DNA of 64,000 bases from an uncultured virus (IMG/VR IMGVR_UViG_3300027906_004086). Its lineage: Duplodnaviria > Heunggongvirae > Uroviricota > Caudoviricetes. Below the pieces are notes generated by a model that ran no database searches, was not told where the DNA came from, and saw only the letters and a program-made list of their open reading frames with translations. A program made the position numbers and the translations under genes. Numbering within the stretch: position 1 is the stretch's first letter; every line of letters begins with the position of its first letter. The stretch is from the IMG/VR virus record IMGVR_UViG_3300027906_004086; one strand, given 5' to 3'. Shown piece after piece: positions 1 through 64,000 of the stretch.

Positions 1-582
1 TTAGTCTCTGAGACCTCTAATGATGATAGCAGGTTTACTACCCATCATGCACCTAAGCGTCCTTTAGAGGTTGATTGCTCTATCCACAATGCCAACATTA
101 AAGGTGAGGCATGGACGATCCTGGTTGGGTTGATCGACGGCCGGCCATACGAGATTATTGGCGGCCTTTCAAAGTTTGTAGAAATTCCAAAGAAATATAA
201 GACTGGAAAAATTGTTAAGCATCCGCGTAAGACAAGGAACTCTGTATACGATTTGCACTTTGGGGAGAACGGCGATGAGGTTTTACTTCGGGATGTTGTG
301 TCATTGTTTGATAACCCAAACCACTCTGCATTTACGAGAACAATTTCCTTAGCCCTTCGTCATGGTGCACCTATTCATTATGTTGTTGAACAATTGCAAA
401 AAGATAGAGATGCTGACCTATTTAGTTTTTCGAAGGTTATTGCAAGGGTACTTAAGAATTATATTGTTGATGGCACAAAACCTGGAAAGACGGTTTGTGA
501 TAATTGCGGCGCCGAAGATACACTGGTATACCAAGAAGGCTGTGTGGCATGTACGTCATGTGGCTCAAGTAAATGTAGTTAA
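1..582 (+). CDS. nrdJ: Class II (B12-dependent) ribonucleotide reductase, C-terminal part (5' truncated by the window)
   Basis: Frame open from base 1 (APKRP...GRPYEI). TSCPD-like segment ISLALRHG and terminal CxxC...QEGCxxCxxCGxSKC zinc ribbon typical of NrdJ C-termini. Confidence 0.85.
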   Translation, partial: LVSETSNDDSRFTTHHAPKRPLEVDCSIHNANIKGEAWTILVGLIDGRPYEIIGGLSKFVEIPKKYKTGKIVKHPRKTRNSVYDLHFGENGDEVLLRDVVSLFDNPNHSAFTRTISLALRHGAPIHYVVEQLQKDRDADLFSFSKVIARVLKNYIVDGTKPGKTVCDNCGAEDTLVYQEGCVACTSCGSSKCS

Positions 583-596
583 ACAAAGGATTTAAA

Positions 597-1199
597 ATGA
601 AGTGGACGACTAAGATCTCTCCCCTGATTAAAGAACTAGAGCTTAGAAAACAACCGGTTATAATCCGGGTGAATAAATTTGATGAAGACTCTGCAAACAA
701 GTTTCAGCTTGAAATTGCACAGGCACACAATACGGGTCAAAAAGTAATTCCAGTTATTATTGATTCATATGGAGGGCAGGTTTATAGTTTAATGACTATG
801 ATCAGTGCAATTAAGAACTCTGAGATTCCTGTGGCAACGATAGTTGAAGGCAAGGCTATGTCATGTGGAGCTGTACTACTTACATTTGGTGAGGATGGAA
901 TGCGCTTTGCTGATCCGGATGCAACTGTCATGATTCATGATGTTAGTAGCGGGGGTTATGGGAAAGTGGAAGAGTTAAAGGCTTCCGCGGAAGAGGCATC
1001 TAGACTAGATGATAAGATATTTACCATGATGGCACGTAACTGTGGCAAAAAAGACGACTTCTTTAAAAAGAAGGTATTTAGTAAAAAGCATGCAGATTGG
1101 TTTCTTGATGCACAGGAAGCTAAAAAGTATGGTATTGTAAACCACCTAAGGGTACCTAAGATCAATATTACGGTAGATGTTGATATAGACTTTGAATAA
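597..1199 (+). CDS. clpP: ClpP-like protease
   Basis: IDSYGG, KAMSCG (Ser), VMIHD (His), DWFLDAQEAKKYGIV. Confidence 0.9.
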   Translation: MKWTTKISPLIKELELRKQPVIIRVNKFDEDSANKFQLEIAQAHNTGQKVIPVIIDSYGGQVYSLMTMISAIKNSEIPVATIVEGKAMSCGAVLLTFGEDGMRFADPDATVMIHDVSSGGYGKVEELKASAEEASRLDDKIFTMMARNCGKKDDFFKKKVFSKKHADWFLDAQEAKKYGIVNHLRVPKINITVDVDIDFE

Positions 1200-1600
1200 T
1201 GGAACTAATAACAACAAAGATTTGTATGACCAAGGATATCGGCATCCATGGTAACCTCTTCGGGGGAAAGATGCTTTCCTGGCTGGATGAGGCAGGTGCG
1301 GCTTATGCATGCCAAATTGCTGATTCATCTAGGCTAGTAACGAAACGCATATCGGAGGTTAACTTCGAGAAACCAGTCAAGACTGGCAGGATTGTAAAAA
1401 TATACGGTCATCCAATCAAAGTTGGTAATACTAGCATCTCTATTTCTTTGGAAGCTAGAAGCCATAACCCATATTCAGGCAAGCAAAAGACTGTTTGCCA
1501 GACACAAATGATATTCGTACAAATAGATGAGGATGGAGAACCTTTACCTCTTAGTAAAAAAGTAAAAGACAAATTTCAACTAGAGAAAAAAAATGGATAA
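1199..1600 (+). CDS. HotDog-fold acyl-CoA thioesterase
   Basis: HGNLFGGKMLSWLDEAG, FEKPV, VGNTSI motifs of YciA-type thioesterases. Confidence 0.9.
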   Translation: MELITTKICMTKDIGIHGNLFGGKMLSWLDEAGAAYACQIADSSRLVTKRISEVNFEKPVKTGRIVKIYGHPIKVGNTSISISLEARSHNPYSGKQKTVCQTQMIFVQIDEDGEPLPLSKKVKDKFQLEKKNG

Positions 1601-2504
1601 GAATTTTTATAATGAAGCTTCTGCTACAAAGCTAGGGTGGGACCCTTCATGGTTCGACGCACAGACTTTTGATGATCACTTAGTTAATCAAATTAAAAAG
1701 TGGCAGCGCAAGCATAAACTTAAAGCGGATGGCCTTTGTGGTCCATCAACATACCGAAGGGTCTGGACCGACAGGGAGTCCAGAATATCTGAGCATCACC
1801 CTCTTAAGATGTGCTTTACGACAATGAATAAGAATATTATCCATAACGGGAACTTTTATCCGATTGAGTGGCCGAAAGTAGTTTTGTGGGATGAGGCTGA
1901 GGGTTTAAAGTGCAACTCAGGCACCTATACTTCCTGGGCCGGTAAAGAGGATCGAAAGCCAACATTCTTTGTCAATCATTGGGATGTGTGCTTATCTGCC
2001 AAAAGTTGTGCTAAGGTTCTAAATAAACGAGGGATTTCCGTACACTTCTGTATAGATAATGACGGAACTATATTTCAGCTACTAGATACGCAACACCGGG
2101 CCTGGCAAGCCGGCGGCTCAATGTGGAATACAAAAAGTATCGGGGTTGAGATTTCAAATGCATATTACACGAAATACCAAGACTGGTATGTTCGTAACGG
2201 CTACGGGGCTCGCCCGGTTGTTAATGACGTTAAGTGTCATGACAGAAAACTAGAAGAGCACCTGGATTTTTACCCCATTCAATTGGAGGCCCTTAAGGCT
2301 CTTTGGGTAGCAATCCATAATGCAACCGGTATCCCATTGGAATGTCCTACAGATTCCAACGGAGACCTTGTCACAGGTGTTGACAAGCGTTGTGAGAAGG
2401 GAGAGTTTAAAGGCTTCATCAATCACTATAATTTAACCCGTAGAAAGATTGATTGTGCCGGTCTAGATGTTGTAGGACTGTTGAAAGAAGCAAAAGATGG
2501 ATAA
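1593..2504 (+). CDS. N-acetylmuramoyl-L-alanine amidase with peptidoglycan-binding domain (endolysin candidate)
   Basis: WQRKHKLKADGLCGPST PG-binding motif; VNHW, SVHFCID, RAWQAG, SIGVEI, INHY, KIDC amidase_2 motifs. Confidence 0.85.
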   Translation: MDKNFYNEASATKLGWDPSWFDAQTFDDHLVNQIKKWQRKHKLKADGLCGPSTYRRVWTDRESRISEHHPLKMCFTTMNKNIIHNGNFYPIEWPKVVLWDEAEGLKCNSGTYTSWAGKEDRKPTFFVNHWDVCLSAKSCAKVLNKRGISVHFCIDNDGTIFQLLDTQHRAWQAGGSMWNTKSIGVEISNAYYTKYQDWYVRNGYGARPVVNDVKCHDRKLEEHLDFYPIQLEALKALWVAIHNATGIPLECPTDSNGDLVTGVDKRCEKGEFKGFINHYNLTRRKIDCAGLDVVGLLKEAKDG

Positions 2505-2904
2505 ACAACTTACAAAAAACTTTAAGCTTTCTGAGTTTAAGTGCCGGGACGGCACACAGGTTCCTGACGAATTAATAGAGAACGTACAACTTCTTGCTGA
2601 GAACCTGCAAGTACTAAGAGATAAAATAGATAGACCGATTACTGTAATTAGCGGATATAGATCTCCAAAATATAATAGAAAAATTGGTGGCGCAAGAAAA
2701 AGCCAGCATATGAAAGCAAGCGCCGGTGACATTATTGTGCGGGGCATGAAGCCTGATGATGTTCGCGCTGAGATCTTAGCCTTGATTAAAGAAGGTAAAA
2801 TGGTAAAGGGTGGTGTCGGTAGGTACACTACTTTCACGCATTATGACACACGAGGTTGGAACGCAAGGTGGTCTGGCAGCGGTATTAAAGACGACAGGAA
2901 ATAG
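2497..2904 (+). CDS. Peptidase M15A (D-Ala-D-Ala peptidase/endolysin)
   Basis: NFKLSEFKC, SGYRSPKYN, SQHMKASAGDI, FTHYDTRG. Confidence 0.92.
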   Translation: MDKQLTKNFKLSEFKCRDGTQVPDELIENVQLLAENLQVLRDKIDRPITVISGYRSPKYNRKIGGARKSQHMKASAGDIIVRGMKPDDVRAEILALIKEGKMVKGGVGRYTTFTHYDTRGWNARWSGSGIKDDRK

Positions 2905-2908
2905 AGAA

Positions 2909-3610
2909 ATGACGCGCAGTATTGACTTATATGATGATGGGATTGGGAAGGTTGAGTATGTCGAGCACATGGGATCTGATCTCACCATAGTTAATAGTGC
3001 ACGTGTTTCTTTCGGTAAACAAAAGGAATCACTAGATGAAAAAGATGAGAAGCTCATTAAATACCTCATCAAGCATAGGCACACTTCGACTTTGGAACAC
3101 AATATTGTTACTTTCCGGTTTTGCGTTCCTTTGTTCATACGCTCTCAGCACCATCGTCATAGAACATGGTCTTATAATGAAATTAGTAGAAGGTATACTG
3201 ATGTAGATCTAAAGTTTTATGAACCTTTAGCGTTTAGGACTCAACATAAAACTAATAGGCAGGCTAGCAATACTGAGGAATTAATTAATCCGGATATGTC
3301 ACAAGGCACTAACACAGACCTTCGAGCTACGGACATGGTGGCTAGCCACCATAAACAGTCACTGTTTGTTTATAATAGGCTTCTAGATGAAGGAATATGT
3401 CGAGAGCAAGCGCGGGGTATTTTGCCTCAAAATTTGTATACCGAGTATTATGGAACATGCAATCTTAATAATCTAATTAAGTTTATTGAGCTGCGTACCC
3501 ACGATGGCGCACAACAAGAGATTCAATTAGTTGCCAAAGCTTGTCTTGATATTGCACAAGATCTTTGGCCAAAAACCGTGGCTGCATATAAAGAAGTCAG
3601 AGGATTGTAG
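2909..3610 (+). CDS. thyX: FAD-dependent thymidylate synthase
   Basis: NSARVS, RHRTWSYNEISRRY (RHRx7S), REQARGILP, AQQEI. Start set at ATG 2909, after the upstream stop. Confidence 0.95.
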   Translation: MTRSIDLYDDGIGKVEYVEHMGSDLTIVNSARVSFGKQKESLDEKDEKLIKYLIKHRHTSTLEHNIVTFRFCVPLFIRSQHHRHRTWSYNEISRRYTDVDLKFYEPLAFRTQHKTNRQASNTEELINPDMSQGTNTDLRATDMVASHHKQSLFVYNRLLDEGICREQARGILPQNLYTEYYGTCNLNNLIKFIELRTHDGAQQEIQLVAKACLDIAQDLWPKTVAAYKEVRGL

Positions 3611-3618
3611 GAGCTGTT

Positions 3619-4590
3619 ATGTCTGGACATGTAGTTATAGATGATCATGATGATCTAATTGATGTTGGTAGCTTAAGGCATGCCGAGCTTGATAAAATTA
3701 TCCTAGAAGGAATAATTCCTACATTAGCTGAAGGGATATCTCCACCAGCGTTATCTCAAGAACGCACCGTCGGGATTCCCTTGTTACCGGCAGATAATAA
3801 TTTTGTAGGTACAAACTCTTTTCAAACCGTTAACATTCAAGGTGACTTAAATGTGTATGGCACCAGAAATGAAATTTCAGTATCGAATCTAGAGATAGAG
3901 AATACAGTTATAACCTTGGGCTATGGTACCGGTGGCGAACTTCCAGCATCTGACAGGGGAGTCATATTTACTGCAGATGGCCCTAACCCTTCCCTTTATT
4001 GGGATCATAGTAATTCAGAGTTTCGTTTGGGCCTATTAGACGTAGCACCTACGGTAACGGAATTTCCAGAGCCTGACTCAACTGGTCATGGTGGTTATGC
4101 TAGCCTTCGAGCTGGTGACATTAATGTTAATACAGTATCGTCCGCAACCAGTAATACACAGGCACTAAATGTAGATAATGTGAATATTTCAACGAGTGTT
4201 ACAGCTCCTTCTGCTGTTTTTGATGTGGGTACTATAAAGGCCGGCCAGCTTTTAGTTCCGGACGGGACCCAAACTTATCTATCCCGTTATATAAAGGCCG
4301 GCTCTGGAGTAGAGATTCTTGAGGATCCTTTAGATCCTGGAGCTTTAATTGCAAGTGTCAAAAGACAAAAGGAATCAAAGTCCCCGGGCCAGTTTCTTGC
4401 CGCAAACACACTATTTCAGAGTAATATTATTTCGGCCTCAAACGATCACAATAATGAAAATTTAGATGTGTATGTAAATGGAGTGCTGGTTTCTCAAGGT
4501 AATAATTTTGACTATGTCCTAGATTCAAATGGCGTAAGGTTTCATTTTGCCTTAGAGCCTGATGATACAATTACGATTATATCTTATTAG
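3619..4590 (+). CDS. Putative virion fibre/appendage protein
   Basis: IQGDLNVYG and DRGVIF...LYWDHS segments; C-terminal VYVNG...DY...DD domain shared with the two large downstream ORFs. Confidence 0.6.
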   Translation: MSGHVVIDDHDDLIDVGSLRHAELDKIILEGIIPTLAEGISPPALSQERTVGIPLLPADNNFVGTNSFQTVNIQGDLNVYGTRNEISVSNLEIENTVITLGYGTGGELPASDRGVIFTADGPNPSLYWDHSNSEFRLGLLDVAPTVTEFPEPDSTGHGGYASLRAGDINVNTVSSATSNTQALNVDNVNISTSVTAPSAVFDVGTIKAGQLLVPDGTQTYLSRYIKAGSGVEILEDPLDPGALIASVKRQKESKSPGQFLAANTLFQSNIISASNDHNNENLDVYVNGVLVSQGNNFDYVLDSNGVRFHFALEPDDTITIISY

Positions 4591-4685
4591 TCGTTTGATG
4601 CACAGGCTGTGGCAAGATACTCTACAACGCAATACTTATGTAACGTAAGCAATTTTTATTTAAACACTTTAGAAGGGGTTTAGCT

Positions 4686-4925
4686 TTGACGGTTTCTTCA
4701 ACAAATAAGACGTATGTAACGTCAGACATCGCCATCGCCGCTTATCTCCAGACTCATGGTTTTAAGTTGGTTGATTGTAAACGCTTAAGCGACGGCCGTT
4801 TTTACTTTGAGTTTGACGACCCATCCGACGAGTGCCGCAGGAAATCTGTGGAGTTCTTATCTTCCGAATGTTGCCAATTTGACAACAACGTGAGAAATTT
4901 GAAAAAAATTCTGTATAAATCGTAA
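4686..4925 (+). CDS. Small DUF5659-like protein
   Basis: TSDIAIAAYL...GFKL...FYFEF pattern recognised from memory; TTG start after AAGGGG. Confidence 0.6.
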   Translation: MTVSSTNKTYVTSDIAIAAYLQTHGFKLVDCKRLSDGRFYFEFDDPSDECRRKSVEFLSSECCQFDNNVRNLKKILYKS

Positions 4926-5297
4926 TGAGCTGAATACTTATTATCGACGTACGCTATTCGTCGGTTCAAACATGTTCGTTTTGAGCGTCATACGCTCACC
5001 AAGTTAAGACAGTCAAAGTTAGTTTTCTTGTAGTTTTAAGAAACAAAGCTTTAGGCTGTTTTTGTGTATTTGGTGGTTAGCGATTATAATAGTTTATCAA
5101 CAAAATTTTTTGGCAAAGTTAAGGTTTACACGAATCCTTCGACATACTTATAGCTGTTGACGAATTCATAGGTTGTACGGCCTAATTTTTCTAAAGTTTA
5201 AATCAGTTTTTTGTTCCTGTTAATGTAAATAATGACAGCGCGCACTGATGCTAGTACTTAGGTATTATAGCATATTTGTGCAATAAGGAGCAATTAT

Positions 5298-8200
5298 ATG
5301 TCAATAGCACTATCAGAAGGCTTGATCTCATCATACAGTTTTGATACCGACGCGTCTGATTCAACAGGCACAAATCACGGGGCAAACTCCTCACCGGCCC
5401 CTAGCTATATTTCATCCGTTGGGCGCGATGTTGTTTCTTTTGACGGCATCATGCAGAATATCACTTTTCCTGGTACAAGCGATTTTAGTTTTACCACAGG
5501 AGACTTTGCATTATCACTATGGATTAACCCAGGCGACAACACTCAAACACAAACCATTGGCAGAGTTGTTATAGGTAACCACCAAACAATCTCAGGAACT
5601 CACTGGGCCGGCTGGAGTATTAGACACTCGCCGTCGTATCCGAGCCCTGCAGTTAATAACAGGTATACATTTCATACGTTTGCTTGGCCTGATCATTATA
5701 ATACAACATTTACCTTATTACCTAACCAATGGCAACATTTAGCGATTAATAGATCTGGCACAGTAATTGAAGTCTATGTCAACGGGGTACTAGCCTCGAC
5801 TGGTACATGCGCTTCAAACTTTGCGTATAACCAGTTTTCCGGTGATGATCTCAAGATAGGTATCGGGCCTCCCAACGGATCAGCCTGGAAGGGGATGATT
5901 GACGATCTAAAGGTGTGGAATCGTACATTAAGTGCATCCAATCTAGCAGAGTTAAACCCCACACCATCGCAGCTTCTCTCCCACCAATACTTACTTCATG
6001 CAGATGTTCAAGACAGCTTTGCCGTTGGTATTGCAAATTTAGATGGCACTAACCAGACGGATATACAATTTGTTTGGGATGCTGATATAGAGTCCATGGT
6101 GGCCAACTTTCAAGGCACCAGTTCTGGTACTGCATATTTTCAAATTAGTAACACTCTTGCAAATTCTTTTGGTACAGGCACTGACGGAACACAGGCAGAT
6201 ACAGGAGCTTATTCATTAGGTTTCTGGATTAGGCCAACCAGCCTTCCTTCACCGAGTGGCCAACATTATATAATCACTGACCACTCCCATGGTGTTGGTG
6301 GCGAATCATTTCAATGCTGGCTAGACGATCAAGGTGACATATACCTTCAACACAAAGATCAAAATGGTGGTCACACTACATGGTCTTGGGATACAAACAC
6401 GCCACTTAACCAGTGGTCACATATACTATTTACATGGGATGACCAGAACGGCACATGCTATTTAAATGGAAATACGTTAGGTTCAAAAGTTATGACTGCC
6501 CCTCCATGGGACAGCCCGAACCCTCTATTTGTTGGTTATCGAAACCAAGGAGGCGGAGATAATCATTATGGGTTTGAAGGGTATATGACTAACCTAGATA
6601 TATGGTTAGACCAAGTATTATCACCTTCGCAAGTTTCAGCAGTTTATAGTTCGGTTCAAAAACAAACAAACACAGGAGAAAACAACATGAGTTTTTCAAC
6701 AGCAAATAAGGTCAGGTACCTTTTTGAAGAATCATTAGCATCATCCGATTCTGGCAGCACCGGTGCCGTTACGCTAACTGGGGCGGAGAATTATATAGAT
6801 GTAGTCGATGATCGTCAACTTGGTGCTAAGGCCCTAACATCCCCCGATGGCGGGTGGGCAACTCTTCCTAGCGATATGAGTCAGCTAAATTCCACAGAAG
6901 GTTATACAATATCCTTTTGGGCTAAGGCTGATCAGTATCAATCTGGGCAGAGTACACCCTATGCGATGGAGGGAATGTTTCTATCAAGTGGCGGTGCCAG
7001 TTCGCCATACAACTTTTCATTCCACAACAGCGCTGGTACATTTCTAGACTGGGGCATGGGCGCCTCAAATGGTGAAGGCCGTCTACAATCATGGACAGCA
7101 GAAATCACCAACGCGTGGAAGCATTTTGCAATTGTCGTCAAGAAGGGTGATGCCGCATACGGTCAGGCAAACCAATCCGGCGATGATGCACTAATGAGGA
7201 TCTACGTGAATGGTGGCCTCGTTGCTTCACAATCCCCGAAGTCAGGTTCTACCTACTTGGCTTTCGATCCACAAACTGCAGATCTTTCCGGCTGGAATAT
7301 CGGTCGCGGCTTCCAGGGTGATATCGACGCTTTTGAAGTATATGATGCTCCAGCAACATCTGCTGACGTTCTTTCACTTTACTCTGCAGTCTTAGAAGTA
7401 AGAACAGACGTACAGATTACTAATGTCCAGGCCGGATCTTCAGCCGGTTCCGTTCAATTCGACGTAGGCTCAACGCAACACCCTGTTGCTACACTGCCTT
7501 TTGCGGTTGCAGTAATAAAGGATGACGGTCAATTATTGTATAACGGTATGGATCCTTTGGCATTTATGTCAATGGGCTCATCCGGACCTGCCTTCGACCC
7601 GCTGGGCACCGCGAATAGCTATCCCCCTGTCACTGCCACTCAATATCTGTACTCCAACAACAAATGGGGTGGAAGCAACGGCGCAGACATCGATCTAGAG
7701 AATGATTCTTATTCCCTCTATTGGACGGATGACCAGAATTTTATAAATGCTGGTATGTCGATGAGTACCTTAGACCCAAGCTTTACGGCTGCTGATGGTA
7801 CATTATTAGGGAGTATTACATGGGATGGTTCCAGCTTTAGTTTTAGTGCCTCAGGCGCTAGTCCTTATGCCGGTTTAGTCGCTGGTGATTATCCGCTGGA
7901 AGATATTATGGATGCATTGCATCTTGATAACGATGGTTCATACCTCGATAAAGTATCGCTTACTCAGATCAAGTCTAGGCTTGCTTCTGGTGATCAGTAT
8001 GGATATCGCCCTCGTCATGTTGAGACATCATTACTTGCTGAAGAGTTTATCAAAGACTTAAAGTCGATGACAATCCTTGCTGCAAAAAATGCTAATCACA
8101 TTTCGGTTGCTGAGTATGATCTGATGGTATTAGCTTCACCTGCCGGCTTCGGGTATGATCATGGTACCCACCCAGGTGCATCTATTGCTCCAGGAACTAA

Positions 8201-11200
8201 CGGCTATGATAGCTCTAAAGACCCAGCAGTTGCAAAGGTACCTGAAGTACCAATGGTCATGATGCTTGATTCTTATCGTTCACAGCTATCAAGATTACTT
8301 GACAGGGATGAAACAATCCGTTGGGACTCCGCGCCACATACCGCAATCATGGTCGCAAAGAGTAGCCAAAACATTACTGCCGGTCATACAGGCGGTCTTT
8401 TGGTATCCGCTGGTGATCTTAAAGTTACATCAAAGTTGGTGGTAGCTGCTGCCTTACAAATTGGTGGTGACTTGGACATTGCTTCAATCTCTTGGGATGA
8501 TGCTTTAGCTGGTGGTTTAGTAACTCAGGTTCAATATGACGCAGAGGTTCCAGCTAATGGAGACGGGACCCACCCTCATGCTGATCTAATACACCTTAAA
8601 GTAGATTCAGATTTTACAGGTGCCGGTGACTTAGAGGTATTGGAAACAACTACATTCGGTGATGCACAGGCTAATAAGAGCCCTTCTGATCTCGCGGCTG
8701 ATCTTGTTGATATGAATAGTACACTTGAGGTTGTGACAACTTCTGAGTTGCATAAAGATGTACACGCTCACTCAACAATGCAAGTCCAAGATACAGCTGG
8801 CGCTTACGCAGCCTCTAACGCATATGCAACCAATATTACCGGTGATGTTCAAATTGGCCTAACTGCTGCTCCAACTAATGCATTACATCTAGATGTTAAT
8901 GCTGCAACTGGGGATAACCTATTAGATAGTAAGGCAACCTTTGATGAAGATCTCCAGGTTGAGGGTTTACTTAACGTTGATGGTGCAGCCGCATTTGACG
9001 GTGCAACTTTTACTACCTTTGATGTTCTTGCTAGTGACAGGGTGACTTTCGATTCTGCTGATGCAGACTCTGGATCAACCCCTTCAATATCAATTAAGGC
9101 AGAAGCAACTGGTGGTACTGGCGGTACTGTTAAGTTTGAAACGACGGATTCTTCGAAGAAAATCCATCTTTCAAGTGCTGGTGTAGGTGCTAAAACATTA
9201 ATTACAGGTGCAGTTGATATAACTGACGAACTTGATGTTGGTGGTGCAGCGCAACTTGGGGATGTAGGCGCCGCAAAGTCTGACTCAGACCTTGCAGCTG
9301 ATCTTGTTGATATTAATGCAAACCTGACTGTTGCTGGCTTAACCCAGATGGATGAAAAGGTTGATGCAGACAGCACTTTAAGTGCTGCTGGCAAGGTAAC
9401 TATTAAGGATAGTAGCTCAACTGGCTCTGTTTTAGATGGTGATCTTACTGTAGGTGCAGACGCTGCTGCAGCCAAGTCCGATATGGGCGCAGCTGTTACG
9501 GCTGGTGCTGATGCAATCGCTGGCTTGTCGCAAACAAAGGTCATGAGTGATATTAAGGTTGGTGATCTTGGCTCAGAGGTTGCAATCACAATCAATGATG
9601 CTCCTGGATCTTCTAGTACATACCATGATTCTAGAACAATTGAGGATGGTGTTTCATTAAACGCTAGCGGTTTAGCCGTTATCCGTTCAAATGACGTTTC
9701 AAACCCTGATGCGGATGATATTGATGTTCACATCTGGGCCTCCGATGCCGCTGGCTCCATTTACTTAAAGGGGCACCAGGGTATTGAGGTCATCGGTGAC
9801 TTAAACGCTGGCTCCGGAGCTGATATCAAGTTTGATGATCAGGTTGACATCAAGGGTAATCTTACCATTGAAGTTGATCAGAACAGCGCTGGTCCAGCAA
9901 TGAAGATGGTTTCTGGTGGTACTAATAAGATGACAATGACAGTAAACACTTCAGGTGCTGCACCTAAGGTAGATACAGTTATTAATAATACTGTTACCGC
10001 AGGTATTCCTCAAGGTGGACAACTTAGCATCGATGGTAGCCTTACGGTTACTGGAGCTTTACTCACTCCATCGCCTCAACTAAACATTCAGGCGCAGACA
10101 GAAGTAAAGATCAGCGATAATATTTTCGAGCTTTCATATGAAAGTGAGTTCTTAAGTTTCGCAGATGCAATTGCATTCCAGTCAACACACAATGCTTTTT
10201 CTATCGCACAGATTGAAGCTGCTGCAGTAGCTGCATCGGATTCCGACGCAACACTATACGCAGAATTAACTGACGCTGAGAAGGCACAGTCTACTGGGGG
10301 CACTGCCGTTGAGGTCCGACGTGATTCTAACGCAGGGTTATATGTACCAAGAACAGCAGTTAATCCGGATGGTCTATCATTCTGGTTGCAGAGTTCTGGT
10401 GATTCCCATGCATCTGATAGCGACTTTATGGATAGGGTTATTAACCAAGGCTCTAGGGCAATGGTGGTATCACCTAACAATGCCAACCCAACAGACATCA
10501 ACGATGATACTGTTATGAGCATTGTACGAGATGGCGCCGGATACTTGGACGGCCAGGCTGGTAGTACTTATCTAGATGGTAGCCTTGTTCAAGCTCTTCC
10601 AGTAACCCCTCTTTGGTGGCAGGCTTTGCTAAGAGCAAGTCGCCTTTCCAGCTCTGAGTATACTAAGATGCAGGCTACGTGGAATGATGCTCAACTTATG
10701 CTTGATCCAAATTGGGTTGCCATGAGTGAGGCAGAGATTAGAGCGAACGTTCTTTTCTTGGCTGGGCAAACGTCTACAACTCCTGCTCGTGATGAGACTC
10801 CAACGATGGGCCTACAATATACGGGGCCAATGTTCCATGCACTTCAAGAGAAGTTTGCTGTCTTAGATAACACAGTGTTCCAATTGATGTTTGCAGAAAA
10901 GGACATTGATGGTTCTGGTAAGCTAAGTATCCAGAACTCTGGTGCAAAGAGCGGCTCAAGGCATATCTTCGGTACCGCACCATCGCTAGTCGTTGGTGGT
11001 AATGGTGGTGTTGATAAGTCTGAGTTTGGAAGTACACTTGATATGGGTACTGATTCTAGTAAGGCCGACCTCATGGTTTTCAAAGCTCATGCTGGCGCGC
11101 CTGTTGCTCAGAACATTCAACTGGATAGCCAAGATGCTCTTGTCTTCACACAACCTGCAGGTCAACTAAGGCCAGGACACGCTTCTGGTCAAGGTATGTT

Positions 11201-12329
11201 ATTAGGTGCTCAGCACTCAATGGATGCTGAATCCAGTGATCTTTTGGTCAATGGGCAGGCACAGGTTAACCTAAAACTTCAAGTGAAATCACTTGATGGT
11301 GATGCTATTGGCCTTGGTGCAGCTGCAAATGCAGTAACATCATGGGGACCGTTTGTAGCGGATGAAGCTTCTGTCGTTAAGGTTGACTTAATGGCCGGTT
11401 CACAAGGGAGTGGCTTGACTAGAGGGTTCGTCTTTAATGATGATGCCCCTGTTATTCCAGCCCTAAGGTTGGCCTCGAGTATCGATGCTGCTTCTTCTAG
11501 AGAAATATTCTCCGGTGCAGAGGCAGAGTTCCAGCTAAATAATTTCGCATCCGGTAACGGTGGCGAAGCTGATGCACTAATCGGTGGATCTTTAGCAATG
11601 GCCGGTACTACCCGTGATAGACTGGTTGCTGAAAGCAGCATTTGGTTTGGTGAAGAGCTCCATGTGGATATGCTAAAATCATCGCAAGATGAATTAAGGC
11701 TCCAGGACAAGTTTACCGATGGCAGCACTCAGTTGATTGATGGATCAGCTGGCTCATCCTATAAGGACATTGCCCAGGCGAATGTAGACATTTATGGATA
11801 TACATTCTCACCAGATGATGCCACCATTAGGGCCCTCATTAGAGCCGGTGTTGATGTTCTTCATGAACTGACGATGCAGGAAGCTCATGATGCTGGTTTA
11901 CTTCCAGCAAATGGTGCCGGTTCACTAGCTGATCACCTCGCTACTGCTGGAGCCTTGGCATCTGACCCATCTGGAAAGAGCTTTGTAAATCTTATGAAGT
12001 CTATTAGTGCTGCTATGAATGCATCTGCTGGTATGTCACATGAAGAACGTATTAGTCAATACTACGCTCCGAATACGCCTATAGCAATGTCGGAAGCTTT
12101 CCACGCCCTGCCAATTGGCACCGGTGCAGAAGGTGATATTGCAACTGGTGCACTGGCTGATGCTACTAAGAAGCGGATTGAGGTATACTTAAATGGTCAA
12201 CGTATTCCAGATAGCGAATACGACTTGATCCTTTCTGCAACCCATTCTGGTAAAAAGATAGCATTCAGGAAGTCTATTGAACGACGTGATATCCTTATCA
12301 TCGAGTCAAAGGTAGCTAATCCAGGCTAA
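5298..12329 (+). CDS. Giant fibre/adhesin-like virion protein (2343 aa): three LamG/ConA-like domains plus beta-repeat shaft
   Basis: Three LamG-like units (SLWINP...WQHLAI...VYVNG...GMIDDLKVWNR and two more); G-x-L-x-V-x-G repeats; RBS AAGGAG. Confidence 0.75.
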   Translation: MSIALSEGLISSYSFDTDASDSTGTNHGANSSPAPSYISSVGRDVVSFDGIMQNITFPGTSDFSFTTGDFALSLWINPGDNTQTQTIGRVVIGNHQTISGTHWAGWSIRHSPSYPSPAVNNRYTFHTFAWPDHYNTTFTLLPNQWQHLAINRSGTVIEVYVNGVLASTGTCASNFAYNQFSGDDLKIGIGPPNGSAWKGMIDDLKVWNRTLSASNLAELNPTPSQLLSHQYLLHADVQDSFAVGIANLDGTNQTDIQFVWDADIESMVANFQGTSSGTAYFQISNTLANSFGTGTDGTQADTGAYSLGFWIRPTSLPSPSGQHYIITDHSHGVGGESFQCWLDDQGDIYLQHKDQNGGHTTWSWDTNTPLNQWSHILFTWDDQNGTCYLNGNTLGSKVMTAPPWDSPNPLFVGYRNQGGGDNHYGFEGYMTNLDIWLDQVLSPSQVSAVYSSVQKQTNTGENNMSFSTANKVRYLFEESLASSDSGSTGAVTLTGAENYIDVVDDRQLGAKALTSPDGGWATLPSDMSQLNSTEGYTISFWAKADQYQSGQSTPYAMEGMFLSSGGASSPYNFSFHNSAGTFLDWGMGASNGEGRLQSWTAEITNAWKHFAIVVKKGDAAYGQANQSGDDALMRIYVNGGLVASQSPKSGSTYLAFDPQTADLSGWNIGRGFQGDIDAFEVYDAPATSADVLSLYSAVLEVRTDVQITNVQAGSSAGSVQFDVGSTQHPVATLPFAVAVIKDDGQLLYNGMDPLAFMSMGSSGPAFDPLGTANSYPPVTATQYLYSNNKWGGSNGADIDLENDSYSLYWTDDQNFINAGMSMSTLDPSFTAADGTLLGSITWDGSSFSFSASGASPYAGLVAGDYPLEDIMDALHLDNDGSYLDKVSLTQIKSRLASGDQYGYRPRHVETSLLAEEFIKDLKSMTILAAKNANHISVAEYDLMVLASPAGFGYDHGTHPGASIAPGTNGYDSSKDPAVAKVPEVPMVMMLDSYRSQLSRLLDRDETIRWDSAPHTAIMVAKSSQNITAGHTGGLLVSAGDLKVTSKLVVAAALQIGGDLDIASISWDDALAGGLVTQVQYDAEVPANGDGTHPHADLIHLKVDSDFTGAGDLEVLETTTFGDAQANKSPSDLAADLVDMNSTLEVVTTSELHKDVHAHSTMQVQDTAGAYAASNAYATNITGDVQIGLTAAPTNALHLDVNAATGDNLLDSKATFDEDLQVEGLLNVDGAAAFDGATFTTFDVLASDRVTFDSADADSGSTPSISIKAEATGGTGGTVKFETTDSSKKIHLSSAGVGAKTLITGAVDITDELDVGGAAQLGDVGAAKSDSDLAADLVDINANLTVAGLTQMDEKVDADSTLSAAGKVTIKDSSSTGSVLDGDLTVGADAAAAKSDMGAAVTAGADAIAGLSQTKVMSDIKVGDLGSEVAITINDAPGSSSTYHDSRTIEDGVSLNASGLAVIRSNDVSNPDADDIDVHIWASDAAGSIYLKGHQGIEVIGDLNAGSGADIKFDDQVDIKGNLTIEVDQNSAGPAMKMVSGGTNKMTMTVNTSGAAPKVDTVINNTVTAGIPQGGQLSIDGSLTVTGALLTPSPQLNIQAQTEVKISDNIFELSYESEFLSFADAIAFQSTHNAFSIAQIEAAAVAASDSDATLYAELTDAEKAQSTGGTAVEVRRDSNAGLYVPRTAVNPDGLSFWLQSSGDSHASDSDFMDRVINQGSRAMVVSPNNANPTDINDDTVMSIVRDGAGYLDGQAGSTYLDGSLVQALPVTPLWWQALLRASRLSSSEYTKMQATWNDAQLMLDPNWVAMSEAEIRANVLFLAGQTSTTPARDETPTMGLQYTGPMFHALQEKFAVLDNTVFQLMFAEKDIDGSGKLSIQNSGAKSGSRHIFGTAPSLVVGGNGGVDKSEFGSTLDMGTDSSKADLMVFKAHAGAPVAQNIQLDSQDALVFTQPAGQLRPGHASGQGMLLGAQHSMDAESSDLLVNGQAQVNLKLQVKSLDGDAIGLGAAANAVTSWGPFVADEASVVKVDLMAGSQGSGLTRGFVFNDDAPVIPALRLASSIDAASSREIFSGAEAEFQLNNFASGNGGEADALIGGSLAMAGTTRDRLVAESSIWFGEELHVDMLKSSQDELRLQDKFTDGSTQLIDGSAGSSYKDIAQANVDIYGYTFSPDDATIRALIRAGVDVLHELTMQEAHDAGLLPANGAGSLADHLATAGALASDPSGKSFVNLMKSISAAMNASAGMSHEERISQYYAPNTPIAMSEAFHALPIGTGAEGDIATGALADATKKRIEVYLNGQRIPDSEYDLILSATHSGKKIAFRKSIERRDILIIESKVANPG

Positions 12330-12341
12330 CATTTAAATCCA

Positions 12342-12379
12342 TCCTGGCCCACACCCTTCATCGGGTGTGGGTTTCAGGA
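12342..12379 (+). terminator. GC-rich hairpin after the giant fibre gene (terminator or RNA-processing stem)
   Basis: cccacaccc-ttcatc-gggtgtggg, extended by tcctg/cagga; U-tract weak. Confidence 0.6.
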
Positions 12380-12437
12380 GTTCAGTTTAGTTTTTAAGCG
12401 CAAATAAAACAAAACTTTCTTATAAGGAGAAAACAAA

Positions 12438-15400
12438 ATGAGTAACTTTTATATACAGGACTTTTCTGGTGCCGCGTATAACGGCTTTGTAGCCGGACAA
12501 GGTATTAGTATTTCCGAATTAGCACCCGGTCTTGGGGAATTCGGGTATGACAAGGTCCTCCTCAAGCATGCAGTCCAGCCTGCAGTTGCTGGCACCTATG
12601 GTGTTGGAACCACAGTTGAATTTAACATCGCCAACATTCCGTTTCCTATCATCCTCCGGGTTAGTGACGAAATTGTAACCGGTCCTGATGGCGCCGACTA
12701 TATCTTGTTAGAAGCTGACGGCGTACCATTCTCAGCTAACCCATCTTTGGGTATTCAACCCAACGCATGGCCTTTCCGCTCTGCACTTGATGCCTCCGGC
12801 AATTCCTGGAATGATCCTATGAATGGTGGCATGCCTGCTGTCGATTACTTTACTATGCTTTTCACTTCCTTGCCAGTAGAGTATGGGATGATGACTAGCC
12901 TAGATGGTAGAATGAAGATAAGCACTGAGCAAATCAAACACCGTCTCCACACTGACGGGTACGCAACGGGTGGTTATAAGCCATCACAGCCGGCTTCTGA
13001 GTCAGGTCAAACAAACTATAAACCATTCCCTGCTGAAGGGACTATCTCCGCGCTTCGTGGGGGCGCAGAGCAAGGTACACATGCCAAGACAATTCCTTTC
13101 GTAGTCGAAATGGATATGGTTGAAGCCCAGATTGCACGCCTTCTTGACGCTGACCTCTCTGTCGACTTCGACTCCGCTTCCCCAGTATGGCGCGCCGAGT
13201 CCGATGCAGACAACGATGGTAGTAACAGAAAAGAGCTTAAAGCTCTTGGCGACATGATGGTAGCTCAGCAGCTAAACGTTGGTGGTGGTGCCCAGGTTGG
13301 TTTAGATGCCAACGTAGCCGGTAACCTCACTGTTGGCGGTGATTCCTTGGTTGACGGCGATCTCCAAATTGGTGGCGCTTCGGTCCTTCAAGGTGCAGTT
13401 ACAGCTAATGCAAATATCGATGTCCAAGGTACCTCTGATCTTCATGGTGCAGTTACTGCCCGCGAAAATCTCCAGGTTGATGGCCAGCTTGATGCACTTA
13501 ATGGTGTACAAACTAGTGGGAACCTCCATGTAGTCGGAACATCTGACTTCGACAGCAATGTTGTCATGGCTTCTGCACAAGTTGTCGCACAGCTTGACGT
13601 TGATGGCAGCGCCGACTTTGATGTCACATCATTTGCTGTTGATGCAACTGGCAAGATTGATATTAAGTCAACTGCTACAGACAGCGGCGCCGATAAGGCG
13701 ATCGAAATTGTTGCTGGCACTGGTGGTAGCATCGATATTAAAGGTGACGCTGGGATCAGCATGACTGGTGATGTTGCTGCGTCTGATGATGTAGAAATAA
13801 CATCAACACTTCTTGTTGGTGGAGCTTCCACATTCCAGGGTAATGTTGCAGCTGCAGCTGATCTCGAGGTTCAAGGAACATCCGGACTCACAGGTGCAGT
13901 TACAATGGGTAGCACACTAGAAGTTGATGGTGATCTTCAGGCTAATGCAGATATGCAAGTCCAAAAAGAACTCGAGGTTCAGGGCGATGCTTCGTTCCTT
14001 AAGGATCTAGACATTGCAGGGAAAGCAACCCTTTCCGGTGACCTCGAGGTTGTTGGTGCTGTTGACATTGATGCAACAACTATGGATATTCAGGCAGTAG
14101 GTAATATTGACATTAAGTCATCTGCCTCTGACGGCGCTGCTAAGGCACTTGAGATTATCGCCGCTGCAGGTACTCTTAAACTTGAAGGTTCAGCTGGTGT
14201 TGAATTTGACGGCGACGTAGAGTTCAAAGATGATGTGAAAATCATGGATACCCTTACACTTGAAAATGGTGCTGGCGAAACCGCTGAGCCTGACTTCAAG
14301 CTTCAATACAACGATGGTAACTCAATCACTGAATTGATTCACTTCGACGGATCCTCAACCGCAATGGTTGCTGATTTCTCTGGTGATGTAACAATCGGTG
14401 GTTCACTATTAGTAACTGATGCTATCCAAGTACAGGGTTCTGAGGTTAACATTATCGCAAATGTTGCAACTGCTGCTGATAATATCTTAGAGATCAACAA
14501 GGATAACACAGGCTCTCATAAGTCTGTAGGTATCATCCTTGATGGTGCCCCAACTGAAAAGGATTACTTCTTCGGTGTTAACAAGGCTTCTGACCGATTC
14601 GTTCTCACGAAGGAATTAGCAGCTGATGACTGGGTACAAAGCTCAGTCACCGAAGATGCTAAGTCACAACTTGATTCAGCACATGCAGATTACAGCGCAA
14701 AGGTTGTTGCTGCTGAGCTTCATGTTGGTTCATTCCGCTCTGAGGGTCTTATGGACATCGAAGGCGAACTGCACGTTGGTAGCGTCTTAGACGTAACTTC
14801 TGCAGGCGGAGTAGCTATCACTGGAGACCTAATGGTTTCTGAAAAGGGTAGCTTCGATGGTGATCTTGACGTTGATGGAGCTGCTGATATCAAGGGTGGC
14901 TTAGAAGTCGAAGGTATCTTCAAGGCAGATAACAACGCTGGTACTTATAGCCTAGTTGTTGATCACAGTCAGGCTGGTCTCAGTGGCAATGATGCCAATG
15001 GACGCCTAGATCTTCAAACTGGCGTTGCTCAACTCAAGCTTGTCGGGGATCTTGATGTTCAAGACGCGCTTGTACAGAACGCTGTTGTTGAAGGTGGATT
15101 CCAGGCTTTCGGTGAAGTAGGTCTTGGTGCTGCAGGCTCAGAGGTAAGATCATATGGTGAGTTCACCGGTGAATTATCCGCAGAGTTTAAATCTAGCCTC
15201 AAGGTATCTGATGATGGAGCCGGTGGTTACCACTTGGCTATTGACAGTGCTGCACAGACTTCTGGGATTAGTATTTCTGGTAGAGCGTTAGCCAATGGAT
15301 CAGATGCCTTCCTCACTGTTGCTGATGGTAAAGATGCTCTCATCAAGGGTGACCTTGGTGTTAAGGGTGATGTAGTTGCAGGCGGAGACATCTGGTTTGG

Positions 15401-15902
15401 GGATTACCTCAAGTCAAGAGATGAGTTCTTAATGCAGGATTCATTTGTCGCTGGACAGTCATTCGATGACAAGGATAGCAACCCGCATAATGTCTATGGG
15501 TACGCTCTAGCTAGCCATGCAGACGACATTCAGGCTGTCCTGAATAACTCTGCCGACGCGTTGGTTGATATCACCGTCGACGGTGTTGCTAAGAAGCACA
15601 TTAATATCATGGGTATTCTATCTGGCTTAATTGCTGGTGGTAGTACACTTCGATATGAGTATGCAATCCCAACAGGGGCTGGTATTGATAAGGGTGCAAC
15701 CTTTAACATCGGCCAGGTCATTCATGACGAAACTTCATCCTACAAAGAGAAGATGAAGTGGTACCTTAATGGGCAGCGTCTTTCTGATGATGATTACACT
15801 ATCGTTTCAGGAAATGCCGGTAAGGATATTTCATTCAACTTGAGGTTGGAAGAAGATGATGTTCTTATCGTTGACATCAACGATGCAAACCCAGCTGCAT
15901 AA
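12438..15902 (+). CDS. Fibre-like virion protein (1154 aa), paralog of 5298..12329
   Basis: Many xLxVxG repeats; shared QIKxRL, IWFG, YGY and YLNGQR blocks; RBS AAGGAG. Confidence 0.7.
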   Translation: MSNFYIQDFSGAAYNGFVAGQGISISELAPGLGEFGYDKVLLKHAVQPAVAGTYGVGTTVEFNIANIPFPIILRVSDEIVTGPDGADYILLEADGVPFSANPSLGIQPNAWPFRSALDASGNSWNDPMNGGMPAVDYFTMLFTSLPVEYGMMTSLDGRMKISTEQIKHRLHTDGYATGGYKPSQPASESGQTNYKPFPAEGTISALRGGAEQGTHAKTIPFVVEMDMVEAQIARLLDADLSVDFDSASPVWRAESDADNDGSNRKELKALGDMMVAQQLNVGGGAQVGLDANVAGNLTVGGDSLVDGDLQIGGASVLQGAVTANANIDVQGTSDLHGAVTARENLQVDGQLDALNGVQTSGNLHVVGTSDFDSNVVMASAQVVAQLDVDGSADFDVTSFAVDATGKIDIKSTATDSGADKAIEIVAGTGGSIDIKGDAGISMTGDVAASDDVEITSTLLVGGASTFQGNVAAAADLEVQGTSGLTGAVTMGSTLEVDGDLQANADMQVQKELEVQGDASFLKDLDIAGKATLSGDLEVVGAVDIDATTMDIQAVGNIDIKSSASDGAAKALEIIAAAGTLKLEGSAGVEFDGDVEFKDDVKIMDTLTLENGAGETAEPDFKLQYNDGNSITELIHFDGSSTAMVADFSGDVTIGGSLLVTDAIQVQGSEVNIIANVATAADNILEINKDNTGSHKSVGIILDGAPTEKDYFFGVNKASDRFVLTKELAADDWVQSSVTEDAKSQLDSAHADYSAKVVAAELHVGSFRSEGLMDIEGELHVGSVLDVTSAGGVAITGDLMVSEKGSFDGDLDVDGAADIKGGLEVEGIFKADNNAGTYSLVVDHSQAGLSGNDANGRLDLQTGVAQLKLVGDLDVQDALVQNAVVEGGFQAFGEVGLGAAGSEVRSYGEFTGELSAEFKSSLKVSDDGAGGYHLAIDSAAQTSGISISGRALANGSDAFLTVADGKDALIKGDLGVKGDVVAGGDIWFGDYLKSRDEFLMQDSFVAGQSFDDKDSNPHNVYGYALASHADDIQAVLNNSADALVDITVDGVAKKHINIMGILSGLIAGGSTLRYEYAIPTGAGIDKGATFNIGQVIHDETSSYKEKMKWYLNGQRLSDDDYTIVSGNAGKDISFNLRLEEDDVLIVDINDANPAA

Positions 15903-15934
15903 TTAAAAACAGCTAACTAAACTTTTAAAGTTAT

Positions 15935-15965
15935 GGGCTGCCCTCCGGGGCAGCCCTTTTTTTTT
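15935..15965 (+). terminator. Intrinsic terminator
   Basis: gggctgccc-tccg-gggcagccc followed by a T9 run. Confidence 0.92.
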
Positions 15966-16021
15966 AACCAAATGATAGTTTTGAGTTATATTTGTCTTAG
16001 TATATTGCTAGGAGAAATGTT

Positions 16022-16729
16022 ATGGATCAAAGAGACGATTTAGCGTCAATGATAACAGGAAAGATGGTTGAGCTATCTTCCGGTATAGAAGAGAAGATTA
16101 ACAATGCTGCAGTACAAGCAAAGGTGGTGCTTGATTTAAGCTCTGCAGTAAGGGTACATTTGCAAAAGATATCTGAAATTGCTAATTCCGGTGGTGAACC
16201 TGCAGCCGTTGTTGATGCTTTAAGAACCTCAGTCCAGAACCTAAGTGCCGCACTCCAAAATGAGGAGTCCCGTGTAAGAACAAATTATGATTCTATGGTG
16301 GCTAGAAAAACTGTTTTGCATGAGGTTTCTTCACTAATTGCAGAAGAGGTTGATTCTCATAAACACTGGATTAAAAAGAAAGCTGAGATTCAATCACGCC
16401 ACTTAGCTGGTGAAGATATGACAAGGGCGAAGAAAGGCCAACACCCAGAAAAAATTCGTGACGTCCGGAATGCCCTAGAGGATCTAGATCAAAAATTAAC
16501 CGAAACCACGGAAGATCCCCTGCCGGCAACGACGTTACATGATACGCCTGCGGAGCCTGAACCAGAGGCCCAAGAACCGACTGTAGAGCCTAGCACCATA
16601 TATACTAATGAAGAAATATTCGAGGAGGATCCTGGAGGACAGGAGATGCCTGCTCATGTTAGCCGGTTTTTTAAAGATGACTCAGAGGACGAGCAAGAAA
16701 ACGACTGGGATGATGAGCTAGAGGATTAA
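16022..16729 (+). CDS. Hypothetical coiled-coil protein with acidic tail
   Basis: 235-aa ORF with AGGAG RBS. Confidence 0.6.
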   Translation: MDQRDDLASMITGKMVELSSGIEEKINNAAVQAKVVLDLSSAVRVHLQKISEIANSGGEPAAVVDALRTSVQNLSAALQNEESRVRTNYDSMVARKTVLHEVSSLIAEEVDSHKHWIKKKAEIQSRHLAGEDMTRAKKGQHPEKIRDVRNALEDLDQKLTETTEDPLPATTLHDTPAEPEPEAQEPTVEPSTIYTNEEIFEEDPGGQEMPAHVSRFFKDDSEDEQENDWDDELED

Positions 16730-16731
16730 TC

Positions 16732-17268
16732 ATGGGTGATCATAAATGTGCAACTTTACTTAAGTCAGTTAACTTCGGCCGGCGCCATGCCGGTCTCACA
16801 ACTGTTGGGTATACTCTTTTAGATGAGTTTGGTGAAGTACTTTTAGAACGACAGGCATTTTCTGACGGCGTACATGAGGTAGGTTCGAATACCGGTATAT
16901 ACGCTTCCCTTATGGAATTTCACATTGATTATGCTAGCATATTATGGGATACAGGGGGAGATACCCCTTTATTTGCTACTGAGCAATATAACAGACTTGA
17001 GAATAACCCTCGGCTAGATCATACGTGGGAAGACGTTTCTTTTATTAAGGCAATCACAGGGGGAAGGTGGACTATTGATCCTGACTCTTGCCAAATGGTA
17101 TTTTATGACGATACAAATACTGGCGTTATTGCTAGGTATAGTCTTTTTGGCATTGATGGTAACCCTTGTTACGATGGCGTATTTTCTAGGGTAAGAAACG
17201 ATTCTAATTTAGATTGCGGGTGTGAAGGAGATTTACTGAAGCCACCGCAGCCTAAGGAAATTGATTAG
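16732..17268 (+). CDS. Hypothetical, possibly structural protein
   Basis: 178-aa ORF abutting neighbours, GAGGA RBS. Confidence 0.6.
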   Translation: MGDHKCATLLKSVNFGRRHAGLTTVGYTLLDEFGEVLLERQAFSDGVHEVGSNTGIYASLMEFHIDYASILWDTGGDTPLFATEQYNRLENNPRLDHTWEDVSFIKAITGGRWTIDPDSCQMVFYDDTNTGVIARYSLFGIDGNPCYDGVFSRVRNDSNLDCGCEGDLLKPPQPKEID

Positions 17269-17693
17269 TGGCCATAGTATCGTCAATAGTCACGATGGGT
17301 ATGGGCCCAGGGCCAGGTGGCTTAATCACAATGGGTATGGGCCCGTCCATGGCAATATCAACCGTATCGACTGTCCCTGCATCCGATCAGGCATCATCAT
17401 GGTCACCATGGTCATCAACCTGGTCAAGGAAAAAGAAATATCCATGGCTAGAAAATGTAGCTGATGTCCCCAGCTTGTATGTCGTAAGGGCCACGTTGAT
17501 CAACGTTAACGGCAATGAATTTGCTTATCCGGTTTCCAATTCAGTCACTAATGGTTATTATGAAAAAAGAAAACCTCGGGTACATGCAACATTTAAGTGG
17601 GCTAAAGCAATAAAAGCCTCCGTCAGCAACATAATTATAAATGCATTAAGAATATTTCGGGGCAAAGAGATAGAGGAGGATTTTAATGAGTGA
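17268..17693 (+). CDS. Hypothetical protein
   Basis: GTG start coupled to upstream stop; duplicated xTMGMGP motif. Confidence 0.55.
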   Translation: MAIVSSIVTMGMGPGPGGLITMGMGPSMAISTVSTVPASDQASSWSPWSSTWSRKKKYPWLENVADVPSLYVVRATLINVNGNEFAYPVSNSVTNGYYEKRKPRVHATFKWAKAIKASVSNIIINALRIFRGKEIEEDFNE

Positions 17694-18282
17694 TATCCAA
17701 ATTCACTTAGATGAAGATAACGAGCTAAGGTTTGGCGTTGCCGTAGAGGGTGCCGAGTCAGGAAATATAACTTGCCGTATGGTACTAGAGTCTCCTAACT
17801 CTGCGCTAGGGATAATGTTTCCTGGACAAAGTGTTTCAAACGGCGAAGTGCGAGTGTTGGTACCTTCATTAAAGTCATTTTTAAATGAAGGTGTATATCC
17901 AATGAAGCTTGAAGTCCTAGTTGACGATCGAGTATTTACGCCTCTTTCAATGAATGTTGAGCTTAAGCAATCTGTCAAGGTCACTGCAGAGGCCCGGGTC
18001 ATTCACAAAAAGAAAGGCACTTCTGTCTCAGCAACAGTATTAAATGAAACAGCGCGTGTAGAACCAAGAAAACCTTCAAAACCTGTTGTCAGGACTGCTG
18101 AGAAGAAAGTACAGCCTGCACCCACTAAGTCACCTAAGAAGATTAATAAAAACATCCAACGTCAACGGTTAGTTAGGGAACAAAGAAAAACAAACCCCCA
18201 AGTGCATTCCCAACCAAGGCCCACTCCGGAAAAAGACTTAAAGAATATGTTAGTACAACTGTTCAATAAGGAGGACATCTAA
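17686..18282 (+). CDS. Hypothetical protein (beta-rich N-terminus, basic low-complexity C-terminus)
   Basis: 198-aa ORF with GAGGA RBS. Confidence 0.6.
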   Translation: MSDIQIHLDEDNELRFGVAVEGAESGNITCRMVLESPNSALGIMFPGQSVSNGEVRVLVPSLKSFLNEGVYPMKLEVLVDDRVFTPLSMNVELKQSVKVTAEARVIHKKKGTSVSATVLNETARVEPRKPSKPVVRTAEKKVQPAPTKSPKKINKNIQRQRLVREQRKTNPQVHSQPRPTPEKDLKNMLVQLFNKEDI

Positions 18283-18600
18283 ATGCCTGATTTTTTACAA
18301 ATTCTAGGGGAAGCTACACTAACAGCTGTAATAGCTAGCTACTGTGTTGGTATGGTATGGACTTTCCTAAGCTGGATTAGAACCATCCATGAAACACAGG
18401 CCCGCTCTAAGATGGCCGCTGATAGACGAGATAAAAACCTAGCGAACGCCCTCCGCCAATCTGCTCGTGATACATATGCAGAAGGACTTTGGGTAATTCC
18501 TATATGGCCCTTGGTTGTTTTAAGAAATCTAAGGACGGTCCTGGAGGTTCGTAAAAGTTATAGGGAAAGAAAGCAAGCCGAGAAAGATAGAAGCCGATAA
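18283..18600 (+). CDS. Small membrane protein
   Basis: Two hydrophobic segments; AGGAGG RBS. Confidence 0.55.
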   Translation: MPDFLQILGEATLTAVIASYCVGMVWTFLSWIRTIHETQARSKMAADRRDKNLANALRQSARDTYAEGLWVIPIWPLVVLRNLRTVLEVRKSYRERKQAEKDRSR

Positions 18601-18609
18601 GGGGTAAAA

Positions 18610-19362
18610 ATGTCAGGCCCCGAAAATATACTTTCGACCAAAGAAAAAGCACGCATAAAGAGATTGCGCCTTAAGCTTAGGCACCTGACGGAAGAGCTTG
18701 AGCAAGCTGAAGAGTTAATAAAGGAGTATGAATCCAGTTTCCAATCCGCAATATCTCAGCTTCAGGTCTCATTAGGCCTTAAAAAGCCCGATGAGGAAGC
18801 TCCTGTAAAAAATGATTCTGTTTCCTCATCCGCCGACCCTTCACCAGAGCCTAAAGTTTCAAGCCACACTCCTCCTAGTGATGCTACTACTCCTGAACCA
18901 GACGACGATGAACAGCTTAGGAGAGATGTAGAAAACCATTCCTCTGCTGCACCTTCATGGATGAAAAAGCTATATAAGCAGATTGCTATGAAGACACATC
19001 CGGATAGGATCGCACATCAAAACTTGTCACCATACGAGAAAGCAGAATATAAAAGGCTTTTTGATACTGCCAAGCACGCTATTAGGGAAGCCCGAGGTGG
19101 AGACTTAGTATATGCTGCAGAAGCGCTTGGGATTGATCCTGATATTTCTCCATCGATGAGAATTTCTCTTTTAGTTGCTAGGGGAGAAAAGATGAAGGCA
19201 GAGATCACTTCTATATATAAAAAGCCAAGTTGGGTCTGGGGTGAATCAGACGGAAACATAGAGGTAAGAAAAAAAATGTTGTCGAGCTTTTGCCAAGTCT
19301 ATGGTCTTAAGCTTCCGTCCGCAGATTTCTTGGATACATTTCTTGCAGGGTTAAGAGGTTAA
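18610..19362 (+). CDS. J-domain (DnaJ-like) protein with N-terminal coiled coil
   Basis: KKLYKQIAMKTHPDR (HPD motif). Confidence 0.75.
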   Translation: MSGPENILSTKEKARIKRLRLKLRHLTEELEQAEELIKEYESSFQSAISQLQVSLGLKKPDEEAPVKNDSVSSSADPSPEPKVSSHTPPSDATTPEPDDDEQLRRDVENHSSAAPSWMKKLYKQIAMKTHPDRIAHQNLSPYEKAEYKRLFDTAKHAIREARGGDLVYAAEALGIDPDISPSMRISLLVARGEKMKAEITSIYKKPSWVWGESDGNIEVRKKMLSSFCQVYGLKLPSADFLDTFLAGLRG

Positions 19363-19363
19363 C

Positions 19364-20185
19364 ATGGTAGCACCTTCAAAAGATTATAAGGTTTTAGGGT
19401 ATATAAAGCCTGACAGTTGTTTTTATACTTTGGCAGAGTGGGAGTTGTTTGCAAATAGGATGATTGAGTTACAATCAACCGGCCTAGATACAAGATCTGG
19501 CGAGATTAGTTGCAAAAACCCAACGTTTTGTAATACTGCTGATTTCGACGAGTTCATAGAGCTGGTGGCAAAACACTTTAGCTTTCAACTTGAGGTCGAG
19601 TCTAACCGGTATGAGCTTTTGACAAGAAAGAATGTTTTAGACTTTATAGAGGATTTTGTCAACCATCGATTTTGGGGATTTGAGAAAGAGTTTGGCCAAT
19701 ACTTTCCAGATGTAAGCCGGCTGAGGTTTGCATATTTTTATTCTCGTGGTGACATGGAACCCTATGTCTTATTAGACGAAGAGTATACGACCCAATTATA
19801 TGGATCAATGAATAATATAAAAGAACTATACCACTATACCACACCTTCAGGCCTGATGAGACTACAGGAAGCAATTCAAACAGGGAATACTTTTGACATC
19901 TCCACCTTCACAGTCGCTGAACGAAAATTCTTTAGAGAAAAATCAACACTCCTAGTTACACTTTCTGCAAATGTTAAGGCGGGTTTTCGTAGTGATATTA
20001 AGTCCGTCGCGACAAATACTGGCCGTAGGGCATGTAATATGTACCGTTTAGAATATCCAGGTAAAGATCAAGCAAATATATGTTATGAGCTGGATTCCTG
20101 TGATGGTACCGTAAAGACATCACTTTGGAATGAATATATAGCAGAGCCATTACAAATAATAAGCGTAGAAGACATTTCCGCTTAG
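19364..20185 (+). CDS. Hypothetical protein, possible ADP-ribosyltransferase-like C-terminal half
   Basis: LYHYTT...ISTFT...WNEYI motif order only. Confidence 0.45.
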   Translation: MVAPSKDYKVLGYIKPDSCFYTLAEWELFANRMIELQSTGLDTRSGEISCKNPTFCNTADFDEFIELVAKHFSFQLEVESNRYELLTRKNVLDFIEDFVNHRFWGFEKEFGQYFPDVSRLRFAYFYSRGDMEPYVLLDEEYTTQLYGSMNNIKELYHYTTPSGLMRLQEAIQTGNTFDISTFTVAERKFFREKSTLLVTLSANVKAGFRSDIKSVATNTGRRACNMYRLEYPGKDQANICYELDSCDGTVKTSLWNEYIAEPLQIISVEDISA

Positions 20186-20189
20186 CATA

Positions 20190-20218
20190 GTGTACATTTC
20201 TACAAGCTTCAATATAAT
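20190..20218 (+). promoter_or_regulatory. Promoter GTGTAC-N17-TATAAT
   Basis: Intergenic, upstream of the Fpg/Nei gene. Confidence 0.7.
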
Positions 20219-20260
20219 ATCTATTGAGACGTAATGTCAATTTAGCTGTTGGAGTATAGT

Positions 20261-21064
20261 ATGCCAGAAGGGCCAGAATGTAGAAGATATGCAATGGATC
20301 TTGCCGAAAGGGTCTCTAATCGCTCTTTGCTTTCTGTCGAGATGGTTAGCGGAAGATACACGAAAAAACCTCCAACTGGTATCGATAGCTTCACAACCCA
20401 TTTGCCATGTAAGATAGTAGGCGCCGGCGTTCATGGTAAGTTCATATACTGGATTTTGTCTGATGAGCTTTCTATATGGTCAACCTTGGGAATGACAGGA
20501 GCCTGGTCATCTCAAGAGACGAAGCATACGAGGGTCAAGTTTCATTTAGATGACGGTCCGGTATATTATAATGATCAACGTAACTTTGGGACACTCAAGT
20601 TTGTTAGGGGAAAGTTTCAATTGATCGAGAAGCTTAAATCGATGGGACCAGATATGCTAGCAGTAGATGTTACTGATGAAGATTTTATCGAGAGAATAAA
20701 GAAGAAGCCTGAGTGGCAAGTTACAAAAGCCCTAATGGATCAATCAATCGTAGCCGGCGTCGGAAACTATATCAAGTCCGATTCATTGTGGTTAGCTAGA
20801 ATATCGCCACTTAGGAAGGTTTCTGAATTGTCCGATGATGATCTTCGTAACCTCAACCGTTCTATTAAACAAGTAATGCGCGAGAGCTTCCAAGCTGGTG
20901 GCGCAACAATTCAAACCTACAAATCGTTTGATGGGTCTGAGGGAGACTACTCTCGAAAGTTTTTGGTATACAATCAAGAAAAAGATCCAGATGGAAATGA
21001 TGTTGTTAAGCAAACAACAGGTGATAAACGTTCAACATTTTGGGTACCAGGTATCCAACTATAA
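20261..21064 (+). CDS. Fpg/Nei DNA glycosylase/AP lyase, zinc-less finger
   Basis: N-terminal MPEGPE, HGKF, LGMTG, DQRNFG, H2TH LMDQSIVAGVGNYI; no C4 zinc finger. Confidence 0.93.
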   Translation: MPEGPECRRYAMDLAERVSNRSLLSVEMVSGRYTKKPPTGIDSFTTHLPCKIVGAGVHGKFIYWILSDELSIWSTLGMTGAWSSQETKHTRVKFHLDDGPVYYNDQRNFGTLKFVRGKFQLIEKLKSMGPDMLAVDVTDEDFIERIKKKPEWQVTKALMDQSIVAGVGNYIKSDSLWLARISPLRKVSELSDDDLRNLNRSIKQVMRESFQAGGATIQTYKSFDGSEGDYSRKFLVYNQEKDPDGNDVVKQTTGDKRSTFWVPGIQL

Positions 21065-21082
21065 TTTATAAAAGGAGCTAAG

Positions 21083-21301
21083 ATGAACAGCGTAAAATTT
21101 TCAGATGAAGTAATTGCTAAGGTAGCACAAGTATTGCAGGTTGCAATATTGTCTGGCACTGACATTGTAGACAACCTTCGTGCGATGAGACTGGTTGTAG
21201 AGGGGGATGAGCTAGTTTGTGATCCTGACTTCTTAGAAACATTTGAGCAAAATATCCAGACCATGATGGCAGAAGTTGCCCCTGGCGAATCTGGGGTGTA
21301 G
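21083..21301 (+). CDS. Hypothetical protein
   Basis: 72-aa ORF with AAGGAG RBS. Confidence 0.65.
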   Translation: MNSVKFSDEVIAKVAQVLQVAILSGTDIVDNLRAMRLVVEGDELVCDPDFLETFEQNIQTMMAEVAPGESGV

Positions 21302-21304
21302 CAC

Positions 21305-21688
21305 ATGTTTGAAGACGATGATAAACTAGATGCTATGTTTCGCATGCGCGAAAGCTTTATGACGGCACTTAAGGAAAAGAACCCTGCCGAGTATCCTTCA
21401 TGGCCAATTGATCTATCAGACAAGACGTCACAGCAGCATGCTCGTGATATGGCATTACGTGGGGTTGAGGAAATGTTTGAAGCGTTACAACACCTTAAGA
21501 ACTGGAAGCCTCACCGCGTTACTCAGGTAACTGACTTCGACCGATCAGAGTTTGTTGAAGAGGTCGTGGATGCTTTTAATTATTTTTTGTCTGTGCTAGT
21601 TCTAACCGGAGTAACTTCTGAAGAGCTATTTGAGATGTATAAAAAGAAAGACTCAATTATCCACGACAGACTGAACACGGGATACTAA
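21305..21688 (+). CDS. All-alpha (dimeric) dUTPase/dCTPase-like NTP pyrophosphatase
   Basis: EEMFEAL..LKNWKPH...EEVVDAFNY (ExxE...EExxD). Confidence 0.8.
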   Translation: MFEDDDKLDAMFRMRESFMTALKEKNPAEYPSWPIDLSDKTSQQHARDMALRGVEEMFEALQHLKNWKPHRVTQVTDFDRSEFVEEVVDAFNYFLSVLVLTGVTSEELFEMYKKKDSIIHDRLNTGY

Positions 21689-22498
21689 GTGTCAGAATCC
21701 GCTCACATTAGAAACTTGCTTCAAAAAAGCGTTGCCTCTAAGGTGCCAAAAATCAAGGTTACCGCCCCAAGCCCGTTAAGGTTTGGTGTCAAAGGCGCTT
21801 CGATACAGGTGATTGATTCTTTATGTGAAATGATTGAAGATGCTTTTTCTGGCACAACTGAGAAGAAAGTACTGGCAAAATATACATTTTATGCCGATGC
21901 CACAGAATCAATATTTTATTCAAATGTGGTAACGATTACTGATGATCTTCCGGTATACGCCGGCGATTTCTTTGAGGCATTCCCGGACTTATTCATTTCT
22001 ATCTTTGTATCAAATGATCACGTTTTTGGGTACCCACCACCGTCTGCAGATGCAGTTTATGTACATGATTCAGATGATGCAAATGATGTTGGTGAGATTG
22101 CTTTGCATGTGTATCTACCAAAAGAGTCCTCTGAGGCTATAACGTATATGAACGAAAATATGTTAGAGATTGCAGGGGTACTAAGTCATGAAATGCAGCA
22201 TGTCGTACAAAAGCTATGTTATGGTGAGAAACTAAGATCTACTGCAGGGGAGTCACTGTTAAAACATGCTTTTGATGGTAATGAGATCGATGCTAGGGTA
22301 GAAGAAGCAATTACCAACATGGGCCTTAATGTACCCGAAGATGACGAAAAGCTTTTTTTAGCTACACTTGATGTATGCCTAGATGAGTATCTTAAGCGAA
22401 ACTCGAAAGGTGATGACAACCTCCCCCCGAACATGAAGGATAAGATGTTATCTGAGCACCTTATCGTTTATAGGAATAAAATGAGAGATATTTTATGA
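21689..22498 (+). CDS. Hypothetical protein with zincin-like motif
   Basis: LSHEMQHVVQ plus downstream NEIDAR. Confidence 0.55.
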   Translation: MSESAHIRNLLQKSVASKVPKIKVTAPSPLRFGVKGASIQVIDSLCEMIEDAFSGTTEKKVLAKYTFYADATESIFYSNVVTITDDLPVYAGDFFEAFPDLFISIFVSNDHVFGYPPPSADAVYVHDSDDANDVGEIALHVYLPKESSEAITYMNENMLEIAGVLSHEMQHVVQKLCYGEKLRSTAGESLLKHAFDGNEIDARVEEAITNMGLNVPEDDEKLFLATLDVCLDEYLKRNSKGDDNLPPNMKDKMLSEHLIVYRNKMRDIL

Positions 22499-22734
22499 GT
22501 AATGCAGAAAATACACTAGTATCATTTATTTCAGACGCTAGGTGTTATGAATCTTGTCCGGAATTTGGAATGCAAGAATTAATAGTCTCTGCTGGAAACG
22601 TAGGGATACTGGTCTCTGAGTATTGCAAAGATCCGACTTTCGACGCCATGGCTTTCGAAGTGCTGGTCGGAGACAGAATTTTGTTTGATGTTGATAGAGA
22701 TACATTCAAAGAGTTAAAGGAAACGTTATGTTAA
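22495..22734 (+). CDS. Hypothetical protein
   Basis: 79-aa ORF with ATGA overlap. Confidence 0.5.
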   Translation: MSNAENTLVSFISDARCYESCPEFGMQELIVSAGNVGILVSEYCKDPTFDAMAFEVLVGDRILFDVDRDTFKELKETLC

Positions 22735-22955
22735 CAAAAGAGAACAAGCTTTTAAAAGCTACCTTAGCATACTATGAGGCACAACGCCTCGAAGCTATAG
22801 CATCACTTGAGGTATTTTTCGAAAACCCGGTAGGTGTTGCAGAACATTCAAATTTTCTAGAAGAGATTAAAAGGTGGACGTCCGCGTTGGCTGAAGCAGA
22901 AGAAAGTTTAACGACCCTAAAGAAAAACTTTCTTCCACCCACCCGAGGAAAATAG
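22728..22955 (+). CDS. Small phage protein
   Basis: NPVGVAEHS motif; AAGGA RBS. Confidence 0.6.
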   Translation: MLTKENKLLKATLAYYEAQRLEAIASLEVFFENPVGVAEHSNFLEEIKRWTSALAEAEESLTTLKKNFLPPTRGK

Positions 22956-23053
22956 ATCATATAAGTACTTTCTTTAGCAAAAAACGCCAAAACAAATTAT
23001 AGGTTATCGTATACCTATTAATATGGCGTCTGATTTTTGCTGGAGGTACGCAT

Positions 23054-25285
23054 GTGAAATCGCTATTTAACTTAACAATCGTTTCTCTTTTTATAGTCAC
23101 ATTATCATGTTCAGATGAGGACAAGCTTTTTCCAGTCTGCCCACAGGCCGGACAGCAGTTAAGTTGTATAGTATCAGACGACGGAACGATCCTCACCCAA
23201 GGTGCAGGTCAAATGATTCCGGATGAGTTTACCGAACAAGGTAATTGTCGTTTCGGCGTAACTTCATGTACCCAAAATGTAAATGATGATGGCACCGTCA
23301 CCGGATACACTGTTATTTGTGAAGGTCATATCCCACCTTCCATCGAGACATGTGATAGTCATGACAACGATTGTGATGGCCTAGTTGACGAAGACTTTGA
23401 TAGGGATAACGACGGCTACACACAGTGCGACTCCCGAGGCCATGACTGTTGGGATATTCCGGATATGCCACCCCAAGGAATGGAAGGCCTAGAACCTTTC
23501 CGCGCTGCACAGTTTAATCCAGCTGCAGAAGAAGTTTGTGATGGTTATGATAATAACTGCAATTGCTGGAATCGCACCACCGGTATGGATTCAAACCAGG
23601 ATGGTCTTTCGTGTGCATGCTCGCCTGATCCGGACTGCTACGGCAACAATTGCTGTGATGAAGGGATTGATGAAGATATTTCGAATTTGCCTTGCTTCGA
23701 TGGTGATCCTTCTGCTGTACTAGATAAGGATTCCCCTTGCGGGCTTGGCAAAAGATCATGTAACAATGGATCTTGGGGTGAGTGCGTCGGGCAGAGCATG
23801 CCGGAAATCGAAGTTTGTAATGGTATTGATGATGACTGCGATGGCGAGATTGATAACAATATAGAGACTGGCCTTTGTGGTTATAATGAAGTTGGTATAT
23901 GCCATTATGGAAATGATATGTGTATGCCAGACTCTGCAGAGATGATGTGTGTTGGAGCTTCATATCCCCAAAATGAAGCATGTAATAACCTAGACGACGA
24001 CTGCGATGGGCAGGTAGACGAAGATTTATGGGATTTATGTGAATCAGTGTGTGGGCAGGGCGTTGCAATGTGCCATGAGGGTAACTGGATAAACTGTACA
24101 GCACCACAACCTTCACCCGAGATCTGTGACGGTATTGATAATGATTGTGACACTTTTGTTGATGACGCTGATCCTGATTTAGAATCTTGCACGTGCCAAG
24201 AGGATGATACACAGTTTTGTACCTCACCCTTGCCAATGTTGGATCCAATAACAAACCTACCAGCCGAGGCTCCATATAATGCATGCGGGGTTGGTATTCA
24301 ATATTGTGAGCCTGGAGGGGAGTGGGGACCCTGCTTCTTTTTCTCTCCCGTAGAACCTGAAACATGTAATAATTGGGATGATGATTGTGATGGGCAGATT
24401 GACGGCATGATCGATTCATGTTGGACAAACCCAAATCAAGCGATTGTACCCACAGAACAAGGCGAATGCAGTTTGGGCTCCTCGACTTGCGTCGCAGGTA
24501 CCTGGGGTGGGTATGATGATCAAAATAATTTTATTGCTGGATTGTGTGAAGGTGAAGCCTGGCCGACAGAGGAAGTTTGCGACAACCTTGATAATGACTG
24601 CGACGGCCTAGTCGACGAAGACTTAAATCCGCATGAAAAAGTTGACATGGTATTTTTAATTGATGGTTCTGGATCTATGAATCAGGTCATTAATAATCTT
24701 AGGCAAGCGATGGCTACATATGCCAATGACTTTACCAATGCTGAATGCCCGGCAGGATCCGGCCAAGAGTGTCATAGGTTTGCAGTACTAATATTCCCAG
24801 GCCATGATCAGTTTAGTTGCGATGATGGCCCTGCATACGTGCCATTGACAAATAACGGTAATGGTGCGCTGGTCGAAGTCGCAGAGTTCCAGGCGGCTCT
24901 CGCTGGTACGCCTCAAGTTTGTGCGGACGAGCCCAGTTTAGACGTTGCATATGAAGTAATGGATCCAATAGATCCAGCCCAAATTGGATTCCGGCCGGAT
25001 GCATATCCTTATATTATAATGGTAACAGACGAAGGTGCACAGTCATGGACTGACGTTACTGATGCAGATGTTGGTGGAAGGTCATCCTCCTGCACCGTTG
25101 GTATATGTGGGCCAGGTGATCCATATGAAGTGTATGTTATAACGGAACCAAATTATTACATGCAATGGGACCTAACGACGTTAGGCGACCCAAATCGCCG
25201 AAAGAACCTCCAAGCCTTTCAGCAATCAGTTGCTCAAGGTATCGCAATCCTTCAAGAGATTTTTCAAAATGTCTGCCTTCCGTAA
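23054..25285 (+). CDS. Cys/Asp-rich repeat (MopE-like metal-binding motif) lipoprotein with C-terminal vWA domain
   Basis: Lipobox-like TLSC; seven E-x-C-[DN]-x-x-D-[ND]-[DN]-C repeats; VDMVFLIDGSGSM (MIDAS DxSxS) and VTDE. Confidence 0.8.
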   Translation: MKSLFNLTIVSLFIVTLSCSDEDKLFPVCPQAGQQLSCIVSDDGTILTQGAGQMIPDEFTEQGNCRFGVTSCTQNVNDDGTVTGYTVICEGHIPPSIETCDSHDNDCDGLVDEDFDRDNDGYTQCDSRGHDCWDIPDMPPQGMEGLEPFRAAQFNPAAEEVCDGYDNNCNCWNRTTGMDSNQDGLSCACSPDPDCYGNNCCDEGIDEDISNLPCFDGDPSAVLDKDSPCGLGKRSCNNGSWGECVGQSMPEIEVCNGIDDDCDGEIDNNIETGLCGYNEVGICHYGNDMCMPDSAEMMCVGASYPQNEACNNLDDDCDGQVDEDLWDLCESVCGQGVAMCHEGNWINCTAPQPSPEICDGIDNDCDTFVDDADPDLESCTCQEDDTQFCTSPLPMLDPITNLPAEAPYNACGVGIQYCEPGGEWGPCFFFSPVEPETCNNWDDDCDGQIDGMIDSCWTNPNQAIVPTEQGECSLGSSTCVAGTWGGYDDQNNFIAGLCEGEAWPTEEVCDNLDNDCDGLVDEDLNPHEKVDMVFLIDGSGSMNQVINNLRQAMATYANDFTNAECPAGSGQECHRFAVLIFPGHDQFSCDDGPAYVPLTNNGNGALVEVAEFQAALAGTPQVCADEPSLDVAYEVMDPIDPAQIGFRPDAYPYIIMVTDEGAQSWTDVTDADVGGRSSSCTVGICGPGDPYEVYVITEPNYYMQWDLTTLGDPNRRKNLQAFQQSVAQGIAILQEIFQNVCLP

Positions 25286-25302
25286 TATTTTTTAGCATGT
25301 AC

Positions 25303-25331
25303 GTGTAAATTGTCTTTAGCTGTGGTATAAT
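25303..25331 (+). promoter_or_regulatory. Promoter GTGTAA-N17-TATAAT with extended -10 (TGG)
   Basis: Intergenic, upstream of dnaE. Confidence 0.75.
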
Positions 25332-25369
25332 AATCATATATTGCGGCAATATTAGACAAGGATGCGTAT

Positions 25370-28300
25370 ATGACAAAGACACCAAAACGGTTTACTTCAC
25401 TTCATGCCCATGATGGGTTTTCGACTTTCGACGGCATGGGGTACCCACAAGAACACATTGATTTTGTAAAGCAAAACAACCAGGACTCCTGGTGTCTTAC
25501 TAATCATGGTCATATGAATAGTTTCGCCCATGCTTATCTTCATGTTGAAAAGATGCGTAAAGCCGGCGAAAACTTTAAGTTCATTCCTGGTTGCGAGATG
25601 TATGTACATCCTGATCTTAATGCCTGGAAACTAGATTATGAGATTCAAAGAGCAGCTAAGAAAGGTGACAAAGACGCGCTTCATAAGCTCCGGGCGGAGC
25701 GTGAGGCCTTAATAACTCCCTTGTTAGCTCATACAGACACAGACGATGAGACCATTAATATTACTAAAGTTGATGCCGGTGTTACTGTCGAGAATGAAGA
25801 GGAAACAAAGTCTGGTAAATTCTATGATCCAGTGAGGCGACGTCATCATCTAGTAGTACTTCCAAAGACATCCATTGGTCTACAAAGGCTTTTCCACTTA
25901 GTGTCTAGAGGGTACAAGGAGGGCTTCTATAGGTTTCCGCGTGTAGACTATAGTATGCTTAAAGAGGCGGCCGAGGGAGGTCATCTCATGATTTCTACCG
26001 CATGTTTAGGCGGCCCACTTTGCTATGAGGTTTTCCGCCACGTTCAACAGGTAGAATTTGAGGACTTGAATGCAAAGCTGCTTGATGATCCATCCCTTAT
26101 GAATAAGGTTCAAGCCAGTATCGGTAACGCATATGACTGTCTAACAGATGCAGTCGGTGTTGGGAATGCAAAGCTAGAGATTCAATTTAATAAGCTGCCG
26201 GCCCAAAACCTAGTTAACAGGGCCATTATTGAATATGCACGTAACGAAAATCTCGTTGACCAGCTTGTGGTCACCTGCGATTCTCACTACGCACACCCCG
26301 ACCACTGGAAAGAACGCGAAATCTATAAGAAGTTAGGTTGGCTAAACTACAAGGATTTTGATCCTGCCTCTCTTCCACAATCCCGTGATGATCTTAAATG
26401 TGAGCTATATCCCAAGAGCGCCGAACAGGTTTGGGATACGTATAACGAGATTAAAAAAGGTTGCGATTGGTATGATGATGATCTAGTCCACGGGGCCATT
26501 GAAAGAACACATGACATTGTGCACCATGAGATCGGGGACGTACATCCGGATAGAAGTGTTAAGCTTCCGAACTATGTTGTTCCAGCAGAACTAACCGAAG
26601 ACAAAGCCTTACTCGAGGCGTGCAAAAAAGGATTGGTTAGGAGAGGTCTCGAAACCAAGCCCGAATATATTGAACGTCTAAAGGTAGAGTTACGTATTAT
26701 TAAGGACAAGAAGTTCAGCAAATACTTCCTAACCATGAAGGCCATCTTTGATATTGCACGTAAGCATATGCTAGTAGGGCCAGGAAGAGGTTCTGGTGCA
26801 GGGTCCTTGGTTAACTATGTATTGTATATTACCGATGTGGATCCATTGGAATATGGGCTTCTGTTTGAACGCTTCTTATCCCGTTACCGCGAAGAGTATC
26901 CGGATATTGATAGTGACGTGGCGGATCGAGATCTATTGATTGATCTTATGAAGACGGAGTTTGGTAAAGAGAATATCGTACCTATCTCGAATTATAACAC
27001 GTTTAAGCTCAAGTCGCTGGTCAAGGATATTTCGCGTTTTTACGGGATTCCATTCGACGAAGTAAACCGGGCTCTAGGGCCTGTTGAGTCTGATGTAAAG
27101 CGTGCTGTCTTTAAGAAGGGGACAGACAAAAACCTGTTTACGCTGCTATATGAAGATGCGATTGAACACAGCCCAACTTTCAAGGCTTTTATTGACAAGT
27201 ATCCTGAGGTGGCTGAACCTATTAATATCTTGTTTAAGCAGAACAAGTCACTGGGCCGCCATGCCGGTGGGGTTATCGTATCCGAGAATATTGAAGAACG
27301 AATGCCGGTGATTATGGCTAAAGGTGAGGTTCAAACTCCATGGGTTGAAGGGATGCACTATAAGCATCTTGAGGAGTTCGGCTGGATTAAGTTTGACCTC
27401 TTGGGCCTTGAGACCCTCCGTATTGTCCAGCGAAGCATTGAGCTAATTCTTGCGCGCCATGAAGGCATTGAAGCCCCAACATTCAATGATGTCAAGGATT
27501 GGTTTGATAGCCACCTTGATCCAAAGGTTATTGATTTTGATGACCAGAATGTGTATGAGCGGGTTTACCACTCTGGACGATGGGGAGGGATCTTCCAAGC
27601 GACCCAGAAGGGTGCCCAGCGATTCTTTGAACAAGGCAAGCCTAGAAGTATTGTTGATATTGCGACCCTAACTAGTATCTATCGTCCCGGGCCGCTCTCC
27701 GCTGGCGTTCATAAAATTTACTTAGGTTCGAAGGCGAATCCGGAGAGTGTTGACTACCAACACCCCCTTATTAAAAAGGTGCTTAAAAGTACATACGGCG
27801 CTATTATTTTCCAAGAGCAAGTAATGGAACTGTGTAACGTCGTTGCCGGGTTCCCGCAGGAAGACTGCGATATGATCCGCCGTACCATCATGAAGAGATC
27901 CGCCTCCAAGGCAGATGCGATGAAGAAGCAAGCCCAAGAACTTAAGGAGAGGTTTGTTGCCGGATGTGTCGAGAATGGTGTGAAACAAAGAGTGGCAGAT
28001 GAACTATATGAAAAGATTCTATTCTTCTCAGGCTATGGGTTCAATAAGTCTCACGCCGTCAGCTATGCCATCGATTCATATTATTGTGCATGGTTAATGA
28101 CCCACTATGAAGAAGAGTGGTTGTGTGCATACCTTGAGTCCATGTCAGGTAATCCGGATAAGCGTAAGAAAGCCTTCGGTGAGATCAAAAAGTTAGGCTA
28201 TAAGATTGTTCCTATCGATATCAATCATGCTGATAAGACTTGGACGATTCTTGAAGGTAAGAAGTTTATGCCAAGCTTTCTATCTTGCAAAGGGATCGGG

Positions 28301-28972
28301 GAGTCTGCAATCGAGGAGCTGGTTGCCAACCGGCCATATAATTCAGTTGATGACTTGCTTTATAATCCAGACGGCAGTTGGAAACACTCAAAGTTCAACA
28401 AGCGCGCTCTTGAGAGCCTCATCCGGATTCGGGCCATGGGCTCGCTAGACATTGTCGGGGAAGATAAAGAGTTTTCTAGTTATAAGCAACTTCATGAAGT
28501 CTTGATTGGTCATAATGCTAATATCAAGAAGTGGACCAAGAAGGATCCTGATCGGGGCCGAAACAATTATCGTGAAGCTATGCTCGAGACCGCCGGTATG
28601 GAGGAGTGGTCTAGAAAAGAGATGGCTCAAAACAGTATTAGTTTGCTTGGTAACTTTAATGCTATGGCTTTGGTTCCTGAGATTCTCCAAAATAAATTTG
28701 ATGAAAAGGGTATTAAGTCAATCGATGAACATGATGGTAACAAGGATCTTTATTGGTTCGTGATTACTGATACTAAACCAAAGCTTACTAAGAATAAGAA
28801 GCCATACCTGTTGCTTACAACCGTAGGTGTCTCCGGCAGAAATGAAAGAATGTTTTTGTGGGGCTGGAAGCCAGATACAGAAGTGCACCCATATACTGTA
28901 TGTGTGGCTGAAGTTGACAAGAATGAGTACGGCTGCTCAACGAGGATTAGTAAATTTAAGGTCTTAAACTAG
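25370..28972 (+). CDS. dnaE: DNA polymerase III alpha subunit (family C)
   Basis: PHP motifs LHAH, GCEMY, DSHY; GPGRGSGAGSLV, LLFERFL, PDIDSD, RHAGGV, KFDLLGL, YGFNKSHA. Confidence 0.97.
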   Translation: MTKTPKRFTSLHAHDGFSTFDGMGYPQEHIDFVKQNNQDSWCLTNHGHMNSFAHAYLHVEKMRKAGENFKFIPGCEMYVHPDLNAWKLDYEIQRAAKKGDKDALHKLRAEREALITPLLAHTDTDDETINITKVDAGVTVENEEETKSGKFYDPVRRRHHLVVLPKTSIGLQRLFHLVSRGYKEGFYRFPRVDYSMLKEAAEGGHLMISTACLGGPLCYEVFRHVQQVEFEDLNAKLLDDPSLMNKVQASIGNAYDCLTDAVGVGNAKLEIQFNKLPAQNLVNRAIIEYARNENLVDQLVVTCDSHYAHPDHWKEREIYKKLGWLNYKDFDPASLPQSRDDLKCELYPKSAEQVWDTYNEIKKGCDWYDDDLVHGAIERTHDIVHHEIGDVHPDRSVKLPNYVVPAELTEDKALLEACKKGLVRRGLETKPEYIERLKVELRIIKDKKFSKYFLTMKAIFDIARKHMLVGPGRGSGAGSLVNYVLYITDVDPLEYGLLFERFLSRYREEYPDIDSDVADRDLLIDLMKTEFGKENIVPISNYNTFKLKSLVKDISRFYGIPFDEVNRALGPVESDVKRAVFKKGTDKNLFTLLYEDAIEHSPTFKAFIDKYPEVAEPINILFKQNKSLGRHAGGVIVSENIEERMPVIMAKGEVQTPWVEGMHYKHLEEFGWIKFDLLGLETLRIVQRSIELILARHEGIEAPTFNDVKDWFDSHLDPKVIDFDDQNVYERVYHSGRWGGIFQATQKGAQRFFEQGKPRSIVDIATLTSIYRPGPLSAGVHKIYLGSKANPESVDYQHPLIKKVLKSTYGAIIFQEQVMELCNVVAGFPQEDCDMIRRTIMKRSASKADAMKKQAQELKERFVAGCVENGVKQRVADELYEKILFFSGYGFNKSHAVSYAIDSYYCAWLMTHYEEEWLCAYLESMSGNPDKRKKAFGEIKKLGYKIVPIDINHADKTWTILEGKKFMPSFLSCKGIGESAIEELVANRPYNSVDDLLYNPDGSWKHSKFNKRALESLIRIRAMGSLDIVGEDKEFSSYKQLHEVLIGHNANIKKWTKKDPDRGRNNYREAMLETAGMEEWSRKEMAQNSISLLGNFNAMALVPEILQNKFDEKGIKSIDEHDGNKDLYWFVITDTKPKLTKNKKPYLLLTTVGVSGRNERMFLWGWKPDTEVHPYTVCVAEVDKNEYGCSTRISKFKVLN

Positions 28973-28981
28973 GAGCAAACA

Positions 28982-29161
28982 ATGATGGGTAATTACTATG
29001 GAGAAGATTCTCCTTCTAAGCTAATAATGCAAACACAGAAAATTCATCAAGACATGATGGACATCTATAATGAGCAAGTTCGAGCTCTACAAATCAAGGT
29101 TGCATTACTTGAAGATGAAAATCAAAAACTTAAGGTTAGGCTACGTAGCTATGAAGGTTAA
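28982..29161 (+). CDS. Small coiled-coil protein (59 aa, not in the ORF track)
   Basis: MMGNYYGEDSP...LRSYEG*, AGGAG RBS. Confidence 0.55.
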   Translation: MMGNYYGEDSPSKLIMQTQKIHQDMMDIYNEQVRALQIKVALLEDENQKLKVRLRSYEG

Positions 29162-29420
29162 TGCTTTTGAATGCCCAAAGTGTGCGGCAATCGTTTTTTC
29201 TAGGACCCGTCATGACTATCGTTGGTGTCCATGCAAGACGATTGCAGTAGATGGTGGCCTAGAATATTCTAGGGTTGTATACAAAGATAAGTTCCCTGAG
29301 TCTCGAGAAATTGAAGTCGATGCCTCCAAAGAACAGCTCTATGAAGACTGGAATCACCATAGCGATAAGTTTGGTATTATTGTGTCTGCCAAAGATACAA
29401 TCGGCAAAAATCATGTATAG
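29151..29420 (+). CDS. Small zinc-binding phage protein
   Basis: CPKC...SRTRHDYRWCPC..IAVDGG. Confidence 0.7.
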   Translation: MKVNAFECPKCAAIVFSRTRHDYRWCPCKTIAVDGGLEYSRVVYKDKFPESREIEVDASKEQLYEDWNHHSDKFGIIVSAKDTIGKNHV

Positions 29421-29438
29421 TAATCAAAGAGGTTTTTA

Positions 29439-29969
29439 ATGAATTATAAACAGAGAATAGTTATTTTTGAGGGTCCGGATGGGTGTGGAAAGACGAACAT
29501 ATCCCAAGCGTTATCCGAGTCAGCTGAGATACCATATTTTAAAAATAAGGATGAGTGGAAAAACTTTGTCAATGATCCCTCTTATTTCGTGAATGCGCTA
29601 ACTTACGGTGATCCTTATTTTCTATCATACCTTGAGCAAACGAAGTCTAGCGTGATCGTTGATCGGTGGTATCCATCTGAATGGGTATACTCTAGGGTTT
29701 TTGATAGGCCTACTAGCCCAACTGTACTAAGAAAAATTGATCATCGAGCCGCCTCTTTGGGGGCGAAGATTATTATTCCTTATCGTACTTCATATGATAA
29801 TGTTGTCGATCAATTTGAAGATGTAATTACTCCAAATATCCTTCGTGCCGTTGATGGACTGTACAGGGAATTTGCGGAGTGGACCGAATGTGATACTTTG
29901 TTGTTGAATGTCGATGATGAAGACCTAAGTAGAGAATTGTCAGAAGTTATAACTTTTTTGAGGTATTAG
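29439..29969 (+). CDS. dNMP (thymidylate-type) kinase
   Basis: FEGPDGCGKT P-loop, VDRWYPSEWVY. Confidence 0.85.
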   Translation: MNYKQRIVIFEGPDGCGKTNISQALSESAEIPYFKNKDEWKNFVNDPSYFVNALTYGDPYFLSYLEQTKSSVIVDRWYPSEWVYSRVFDRPTSPTVLRKIDHRAASLGAKIIIPYRTSYDNVVDQFEDVITPNILRAVDGLYREFAEWTECDTLLLNVDDEDLSRELSEVITFLRY

Positions 29970-29970
29970 A

Positions 29971-30999
29971 ATGCTAAATATTGGATTATCTTATTGGGGC
30001 TTTTGTGAACCACAATGTGTAGTAGCAAACACCCCTGATGGCCACAGGTATGGCCGCCCTGTCTTAGTTGACGCCCTAACCGACAGGGGCCATAATGTTG
30101 TCGCCTTGCAGGATCAACGGGAGGATAATCCCTATAAGAACCTAACATATAGGAGTGACCTTCCAGATCTAGACATTGTATTTCTAGAGTGGCGTTGGCC
30201 AACCTATAAAAATTCGGGTCTCAACAAGTTTGAGCCAGATCTAGACCGGCAAACTGAGATCCTGGACTATTATCATGAACTAGGTGTTCCCGTCATTGCT
30301 TGGGATACTGATCTTAAGATGACTCCGGATGATGAGAGACGTTGGCCTAACATGATAATTGCCGACCCGACATTGGAACCTGAAAACTTTATCATTGCTA
30401 GGGAGAGACTTCCATTCTGGTCTGACTTTAAGCCCTTAATGGATGCAGCGCCAAGCCCAGTCGAGTTTGGGTATATCGGCAACAATTATGAGCGTGATGA
30501 CATGTTCATGAAATATTATTCAGAGCCTGCATCTTTGCTTAGGACTGAGGGGATCCAGACAAAGGTTCATGGTAACTGGCTGCAAAGATCTCCTGAACGC
30601 GCTTCACCTGAAACCTTAATTGCAAAACATCCATGGGTATCATTTGGACCACGGGTAAGCTTTAATGATTCTATGGCACTATTGAATTCGTTTATCTGTA
30701 CGGTTCATATTACTAAGCCTCGGTATGCTAAGCAAGGGTTTGCTTCTCCCCGGTATTTAGAGAACATTATCATGAATACCCCAGCACTTGTTCCTGGTGA
30801 GTTCTTGGTCCCAAATCTGCTTGGTGATTATTGGACAGTAAATTCTCCAGATGATGTATACCGAAAAGCTCTAGAGCTAAAAAAGATGTCTGCATATGCA
30901 AGAGAGACAGTTGTATTAGAGCAAAAGGCTAGCTTATTACATCATCACGACTTTAGCGTCGCTGCAGTTTGTAATTTTATCGAGAGCAAGGTAGGGTAA
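29971..30999 (+). CDS. Putative GT-B glycosyltransferase (nucleotide/DNA modification)
   Basis: IGLSYWGF, TPDG, LTDRGHNV, FLEWRWP, YIGNNYER, C-terminal SPRYLE; located between a kinase and a TS-like gene. Confidence 0.65.
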   Translation: MLNIGLSYWGFCEPQCVVANTPDGHRYGRPVLVDALTDRGHNVVALQDQREDNPYKNLTYRSDLPDLDIVFLEWRWPTYKNSGLNKFEPDLDRQTEILDYYHELGVPVIAWDTDLKMTPDDERRWPNMIIADPTLEPENFIIARERLPFWSDFKPLMDAAPSPVEFGYIGNNYERDDMFMKYYSEPASLLRTEGIQTKVHGNWLQRSPERASPETLIAKHPWVSFGPRVSFNDSMALLNSFICTVHITKPRYAKQGFASPRYLENIIMNTPALVPGEFLVPNLLGDYWTVNSPDDVYRKALELKKMSAYARETVVLEQKASLLHHHDFSVAAVCNFIESKVG

Positions 31000-31995
31000 A
31001 TGATGGAAAACGTATATGACAGCTTTACTGACTGCTATTTAGATTTAGCACAGCAGGTTTATAATAGTCCTGATTTTGAGTCTAGCCCACGAGGCATGGC
31101 TGTTCGGGAAAAACTAGCATGCAAGTTTACGATAACAAACCCACTAGATAGATTGCCTTATGTTCCTGCTAGGAAGTTTTCTGCAACGTATGTAATTGCT
31201 GAATTGTTGTGGTACCTATCTGCAGAGGATAGGACTGAGTGGATTTCGAATTATTCTTCATTTTGGAGTAGTATTAGTGATGACGGCACCACTGCTAACT
31301 CAGCCTATGGTGCTCGGATTTTTAAACCCCACCCCCGTATAGCGGGTGGCACGTTTTCACAATGGGACTATATAAAGGAAGAGCTGAAAAGTGATCCTGA
31401 TTCTCGTAGGGCTGTAGTTCACATCCGTTCACCATGGGATTCTGTTAAGGCGAAGTTAGATGTTCCATGTACACTATCGCTTCAGTTTTTTATTAGAGAT
31501 AATGATCTTCACCTAGTTGCTCATATGAGATCTTCTGATTTAATTTTAGGCATCGCGTATGATGTTCCTGCATTTACTTTGATGCAAGAGCTTATGGCTA
31601 AAGAGCTAGGCGTTGGGATCGGGACATATACACACGTAAGTAACTCTTTACATATCTATGAACGTCATTTCGAGATGGTCGAGGAGATGATTTCTAAGGA
31701 CGCTATCTTAGAAGCTGTTGGTAACCACCGGCAGTCTGGGCCAATGCCTGAGATGCCTTCTATGCCTCCAACTGATACGCTATATAATATAGAATCACAA
31801 CTAAGGGTTGCTAATAGCTTAGAACAGATCAACAAGATTGTTCATAATGCTAGTAAGGATGAAAATTGTTCTGCTGATTACTGGATTGACTGGGTTAAGA
31901 TCTTAGCTGCTCACCGGTGTGCCCGCCTTAAGATACGTGGCGAGAAGAAAAATTTAATTGCTAGTACATCTTTTTCTGGGTATCACCAATTCTAA
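31000..31995 (+). CDS. ThyA-fold enzyme, probable dCMP hydroxymethylase/modifier
   Basis: ELLWYL, DSRRAV, DVPCT, MRSSDLILGIAYD (Asp at the E. coli ThyA N177 position), SLHIYE. Confidence 0.8.
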   Translation: MMENVYDSFTDCYLDLAQQVYNSPDFESSPRGMAVREKLACKFTITNPLDRLPYVPARKFSATYVIAELLWYLSAEDRTEWISNYSSFWSSISDDGTTANSAYGARIFKPHPRIAGGTFSQWDYIKEELKSDPDSRRAVVHIRSPWDSVKAKLDVPCTLSLQFFIRDNDLHLVAHMRSSDLILGIAYDVPAFTLMQELMAKELGVGIGTYTHVSNSLHIYERHFEMVEEMISKDAILEAVGNHRQSGPMPEMPSMPPTDTLYNIESQLRVANSLEQINKIVHNASKDENCSADYWIDWVKILAAHRCARLKIRGEKKNLIASTSFSGYHQF

Positions 31996-32007
31996 TGGGG
32001 GGGTCTT

Positions 32008-33000
32008 ATGTCTAAAAAAGCATTAGTTACCGGTTGTTGTGGATTTATAGGATCCTCCCTGGTTCGGCGCCTTCTATCAATGGGATGGTCCGTTGAAGGG
32101 GTTGACGATTTATCAGCTGGTGATCTTGAATCTTTATCTGGCGTTAATATCCGTCCCGTTCCTGCTGATTTTTTGCACGTTTTTGAGTCTAGGCACTCGA
32201 TACAGGATGATCAGACGCTAGTAATAAATGGCGATTTTACTCATGATGCTATTTTGTCACGAATCCGTTCTGGTATTTATGATGCAGTATTTCATCTAGC
32301 GGCAAATCCTGATATGCAGCATTGTAATAATTTCCCTGTTGAAACATATGAGAACAATGTCCATAAGAGTATAGCACTAATGTATACATGTGCAGGGAAC
32401 GTTACCGATGTTATATTCGCTTCTTCAGCAGCAGTGTATGGTGATACTGGTGTAGGTGATTACCCCGTAATTTCTGAGGATTCATATTTAAGCCCCCTAT
32501 CTGCATACGGAATGCAAAAGCTTCATGTTGAACAGTATGTAAAGATACTTGATCCTCAAAAAACAAGCTTTACTTCTCTACGGGTTTTTAATGTGTATGG
32601 TCCTGGCCAGGATGCCGGCGTTATTGCCAAGTGGTGTAGCTCCATTAAGGCCGGTGAACCGTTAACCCTCCAAGGGACAGGAAACCAAACGCGGGATTTT
32701 TGTTATATCGATGATGTTGTCGATGCATTTATTTTAGTTGCATGTGAAGAACAGGCCGATGGGGTATCTGAGTATAATGTGGGTAGTGGCGTGAGTATTT
32801 CCTTAAACGTCGTCTTACAGCACTTGAAAAATTACTATCCTGGCGTTACAATTAATTATGAGAATTCGCGCCAGGCTGATATCTCACATTCACAGGCTGA
32901 TGTTACAAAAATTAATAAAGAATTAAACTATAATCCTCGTACGCAATTTTTGCATGGGATAAAAGAAACACTAAGATGGTGGGGAATAAATGAAGACTGA
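32008..33000 (+). CDS. NAD-dependent NDP-sugar epimerase/dehydratase
   Basis: TGCCGFIG, FHLAA, SSAAVYG, YGMQK, NVYGP, RDFCYIDD. Confidence 0.92.
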   Translation: MSKKALVTGCCGFIGSSLVRRLLSMGWSVEGVDDLSAGDLESLSGVNIRPVPADFLHVFESRHSIQDDQTLVINGDFTHDAILSRIRSGIYDAVFHLAANPDMQHCNNFPVETYENNVHKSIALMYTCAGNVTDVIFASSAAVYGDTGVGDYPVISEDSYLSPLSAYGMQKLHVEQYVKILDPQKTSFTSLRVFNVYGPGQDAGVIAKWCSSIKAGEPLTLQGTGNQTRDFCYIDDVVDAFILVACEEQADGVSEYNVGSGVSISLNVVLQHLKNYYPGVTINYENSRQADISHSQADVTKINKELNYNPRTQFLHGIKETLRWWGINED

Positions 33001-33553
33001 TCCAGAATTTATAATTTTTACGGGACCGATGTTTGGTTCAAAAACTACAAGGTTGCTAGCACAACTTGACAGGTTTGCGTATCAAAACAAGCGGATTGTC
33101 GCATTTAAGCCGATGATGGATAACCGGTATTCGAATGTGGAGATCTGTACCCATTCCGGAGGTCGGTTTCCAGCCCATGGGGTATCTCAAGGAGATGATA
33201 TCGTCGCACACCTTTCTGGCCTCGGTCATGATGTTGATGTCGTCGCGGTTGACGAGGCATTTATGATTGATGATGTTGCATCCGTTTTACTAGATCTATT
33301 CCGCAGAGGAAAGACTATTATTGTATCATCATTACAGCTTTCCGCTAGCGGCATGGTCTTTGAAGAAGTAATGGGAATGATGCCTTGGGCCACCAAGATT
33401 GAAATTTGTCCAGCAGTTTGCCCTATTACGGGCAGGGATGCATATTACACACATAGAAAAATTTCTAGTGAAAAGGAAATTGAGGTAGGGGGTGCTGATA
33501 TGTATGAGCCAAGATGCTGGGAGTACCATACTTATATGAATTGTAGGGAGTGA
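32990..33553 (+). CDS. tdk: Thymidine kinase
   Basis: GPMFGSKTT, FKPMMDNRY, VDEAF, VGGADMYEPRC. Confidence 0.9.
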   Translation: MKTDPEFIIFTGPMFGSKTTRLLAQLDRFAYQNKRIVAFKPMMDNRYSNVEICTHSGGRFPAHGVSQGDDIVAHLSGLGHDVDVVAVDEAFMIDDVASVLLDLFRRGKTIIVSSLQLSASGMVFEEVMGMMPWATKIEICPAVCPITGRDAYYTHRKISSEKEIEVGGADMYEPRCWEYHTYMNCRE

Positions 33554-34521
33554 TTAATATGGCAGTCGTAGAACCGAGTAGCGTTAACTGTGTAATTTAT
33601 CATGCTGACTGTACGGACGGTTTCGGCGCCGCATACTCTGCCTGGAAGTCCTTGGGGAATAGAGCGGAGTATCACGCATGTAAACATGGCACTGTCCCAC
33701 CAGATGTTACTGGTAAGGTCGTTGTAATACTAGATTTTTCATTTGATAACGCAACAACAAAAAAGATGATTGAAGATGCTGATGGCTTGATTGTTATAGA
33801 TCACCACAAGTCCGCCATGGTCGAACTTCATGATATATCCAATTGTCACTTTGACATGACACATTCAGGCGCTAGGCTAGCGTGGGACTTCTTTCATCCA
33901 GGTAAAGAACCTCCAAAGTTTATAAACTATATCGAAGACAGAGATCTCTGGAAATGGGAGCTACCTTACTCAAAAGAATTTGCAGCTGCCTTTGATATGG
34001 TTCCTTTTGAATTTGAGGAGTTTGAGAAATTTGAAGATGATTCTGTTTTTGACGACGCTGTAAAGCGCGGATCGTATGTTTTAGCATACTCAAAGACGGT
34101 TGTTAAGAAGGTATGTGAAAAGGCTTCTGCACGTAAGTTTGAAGGGATGGATGTACTGGTTGTTAATGCATCTCACTGGATGTCTGAGATTGGTGCCCGG
34201 CTTTCCCCAGATTGTGATTTTGCCGTTATCTGGTTTTATGATCATGAGGATAGAATTATAAAGGTATCACTTCGAGCTTTTCATGAGCATGTTGATGTCT
34301 CTGAGATATCCAAGAAGTTTGGTGGGGGTGGCCATAAAAAAGCCGCCGGATTTACTTTGCCTGGTGATGCGCTAGTAGATGATATTTTCGACATGGAAGA
34401 AGATGTCACTGAGGAAGAGCCCAGTAGTAATCCTGAGGAAGTAAAAGATTCCCCTAAGAAATCAAAGGGGAAAGGTAAGGAGCAAAAAGGTGAAAAGCCC
34501 GCAGGAAGTTCCGTTGAGTAA
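33550..34521 (+). CDS. DHH/DHHA1 phosphoesterase
   Basis: YHADCTDG, ILDFS, IDHH, EDRDLW, GGGGHKKAAGF. Confidence 0.9.
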   Translation: MINMAVVEPSSVNCVIYHADCTDGFGAAYSAWKSLGNRAEYHACKHGTVPPDVTGKVVVILDFSFDNATTKKMIEDADGLIVIDHHKSAMVELHDISNCHFDMTHSGARLAWDFFHPGKEPPKFINYIEDRDLWKWELPYSKEFAAAFDMVPFEFEEFEKFEDDSVFDDAVKRGSYVLAYSKTVVKKVCEKASARKFEGMDVLVVNASHWMSEIGARLSPDCDFAVIWFYDHEDRIIKVSLRAFHEHVDVSEISKKFGGGGHKKAAGFTLPGDALVDDIFDMEEDVTEEEPSSNPEEVKDSPKKSKGKGKEQKGEKPAGSSVE

Positions 34522-34945
34522 TTCACACCGCCCTGAGTGGAATAGGGTCTGGATGGAGTTTGCACAGATCATTGCACGCCGCTCTTACGATCCAAGGCAC
34601 CAGGTCGGTGCAGTAGTAGTTTCAGATGACAATACACAGGTCCTAGCAATTGGGTATAATGGAAACTATAAAGGTGGCCCTAATGAGGCCGAGTCTTTGA
34701 AGCCCGGTGAGTCTGGTATGATACATGCTGAAATTAATGCGTTATTAAAGATGGATTATAATAACCCAAAGTCGAAAATTCTTTATGTAACATTGTCACC
34801 TTGCAGGATGTGTGCAAAGGCCATAGTTAATGCTGGAATTCAAAAGGTATTCTATGATGAGGAGTATCGAGATACTTCAAGTTTAGAAATTCTTAGGAAC
34901 AGCGGTGTAGAAGTTAGCAGGTTTAGCCTTCAACACAATACATAA
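34490..34945 (+). CDS. dCMP deaminase
   Basis: VGAVVV, GYNG, HAEINAL, SPCRMCAKAI; start uncertain. Confidence 0.92.
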   Translation: MKSPQEVPLSNSHRPEWNRVWMEFAQIIARRSYDPRHQVGAVVVSDDNTQVLAIGYNGNYKGGPNEAESLKPGESGMIHAEINALLKMDYNNPKSKILYVTLSPCRMCAKAIVNAGIQKVFYDEEYRDTSSLEILRNSGVEVSRFSLQHNT

Positions 34946-34991
34946 TAATATAAAATGTGTACGCCACAATCAGGAGTGAGGTATAAATAAT

Positions 34992-36767
34992 ATGAGTTTA
35001 AAACCATTGAGGGAAACCGTAGAGCTTTGGCACAGAATTAATAGTTCTACTTCCCTAGAAGAATCTTTACGGCATGGTAGCATGTCTAGTTTTTTGCTTT
35101 TAGAGGATAGTGTTGAGGCTATTAACACACTTAACCAGCAAATTGACCAAACGATGGATGATCTTAAGGCCTTAGATAATACTGTCCCTAAGAAGATGGG
35201 AAATACTAAGAGCGCGATACAGGCAGCAATCGGTGAGGTTGCCGGCCTTCGCCTGAAACCATCCCCCAAAATTAAGCTTTTTTCTCTGGGGGATCCAGTT
35301 AAAAAGGCATCCAAGGTTATGGCTAATGCCGCGTCCCTTTCCGCAACAATCGTTGCGGCAACTCAAACTATCATGGGTTCCATGAATGACTTTGGTTTGG
35401 ATACAACATCCAGCGAAACACTCAAGACAGTAATTGATACTGCTCGCGCTGATAATGATAAGATTCCTGACGAGAAGGCATTTCTCGCTGCAGTTCAAAA
35501 AGCCTGGCAGCCCCCCAAGGGAGTCGGCAATGCACTGAAGGGGTTCTTCAGTGCATTAGGCATGGGCGGAGGTTCTGACTTCTTTGGCTTAAATGCAGAG
35601 GGCTTTGCTAGTGACTTAATGAATGCAACCCCATCAGAGATCATGGCATTCGCCTCATCCGGCCCTGCAAAAGACTCGGCAGTGATAGACGATAAGGAGA
35701 TCTCTGGCTTAGACGACAAATTAGCCGACGCCGGTTTAGACAAAGAAGCATTATCCGGTGCCGGCGAAAAAGGTGGTAAGGACAGTGGTAAAGAGGGTGA
35801 AGGAAAAGGTACTGGCGATAGTGCCGCTGCTGGCAAGAAGTGGTCTGAAATATCTACTGCATACCTTAAGACGGTTGATGACCAGTCTGCTGGTAAAAAG
35901 TTTTTGGACTCGCTTAAGTCTAATAAGGATTTCGGCACAGCCGTTGCAAACTTAATTAACCTTGAAGAATCTATGTATAGGCGCTCACTGTCATCCCTTC
36001 TCTTTGAGGCTGTCGAGTTTGACGTACTTAAATCCGCTGCAGCATCTGCTAGCGACGATGAAGCGGCACAGGTTCAGTTAGCACGCGGCCTTGCAAAGGT
36101 TATGTCTGATCAAGGCATCGAAGTAAAGAATATTCCTGAGGAAGAGCCGGCCGCTGAGGAAGAACCGGCCGCTGAGGAAGGTATCCCTTCTGAAAAGGAA
36201 GCTGCAGAAGAGCAAGAGAACGCACAAGCAGAATTGCAACAGGCCGTTAAGGACGAAATTCAACAGAACCAATCACCAACCTCTGCTGCATTAGGTGCTA
36301 TCGACTCATGGGTTTCTGGACTATCAAAAACTAGCCAGTCTAGCCTACAAGCTAAAAAGCGGGTAGATGGTTTAAAGCAGGCTGTGCAGACATCTCTTGA
36401 TCAAGCGTCAAAAGCTGTTGAAAAACAAGTTGAAAAAGCCATTCAGGCTTGGCGCGGTGAACATGAAGAAACCCTAATGAAGTCCAAGCGATTCGCGAAA
36501 AAGAATTTTGATTCACTGCAAAGTTTGGTCCCCCAACTAGCCGGCGCAATGCTTAAAAAAGCCAATGAAGCCTCAGTTAGCCTCACGACTGCGACTGTAG
36601 ACAAGACGGTATATGCATTTCTAAACAAGCGTTTTTCTGGTTCAAGCCCTGTTCTTTCCGAGCACCTTATTAATAGAAATCAAGGACAACACTCTGAAGA
36701 GATTCCGTATGCAGAAGATGACATGGTAAGGTACCGCTGGTTGAAGATGGCCGGCCTGGGGAAATAA
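34992..36767 (+). CDS. Acidic putative internal head protein
   Basis: 591 aa, multiple LxE sites, EEPAA repeat, C-terminal RWLKMAGL. Confidence 0.55.
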   Translation: MSLKPLRETVELWHRINSSTSLEESLRHGSMSSFLLLEDSVEAINTLNQQIDQTMDDLKALDNTVPKKMGNTKSAIQAAIGEVAGLRLKPSPKIKLFSLGDPVKKASKVMANAASLSATIVAATQTIMGSMNDFGLDTTSSETLKTVIDTARADNDKIPDEKAFLAAVQKAWQPPKGVGNALKGFFSALGMGGGSDFFGLNAEGFASDLMNATPSEIMAFASSGPAKDSAVIDDKEISGLDDKLADAGLDKEALSGAGEKGGKDSGKEGEGKGTGDSAAAGKKWSEISTAYLKTVDDQSAGKKFLDSLKSNKDFGTAVANLINLEESMYRRSLSSLLFEAVEFDVLKSAAASASDDEAAQVQLARGLAKVMSDQGIEVKNIPEEEPAAEEEPAAEEGIPSEKEAAEEQENAQAELQQAVKDEIQQNQSPTSAALGAIDSWVSGLSKTSQSSLQAKKRVDGLKQAVQTSLDQASKAVEKQVEKAIQAWRGEHEETLMKSKRFAKKNFDSLQSLVPQLAGAMLKKANEASVSLTTATVDKTVYAFLNKRFSGSSPVLSEHLINRNQGQHSEEIPYAEDDMVRYRWLKMAGLGK

Positions 36768-36768
36768 C

Positions 36769-37230
36769 ATGTCAAAATTAACTGAAGTTCAAATCATACG
36801 TCTCATGAGACAAGAGTACCAGCAGCGGCTAGTAGAAACTATTGGCGAGTCTGACATGTTTGATGATAAAGGTAACCACCTGTTGTCACCTGGTCTTAAG
36901 GTAAAACACAAGGATTCGAAGTTTGAATATACTGTAGACTCTGTAGAAGGTGAGAAGGATTCTGGAAACGTAAAGGTTACTCTTCGATTACCTGATGAAC
37001 CTCGGTTTGATCCCCCTGAGGAGCCGTCCGAGATGATATCTGATGATTTGTCTTCACCGGTCTTAGGCGAGTCTGGTATTGACATTGACGCCCCGGCTGA
37101 TTATGCCTTATCTGGTAATGCAGACGATGAACGTGTCACGATTAGCGTAAATCCTGGCGACTCTCATGAAGAAGAGACTGAGTTTATTATAGATCAAGAA
37201 GAATTTGAAAAAGAATACGAGGTGACATAA
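36769..37230 (+). CDS. Acidic putative head-associated protein
   Basis: N-terminal LTEVQIIRLMRQEY; LSPGLKVKHK. Confidence 0.55.
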   Translation: MSKLTEVQIIRLMRQEYQQRLVETIGESDMFDDKGNHLLSPGLKVKHKDSKFEYTVDSVEGEKDSGNVKVTLRLPDEPRFDPPEEPSEMISDDLSSPVLGESGIDIDAPADYALSGNADDERVTISVNPGDSHEEETEFIIDQEEFEKEYEVT

Positions 37231-37955
37231 TGTCTTCAAAAGATAAGAAAATTGAATTAAATGAAAAAGAGTTAATCGGCTCTATCCGAAAGTCACTAGG
37301 TCTAAAGACCAAGAGTGAAAAAAAAGAGCAGGCCCTCCATGAAGCGTATGTAACCCAAGCAAAGAAGTTTGATCTACGGACTGAATTATTAAGTAATAAG
37401 TCAAAACGCGCTCATCTTGAGCTTATGGATGGGTATATAGAGTCGCTAAACCAGATCAGCGCAAAACTTGATGCCGTTGATCGGGAGACTGTTAGCGCCA
37501 ACCATTCTGAATTTAGAAGCCTTAAAGTCGATGAATCATATAATATTAATGCTGCATTCTTACATGGTATGTTCTTTGACAACATTTCAGATCTTCAATC
37601 ACAACTTACGATGGATACACTCACGTTTATGCGCTTAGAGAGAGACTTTGGGTCTTTTGATGCATGGCAAAAAGACTTCATCGCTTGTGCAATGACGGCA
37701 CGTAACGGTTGGGCATTGACAGTATATTGTTCACACCTTAACCGGTTTATTAATGTCGTCATAGATTCCCACAATCAGCATATGCCAGTTTCATCATTTC
37801 CTATAATTGTTCTTGACATGTGGGAACACTCATACTATAGAGACTATTTGCGAGATAAAAAAACATACGTTTTTGCAATGATGAAAGAGCTAGACTGGGA
37901 AGTTATCGAAACTCGGGTCAAGAAGGCTGACAAAATCGCAAAGATTATGCAATAA
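37230..37955 (+). CDS. Fe/Mn superoxide dismutase-like protein
   Basis: AHLEL, FLHGMFF, ERDFGSFDAW, GWA, LDMWEHSYYRDY. Confidence 0.85.
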   Translation: MSSKDKKIELNEKELIGSIRKSLGLKTKSEKKEQALHEAYVTQAKKFDLRTELLSNKSKRAHLELMDGYIESLNQISAKLDAVDRETVSANHSEFRSLKVDESYNINAAFLHGMFFDNISDLQSQLTMDTLTFMRLERDFGSFDAWQKDFIACAMTARNGWALTVYCSHLNRFINVVIDSHNQHMPVSSFPIIVLDMWEHSYYRDYLRDKKTYVFAMMKELDWEVIETRVKKADKIAKIMQ

Positions 37956-37965
37956 GGAAAATATC

Positions 37966-38685
37966 ATGCGCTTAACAAAAAAGCATTTAAGGCAACTAAT
38001 TTTAAAAGAATTTAAGGTACTTCTTGAAGAAGAAGGTGACGAAGAGGGCACTGAAGAAGAAGGTGCTGAAGAAGAAGGTGCTGAAGAAGGGGGCGAAGGT
38101 GAAGAAGGCTCTGCGGAAGAAGTCGTAGTTGACACTACCCCTGAAGAAGAAGCGCAACTTTCGAAGTCAGCAGATGATCAAATTTTGTCACACATAATTG
38201 GGTTTGAGACAAATGCGATTAAAAGTGCTGCAGTTGCCAGTGACTCCCAATTACGCCCAGATCCGGATGGCAACCCTGTAGATGTCGAAGACGTTATTCC
38301 CCAGCGCGAGTCGAAGTGGTGGAGAAATAAGCTGGTTGATATTTTGCTTGAAAACCCTGAAGAAGATGGCGCCGTCCCAGGCTCTCAAGTTTCGTGGGTT
38401 GGATCACCTGATATTGATATTGCTGTATTCTCAAGCGACGTCGCAAGGCTAGTCATGAATTATGACAGTCTGATTGACATGGAGGCACACATCATCAATA
38501 AGGCAAGGAACTACCTTATTGATAAGTATGATGAAGAAACTGCAGACTATTTCATAGAGAAGATGGACGTTGAGCATGATATGAGGGCTGAAGATGCACC
38601 TTCGCTTGACAATCAGAATGAAGTTCCTGCCTCCCCACCTGCTTTGGGTTCTGGCTTTGCGTCACAACCTGGCGGCGGCGGTTAA
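37966..38685 (+). CDS. Acidic putative head protein
   Basis: MRLTKKHLRQLILKEF then Glu/Gly repeats. Confidence 0.55.
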   Translation: MRLTKKHLRQLILKEFKVLLEEEGDEEGTEEEGAEEEGAEEGGEGEEGSAEEVVVDTTPEEEAQLSKSADDQILSHIIGFETNAIKSAAVASDSQLRPDPDGNPVDVEDVIPQRESKWWRNKLVDILLENPEEDGAVPGSQVSWVGSPDIDIAVFSSDVARLVMNYDSLIDMEAHIINKARNYLIDKYDEETADYFIEKMDVEHDMRAEDAPSLDNQNEVPASPPALGSGFASQPGGGG

Positions 38686-38688
38686 TAG

Positions 38689-38997
38689 ATGAAGGACCGG
38701 TCAAAAAATTCACTCGTAGATTTTGAGACTAGAAAGTCATTGCACATTAATCTTACTAGAGAAACACATGCTGCACTGAGAATGACGTGCTTTCAAAATA
38801 AGCTTTCTATGCAGGAAGTAATTGAGGAGCTAGCAATAAGGGTTATTGAAGAAGAACCTTATATGTTAAATTTATTACATGAGATAGCTAGCAAGAAAAG
38901 AAAGAAAGCTATTAGCAAAATAGCAAAATCTGATGCTGAGTCAATTTTTAAGGTAATAGAGGACTCAAATCCTTTTGTCACTGATGGAGAAGAGTAA
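38689..38997 (+). CDS. Ribbon-helix-helix-like DNA-binding protein
   Basis: KSLHINLTRETHAALR...LSMQEVIEEL. Confidence 0.55.
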   Translation: MKDRSKNSLVDFETRKSLHINLTRETHAALRMTCFQNKLSMQEVIEELAIRVIEEEPYMLNLLHEIASKKRKKAISKIAKSDAESIFKVIEDSNPFVTDGEE

Positions 38998-39308
38998 TGG
39001 GATTTTTTGAAATGTTTGGCATCGGTAAGCAATCGTCAAGTAATAAAAAAGTTATTGACCTCGAGCAAAAAGTTCGCCATCTAGAGATTGAACTAGCCAA
39101 CGCACATGCAAAAATTAATGAGCTATCAGGCCTTGTCTCTTATTCAATAAATGCACAGAAGCAGCTATCGCTAGACATGAATATAATCTACGAAAGCATA
39201 ACTGCAGTATCTGAAACGCTACAGGCACCTGCCTCTGCCGCTGATGATGATAGGTATTTTAAGTGGAGATGGAACGTCGGCGACGACGATGATGATTTGC
39301 CTAATTAG
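38997..39308 (+). CDS. Hypothetical coiled-coil protein
   Basis: 103-aa translationally coupled ORF. Confidence 0.55.
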   Translation: MGFFEMFGIGKQSSSNKKVIDLEQKVRHLEIELANAHAKINELSGLVSYSINAQKQLSLDMNIIYESITAVSETLQAPASAADDDRYFKWRWNVGDDDDDLPN

Positions 39309-39385
39309 AATTACCGTTCAGCACCATAATTATTCCTAGAACCTAAAGCTTATATTTAGGGACATATTCATAAGGAGTAATTATT

Positions 39386-39616
39386 ATGAGTGACGTAAGT
39401 AATGATAAACAGCTCCCTGCTATATCTACAGACCCTCAGGGGCTAATTGATCAGGCTAGGGAAAAGGTAATTTCTAGAAAATTATTAGTTTTTTTAACCG
39501 CCACAGGCCTACTAGCTTGGTCAAATCTAGACGCAAGTACATGGGGTATGATTGCGATGTGTTATATCGGTGGCCAGTCTGCAATAGACTTTGCAAAGAT
39601 CTGGAAGGGAGCATAA
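39386..39616 (+). CDS. Small two-TM membrane protein, holin candidate
   Basis: SRKLLVF...WGMIAMCYIGGQ; AAGGAG RBS. Confidence 0.5.
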   Translation: MSDVSNDKQLPAISTDPQGLIDQAREKVISRKLLVFLTATGLLAWSNLDASTWGMIAMCYIGGQSAIDFAKIWKGA

Positions 39617-39617
39617 T

Positions 39618-40040
39618 ATGACGTGGCTAGCAGTTAAGATATTTTTTGACAACTTACTTTTATGGTGTAAGAAGTACTGGCAGATTTTGTTAGGTGCTGG
39701 TATTGCTGTTGCAGTTATGGTCTTATCTGCTGGTCGTCGTAATGACCTAAAGGAGGCTTTAGAGTTAGCAAACAAGAAGTCAGCCGAAGATCGCGATGCC
39801 ATGCAAAGATCCCATGATGAACAAATTCAGGCTGAAAAACAAAAGTCTATAGAGCAGAGAGAACATGCTGAATCGCTAGCAAGAAGAATATCTGAGATTG
39901 AAAGAACTCATGACGTCAATTCTAGCGCACTATCTAGAAAGAAAAAGAAACAACTTGAGTCACTATTGGGCGAAAACTCAGACTCTTCAGACATCAGCGA
40001 CGGCCTAGCCGACATCTTTGGGGTTGATATAAAGTCTTAA
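39618..40040 (+). CDS. Membrane-anchored coiled-coil protein (spanin-like candidate)
   Basis: Single N-terminal TM followed by coiled coil, next to the holin candidate. Confidence 0.45.
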   Translation: MTWLAVKIFFDNLLLWCKKYWQILLGAGIAVAVMVLSAGRRNDLKEALELANKKSAEDRDAMQRSHDEQIQAEKQKSIEQREHAESLARRISEIERTHDVNSSALSRKKKKQLESLLGENSDSSDISDGLADIFGVDIKS

Positions 40041-40070
40041 AGGCTATATTTTTAACTCTAAAACATATAC

Positions 40071-40100
40071 GTGTACAGAAAGTTTATGCTGGTGTATAAT
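40071..40100 (+). promoter_or_regulatory. Promoter GTGTAC-N18-TATAAT
   Basis: Intergenic. Confidence 0.55.
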
Positions 40101-40157
40101 AATTACTATTAAAGTCGGGACAACAACGCCCGCAGTTACAAAAGTTGGAGTTTTAAG

Positions 40158-41330
40158 GTGAGAAAAAACAATAAGAGAAATCATAATTTGCTTGAAGCTT
40201 TAGGCTTTGAGAAACCTGCTTTGCGTAAGTTAGGTCTCAACGAGCTTAAAAGAATTATCCAGGAAGAAAAAGAGGCTGCGGATGCTAAGAAAGATAGCGC
40301 TGATGCAGGGTCAAGTGTTCCAGAAAAGTTTAATAGCCCAAAAATGACATCTACTCCAGAAGATGGGAAGGGCAATATTACCGAAGTACCTGCTGATGAG
40401 ATTGTAGCACAAATGCTTAGCGGCGACCCGTCCGCACCGGTTATTGTCGCAATGGGTGCATTTCACAATACTGCATTTACACCAGATTTTTCTAATAATG
40501 TTGCAACCAAAGAAGGCGCCTTGGAATTACAGAAATGGGTAATGTCAAGAGGCCCCGCATTTATTTCAAACAACATCAAGACAGTACAAGATTCGATTCC
40601 TTCGTCTGGGTTACCAAAAAGCAAAATGCCTGCCTTAGAACCTGATGACGTTGGTGCAGTAAAAGATGCCTTAGAGCCAGGAGGCGATTTTAATATTGAT
40701 CTCAGTGAGCCTCTGGCTGATGACGAAGAGAATGTAGAGGCATGGTTTGAAAAGCAAAGAGAGAAAGAATCTGAAGAGTCAGCAGATACTAAGGCTGAAG
40801 CACTTAACAGAATAGCTGCAAGGCTCGTTGAAGAGAAATTTCCCCAGAACCATCCTGACGGTATGCCTGGCGGCAGCAAGTCTGATCCAAAGGATTTAGC
40901 ATTAGCATTCCTGACCAAAGGCCTTAAGGATGGTGCTGAGTCTGACGATTCTATCCAAGTTAAAGAGAATGAGCCTATAAACGTTGCTGACATGATCCCA
41001 ACACAATCTAATATCCAACTAGGGAAATCGTTAACGTTTGCCTTAGGTGGCGGGTTCGGGGGCAAAGAGCTTGGTGCATATGTAACTGGCGGCAATGAGA
41101 TTCTTGATGGTCACCACCGTTGGTCGGGAACAATGATTGTTGATCCAGGTGCTTCAATTAAAGGCCACAAGGTATTTGCTCCTGCTGATGACATCCTTCC
41201 CGCATTAACGGCATTAGGAAATGCATTCGGCAATCAGCAAAAGGGTCGAGAGACCAAGAAAGAATCAGTAAATAATAATGATAAAGTTATTCTAGAGAGA
41301 TGGCAAAAGCTAGCCGGTATTTTAAAGTAG
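40158..41330 (+). CDS. Protein with ParB/Srx-like domain and head-protein tags
   Basis: MIPTQSNI...ILDGHHRW; LKRIIQEE; ERWQKLAGILK. Confidence 0.65.
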   Translation: MRKNNKRNHNLLEALGFEKPALRKLGLNELKRIIQEEKEAADAKKDSADAGSSVPEKFNSPKMTSTPEDGKGNITEVPADEIVAQMLSGDPSAPVIVAMGAFHNTAFTPDFSNNVATKEGALELQKWVMSRGPAFISNNIKTVQDSIPSSGLPKSKMPALEPDDVGAVKDALEPGGDFNIDLSEPLADDEENVEAWFEKQREKESEESADTKAEALNRIAARLVEEKFPQNHPDGMPGGSKSDPKDLALAFLTKGLKDGAESDDSIQVKENEPINVADMIPTQSNIQLGKSLTFALGGGFGGKELGAYVTGGNEILDGHHRWSGTMIVDPGASIKGHKVFAPADDILPALTALGNAFGNQQKGRETKKESVNNNDKVILERWQKLAGILK

Positions 41331-41336
41331 GTAAAA

Positions 41337-41981
41337 ATGAAAAGGTCAGCTCGGCACATCATTACTACTTGGGTGGTTTTTATAAGCTTTTTTTCGTATA
41401 GTTTAACTGTACCAACAATTGCATATGCTGATGACACTCCTGAAAGCACTTCACAACCTAACAGTGCTGACGGAACAATATCCATACCTATGCCGTCCTG
41501 CGATATCCTGGGAATTCCGTCATTAGATGTAGCACTCCCCACAATAGGCACATCAGGCCAGATATATGATATTGGATCTAGATACCGCATTTTAGATACT
41601 ACTACCTCACAGCAGCTTAGCTTAGAAGGAACATTCCTAACTAGGCCTGCCGCAGCTAGCCTTCTGGTCGGCTTACAAAACATAGAAAATACTTGGCAAA
41701 TTGAACTTAACAGAATTTTAGCATATAATAATGCATGCTGGCAATATCGGGTTTCATTACTGGAGTCAGAGGTCCGGCTTAGGGATTCAACAATTACGAC
41801 TTTAAATACGGAAATGGCAAGGCGCCTCGAGATTCGTGACGAGCATATCAACATTTTAAATTCTAGGAATAATCCCCCTAGGTGGTATGAGTCTGGTGAA
41901 TTTTGGTTTGCTATGGGTGTTGTTGCTGGGATCGGAATAACTGTCGGTGCCGGCTATGCATTAGGCCAAGTTAATAAATAA
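41337..41981 (+). CDS. Exported coiled-coil protein with C-terminal TM
   Basis: Signal peptide ending AYA; C-terminal WFAMGVVAGIGITVG. Confidence 0.55.
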   Translation: MKRSARHIITTWVVFISFFSYSLTVPTIAYADDTPESTSQPNSADGTISIPMPSCDILGIPSLDVALPTIGTSGQIYDIGSRYRILDTTTSQQLSLEGTFLTRPAAASLLVGLQNIENTWQIELNRILAYNNACWQYRVSLLESEVRLRDSTITTLNTEMARRLEIRDEHINILNSRNNPPRWYESGEFWFAMGVVAGIGITVGAGYALGQVNK

Positions 41982-41992
41982 GGGGATATGAA

Positions 41993-42670
41993 ATGAAAAT
42001 CTCGGAATCCAGGATGAGACAATTAATTAGGGAAGAGCTTGATTCACTACCTGGGTATGCCCAGGCTACGGATGACATCCCCCCACCCCCTAATGCTGAT
42101 ATGTTCAAAAAGGGGGAGTGGGAGTTATTGTCACCAGGTGATTCTCGCAGAGAAGGTATAAAGCAAGATCTATATGATTTAGTGACACAAACATATGCCC
42201 CAATTGGTGGCCATGTCAAAATATCAGAGCCAGAAAGTCTGGAGAGATACAACTATTGGGTTGTTGCTGACCTAGATGATGATCCTGAGATTGACATCGG
42301 CTTATTCGGAAAGCCTGATATAGGCGGTGCAAAAATGGGTGGTGTTGGCCATGACGGTTCGCAAGTTGCCAAGACCGCATACAAGGAAAAGTCTTCATCA
42401 CTACGCTCCGGTGAGTCTATCGGCGGTGTAGGTAACTGGTGGGGAGAGGTGTCCGGTGGTCCGGCAGCAGCATTGATAAAGCGTGGCGCCCCCTCAATTG
42501 AAGATGAGGCTCGGGTAATGTCGTTGCTGGATGGTGACGATATCGTTTTTCATGGTGAACACCCAACTGCACCAGAGGGTTCAATCTTTCGCCAAGTTAG
42601 AGGGTGGTATACCAAGATGTTCGGATCTGAAGGCCACACTAAAATAATCATGGGTAGCCCCAACGTATAA
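41993..42670 (+). CDS. Putative head-associated hypothetical protein
   Basis: MKISESRMRQLIREEL tag; YAPIGGH, GHDGS. Confidence 0.6.
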   Translation: MKISESRMRQLIREELDSLPGYAQATDDIPPPPNADMFKKGEWELLSPGDSRREGIKQDLYDLVTQTYAPIGGHVKISEPESLERYNYWVVADLDDDPEIDIGLFGKPDIGGAKMGGVGHDGSQVAKTAYKEKSSSLRSGESIGGVGNWWGEVSGGPAAALIKRGAPSIEDEARVMSLLDGDDIVFHGEHPTAPEGSIFRQVRGWYTKMFGSEGHTKIIMGSPNV

Positions 42671-42686
42671 TCGGAGTATAAATCAA

Positions 42687-43874
42687 GTGACTGTTAAAAT
42701 TAAAAAAGATATTTTAAAAGAGTTTTTAAGAAAAACCCTTTTCGAGATGGATAATGTCCAGTATGGGATGTTTGATCAACCAGGGCCCGGTCTCGGCCCT
42801 AAAGAAGAGCCTGAGACAACGGTACCAGATCCAGTGCCCCTACAGCCTGCAGAGATGATGGCAACACAGCTTGCGGACGAGAGGCCCCCGATTGAGGATG
42901 ATGAATATGCTCCGGAGAATACCGAAGAGTTCTCAAGGGCGGTTAAGGCTTTAGCAATGCAGGTCGGACCAGACAATGTCAGAAATGTATATAATGACTT
43001 TAAAAGAATGGTCACGACCCCACAAGACGCGAAAGAAGAAGAATCAGAGCTACCTGAAAAAACAACTGAGGCCCTTAGGCACGCTATCAGTGTGGTAATA
43101 AAAGAGGCCAACTGGGATGATGATGATGACTTTCGGTACCAAAAGAATGATGGCCCAGATTATTCGGCAATGGACGATCCTCCGGTCAATATGGAGCCAG
43201 ACGGGCAGGGGCTTGATCAGTTAGCTTCCGACTTTGGATATGCCGGCGCTTCCGGAGCCAGGCAGGACATCGAGCGTATGCTTCGTAGGATGAGATATAT
43301 CGCTGAAAAAATGGGCAAAGGTGAGATGGAATCCCTCCAGGATTTCGCAGCCCAAGAGTTTATTGATGTAATGTTGGCCGGTGAATATATTGATGAAGAA
43401 GATGTTGCTGAGTTGCAGCAGAGTACTTCTATGGTCAAAAGCCTAGACTCATTTAGATTCTTTTTTGTCTCTGGAATTATGATGCCTGCGTATAATGAGA
43501 TTAAGCGCAATGCCCGGAAAAAAGTCGAAGGTATGATATCGGATTTAGGCTTGCCGTCCGGTATGAATCAGTCAATTTTGAACCAAGCACTTGGAGAGGT
43601 ACCCAAAAACTTAGATAAGCTAGAAACGAAGCTTCTTAAGGTGGCACTAGCTGATGGCGTAACTGACTCTGACGAGCTTGATTCGATGGTTGATAGAATG
43701 AGAGATAAATTTCCTGACCTCACTAAGGCCTCTGAGCTTGAGGGCGGCCTACTAGATCTTGCAAAGGCTCGCTGGGGAAAGCAATCCAAAGGGCGCCGCT
43801 TGAAAGCCTTAGCCCAAGCACTTCAGTCAACGGCTGATTGGCAGGAGCTTGATGATGCCTCACAGGACTCTTAA
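42687..43874 (+). CDS. Acidic putative head protein
   Basis: 395 aa; ILKEFLRKTLFE tag. Confidence 0.55.
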   Translation: MTVKIKKDILKEFLRKTLFEMDNVQYGMFDQPGPGLGPKEEPETTVPDPVPLQPAEMMATQLADERPPIEDDEYAPENTEEFSRAVKALAMQVGPDNVRNVYNDFKRMVTTPQDAKEEESELPEKTTEALRHAISVVIKEANWDDDDDFRYQKNDGPDYSAMDDPPVNMEPDGQGLDQLASDFGYAGASGARQDIERMLRRMRYIAEKMGKGEMESLQDFAAQEFIDVMLAGEYIDEEDVAELQQSTSMVKSLDSFRFFFVSGIMMPAYNEIKRNARKKVEGMISDLGLPSGMNQSILNQALGEVPKNLDKLETKLLKVALADGVTDSDELDSMVDRMRDKFPDLTKASELEGGLLDLAKARWGKQSKGRRLKALAQALQSTADWQELDDASQDS

Positions 43875-44265
43875 GCAAATCATGGGAGGGTACTTTGAAG
43901 AAGTAGCACATAAACCCCTACAGGCATTAAATGAGATATCTGTATATTCCCCATCGGGTGTAGAGGGATGTCCTGTGAATGTTTCTGAAGGTACATGGGA
44001 TGTTGTATCTGACCCTACTAGATTTAAAAAAGAGTTCTCCTTCGCTAGTGCTCAAATGTTGGTTGATTTTATTAACGAGTTATTAGCATATCAGGAAAAT
44101 ACGCAACATCATGGTAAGATTACAATTAACCATGACAGCGTTATAATTGAAGTATACACACAAGATGTTAATACTATAACTGAGCTTGATCAGGAGTATA
44201 CTCATGAGGTTGATAACATCTATATAGATTCAGAGTATGCAAACTCGGGGATTGGAGAATTTTAG
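43852..44265 (+). CDS. Pterin-4-alpha-carbinolamine dehydratase-like protein
   Basis: W...KKEFSF...FINEL...QHHGKI...VIIEVYTQD...ITELD. Confidence 0.75.
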   Translation: MMPHRTLKQIMGGYFEEVAHKPLQALNEISVYSPSGVEGCPVNVSEGTWDVVSDPTRFKKEFSFASAQMLVDFINELLAYQENTQHHGKITINHDSVIIEVYTQDVNTITELDQEYTHEVDNIYIDSEYANSGIGEF

Positions 44266-44266
44266 A

Positions 44267-44716
44267 ATGTCGACAGAACGTAATAAGCAGCCCCAGGAAA
44301 CTAGCGTTCCTGATCAGGAATGGAAAAGGGTCATGAGCAATCCAGATAACGTCATAATTAGCGATTCACTTATTGCTAGGGTTGATCCTTATAATCTTGG
44401 GGATATTTCAAATCCTATCGAGTTTAAGCCGGTTTGCAAGTTCACATTTACAGAATACTCACTTTCTGGTGAGGTTATTAGCTTTTCGAATGTTGATGGT
44501 CTAAGATCATATACATTCTCTACTACTCTTAAGGAGGCTAGCCAACTAATGGGTGATTCAAATGTCCAAGGGTTTTCAATGTTAGCTTCTGGAGAGGAAT
44601 TGTTATCTTTGGGCAAGGAATATATCAATAACTTCAATTTTAATGTTGATGTTCAAAATTCAACAACTGCCTTGGTTACGATTACTTTCGGCGAAGTAAT
44701 TAATGAAACAGAATAG
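44267..44716 (+). CDS. Hypothetical protein
   Basis: GGAG RBS, abuts upstream stop. Confidence 0.55.
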   Translation: MSTERNKQPQETSVPDQEWKRVMSNPDNVIISDSLIARVDPYNLGDISNPIEFKPVCKFTFTEYSLSGEVISFSNVDGLRSYTFSTTLKEASQLMGDSNVQGFSMLASGEELLSLGKEYINNFNFNVDVQNSTTALVTITFGEVINETE

Positions 44717-44749
44717 TTATATAAACCACTAAAGAATATAGGGGACACC

Positions 44750-44950
44750 ATGTCAGACTCAAAACAAGAAGAATTTAAATTCGACAAATTTATGCAGGAT
44801 ATTATTAAGCGAGAAGAAGCTGAGCGCCAGCGCCTCAAGGAATATGCTGAAGAACATGCTGACTCACCACAACGCCAATATGACCGGTTATATAGGGAGA
44901 AGTGGCAAAACAGGGTAAGGCATAACCATACTCCTAAGCGAGGCAAGTAA
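44750..44950 (+). CDS. Small hypothetical protein
   Basis: 66 aa, AGGGGA RBS. Confidence 0.55.
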   Translation: MSDSKQEEFKFDKFMQDIIKREEAERQRLKEYAEEHADSPQRQYDRLYREKWQNRVRHNHTPKRGK

Positions 44951-44951
44951 G

Positions 44952-45671
44952 GTGAAAAAGAACCTGACAGTTAAATCCGTTGAAGAGTTGACCTCATTGC
45001 TTGGCCTATTGGCGGAGGCTAGTGTGAAAGAGGTATTATCTGAGATGTCACCAGAGAAGCAGACCCAAGACCAAATGTCTGATGAGCTTGATGATTTTCG
45101 AGCCCCAGCTGGATCTAACGATGAAAAAGATCTAGATGATGAAGAAGTTGAAGAGGCAGAAGATGATGAAGAAGGTGAAGATTCTGAGGCTAAGAAGAAG
45201 GATACAACTAAACTAGGTTCTGCAAACCCTGAGCCTCAAAAGCCCTCGACTCCCTCAAGCAAAGAAGTGATGGGTGCTGACTTAGGCGGTGTTGTTAAGA
45301 GCCTGAATAAGATTCGCTCTGGGAAGTCTCTTAAAGATGAGATGACCAAACGTGAGCTTAATGACTACCTTAAAAGCCTAAGTGACGGTGAACGCCAGTC
45401 TTTGTATGTTTTCCTAGATGGCTTAAGTCAAATTATGGCCGGAGGCGTTTCAGGCGATCAGGCCCCTGATCCTGGTGCTGTAGGTATTACAGTTAATGCC
45501 ACTACGAAAATAAAAGATCCTGGGAAAAAAGACGGTAAGCGACCAGCTACTAGCCCGGCCGCCGTAGCCTCAAATGACGACGGTTCGAACCAGCCGAAGC
45601 CAATAATCGTAGGCGAGGTTGCCAACAAGGCTGAGGTCATGCGTATTGCCCGGCGCTTAATGAAGGATTAG
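44952..45671 (+). CDS. Acidic putative head protein
   Basis: LNKIRSGKSLKD block; acidic linker. Confidence 0.55.
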   Translation: MKKNLTVKSVEELTSLLGLLAEASVKEVLSEMSPEKQTQDQMSDELDDFRAPAGSNDEKDLDDEEVEEAEDDEEGEDSEAKKKDTTKLGSANPEPQKPSTPSSKEVMGADLGGVVKSLNKIRSGKSLKDEMTKRELNDYLKSLSDGERQSLYVFLDGLSQIMAGGVSGDQAPDPGAVGITVNATTKIKDPGKKDGKRPATSPAAVASNDDGSNQPKPIIVGEVANKAEVMRIARRLMKD

Positions 45672-45683
45672 TTTTCTTCAGCC

Positions 45684-45712
45684 TTGAACTAATAAGAGGC
45701 AACCTGTATAAT
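45684..45712 (+). promoter_or_regulatory. Promoter TTGAAC-N17-TATAAT
   Basis: Intergenic. Confidence 0.55.
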
Positions 45713-45763
45713 TAATCATGTTATTTGGTATAATTAGTATTGTTAAGTTAAGGGGAAATTAAT

Positions 45764-47029
45764 ATGGGCGGCGTTGCTGGACACCTTAGTCACATTCACG
45801 AAAACTTAGACTTCACGTTTGGAGAGATTAAATCCATTTTAAGCGATGTGGCCCGGGCCAATATTGAGACGGTTGAGAAAGTAGACGGCCAAAATGTTTT
45901 CTTCACCTGGCATGCCGGCACCGGTGCAATTCGTACAGCCAGGAATGGTGGTGACGTAAAGAAGGGTGGCATGACCCCTGATGAATATGCATCAAAATGG
46001 AAAGGCCACCCTGCTGAGAGCGCGTTTATGAATGGGTTTAAGGCAATCCAGAGAGGCATTGAACGTGTAGACGAGCCCACGCTTCTCGACATTTTTGGTG
46101 CTAATGGTGACAACTGGGTCAATGCTGAGATCATGTATCATGGCAATCCTAATATTATTAACTACGGTGGTGACTGGATTGTTTTGCATAATATGCAAAG
46201 CTTTTCTGATGATGCCGGTACTTCGATGAATGTGCCTGGGTTCCAGTCATTGGTCTCCTCTATCGAGACTGCCGAAGATGAGATTGATCAAGAAGGATTT
46301 AGAATATCCGGCCCCCAAATAGTTGACCTACAAGATATCTCAGATGGCTTGGCTTATGAAGACTTTGTTAATGAGCTAGACGGAGCTGTCGGAATGTCAG
46401 CTGAAGCAACCGTTAGAGATTATGTCGAAGAAAGGCTGAGGGCCGGCCCTATCGGAAGCGTTCCTATCCCTGTCCACCAACAAGAAGACTTAATAAAAAT
46501 AATTCTTGATAAAGAGGGCGCTCCAGCCTACGCTGCATTTAAGAAGACTATACCTAAAGAGCATCATAAGCTAGTTAGCACCTTAGCAACTAAGACAAAC
46601 AAAAAGAAGATTATCGCAAAGATGACCTTACCGATTGAAACCGCAATTAGTAATTTTGCGATTGAAGTCATGCGAGGACTTTCCTCATTCTTTGTCGGCG
46701 ACCATGATGGTGAAGTTGAACGCATGCGAAAAGAGGTAGAGGATTCAATATCTGTTATTCAATCAGCTCAAGGTGCTGATGCTGAAAAATTAGCTGATAT
46801 GCTACAAAAACAAATGGAGAAGCTGGGACCTATTGAGAATGTGGCTAGTACTATGGAGGGAATTGTCTTTGAGCATCCTCCTGGCAGCCAGCAACTTTAT
46901 AAGCTTACCGGTTCATTTGCCATGGCTAACCAAATTGTTGGTAGGGCTAGACGGATGCCAAAGGCAGAAGCAGTGGAAGAAAATACACTTAGAAAATATA
47001 TTAGGTCATATGTAGGAGTTATGGGATGA
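45764..47029 (+). CDS. DUF6267-like protein (ligase-type nucleotidyltransferase fold candidate)
   Basis: MGGVAGHLSH, EKVDGQN (KxDG), EGIVF, YKLTG. Confidence 0.65.
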   Translation: MGGVAGHLSHIHENLDFTFGEIKSILSDVARANIETVEKVDGQNVFFTWHAGTGAIRTARNGGDVKKGGMTPDEYASKWKGHPAESAFMNGFKAIQRGIERVDEPTLLDIFGANGDNWVNAEIMYHGNPNIINYGGDWIVLHNMQSFSDDAGTSMNVPGFQSLVSSIETAEDEIDQEGFRISGPQIVDLQDISDGLAYEDFVNELDGAVGMSAEATVRDYVEERLRAGPIGSVPIPVHQQEDLIKIILDKEGAPAYAAFKKTIPKEHHKLVSTLATKTNKKKIIAKMTLPIETAISNFAIEVMRGLSSFFVGDHDGEVERMRKEVEDSISVIQSAQGADAEKLADMLQKQMEKLGPIENVASTMEGIVFEHPPGSQQLYKLTGSFAMANQIVGRARRMPKAEAVEENTLRKYIRSYVGVMG

Positions 47030-48408
47030 GCAAAGACAATATTAGAAGATTGTTGCAGGAGTTAATCGTTAATTTTAATGGCGAAGAGTATGACATCCCT
47101 AAAGAGGAAGTAGATAGCATAGTTTCTCAACTTGAGAAAGCTGAAGAGGACGAATCTGGAAACATAACGACTAGAAAATACAGCGCTGACAAATCCATCG
47201 AGAGGATGGTTGAAGATCTTCCTCAAGAAGATAAAGAGGCCACTAAGGCAATCCTTAATGTATTTACCAAAAGTGGCCTTAAACCTCAAATAGTAAAGAC
47301 AATTATCAATGCCGTCGAATCCGGTGAAGATATGCCGTCTGATTTCTTTTCCGGCTCCCCTACATTCGGTGAACATACGTTTCCTTCACCTACATGGCAA
47401 AACATTGTTCGTATCCAAAATTCAGGGAGAGGTAACACGATCGGCCAGGGCGAGGCAGCTCTGTCGTTATATCTAGCCGGCGTAACTCCAGACTCAGGTT
47501 CTGCTGCACATGATCTATTCATTGCCGGTTTAGGTGATGTACATGTTAAGGAGAAATCATCTTCGTTGGCAAAGCCAGATGTTCCCATGGGTAAGTCTTT
47601 GGATGATAATGACAAGTCAGCAGCATGGTACCAGTCTATTGTTGCAGCAGCTAGCCCCAAAAAGCCCCCAACTGGAATTGGAAGTACATATGCGAAACAA
47701 AACGCTAGGGCAATCTTAGACGAGTTTGCAAGGCTGACTGTCGGCGAAGGTCGATTAGGATATAGCGAACTAGCTGACCTGTGGCAAGAAGACATAGAGC
47801 AGTCTTTTTTAGATAGTGTATCATGGGGCGGCGCCGCGGCGATTATATTTGTTGATAAGACTAGCTTAAACTTCGTCATTGAGCCCCCAGCAAATGCAGT
47901 ACCATGGAGGTTTAGCTCAGGAAGCTGGCGAGTCTCTAGAAGATCAGCCGAACCCGGGGGCAGGTGGGCAAACGCATTAAAGGCAGGGACAGCCGGCTTG
48001 TCTAAAGATGATCAGACACCGCCTGAGTACGGCACTGCCCAAAAAGAAAATCTAGTGAGGCAGCTAGTTCGAGAATCGTTGATCCAGGAAGAGCTTACCA
48101 AGGCAGATAAGAGAGAAATTGATAAGCTTATTAAGAAGGCCATTGAGAAAGATAGGGCCGAACAAAAAAAGCTAGTCCGTAAAGAGATTGAGGATGAGCT
48201 AGTCAAGTCCCTCGGTAAGTCATTCTTTAGGCAACCTGGAAAGATTCGCAAAACGATTATTGATGTATGTCAAGAAGAGCTAGCCAAAGAAATGCAAAAA
48301 GGTAGCAAGATGGAGAAGTCCGTCGTTGATGTTACTAAGAAAGTACTTTCTGCATGGCATGAGCTGCTTTATAAACAGCAACATATTATCAACAGGGTGA
48401 AAATTTAG
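47026..48408 (+). CDS. Composite protein: possible PD-(D/E)xK-like domain plus helical head-protein C-terminus
   Basis: GQGEAAL...HDLFI...DVHVKE; LVRQLVRESLIQEE. Confidence 0.5.
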   Translation: MSKDNIRRLLQELIVNFNGEEYDIPKEEVDSIVSQLEKAEEDESGNITTRKYSADKSIERMVEDLPQEDKEATKAILNVFTKSGLKPQIVKTIINAVESGEDMPSDFFSGSPTFGEHTFPSPTWQNIVRIQNSGRGNTIGQGEAALSLYLAGVTPDSGSAAHDLFIAGLGDVHVKEKSSSLAKPDVPMGKSLDDNDKSAAWYQSIVAAASPKKPPTGIGSTYAKQNARAILDEFARLTVGEGRLGYSELADLWQEDIEQSFLDSVSWGGAAAIIFVDKTSLNFVIEPPANAVPWRFSSGSWRVSRRSAEPGGRWANALKAGTAGLSKDDQTPPEYGTAQKENLVRQLVRESLIQEELTKADKREIDKLIKKAIEKDRAEQKKLVRKEIEDELVKSLGKSFFRQPGKIRKTIIDVCQEELAKEMQKGSKMEKSVVDVTKKVLSAWHELLYKQQHIINRVKI

Positions 48409-48430
48409 CGGCTTAAGCCAAGAGGGTAAA

Positions 48431-49000
48431 ATGTTGAACTGGCTTAGAAAACTAATCTTTCCGGAACCCATGCCCTGTCCTAAGTGCCCTGAGCTAGAAG
48501 TAGACCCTATTTCTGTTTATTTTTCTCCTGATCGAGGCGCAGATGAAGTTATCATTGGGTTTATTGATAAATGTAATGAAACAATCGATATCTCAGTATA
48601 CTCTATGACACATGACGGAATTAGGGATGCAATCCTTAGGGCTCATGAAAGAGGTGTTGCCGTACGTATTATGACAGACTACCTGCAGGCCTCGAACAAG
48701 TACGCAGATGATGAGACATTCTTTAAGGCAGGTATCCCGATAGTCCGCGGAATTAGATCATACCAGATGCACAATAAGTTTGTTTTAGGTGACGCAGGAA
48801 ACCCAGAAGTTTCCGCCATGGCTACAGGTTCATTTAACTGGTCCAAGAATGCAACAGAGAAGAATAATGAGAACTTTGTAGTAATTCGTAGGCAGGAAAC
48901 GATTGACGAATTCCAGCATGAGTTTAATTCTCTTTGGGATAGGTTTCAAGAGTACTGGGCGAAGCAGCCTGCTGACAAGCAATATTCTTTAGAAGATTAA
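48431..49000 (+). CDS. Phospholipase D-family nuclease/lipase (single HKD)
   Basis: YFSP, MHNKFVLGD, TGSFNWS, NNEN. Confidence 0.9.
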   Translation: MLNWLRKLIFPEPMPCPKCPELEVDPISVYFSPDRGADEVIIGFIDKCNETIDISVYSMTHDGIRDAILRAHERGVAVRIMTDYLQASNKYADDETFFKAGIPIVRGIRSYQMHNKFVLGDAGNPEVSAMATGSFNWSKNATEKNNENFVVIRRQETIDEFQHEFNSLWDRFQEYWAKQPADKQYSLED

Positions 49001-49059
49001 TTAACAACCCTAAAGTCTATCTATACACTTTAAGTTATCTTTAACAATGAGAGGATAAT

Positions 49060-49452
49060 ATGAGTGTAGGAGGAGTTGGCGCAGCCGGAGGATCAGCAGG
49101 TTCTGCTGCCGGTGCAGGTGCGGCTGCAGGAGGTGGGGCTAGCCCTACAGGAGGACCGTCTGGTGGCGAAGGTGTATCTTCACCTGCTGGTGGAGAGGCC
49201 TCTACAAAGGACATAAGTGATGCTGGTGATAAGTCCGGCCCTACTTATAATATAAGCATAAACCAAACGCAAAACAATAGTATGTTTTCAAGTATGAGTA
49301 CACAAGATTCCGTACAACTTTATAGTTGCGTTAACAAGCCGGCCGAGTCTAATGAGATGGATTTACAAAAGCTAATTGAAATGATGATGATCATGAAGCT
49401 ATTAGAATCTATGAATGAAAATCAATCATCTGGATTTTCAACTACTGCTTAG
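49060..49452 (+). CDS. Gly/Ala/Ser-rich hypothetical protein
   Basis: GAGGA RBS; low-complexity N-terminus. Confidence 0.55.
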   Translation: MSVGGVGAAGGSAGSAAGAGAAAGGGASPTGGPSGGEGVSSPAGGEASTKDISDAGDKSGPTYNISINQTQNNSMFSSMSTQDSVQLYSCVNKPAESNEMDLQKLIEMMMIMKLLESMNENQSSGFSTTA

Positions 49453-50558
49453 GAGCCAGTATCTAGTGCATCTGCATCGATGATATAACCTATCTCTACT
49501 AGGCTACCACCTGCAGGTATTGCTAAAAACTCTACAGCATTAGTTGCTGGATTATAAGTCCATTCAGTGTCAGGCATGGCAACGGTATCAATAAATAGCC
49601 TAATAGAGGACTCGATTGGTTTATGTGTCAATGGCCACTCTTCATGAGGATCAATCTGCGCACTAGCATCAGTTACACCAGGAGCCCAATCTTCACTGCA
49701 TATATCAACAACGACACCCCCTAGAAAGTTGGTTGCATCCATGTAGCGATCCCCTATATCAATAGCATTGACGGCCCAAGTACAAACAGAGTCAACTGCA
49801 GCTACATTTACTATACTTGACAAAAATACTGATCCCCCTCGTTGCATTGAATACCATGAGATAAAATCATTTACTGCTGGAAAGTGTTGGTCACTTTGAT
49901 CCTCTTCATCAGATACAAAGACAATAAGCAGTGCGGCGTCTGATCTCATCCATGTGCTGGAATACGGGTTGTTGACGATATACTCATACGCAGCATCAAA
50001 CCCTTCCTCTCTTCCCCCTCTTCCCATTGCACTATACATTGCCTCGGCATCTAAAATATCATCACCAGGAACTAAAGGGAATTGTGCTTCTGATGATGCT
50101 TTAAGTGGGTCATTTGATGTCATAGCTAATCTCCACCCTGACGGTGGCAGCGCATTGAGCATTGTTTCGATTCCAAGCATTAGGTTTGCGTCGTACCTAT
50201 TCATTGATCCGGACGTATCAATTACCCATAGTATGTCAACACCATTGACTGAGAATGGCTGGCTAAATGAATCAACCCATACCTCACCGGTATAGTCATC
50301 AGTTGGTACCTCTTGTTCGATGTATGTGGGGATCTCGCTGTAAACGTATACGACCTCTGGCTCAGCAGGGTTTGAGCTAATTATCTGGTAGTCTGTACAT
50401 CCAAGGCTTAAGATAGCTAGGCCACTAAAAAAGTACTTTTTATACTTTGCTATCCTGCTATCGCATCTGTGATCATTTGTATTATTAACTGCTCGCTCCA
50501 TCCTCTTAGTCCACTCTCTATAGTCATATCTCGGTTTACTATTATGAACATCGGCCAT
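49449..50558 (-). CDS. vWA-domain lipoprotein (start uncertain)
   Basis: LAILSLGC lipobox; VDILWVIDTSGSM (MIDAS), FVSDEEDQS, DICSEDW. Confidence 0.75.
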   Translation of the reverse strand: MADVHNSKPRYDYREWTKRMERAVNNTNDHRCDSRIAKYKKYFFSGLAILSLGCTDYQIISSNPAEPEVVYVYSEIPTYIEQEVPTDDYTGEVWVDSFSQPFSVNGVDILWVIDTSGSMNRYDANLMLGIETMLNALPPSGWRLAMTSNDPLKASSEAQFPLVPGDDILDAEAMYSAMGRGGREEGFDAAYEYIVNNPYSSTWMRSDAALLIVFVSDEEDQSDQHFPAVNDFISWYSMQRGGSVFLSSIVNVAAVDSVCTWAVNAIDIGDRYMDATNFLGGVVVDICSEDWAPGVTDASAQIDPHEEWPLTHKPIESSIRLFIDTVAMPDTEWTYNPATNAVEFLAIPAGGSLVEIGYIIDADALDTGS

Positions 50559-51034
50559 GATTCGACTGGATATCCAGCTTCACCGGTGGCGTCTATGATA
50601 GAGTGATCCGCCTGAAGAACAGGCGCCACATCAATCTCGTAGTAGTTTGCCCATGCTTGGACAGTTAATAGATCTGGAGGGTATCCACTTCCATCTTCAA
50701 CTAGCAGCGTAACCCACAAGAATTCATCACCGTCTGGATCAAATCTCTCCTGTGTCTCTTCAACAATTGCAGCAGATACTCTACAGTATCCACACCACTC
50801 GGCTGAAAAGTCTAATAGGATAACTTTTCCTACATGATCATATAGTGTCCATGGCTCACCATGTTGATCTGTGAACGTAAAGTCGCAGGCTTTGTCACCT
50901 ACAGTACCGCCACAGTCGTCCCAGTCAATTATGTAGTCTGGTTCAGGTGCAGAATCGTTTTCTTTTTCTATAGGGGGCGTACACCCAGAAAGGGTGAAGG
51001 CAAGAAGGCCAGCAATTAGTTTTTTAAGGGGCAC
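50450..51034 (-). CDS. TlpA/thioredoxin-like lipoprotein
   Basis: LSGC lipobox; DFTFTDQHG, LDFSAEWCGYC, cis-Pro SWP. Confidence 0.85.
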   Translation of the reverse strand: MPLKKLIAGLLAFTLSGCTPPIEKENDSAPEPDYIIDWDDCGGTVGDKACDFTFTDQHGEPWTLYDHVGKVILLDFSAEWCGYCRVSAAIVEETQERFDPDGDEFLWVTLLVEDGSGYPPDLLTVQAWANYYEIDVAPVLQADHSIIDATGEAGYPVESWPMFIIVNRDMTIESGLRGWSEQLIIQMITDAIAG

Positions 51035-51105
51035 TAAATCTCCGCGCTATAATATTACATATTAGCGCGAATTGCTTTTCCTAAAATAATTCGTGTATTT
51101 CTTGT

Positions 51106-51930
51106 TTACGCAGACAGGATATTCTGTATGTAGCTGCGAAGTACAGCTTCATTTTTTATGTCGGTACTTCTTTTCTTAAGGGGGATCCCACAAGATGCGC
51201 TGTCTGCAAGGATGGTAGCAATCTCTGCCTTAATATCATTAGGGAGAGGAGGAAGTAAGCTGCTAAAGCTTTCGATGTCCCCATTGCATAGGTATCCCCT
51301 CATTTTGGTTCCGCTAATTTCTACAGTTGCAGTTCTAGGTACTCCAACCCCTGTAATTTTTGGGCTGGCAGAATTATTCCATAGCTCACCGTATTGTTGC
51401 GTCATCAAAGCCTCAGAGTAATTCTTTACAATATCTTCATCATCTGAGTATATGTTGATAGTCGTTTCACTAACTGTCGCTACTATATTAGTATGTGGTA
51501 CCTGGAATGTTTCTTCACCGGCATCGTATGCATCCTTTAGGGCTCCACAAACTTCGTGAATACTTCTGACAGGCGCTGGACTAGCCCCATCATCTGGGCT
51601 GATAATCTTTACTTTCGAAGGTAGGCTGAGGTTCGGTTTAAGCAGGTTGTTCCAGATATACTGCATGTCGGTACCAAATACCGGTGTTTCTCCTGCTTTG
51701 GGGACCTCGATTTTTCTTGCGCCTTGCTTGAGGGTCCTTGAGTCCGCTGGATCCTTTATCTTCTTTACACCTCGGCTGCTAAATGAAACGAACACTACAA
51801 CTTCATCATTCACCGGTAATTCTAAAGATCTAACCTCATCTGTAATTTCTGCGATTGCTGCAAGCTCCACCAGCATATGGTGTCCTGCGTGATAAGGTTT
51901 TGCTGACATAGGTACTAAGCCAATTTTCAT
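51106..51930 (-). CDS. HxGH nucleotidyltransferase (cytidyltransferase-like)
   Basis: KPYHAGH, ISGTKMR; C-terminal EAVLRSYIQNIL tag. Confidence 0.75.
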   Translation of the reverse strand: MKIGLVPMSAKPYHAGHHMLVELAAIAEITDEVRSLELPVNDEVVVFVSFSSRGVKKIKDPADSRTLKQGARKIEVPKAGETPVFGTDMQYIWNNLLKPNLSLPSKVKIISPDDGASPAPVRSIHEVCGALKDAYDAGEETFQVPHTNIVATVSETTINIYSDDEDIVKNYSEALMTQQYGELWNNSASPKITGVGVPRTATVEISGTKMRGYLCNGDIESFSSLLPPLPNDIKAEIATILADSASCGIPLKKRSTDIKNEAVLRSYIQNILSA

Positions 51931-52011
51931 GTTCTTTACTCCTTCCATCCATAATTATGTCTGATACACATTCTCTACTATCTTATTATAATAAGAAATG
52001 TGAGGTTTTAT

Positions 52012-52251
52012 ATGGATATTCCTAATAGAGTTGCTGAAGAGTTAACATTGATATCAACGGTAGCCGGCGAGGAGTCGCAATGGGTACCTATAAAACGTCA
52101 ACTTTTGTTATCTTTACCTCCTGAGCTACGAAAATTATTTTCTACTAGGGACCCAAAATCTAAAAGGCAAGCACTTAACGATTTTGAGATAAAGGTTATT
52201 AACATGTATGAGAAAATGACTGGAATTAAGTTGGAGTTATTTGATGAATAA
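52012..52251 (+). CDS. Hypothetical protein
   Basis: GAGGT RBS. Confidence 0.55.
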   Translation: MDIPNRVAEELTLISTVAGEESQWVPIKRQLLLSLPPELRKLFSTRDPKSKRQALNDFEIKVINMYEKMTGIKLELFDE

Positions 52252-53575
52252 GCGTTTACAAGAAGAAATACAGTTTCGAAAATGGGTACAATCTATTTTA
52301 ATAGAGGAGTACGTACACACCCAGGCATATAATAATCCAGATATTTTACTCGAGTATGTTACCTTACTAGAGGGCGGAGTTTCAGGTGATCCAATTGCTG
52401 CATTTGTTGATCCCTTTAAGGACGTGCTAAATGTAGCAAAGGTCGCGACAAAAGATCTCCTAAGTGTTGCTAGGTTTAACTTCGAAATGATAACCACCCT
52501 CAGCCCTTCGAAGCAAAAGGCCGCCCGGGAAAGATGGGAAGCCAGAAATAAGTCCCTGGAATCTGAATGGGGAAAAGCAATGGATCCTATTGACAAGGTT
52601 TGGGACACCGGCGATATGCAGTTGGTTGGTTTCATGTTAAACCCTGCTGGGTTTCTTGGTGCCAAGATGGCATCAAAAGGGCTCGATGCTGCTGATGGCA
52701 CTGTCGCGCTACTAGACGATGCTGGCTGGGGTATACCCTTTGTAACAGATTTTGTTCGGGGAGATGATGCTAAAAGCACAAGGCGAGGGAAAGAAAAATC
52801 GAAGACAAAGTCCGGTGGCGACGGTGTCGTTGACGTTTTAGGTACTGCTAAAAAGACGCTAGGCGACTTGGCGAAACTATTTTTTATTGCTCATCATGAG
52901 CCATCTGGGAATCTTATTTCTGAGGCCACCCCTGAAGAAAAGCCCGCAAGCGAAAGTAAGGGTGGCGCCGCAGCAGGGGTCCAGCAATATATGGATAAAA
53001 TGCCTGGACTCGAGAAAAAGATTACATCTGGTGCAAAGGAAATGCTAGATGCTAAAAAAGAACACGTTGCAGAGATTATGGCAATGTTTGAAAGCCAACT
53101 TAGGCTTCTTACATCGTTATCAAATGCCCATGACTTAGGCTCATTCATCGCTGCACTAGACACTGCAGCACAGGAAGGTGTTGACTTGGGAGGGGCAGGG
53201 CTATCTAATTTTAAGGGTGAAGTTGACGCTAACGTTGCTAAGGTTCTTAAGGATCCCGTTGCTAGAGAATCCTATGTAAAGACATATCTTGAAACTCAAG
53301 GGCAGGCCGTAGAGCCTGATGAGTCGGGTAAGCTTCCTGACGTGCCTGACAACAAACTTCAACCTGAAATTGAAAAAACAGTGTTCTTAGATTCGAAAGC
53401 TAGTGTCCAAGAGCAACTGTTTACTGGGACAGAACAGCTTAAGCAACAGGTTAGTGAAGAAATTAAATTAGGCACCCCTGATGAAGCAGACTGGCCCGTT
53501 ATTTCACAAACTTCAATGGGTGCAGAATATATTAACGTAATTAAGTCCTCCCTTCAAAAGGTGGCTAGCGCATAG
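52244..53575 (+). CDS. Putative head-associated hypothetical protein
   Basis: FRKWVQSILIEE tag; several LxE sites. Confidence 0.55.
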   Translation: MNKRLQEEIQFRKWVQSILIEEYVHTQAYNNPDILLEYVTLLEGGVSGDPIAAFVDPFKDVLNVAKVATKDLLSVARFNFEMITTLSPSKQKAARERWEARNKSLESEWGKAMDPIDKVWDTGDMQLVGFMLNPAGFLGAKMASKGLDAADGTVALLDDAGWGIPFVTDFVRGDDAKSTRRGKEKSKTKSGGDGVVDVLGTAKKTLGDLAKLFFIAHHEPSGNLISEATPEEKPASESKGGAAAGVQQYMDKMPGLEKKITSGAKEMLDAKKEHVAEIMAMFESQLRLLTSLSNAHDLGSFIAALDTAAQEGVDLGGAGLSNFKGEVDANVAKVLKDPVARESYVKTYLETQGQAVEPDESGKLPDVPDNKLQPEIEKTVFLDSKASVQEQLFTGTEQLKQQVSEEIKLGTPDEADWPVISQTSMGAEYINVIKSSLQKVASA

Positions 53576-53661
53576 CCACAGCGCTTTAACAACGAGTGTG
53601 TATTAGATATTATAGATTGAGAATATCTTTTTAATCGGTAATTAAATTAAAGGTAAAAAAA

Positions 53662-54024
53662 ATGAGCTGGTATCCAGAAATTTGTTATGAAGAATCAGAT
53701 GAAGGTGTTACGTCACGAATCCCCTTTATTCCTGTCCCTGCTGAGGAAGCTATGCCCCCGATGCTATTTGTTTTCGAGTCCCGGGAGACAGGCGAGTTTG
53801 AGCCAGGGCCCCAGGGAGAAGATCTTCCCGTTATCGAGCTAGACTTACATCAATATGCAGACATGGCAGTTTTAAAGAGTAAATTGTCCGCGGAGCATTA
53901 TGATGTAGTTCGCAATGCCTTGGGCCTTGAACCACTACGGCAAGCGTCTGAGAAGGGTGCAAAAATTACCCAAAACATCAAAGGTAATATAACCCCAGCC
54001 CAGTTTGAGTACGGTTCTGATTAG
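53662..54024 (+). CDS. Hypothetical protein
   Basis: 120-aa ORF with AAGGT RBS. Confidence 0.6.
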   Translation: MSWYPEICYEESDEGVTSRIPFIPVPAEEAMPPMLFVFESRETGEFEPGPQGEDLPVIELDLHQYADMAVLKSKLSAEHYDVVRNALGLEPLRQASEKGAKITQNIKGNITPAQFEYGSD

Positions 54025-54034
54025 TAGCATATTC

Positions 54035-54063
54035 TTGTAAAACTTCCCCACATATGGTATAAT
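54035..54063 (+). promoter_or_regulatory. Promoter TTGTAA-N17-TATAAT with extended -10
   Basis: Intergenic. Confidence 0.75.
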
Positions 54064-54097
54064 ATACACAGGTTTTAAACAACAACAGGGAGTTTAG

Positions 54098-54769
54098 ATG
54101 AGCTATCTTACAAAAGAAATGTCAACAAAGGCTATCTTAGATATGTCTGGGTTTCATAATGATGTAGTTTCGTGCTATTCCAAATATGGAATGGACTTGC
54201 TAGATAATCTTGGGCGCAGAAATATCGTGATGTCTCAAGCACAAGAGAAATTCTTTTCTGCATCACTTTCCTCAGCTTATGAAGGTGTATCTAACGATGG
54301 TAGGACTGGACAGCCAGATATTGTTATCGGTTCCCTTCAAAAAGAGCTTGAATGCAAGCTTACCAGCAAGCATAAGAGTGGCTCAATCTCCTTTCAAACT
54401 GATTATGAAACACTTTTACAAAAAGAGGTTCTAGATTATCTTTATGTTGTAGCCGATAGAGACTTTAAGTCTTTTGCCGTTCTACACTTCGAAGGCCTAA
54501 CAGTTGATGATTTTCGCCCTCCATCACCTGGGTCCAGGGGAAAAGTTGCAATGATAAAGCATAAGGCAATGAGAAAATGCAATATTTTGATGGGTGACGT
54601 AATTGATAAAAATGTTCTTGAGATTGAGAAAATCAAGAATAGGATCTCTACCCTAAGTGATCGTGCTGTTAAGACGAAGGAAAAGCTAGAGAATAGCTTG
54701 ACATATTGGAACGAAACTCCTACTAAATATTCTATATCTTTAGAGGAAGTTTCTTTACATACAGCATAA
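54098..54769 (+). CDS. PD-(D/E)xK restriction-endonuclease-like protein
   Basis: QEKFF...GQPDIVI...ELECKLT. Confidence 0.6.
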   Translation: MSYLTKEMSTKAILDMSGFHNDVVSCYSKYGMDLLDNLGRRNIVMSQAQEKFFSASLSSAYEGVSNDGRTGQPDIVIGSLQKELECKLTSKHKSGSISFQTDYETLLQKEVLDYLYVVADRDFKSFAVLHFEGLTVDDFRPPSPGSRGKVAMIKHKAMRKCNILMGDVIDKNVLEIEKIKNRISTLSDRAVKTKEKLENSLTYWNETPTKYSISLEEVSLHTA

Positions 54770-54812
54770 TTATGATATGGTTAGATTAAATAACTTTGTA
54801 GGAGAACTCCAC

Positions 54813-55394
54813 ATGCGTTTTGATAAGAATAGATTTGCTCTTTTAGCCGGCCTGGATGGTCGCGATGAGTATTTTGGTAAGACACTTCATGAAAATTACA
54901 GCTTCGGTGGCGTGGCTGAGGCAGAAGATGATTTAGATGCCGTTGAAGATGAAGATGAAGCCCCCATCGATGTTGAGGGTGGAGAAGAAGGTTCAGAAGA
55001 AGGTGCCGAGGAAGAGGCAGATGCTGGCGAGATGGTTTCGAAAGAAGAAGTTGCCGGCGCGCTAGCTGACGTTCTTGGTGTTGATTCTGAGGAGTTAACT
55101 GCATTGGTCACCGGTGAAGAAGGCGAAGCTGAAGAAGGCGAAGCTGAAGAAGGCGAAGCTGAAGAAGGTGGGGAAGAGGAAGAGGGCGGAGACGACCTAG
55201 ACCTAGACCTCGGAGAGTCAGATAAAGCCGGAGAGTCAGATAAAGCTTCTGTCGCAGAGGCCCGTATTCGAAGAATTATTCGAAAAGAGATTAATTCCCT
55301 GGTTAATGAGGCCCGCAGAAAAGATACCGAGGCACAGATTCGCCGCGCACGACGTAAGAAAAGCGTTTCAGCTTTAATGGGTTATAAAAAGTAA
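54813..55394 (+). CDS. Acidic putative head/scaffold protein
   Basis: RFALLAGL, EEGEA x3, GESDKA x2, IRRIIRKEINSLVNE; AGGAG RBS. Confidence 0.55.
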   Translation: MRFDKNRFALLAGLDGRDEYFGKTLHENYSFGGVAEAEDDLDAVEDEDEAPIDVEGGEEGSEEGAEEEADAGEMVSKEEVAGALADVLGVDSEELTALVTGEEGEAEEGEAEEGEAEEGGEEEEGGDDLDLDLGESDKAGESDKASVAEARIRRIIRKEINSLVNEARRKDTEAQIRRARRKKSVSALMGYKK

Positions 55395-55412
55395 CTTTAT
55401 TCTAGCACGCTC

Positions 55413-55441
55413 GTGTACACCCTCACTATTTGTGGTATGAT
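55413..55441 (+). promoter_or_regulatory. Promoter GTGTAC-N17-TATGAT with extended -10
   Basis: Intergenic, inside a hairpin. Confidence 0.7.
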
Positions 55442-55470
55442 ATATTGTACTACAAGGTGAGGGTTTTTTT
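55419..55470 (+). terminator. Long hairpin plus U-tract covering both promoter and RBS
   Basis: accctcac/gtgagggt and tttgtggtatga/ttgtactacaag stems followed by a T run. Confidence 0.65.
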
Positions 55471-55947
55471 ATGTATAAAGTTGGTCAAGTCCTTTTTATC
55501 ATCCTGAATAAGAAACAACAAGTTGTTCCGGTTCAAGTTACCGAGCAGGTTGTAAGAAGATCTCTAAACGGCGAAGAGATATCATATAGCGTTGCTGTTC
55601 CTGGGCGCGAAGATATGAAAAATATTGCTCTAGAGCAAATTGATGGTGAAGTATTTACTTCAATCGATAAGCTTAGAACCCAGATGTTTGAGCATGCATC
55701 TAGCGTAATTGACATGATTTCGTCTAAGGCTGTTAACGTAGCTAAAAATAGATTTAACTATGATCCAGATGTCATTGTAAGTGATGATGCGTTGTCCGTC
55801 AGCGATGTGCTGGTTAAACAAGAGCTAGCCCCTGATACCCAGCAACTGCCTGGGACACGAAATACTGACAATGAAAATTCTGTTAAGGTCGATTTAGGCG
55901 ACGGCACTGTCGCAAACGTAAAACTTCCAGAGATTCCAGGAGTGTAA
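55471..55947 (+). CDS. Hypothetical protein (SH3/KOW-like N-terminus)
   Basis: MYKVGQVLFII. Confidence 0.6.
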   Translation: MYKVGQVLFIILNKKQQVVPVQVTEQVVRRSLNGEEISYSVAVPGREDMKNIALEQIDGEVFTSIDKLRTQMFEHASSVIDMISSKAVNVAKNRFNYDPDVIVSDDALSVSDVLVKQELAPDTQQLPGTRNTDNENSVKVDLGDGTVANVKLPEIPGV

Positions 55948-55948
55948 A

Positions 55949-56743
55949 TTGAAGGTATTATTACTAGATGCATATAATCTAATGTACAGGGCTAGGTATG
56001 GGTTTGGGAAAGGTGAACACTCAACTATCTTTTCATTTTTTAGAAGCCTCCGCCCTTTGGTCGAGAAGTTCCAGCCTGATCAAGTGTACTTTGTTTTAGA
56101 GGGGTACCCTAAGAAAAGAATGGCACTCCTCCCAGAATACAAGGGAACCCGAGTATATGATGATAAAGATGATTTCCAGCGCCAGAAAAGGTATATCATT
56201 GATGTTATGAAGGAAAGCTTTCCAGTACATGTTGTAAGGCATCCTGATTATGAATGTGATGACGTTATTGGCAATTTGGTAGTTCATACCCACAAGGACG
56301 ATGAATGTATTGTCGTGTCAACTGATACTGACTTTATACAACTATATGATCAGGCTGACAATGTCAAGCTATATAACCCAGTACGGAAAAAGATCGTTGA
56401 TTCTCCTGAGTTTGATTATGTTACATGGAAGGCTCTTAAGGGTGATGGATCTGATAACATTGAGGGTTTTAAGGGGATAGGTGATAAGCGTGCTACTGCG
56501 TTAGCTTTAGATGAAGTTATGCTTGAAGGATTTTTGGGGAAAGATGATAATCAATTATTTTTTGACAGAAACTACACGCTGATTAGGTTTCATGATCTAG
56601 AGTCTGAGCTAGCTAGTTTAGAAGAAAATCCACCAGTGGTTGATTGGGACAATGTTAGAGAGAAGTTTTCTGAACTAGGGTTTTATTCTATGACTAATGA
56701 TAGGGCATGGAAGAAATATGTGGATACATTCCAGGATCTATAA
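55949..56743 (+). CDS. 5'-3' exonuclease/flap endonuclease (T4 RNase H or Pol I N-terminal like)
   Basis: LLDAYNL, YKGTR, YECDDVI, STDTDFIQL, GDGSDNIEGFKGIG. Confidence 0.92.
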   Translation: MKVLLLDAYNLMYRARYGFGKGEHSTIFSFFRSLRPLVEKFQPDQVYFVLEGYPKKRMALLPEYKGTRVYDDKDDFQRQKRYIIDVMKESFPVHVVRHPDYECDDVIGNLVVHTHKDDECIVVSTDTDFIQLYDQADNVKLYNPVRKKIVDSPEFDYVTWKALKGDGSDNIEGFKGIGDKRATALALDEVMLEGFLGKDDNQLFFDRNYTLIRFHDLESELASLEENPPVVDWDNVREKFSELGFYSMTNDRAWKKYVDTFQDL

Positions 56744-56778
56744 GTACATTTTATAAAATAACTAAAGGGGCAAAAACG

Positions 56779-56964
56779 ATGGAAAAACTAGTGTCAGGCC
56801 CGGACTTAGCCAAGCTCCGGAATGATGGAATAATATCAAAGAACGAGATTGCGGTTATCATAGGTGATGTATTGGTTGCCGAGCATGTTATCACAAAGAA
56901 CCGACGCGTCCTCGAGGCAGCAGGTACATTGTTGGAATCTAACAGAAGAATTTTGAGGGACTAA
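56779..56964 (+). CDS. Small hypothetical protein
   Basis: AAGGGG RBS; coupled to groEL start. Confidence 0.5.
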   Translation: MEKLVSGPDLAKLRNDGIISKNEIAVIIGDVLVAEHVITKNRRVLEAAGTLLESNRRILRD

Positions 56965-58601
56965 TGAGTGACGTAAACACGACTAAAGAGCTTCTTTTTG
57001 GGGCCGATGCAAGAGAAAAAATCTTAGATGGTGTTGATACACTGGCTAATGCAGTTAAAGTAACAATGGGCCCTCGGGGCCAGAATGTTGTAATCGAACG
57101 TACCGGCCGAGCACCTCATCTTACTAAGGATGGGGTAACCGTAGCCAAGGCTGTTAATTTAAAGGGTCGTTTCGAGAACCTCGGTGTTCAAATGATCAAG
57201 GAGGCTGCTGCCAGAACCGCAGAGGTTGCAGGTGACGGTACGACCACAGCTACCGTCTTGTCTCAAGCGCTATATAGCGAAGGCCTAAAGATGATAGCCG
57301 CCGGATACTCTGCGACGGAACTACAAAAGGGAATCGCTATCGGCACTGAGTTTGTAATGAACGCCCTCAAGGAATCTGCTGTCGATGTAACTAGCGATGC
57401 TGAAATTGTTCAGGTTGGCACAATCTCAGCAAATGGTGACGCTGAAGTGGCCAGGCTGCTGTGCGAGGCCATGAATGAAGTAGGACGAGATGGAACTATC
57501 GCAGTGGAGGAAGCAAAGGGGTTTGATACAACCCTGGACGTCGTTGAAGGCATGGAGATTGATCGAGGTTTTACTTCACCTTATTTTATTAATGATCAAG
57601 GCCGAATGGCTTGTGTCCTTGAGTCCCCCTATGTACTATTAATTAATAAGAAACTAAGTACTCTTAAAGATTTGCTTCCGGTCTTAGAGCAAGTGCACCA
57701 GTCATCGAAGCCTCTGCTGATTGTTGCAGATGACGTAGAGGGTGATGCGATGCAAGGCCTTGTTGTAAATTCCCTCAAGGGCTCGTTAAGTGTTTGTGCT
57801 ATCCGCGCACCAGAGTTTGGAGCATCAAGAGTTGCTGCACTGGGAGATTTAGGGACAATGCTTGACTGTGAAGTATTATCTTCAGCGACATCTGATGAAG
57901 ATCTCAAGGGCCTTACTATCGAAAGCTTGGGTAGGTGTAAGAAAGTAGTTGTTACCAAGTCTAGCACAACATTCATTGATTGTGCGGGTTCTGAAGACGC
58001 AGTGAAACATCGAATCGCTGAAATTAAGAAAACGCTAGATGATCCAACTGTCTCTGAGCAGGAAATGCAGGTGTCGTTACGTCGTCTTCATAGGCTAGCT
58101 GGAGGTGTCGCAGTGTTGCGGGTCGGCGCTGCAACCGAGGTTGCACTTAGAGAAAAAAAGGACAGGGTGGAGGATGCCCTGTGTGCAACTCAGGCTGCTG
58201 TCGAAGAAGGGATACTACCCGGCGGTGGCGTGGCCTTAGTTCGCGCTAGCAAGGTTCTTGATAAGATTAAGATAAGCAACGAGGTTGATGGTGTTGCTGT
58301 AGGTGTCGATGTTGTCCGTAGAGCATGCGCATACCCCCTCCGGCAAATTGTCGAAAATGCTGGAGGATCTCCCGAGGTTGTTTTTGAAAAAGTGAATCGC
58401 CTTCGAGGGAATAAGGGCTTCAACGCATATACACTGGAGTTTGTCGACATGTTAGACTCTGGGATTATTGATCCCCTTAAGGTAGTTAGATCTGCCTTAG
58501 AAAACGCTAGCGCCGTTGCATGTAGCCTTTTGTCTGTCGGTTGCGCAATGGTAGAAGATAGCGACGTAGTAGAAGATTTTAACTTATTGACTTCACCCTA
58601 G
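56964..58601 (+). CDS. groEL: Chaperonin GroEL
   Basis: VTMGPRG, TKDGVTVAK, AGDGTTTATVL, GGGVAL, IIDPLKV; no GGM tail. Confidence 0.97.
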   Translation: MSDVNTTKELLFGADAREKILDGVDTLANAVKVTMGPRGQNVVIERTGRAPHLTKDGVTVAKAVNLKGRFENLGVQMIKEAAARTAEVAGDGTTTATVLSQALYSEGLKMIAAGYSATELQKGIAIGTEFVMNALKESAVDVTSDAEIVQVGTISANGDAEVARLLCEAMNEVGRDGTIAVEEAKGFDTTLDVVEGMEIDRGFTSPYFINDQGRMACVLESPYVLLINKKLSTLKDLLPVLEQVHQSSKPLLIVADDVEGDAMQGLVVNSLKGSLSVCAIRAPEFGASRVAALGDLGTMLDCEVLSSATSDEDLKGLTIESLGRCKKVVVTKSSTTFIDCAGSEDAVKHRIAEIKKTLDDPTVSEQEMQVSLRRLHRLAGGVAVLRVGAATEVALREKKDRVEDALCATQAAVEEGILPGGGVALVRASKVLDKIKISNEVDGVAVGVDVVRRACAYPLRQIVENAGGSPEVVFEKVNRLRGNKGFNAYTLEFVDMLDSGIIDPLKVVRSALENASAVACSLLSVGCAMVEDSDVVEDFNLLTSP

Positions 58602-58615
58602 CCTAGCGAGAAGTA

Positions 58616-59083
58616 ATGGTGTTTCCCTGTGATAGCGAGATCTTTGTACATGAAAGTGTACTAGGTTCTGATTTAGCTGCAGTGATTGTATATCCTGATT
58701 CACCTCAATATGAGGTGGCAAAACTTCAATTCGAAACCTCAGGGCATGCTTTTTTAATACATGAACAAAAGATGATAGTGGTAGACGGAGATGTCGTAAG
58801 ACAAGATTGGTTTACTGGAGAGCATTTAGATGTCATTTTCGCACATGAACTTGGGCATTTTCTTGCTGAGCATGCAGTTAAGGAACATGGCAAGTCTCAC
58901 TATGAAATCGAACGTGAAGCTGATTTTCTCGGTGCCTCTATACTTAAGAGCCTTGGCATGTTAAGCTCTTATAATCTTCATGCTCAAGAGTATGAGCTTC
59001 GGTATGGATCAACAGTCGATGAGGATTTTGATCTTTTAAGCAAAAAAGTTGGTTCTTTGATGCAAATATGTGCAAATGCTTGA
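58616..59083 (+). CDS. Zincin metallopeptidase-like protein
   Basis: FAHELGHF...EREAD. Confidence 0.7.
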   Translation: MVFPCDSEIFVHESVLGSDLAAVIVYPDSPQYEVAKLQFETSGHAFLIHEQKMIVVDGDVVRQDWFTGEHLDVIFAHELGHFLAEHAVKEHGKSHYEIEREADFLGASILKSLGMLSSYNLHAQEYELRYGSTVDEDFDLLSKKVGSLMQICANA

Positions 59084-59098
59084 TGCCTGTGGTATAAT
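59070..59098 (+). promoter_or_regulatory. Promoter GTGCAA-N17-TATAAT with extended -10
   Basis: At a gene boundary. Confidence 0.65.
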
Positions 59099-59124
59099 AG
59101 ATACATAAGGTGGAAAGGAGACTA

Positions 59125-59337
59125 ATGGATTATCGAATTCCGGATTTTATAATAGAGAAAATTAGGGAGGCAGAACGCCTCAAACGTGAGCGTGCTTATC
59201 GAAGGCCCCAGCTTGAGATTCCAGTACCTCCACCTATTCCCTATATGGATCCTCCTGATGATGAACCAGAGGTGTCAAGAGGCCCAATAATTATTGATTT
59301 AGATACATATGAAATAACAAATGAGGATGAAGAATAG
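59125..59337 (+). CDS. Small Pro-rich protein
   Basis: IPDFIIE...RPQLEIP...RGPIIIDL; AAGGAG RBS. Confidence 0.6.
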   Translation: MDYRIPDFIIEKIREAERLKRERAYRRPQLEIPVPPPIPYMDPPDDEPEVSRGPIIIDLDTYEITNEDEE

Positions 59338-59774
59338 TGAAGGTTTTATTTTTACATGGCCTGGAGTCTAAGCCCGGTGGGTCAAAGGCTCAATATTTAG
59401 AAGGTTTAGGACATACAGTTTTTAACCCGTTACTTCCAAGAGATAGCTTTGAAGAATCTGTTGATATAGCACAAGAATATATTGACAATGAATCTCCAGA
59501 AGTGATTGTCGGCTCTAGCCGAGGTGGCGCTGTCGCTATGTCTGTTGATCCTCGAGGCGCCAGGCTAGTCTTAATTGCTCCAGCATGGAAACGCTTTGAC
59601 GTTAGCCCTAGAGTTCCTAGCAATACGACCATCCTACACTGTACCTCTGATGATCTTGTTTATTATGAAGACAGTGAGGATCTTGGTGTTGAAAATCTAA
59701 TCCCTTGTGGCGAAAATCACCGAATGAGTGATGTCGACGCATTGGAAGCTTTGGGGAAGGCGGTTCAAAACTAA
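59337..59774 (+). CDS. YqiA/YcfP-like alpha/beta hydrolase
   Basis: FLHGLES, GSSRGG nucleophile elbow, LIAPA, DDLV, NHRM. Confidence 0.85.
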   Translation: MKVLFLHGLESKPGGSKAQYLEGLGHTVFNPLLPRDSFEESVDIAQEYIDNESPEVIVGSSRGGAVAMSVDPRGARLVLIAPAWKRFDVSPRVPSNTTILHCTSDDLVYYEDSEDLGVENLIPCGENHRMSDVDALEALGKAVQN

Positions 59775-59780
59775 CTAAAC

Positions 59781-59809
59781 TTGTACATTAGGGTGCATAA
59801 GAGTACATT
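59781..59809 (+). promoter_or_regulatory. Promoter TTGTAC-N17-TACATT upstream of the sigma gene block
   Basis: Intergenic; -10 weaker. Confidence 0.5.
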
Positions 59810-59858
59810 ATATATGTTGCTATTTGCAACACAAGCAATTGTCCGAAACGAAACTTAA

Positions 59859-60209
59859 ATGGAGAATAAAGTGCAAAAGGACGCAAACAGCCAGGAATAC
59901 AGGACTACATTCTATAACCAAGATATGCTTCAAGAGATGAATGATGATCGATTGGATGCGCTAAGAGGGATGCTTAAGGGAAAAATCATTTCCCTACAAA
60001 AGGAGAGTGCCCGAAAGAATGAAAAGCAGATTACCCACCTTCAAACTGAGTATGCATATGTATACCGAGAAATTGAGATCAGGCAAAACAGGAAGCGTAT
60101 TCATGAAGAATACGTTCGCAAGATTAGAGGTAATCGCCCACAACGTCCTCAACGTCCAGGCCGGCCACGCCGGCCCGGGCACCATTCAAGCCGGAGAACG
60201 CAGCAATAG
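59859..60209 (+). CDS. Basic helical hypothetical protein
   Basis: Arg/Pro-rich tail. Confidence 0.55.
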   Translation: MENKVQKDANSQEYRTTFYNQDMLQEMNDDRLDALRGMLKGKIISLQKESARKNEKQITHLQTEYAYVYREIEIRQNRKRIHEEYVRKIRGNRPQRPQRPGRPRRPGHHSSRRTQQ

Positions 60210-60257
60210 ACAACTTTAGTACAATAAACAATTAAGCAATTAAACATAGGAGCAAGT

Positions 60258-61052
60258 ATGAGTGAATTAGATACTCTTAAAGTATTTTTTAAAGATGTAG
60301 GTAAGACCAATCTTCTAACAAGGGATGAGGAAGTTTCTTTAGCAAAGAGAATTGAGGCCGGCGATAATCGTGCCCGAGATCGAATGATTTCTGCAAATAT
60401 CCGGCTAGCCATCAGCATCGCAAAGAAGTATCAAAACAAGGGCTGTCCCCTTGAGGATTTAATCCAGGAAGCCAATATTGGCCTAATGAAGGCAGTTGAT
60501 CGGTTCGATTGGCGCCGCGGGTTTAAGTTTTCGACATATGGATGCTGGTGGATTAAGCAAGCAGTAATGCGCCACCTCGCAACACACTCTTCTCAGATTC
60601 GCCTACCTTCTCATGCAAAAGGTATGTTGTGGCGTATGAAGAAGATATCTACAGAGTATGAGGAGACTTTCGGGGTAGCCCCGAATAATGCTGAGCTAGC
60701 GGAGCTGCTGGGGGTTACGACTGAGACGATGCGTTCCATCGTGTTAGCAGCCTCAACCCCGGTCTCAATTGACGATAAGATTAAGTATAGTAGGGGCTCT
60801 GGTGGACCTTCGGAAGGTAGATCCCTAGCCGATGTTATCCCAGATAATAATGCACGCCACCCCGGTGATCGTCTAGACAAAGAGAAGATTGTGGCAGCTA
60901 TTCAACAATCTCTCCATACGCTATCAGAGCGTGAGGAAAAGATTATTCGGCTTCGTTTTGGGATTTCTGAGGATCCGCTGGATCATGGAAGTTTTCCCAT
61001 TACTGAGAAAGAAGTAAAGAACATTAAGAAAAATGCAATCACCATTAAATAA
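60258..61052 (+). CDS. Sigma70-family (RpoD-like) sigma factor lacking region 4.2
   Basis: LLTRDEEVSLAKRI, ANIRLAISIAKKY, DLIQEANIGLMKAVDRFDWRRGFKFSTY..WWIKQA, LSEREEKIIRLRFGI, then stop with no HTH. Confidence 0.92.
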   Translation: MSELDTLKVFFKDVGKTNLLTRDEEVSLAKRIEAGDNRARDRMISANIRLAISIAKKYQNKGCPLEDLIQEANIGLMKAVDRFDWRRGFKFSTYGCWWIKQAVMRHLATHSSQIRLPSHAKGMLWRMKKISTEYEETFGVAPNNAELAELLGVTTETMRSIVLAASTPVSIDDKIKYSRGSGGPSEGRSLADVIPDNNARHPGDRLDKEKIVAAIQQSLHTLSEREEKIIRLRFGISEDPLDHGSFPITEKEVKNIKKNAITIK

Positions 61053-61067
61053 TTAAGGAGTTAATTT

Positions 61068-61406
61068 ATGAGTATGCCAAAAGGATATAAGAGCGATCAG
61101 GGATATGCAACAGTTAGTGGCGAGGGCGGCGGTATGGATTACCGAGCTATCGCAGAATTGATGTCTGAAGAGGGTCATAAGATGAATCATGCTACCGCAA
61201 GGAATATTTTCCTTCGGGCTATGAAGAAGCTAGCCCAACCTGTATGCGAGCTGTATGGGGTTGATACCGAACCAGCAAAACTAGACCAGCTATCTCGTGA
61301 TCCGAGATTCCAGTCTAGCATGATTGAAGTAGTTACAGACATTTATGCTAGTGAGAAAGAAGAGAGAAATCGCTCTACCAGCCCGTCAATTAGCATTGAC
61401 ATCTAG
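61068..61406 (+). CDS. Stand-alone sigma region-4.2-like HTH protein
   Basis: MDYRAIAELM...MNHATARNIFLRAMKKL; own AAGGAG RBS. Confidence 0.65.
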   Translation: MSMPKGYKSDQGYATVSGEGGGMDYRAIAELMSEEGHKMNHATARNIFLRAMKKLAQPVCELYGVDTEPAKLDQLSRDPRFQSSMIEVVTDIYASEKEERNRSTSPSISIDI

Positions 61407-61418
61407 GAGTAAACACTA

Positions 61419-61838
61419 ATGATTATTACATGGACAAACTATTTGGCTCGCCGCAAGATCGGGTTGGATGATATTGTTAAAGCATATGGGTATGACTATG
61501 CACAACTATCCTCATATTTTCTTAATCTAGGGGTTACAGTACCTGACCGCGACGAGCCCATGGTGATCGAATTATTTGGCCCGCCACCCTCAGGCGCTGG
61601 TACAACACCGCAGTCACCAACCAACCCACCTCCCAAAGCTGTACAGCCTCCGAAGCCAAGGAAGAAGGTTGACGCTAGCATGAAGGACACTAAGAAGACC
61701 CTTTTAAAGTTAGCGTCTTCTCTTAACCTTGATGCTAATGATAAAATGACTAAGTCAAGTATCCTGGATGTGCTTTCATCATCTGAGAAGGTTAACATCA
61801 TCAAGATCAAGACGGCTAGGAAAAATAGTAAGGGGTAG
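61419..61838 (+). CDS. Hypothetical protein with C-terminal Rho-N/HeH-like motif
   Basis: TKKTLLKLASSLNL...KMTKSSIL after a Pro-rich linker. Confidence 0.55.
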   Translation: MIITWTNYLARRKIGLDDIVKAYGYDYAQLSSYFLNLGVTVPDRDEPMVIELFGPPPSGAGTTPQSPTNPPPKAVQPPKPRKKVDASMKDTKKTLLKLASSLNLDANDKMTKSSILDVLSSSEKVNIIKIKTARKNSKG

Positions 61839-61839
61839 T

Positions 61840-62100
61840 ATGCGCATGTCGGCGTCCAAGATTCCCCAGACAGAAGAGCGATTAGTAACACTCCACCCCG
61901 GCCGGTACTGGAAGGTAAGCTCTAAAGGTTTAGGCTCAAGTTCAAGGGTTACTATTTGTGAACCGACTAATGCACTATTACTAGAGTTCCAAGGGTACCA
62001 TGATAAAATGCATAACAATAGGGTGGAAGCCTGGCATGCGTTAGTTCATGGGCATGTATTGTTAGTCTGGGAGTCTAGCTTTAAGAAGAGGGGCGCATAA
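61840..62100 (+). CDS. Hypothetical protein
   Basis: AAGGGG RBS. Confidence 0.45.
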   Translation: MRMSASKIPQTEERLVTLHPGRYWKVSSKGLGSSSRVTICEPTNALLLEFQGYHDKMHNNRVEAWHALVHGHVLLVWESSFKKRGA

Positions 62101-62101
62101 C

Positions 62102-62278
62102 ATGTTTTCGAAGTTGATCCCGCCATGGGCATGGGTTTCGTTAGTCATTGCAAATTGTTTAATGGGGTTTGCCAATATTATTTCCGGCAATCATGAGTTA
62201 ATGACAATCAACTTCCTATCAGCCGGCTGCTGCCTTCTTGGGTATATATCAATCACAAAAATTAATAAGGGAGATTAA
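62102..62278 (+). CDS. Small two-TM membrane protein (58 aa, not in the ORF track)
   Basis: MFSKLIPPWAWVSLV...; GAGGGG RBS. Confidence 0.45.
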   Translation: MFSKLIPPWAWVSLVIANCLMGFANIISGNHELMTINFLSAGCCLLGYISITKINKGD

Positions 62279-62279
62279 A

Positions 62280-62972
62280 ATGGCATTTCGTAATGTGCTT
62301 TCATGGCCCAACCCAGCATTAAAGAAAAAGTCTGAGGGTGTGGAGCTATTCGATACAAACTTAGCTGAACTAGCAAAAGATATGTTCGACACACTAAACG
62401 TAGTTACCGGTGTCGGTATTGCAGCACCTCAAATTGGTGTGCATAAGAGGTGTGTTATTATTGACACTTCGCAGTGTGATTTGGAAAACCCCGTTAAGAG
62501 TGAGGGCTTACCTGAGAATATCTTAGCCCTCGTCAATCCGACTATCGAGCTATCTGGCCCTAAACATAAGTGGGTTGAAGCATGTCTCTCTGTACCAGAT
62601 TCACGTGGTCATGTTGAAAGAAGTCAGTATGCTGAAGTATCATTCCAATCGCTTGACGGTAGTAAGCACACTATCAATTTAGACTGGCCGGCATCAGGTG
62701 TGTTTCAACATGAGATTGATCATTTGGATGGTATTCTATATGTTGATCGGATGAATCGGCTGTCGAGGGATATGCTGCTTAAGAAAATAACTAAAAAGCG
62801 AAAACGGATGGAGAAATTTAGTAAGCTTATGAAGGAGCAAGAGGCTAGGGAACTAGCAGGCATCGATGGTGCTACTTCTCCAGAAAAGAAAGCAAGGACC
62901 TCAAACACCAAGAAGCGCAAGAAGCGCGCTCCTAAAAAGAATCATCTAAATAAAAAGAGGCGGAAAAAGTGA
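62280..62972 (+). CDS. def: Peptide deformylase with basic C-terminal extension
   Basis: GVGIAAPQIG, EACLS, QHEIDHLDG. Confidence 0.93.
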   Translation: MAFRNVLSWPNPALKKKSEGVELFDTNLAELAKDMFDTLNVVTGVGIAAPQIGVHKRCVIIDTSQCDLENPVKSEGLPENILALVNPTIELSGPKHKWVEACLSVPDSRGHVERSQYAEVSFQSLDGSKHTINLDWPASGVFQHEIDHLDGILYVDRMNRLSRDMLLKKITKKRKRMEKFSKLMKEQEARELAGIDGATSPEKKARTSNTKKRKKRAPKKNHLNKKRRKK

Positions 62973-63253
62973 AAAACTACGAAGAGATTGGGACACAAAT
63001 TGGAAAATTAGTCCAGGAGAAAAATGAAGCTTACGGTGATTCGTTTGGGCAGGCTTGCAGGATTCTTGAAGTCCTTTACCCGTCCGGGATTAAGCCAGAT
63101 CAATACCGCGATGCTTTAGCAATCACTCGAGTTATTGACAAACTGTTTCGATTGGCAAATAAGAAAGATGCATTTGGCGAAAGTCCATGGAGAGATATCT
63201 GCGGGTATGCGATTCTTGGTGTGGCCAATGATGAAAATAATAATTGTGCGTAG
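62969..63253 (+). CDS. DUF1599-like nucleotide-modification-associated protein
   Basis: EKNEAYGDSF...RVIDKLFR...DICGYAIL. Confidence 0.7.
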   Translation: MKNYEEIGTQIGKLVQEKNEAYGDSFGQACRILEVLYPSGIKPDQYRDALAITRVIDKLFRLANKKDAFGESPWRDICGYAILGVANDENNNCA

Positions 63254-63330
63254 AAAAGAATTTACACATAGCAACCTAATAAGTACAAACGCAACTAACG
63301 ATTGCATATTTTGTACAAAGGAGCTATATT

Positions 63331-63537
63331 ATGTATGATGATTCTATGGAAATGATTGAAATAACAATTGATGAATATGAAAATCTGAAAGACAAACTTT
63401 CAGAGTATGCAGAACTATTAGAACAACTAACTTCTGTATACGAGGCACTTACCACTGATCTTTTAGAGATTGGTGAAATTGAATTAGACGAAGTCTTAGA
63501 GCAATGCCAAAAGACATACTCAGAACAATTTGAATAA
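63331..63537 (+). CDS. Small acidic protein
   Basis: AAGGAG RBS. Confidence 0.55.
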   Translation: MYDDSMEMIEITIDEYENLKDKLSEYAELLEQLTSVYEALTTDLLEIGEIELDEVLEQCQKTYSEQFE

Positions 63538-63545
63538 AGGGATAC

Positions 63546-63770
63546 ATGATCTGGACTGCAATATCATTTAACTGGTCAACATCTTTAACTAGTGCGAATA
63601 TATTTTTATCTAACCATGATAGGCATACAGCACTAAAGAAGTTTGCCGACACCTTTCCAGGTGAAGTGATACTTGCACTTATAGCCGGTGATCATGTTAC
63701 TAAAACTTCGACATTTCCCCTGACGGCACCTGGATTTAATAATAGACAACCACTGGAGAGTGATAAATGA
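63546..63770 (+). CDS. Hypothetical protein
   Basis: AAGGGA RBS. Confidence 0.45.
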   Translation: MIWTAISFNWSTSLTSANIFLSNHDRHTALKKFADTFPGEVILALIAGDHVTKTSTFPLTAPGFNNRQPLESDK

Positions 63771-64000
63771 TTGAGCCGATTCAAGAGTTTGATTTAGATG
63801 AGAAGTCAACACAGAAAAAGACATTTGGGGTTATTGTGGCAGATCCTCCATGGAGCTTTAGCGATAAGCTAAAGTATTCTGGTGAAGTAAAGCGCGCTGC
63901 AGACAGCTTTTACCCAACCCTGAACCTAGCAGAGATTAAAAAAATGCCTGTTGGTGAGCTAGCAGCAGAGAACTGTATTTTAGCGCTATGGGTGCCTTCT
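63767..64000 (+). CDS. MT-A70 family adenine methyltransferase (3' truncated)
   Basis: Translated by hand: VIVADPPW...YPTLNLAEIKKMPV..LAAENCILALWVP. Confidence 0.88.
   Translation, partial: MIEPIQEFDLDEKSTQKKTFGVIVADPPWSFSDKLKYSGEVKRAADSFYPTLNLAEIKKMPVGELAAENCILALWVPS

Follow-up and report, generated by a model that had tools for sequence, protein, structure and literature searches.

Substrate and product of ThyA-fold enzymes have been tied to a small number of positions. In PMC13326640, N177D marks cytosine as the base, L143D/E a hydroxymethyl product and D169N a hydroxylase. Ser and Arg replacing Ala176 and Lys133 of the CMP hydroxymethylase MilA indicate deoxyribose preference, and placing Arg and Ser at the Lys133 and Ala176 positions of MilA itself abolished CMP use (PMC5175136). 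A selection experiment found that positions 177 and 147 best discriminate the TS genes of modified contigs from those of unmodified contigs (PMC8670742). The sugars are also described. TET-type clusters give Hex-, HexNAc- and HexA-mC, mostly in an epimerase-dependent manner, and mining in that study also yielded GT-B plus ThyS contigs with epimerases (10.1101/2023.12.21.572611). RL38JI has galactose and a UDP-galactopyranose mutase (PMC13326640).

Here we analyze a locus in a 64,000-nt stretch of DNA from an uncultured phage (the window). The locus probably encodes a T4-style pathway, in which hm-dCMP is made, phosphorylated, incorporated and then glycosylated by a relative of T4 beta-glucosyltransferase (BGT). 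The principle, and non-glucose sugars on hydroxymethylcytosine (hmC), are already known; what would be new is a variation on T4-type glycosyl-hmC in an uncultured marine giant phage.

Layout of the locus and proposed pathway

The sequence-only reading had described four tightly packed genes as a cytosine hypermodification operon. The four plus-strand ORFs are real and intact, with gaps of 1, 0 and 12 bases, which bears out the packing. Packing continues unbroken past the epimerase through the thymidine kinase, a DHH phosphoesterase and the dCMP deaminase (32990–34945); the 3′ limit of the operon was thus that reading's choice. Scans for promoters (22 versus 16.3 ± 4.1 in shuffles) and terminators (4 versus 4.0) gave nothing above shuffled sequence, and no tRNA was found in the window. 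Contigs from four other runs cover the genes with zero intragenic indels; two of these runs, X2 and X3, give identical pieces and are possibly one data set. Among the 40 differences listed of 101, 35 fall in the glycosyltransferase, ThyA-fold, epimerase and thymidine kinase genes, and 32 of these 35 are synonymous. A 99% identical epimerase sits on a 299 kb contig, so the genome at hand is partial. A scan of bacterial and archaeal genomes returned only two short marginal matches, too little to name a host.

Table 1. Features of the window that bear on the proposed pathway.
Feature	Position	Strand	Details
P-loop dNMP kinase, predicted hm-dCMP kinase	29439..29969	+	176 aa; phrog_761, YorR profile match
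GT-B glycosyltransferase (GT), no named family	29971..30999	+	342 aa; distant T4 beta-glucosyltransferase relative
MilA-shaped ThyA-fold enzyme (TS), predicted dCMP 5-hydroxymethylase	31000..31995	+	331 aa; MilA match and residues
Extended-SDR NDP-sugar epimerase, PelX/WbpP/WbgU C4-epimerase neighbourhood	32008..33000	+	330 aa; PF01370
All-alpha NTP pyrophosphatase, candidate dCTPase/dUTPase	21305..21688	+	dUTPase_2, PRA-PH, partial gp56 match
dCMP deaminase, dUMP supply	34490..34945	+	PF00383, phrog_174
ThyX, likely dTMP source	2906..3610	+	TIGR02170 above cut-off
DnaE-type DNA polymerase	25370..28972	+	PF07733, PF17657, PF02811; directly upstream of the four genes
Thymidine kinase	32990..33553	+	PF00265 E 5e-33; opens the conserved gene backbone that follows

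Linkage was counted within 5 kb in 39 related GT loci with full flanks, which are kin rather than independent events; the counts leave out the distant members P0121–P0269. The kinase is near the GT in 39/39 loci, a ThyA-fold enzyme in 38 (L059 is the exception) and a DnaE polymerase in 35. Two loci, L053 and L020, carry a T4 gp42 orthologue as the ThyA-fold enzyme beside the same GT family and kinase, and the gp42-type enzyme of L053 matches 1b49 at E 2e-74.

The MilA-shaped enzyme would convert dCMP to 5-hydroxymethyl-dCMP, which the kinase would phosphorylate, and the neighbouring DnaE polymerase would incorporate hm-dCTP. The BGT-related transferase would then put a sugar on hydroxymethylcytosine of finished DNA, presumably in beta linkage provided that the BGT mechanism is kept. 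A gp56-like pyrophosphatase would clear dCTP, and dCMP deaminase and ThyX would supply dTMP. We infer the reactions, their timing and the share of C replaced from gene identities, residues and linkage across relatives, which are directly observed. The TS residues, the BGT-related GT and the linkage in relatives argue for cytosine hypermodification by the four-gene set, as first proposed. The modification likely serves to shield the phage DNA against the host's restriction and CRISPR nucleases. Palindromes are not avoided in the genome (observed/expected 1.105 for 4-mers and 1.054 for 6-mers), which hints at modified DNA.

The glycosyltransferase and its possible sugars

The GT has no match in Pfam, PHROGs or NCBIfam, nor by tblastn among 50,697 phage records, and a close profile of 115 sequences found nothing in the PDB. 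A deep profile of 119 sequences retrieved T4 BGT at E 3.2e-14, with the next natural GT at 0.4. PF09198 is matched by 0/115 family members at E 0.1 and PF13524 by 42/115. Two PF09198 clusters are among the Atlas feature neighbours of the GT. The AlphaFold model (pLDDT 94.9) has a GT-B fold with Z of about 21 to several GT-B enzymes. BGT (1c3j) is among them without being set apart, as GT4 enzymes tie (Z 21.9–20.9). The structure comparison with BGT suggested by the sequence-only reading thus returned the fold, not BGT in particular. In the hhalign alignment with BGT (98.6%), D114, R175, Y252, R261 and E264 align to D100, R195, Y261, R269 and E272, and each is kept in 114–119 of 119 rows. We take BGT D100, R195, R269 and E272 to be catalytic or UDP-binding positions. 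Judged by the deep profile, the GT is distantly related to T4 beta-glucosyltransferase, by descent or common ancestry, at an identity of only 12–15%; fold, homology and kept positions uphold the glycosyltransferase call, with donor and acceptor activity predicted. A literature search, subscription papers and preprint supplements excluded, returned no paper describing this GT family.

The neighbouring epimerase (PF01370 E 4e-47; best PDB match PelX 6wjb, E 5e-39) has a C4-epimerase's NAD-binding GxxGxxG at residues 8–15 and the triad S140/Y167/K171, aligned to PelX S121/Y146. It scores below every NCBIfam cut-off (galE 133 versus 262), and its nearest structures are of mixed specificity. Five residues are gone from the loop following FNVYG, and the PRVxYS motif is also lost. 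An assembly error was ruled out as the source of the loop loss: the covering contigs have no indel, and the loop is short in 19/121 sequences, with 31/121 unread by the pattern. The tree of the family is a quick one, of 60 of the 121 rows.

The sugar may be galacto-configured (Gal or GalNAc) and supplied by the adjacent C4-epimerase, a narrow preference that we hold short of an even chance. The epimerase family groups with C4-epimerases in its structure matches and is flanked by a UDP-galactopyranose mutase in 10/39 loci, which counts for Gal; the mutase requires a galacto- or arabino-pyranose donor. The 75 kb searched of this partial genome contained neither a mutase nor a UDP-xylose synthase, and no further epimerase or GT. 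Glucose and Gal/GalNAc are about equally likely, and a sugar other than these is rather unlikely.

Glucose would leave the rest of the hmC pathway as it is and compete with the sugar step alone. The transferase would use host UDP-glucose, and the epimerase would be a backbone gene of this phage group with another, or a fading, job. We regard this as a serious contender, though not one we would expect to prevail. The GT descends from T4 BGT or shares an ancestor with it, and its motifs HRYGR and GFASPRYLE, presumed to be sugar-binding, stay constant whether the locus holds epimerase A, epimerase B or both. Of the GT loci, 8/39 lack the epimerase, and it occurs in 10/46 loci without that GT. Only 5 of 13 orthologous loci in an epimerase-led scan carry this GT; two have another GT-B, one an alpha-GT, four a kinase–TS fusion with no GT in 8 kb, and one is cut short. 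The window's copy has also diverged, with identity lagging that of TS by 14.6 points versus 3.6 ± 4.6 in other pairs. Against glucose, a sugar-nucleotide enzyme of some kind lies near the GT in 38/39 loci (L198 has none within 5 kb), and of the 39 GTs that carry the HRYGR motif, 37 are accompanied by such an enzyme within the operon, the remaining two loci being cut upstream. The GT motifs are altered in the mutase-bearing clade and in L198. BGT E22, presumably a glucose contact, aligns to Arg, at a place where the alignment is weak, and 5/6 of the listed epimerase variants are synonymous.

The epimerase can thus not be called dedicated, as the sequence-only reading had it, given its absence from some loci, its company with other transferases and its lost substrate loop, and the non-glucose sugar drawn from it is not established. 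Nor would the base be undescribed in kind, as TET-type clusters have already been published that decorate hmC with hexose, HexNAc and hexuronate in an epimerase-dependent manner (10.1101/2023.12.21.572611). Across the unnamed BGT-related family of marine and freshwater giant phages, we tentatively entertain phage-made non-glucose sugars on pre-replicative hydroxymethylcytosine that depend on the cassette. If true, the present phage would use galactose or GalNAc or, in view of its reshaped epimerase pocket, a new donor. Loci with the mutase would use galactofuranose, and those with UDP-xylose synthase xylose or arabinose. The position downstream of DnaE would then amount to a natural library of exchangeable sugar coats for DNA. 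If the sugar follows the cassette, phages would diversify their coats against modification-dependent nucleases, and new enzymes for 5hmC tagging and labelling would be at hand.

Homology to BGT and the kept BGT positions favor sugar transfer onto DNA after replication, a matter that had been thought unreadable from the sequence. Addition of the sugar to the mononucleotide before replication, with the kinase acting on the glycosylated nucleotide, is improbable. Kinase, GT and TS do lie side by side in most loci, and small-molecule GT-B enzymes are among the fold neighbours of the GT. However, its sole specific sequence relative, BGT, acts on DNA, and T4 GTs work post-replication (PMC13216743). 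For DLP3/RB69, with the same kinase–GT–TS order, a section title in PMC13326640 places the modification on DNA.

The predicted dCMP hydroxymethylase and its supporting enzymes

The motif MRSSDLILGIAYD and PCT are both present in TS, as first noted, with C157–T158, S178, D180 and, at the N177 position, D188. Other key residues are E68, R136, D154, H218 and Y220. The best PDB match is MilA (E 7e-56, residues 4–311), compared with 9e-25 for the best ThyA. TS departs from ThyA at positions 177 and 147, with D188 for Asn177 and T158 for His147, and reaches 79.9 bits against TIGR03284 (cut-off 108.35). The markers of a dCMP hydroxymethylase are present: Asp at the N177 position, an acidic residue at L143 (D154), the catalytic Cys and Glu (C157 and E68) and D169 (D180). 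D154, T158, S178, D180 and D188 are kept in 66/66 distinct relatives. The ribose-preference residues of MilA/BcmA, Ala176 and Lys133, are replaced by S178 and R136, so a dCMP preference is predicted. Four published position rules concur. Together with MilA as the top structure match, these residues support the earlier call of a dCMP-specific ThyA homologue. That call had left hydroxymethyl-, methyl- and hydroxy-dCMP side by side; D154 and the kept D180 narrow the predicted product to 5-hydroxymethyl-dCMP.

A 5-hydroxy-dCMP or 5-methyl-dCMP product is very improbable. The enzymes that make 5ho-dCMP in RB69, DLP3 and RL38JI are also MilA-like in structure and share N177D and L143E, but D169N occurs in all tested hydroxylases (PMC13326640), RB69 gp48 and DLP3 gp80 included, and is absent from the window and from the 66 relatives. 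In a methylase, position 143 would have stayed hydrophobic, and the GT would have no acceptor. Least probable of all is that the enzyme is an ordinary thymidylate synthase acting on dUMP, or that it belongs to a ribonucleotide pathway like that of mildiomycin, with hm-CMP destined for a small molecule or RNA. The similarity to MilA is full-length, C-terminal helical region included, and Pfam and, under its cut-off, NCBIfam label the enzyme thymidylate synthase. But R136/S178 are the changes that abolished CMP use in MilA (PMC5175136), D188 rules out the dUMP type, a MilB-like glycosidase was not seen nearby and the setting is a replication cluster with ThyX.

The predicted hydroxymethyl-dCMP pathway has further enzymes at hand. 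The kinase matches phrog_761 (thymidylate kinase, E 2.4e-11), and its family profile matches SPbeta YorR (PDB 2axp/3kb2, E 5e-8), the top structure also reported for the kinase of the DLP3 modified-dCMP cluster in Table 1 of PMC13326640; with its constant place near the GT, the kinase call stands. Matches of the pyrophosphatase to dUTPase_2 (E 2e-4) and to PRA-PH (E 6e-3) stay below the curated cut-off. Its profile aligns with T4 gp56 over only 69 columns at the C-terminal end (probability 96%), so that dCTPase and dUTPase are indistinguishable. A separate ThyX is indeed present (TIGR02170, 159.8 bits, cut-off 87.9), and a second dTMP synthase is therefore not needed. The dCMP deaminase is well matched (PF00383 E 5e-22; phrog_174 E 3e-49). 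If active, it would compete for dCMP, as in T4.

Comparison with described systems

TET-type subclass II clusters pair a GT with an epimerase, as here. Their 5hmC arises from a methyltransferase plus TET on DNA, whereas hmC is predicted to be pre-replicative here, and the GT-B enzymes tested in that study are of subclass III (10.1101/2023.12.21.572611). The glycosyl-5-hydroxycytosine systems of RB69, DLP3 and RL38JI share the kinase–GT–TS order and have their own sugar-nucleotide enzymes, and some relatives of the present locus may use galactose and a mutase as RL38JI does. The TS homologues of RB69, DLP3 and RL38JI have D169N and make 5-hydroxy-dCMP (PMC13326640), whereas the Asp is kept here. 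MilA of mildiomycin (PDB 5jnh, 5b6d; PMC5175136) is the closest structure over the full length, and equivalents of its E68, C155, D152, D186, H216 and Y218 are kept. The differences are Arg/Ser for Lys133/Ala176 and the phage replication setting.

The closest cultured TS matches are in the clusters of Bacillus phage G (gp313–gp319) and Enterococcus phage VPE25, with phage G gp319 at 33% identity over 92%. Both show the same D/E143, D169, D177 pattern and have a kinase, a deaminase and an alpha-GT or beta-GT nearby. However, their GTs are recognizable as AGT/BGT, whereas the present family has no cultured or annotated member. Clusters of TS, kinase and GT were reportedly predicted by Iyer et al. 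in 2013 and may already include this arrangement.

The function set of the T4 glucosyl-5hmC system (gp42, gp1, gp56, Cd and beta-glucosyltransferase) matches that predicted for this phage. The diagnostic residues of gp42 are common to this TS, and BGT is homologous to this GT. In contrast to T4, the TS here has the MilA shape and an additional C-terminal region, the kinase is YorR-like rather than gp1-like, the polymerase is DnaE, dTMP likely comes via ThyX and the GT is accompanied by a variable sugar-nucleotide cassette. The locus would thus extend T4-style glycosyl-hydroxymethylcytosine to widespread uncultured aquatic phages of 190–300 kb that replicate with DnaE.

Gene cluster and source phage

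As the sequence-only reading had claimed, the kinase, glycosyltransferase (GT), ThyA-fold enzyme and epimerase are four tightly packed plus-strand genes, with gaps of 1, 0 and 12 bases. Genes for a thymidine kinase, a DHH phosphoesterase and a dCMP deaminase follow in the same run. The separate ThyX is also present, and together with the dCMP deaminase it would supply dTMP. The kinase family matches YorR, which PMC13326640 also gives as top structure for the DLP3 cluster kinase.

Positions of features in the window and in loci (L) of other genomes
Feature	Position	Remarks
ThyX	2906-3610	
Candidate dCTPase (putative specificity)	21305-21688	Matches C-terminal part of T4 gp56, 96%
743-aa protein	23054-25285	Lipoprotein-like start, MopE-type metal-binding repeats, vWA domain
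DnaE polymerase	25370-28972	Upstream of four-gene cluster, followed by small DUF7695 gene
Kinase	29439-29969	
GT	29971-30999	
ThyA-fold enzyme	31000-31995	
Epimerase	32008-33000	
Run of >10 small ORFs	G000:C1 68115-74780 (75 kb contig, outside window)	Common N-terminal motif MKITKRQLRRIIKEE
Bacillus phage G (cultured), gp313-gp319	L001:1296-7032	MilA-shaped ThyA-fold enzyme with the same diagnostic residues, beside kinase, deaminase and alpha-GT
Kinase-ThyA-like fusion (~300 aa)	L068:7026-7940, L069:7072-7980, L070:7083-7955, L071:5955-6863	dNMP kinase fused to ThyA-like half, filling the slot
Unrelated GT-B protein (~430 aa)	L043:14077-15387	In place of GT, between kinase and ThyA-fold enzyme; also in L045, L046, L049, L051, L054, L065, L075
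Third type of ThyA-fold enzyme	L047:8957-17573	Asp143, Asp177; also in L048, L055, L072
UDP-xylose-synthase-like SDR, FAD oxidoreductase, short SDR	L017:109-6477	Immediately before kinase; also in L160, L163, L171, L185, L209
UDP-galactopyranose mutase	L015:4397-8998	Adjoins GT; also in L035-L041 (not L039), L052, L066, L067, L083
Volactin-like actin	L008:459-1463	Upstream, in freshwater-type relatives

Alignment of contigs from four sequencing runs revealed no indels within genes of the cluster region, and among the 40 of 101 differences listed, 32 of the 35 in the GT, ThyA-fold enzyme, epimerase and thymidine kinase were synonymous. Thirteen of the 14 listed runs containing the phage are labelled marine metagenome. 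The available genome is one 75 kb contig, which we take to be a fragment of a giant phage because a 299 kb contig carries an epimerase 99% identical to that of the window and relatives measure 187-278 kb. Over its full length, the 75 kb contig has less CACG/CGTG and GACC/GGTC (0.66 of expected) and more CCGG (1.43) than expected. The genome showed no palindrome avoidance, which hints weakly at protection against restriction. Proteins with a lipoprotein-like start, MopE repeats and a vWA domain occur in myxobacteria and relatives, and the 743-aa protein is a possible hint of the host.

Loci were labelled by BLASTP against a custom reference set. A locus was available for 82 distinct full-length GTs. 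We kept the 39 with 4.0 kb or more upstream and 4.8 kb or more downstream; the remaining 43 loci did not reach this length. Within 5 kb of the GT in these 39 loci, which come from related phages, some near-identical, and are not independent events, a kinase is present in all, a ThyA-fold enzyme in 38 (35 MilA-like, 2 gp42-like, 1 other), DnaE in 35 and some sugar-nucleotide enzyme in 38. The sugar enzymes comprise the window-type epimerase (31 loci), a second SDR type (16), UDP-galactopyranose mutase (10), a UDP-xylose-synthase-like enzyme (9) and an FAD oxidoreductase with a short SDR (5).

Predicted base hydroxymethylation and glycosyl transfer

Among solved structures, the ThyA-fold enzyme comes closest to MilA, which hydroxymethylates CMP in mildiomycin synthesis (E 7e-56 across residues 4-311; top ThyA, 9e-25). 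According to PMC13326640, Asp at the N177 position (E. coli ThyA numbering) confers cytosine preference, Asp or Glu at the L143 position is associated with a hydroxymethyl, not methyl, product, and every tested 5-hydroxy-dCMP synthase has Asn at D169. PMC5175136 ascribes deoxyribose preference to Ser167/Arg126, where MilA has Ala176/Lys133, and changing both MilA residues together abolished CMP use. A selection study found that positions 177 and 147 best discriminate modified from unmodified contigs (PMC8670742). The window enzyme has D188, D154, D180 (Asp retained), S178 and R136. D188, D154, D180, S178 and T158 occur in all 66 distinct relatives and the Arg in 64, the other two being unread by the pattern.

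Under the published position rules, these residues strongly support a predicted conversion of dCMP to 5-hydroxymethyl-dCMP, and the enzyme has the residues expected of a dCMP hydroxymethylase such as T4 gp42. The natural swap to a gp42-type enzyme in two loci with the same GT family and kinase (L053, E 2e-74 to PDB 1b49, and L020) supports this prediction. The proposed dCMP specificity is supported by D188 at the N177 position and the S178/R136 deoxyribose markers; of the products put forward, hydroxymethyl is predicted from D154, and methyl and hydroxy are unlikely. The retained D180 speaks against a 5-hydroxy-dCMP synthase, S178 and R136 against a MilA-type CMP enzyme, and the residue tests against a canonical ThyA.

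None of the domain or family libraries searched named the window GT, and 42 of 115 close relatives touched PF13524. Its predicted model has a GT-B fold (pLDDT 94.9). The proposed structure search confirmed this fold but did not single out T4 beta-glucosyltransferase (BGT), GT4 enzymes tying with T4 BGT and the alpha-glucosyltransferase. Kinship was settled by sequence. A profile built from 119 members, close and distant, gave BGT an E-value of 3.2e-14; two designed proteins followed (9e-4 and 4e-3), and the best other natural GT scored 0.4. The alignment (98.6%) places D114, R175, Y252, R261 and E264, nearly invariant in the family, on BGT D100, presumably the catalytic base, and R195, Y261, R269 and E272, which we take to bind UDP. 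This argues strongly for a BGT homologue outside the BGT Pfam family. Since T4 GTs modify DNA post-replication (PMC13216743), post-replicative transfer with inversion would be the simplest reading by analogy. The family had no matches among 50,697 phage records and two marginal fragments in prokaryote genomes. We found no paper on it; the GT-B and ThyS contigs mined in bulk in 10.1101/2023.12.21.572611 may include it.

Variable sugar genes and the identity of the sugar

The epimerase had been called dedicated, but 8 of the 39 GT loci have no copy of it, and it turns up in 10 of 46 loci that lack the window's GT, a set biased towards GT loci. An epimerase-led scan of 5 of the 64 parts of the collection gave 13 orthologous loci: five with the window's GT family, two with another GT-B family, one with an alpha-GT, four that lack a GT within 8 kb and carry a kinase-ThyA-like fusion, and one cut short. 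The epimerase therefore travels with the modification slot and is not tied to the GT.

Other cassettes occupy this slot in related phages. In the four L068-L071 fusions, the ThyA-like half is strongly diverged (hhalign 79.5%) and retains the Cys and Asp177; its D169 position holds Asn, the 5-hydroxy-dCMP synthase marker, in two and Glu in two. None of these loci has a GT within 8 kb, and the fusion is possibly a separate type of cytosine-modifying enzyme. The ~430-aa GT-B protein, classed from its fold, matches neither Pfam nor PHROG entries nor, by profile, the GT of the window. Loci with the third ThyA-fold type variously carry a trimeric dUTPase, myo-inositol-1-phosphate synthase, FkbM methyltransferase, a 5-hmdU-kinase helical-domain protein, a C5-methylase-like protein, and sulfotransferase-like genes or an alpha-GT; from gene content we read them as a more elaborate cassette for base modification. 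The SDR/FAD oxidoreductase/short SDR trio may make a pentose donor. The mutase beside the GT (TIGR00031 over cut-off in L015) suggests a furanose donor, and most GTs of mutase-bearing loci form one clade with altered motifs. DnaE genes of L006-L016 are often split by an endonuclease-bearing insert.

The epimerase family sits among C4-epimerases (WbgU, WbpP, PelX, Thermotoga GalE), of which PelX prefers UDP-GlcNAc/GalNAc (10.1101/2020.05.26.111013). The window enzyme retains the NAD motif and catalytic triad, but a five-residue loop and the PRVxYS motif are gone; 19 of 121 homologues partly show the same loss. It has diverged faster than neighbouring genes, with variation still mostly synonymous. 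Galactose or GalNAc is tentatively our first choice of sugar. The clade in which the mutase adjoins the epimerase and GT motifs are altered counts for a phage-made sugar, as did a single locus with altered GT motifs and no sugar enzyme. Glucose is possible and ranks a close second: the GT is of BGT ancestry, its motifs are constant across different sugar cassettes, and the epimerase is drifting. Any other sugar seems somewhat less likely. The suggested undescribed base is possible in this phage, but we do not favour it beyond an even chance.

Comparison with known systems

The module is real and intact, and is well supported as a new form of an anti-restriction strategy described before. It would operate in the manner of the T4 glucosyl-hydroxymethylcytosine system. 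Epimerase-dependent sugars on hydroxymethylcytosine are already known from TET-type clusters, where hexose, HexNAc and hexuronate were shown, and GT-B and ThyS contigs with epimerases have been mined in bulk (10.1101/2023.12.21.572611). RL38JI carries galactose on 5-hydroxycytosine, according to PMC13326640.
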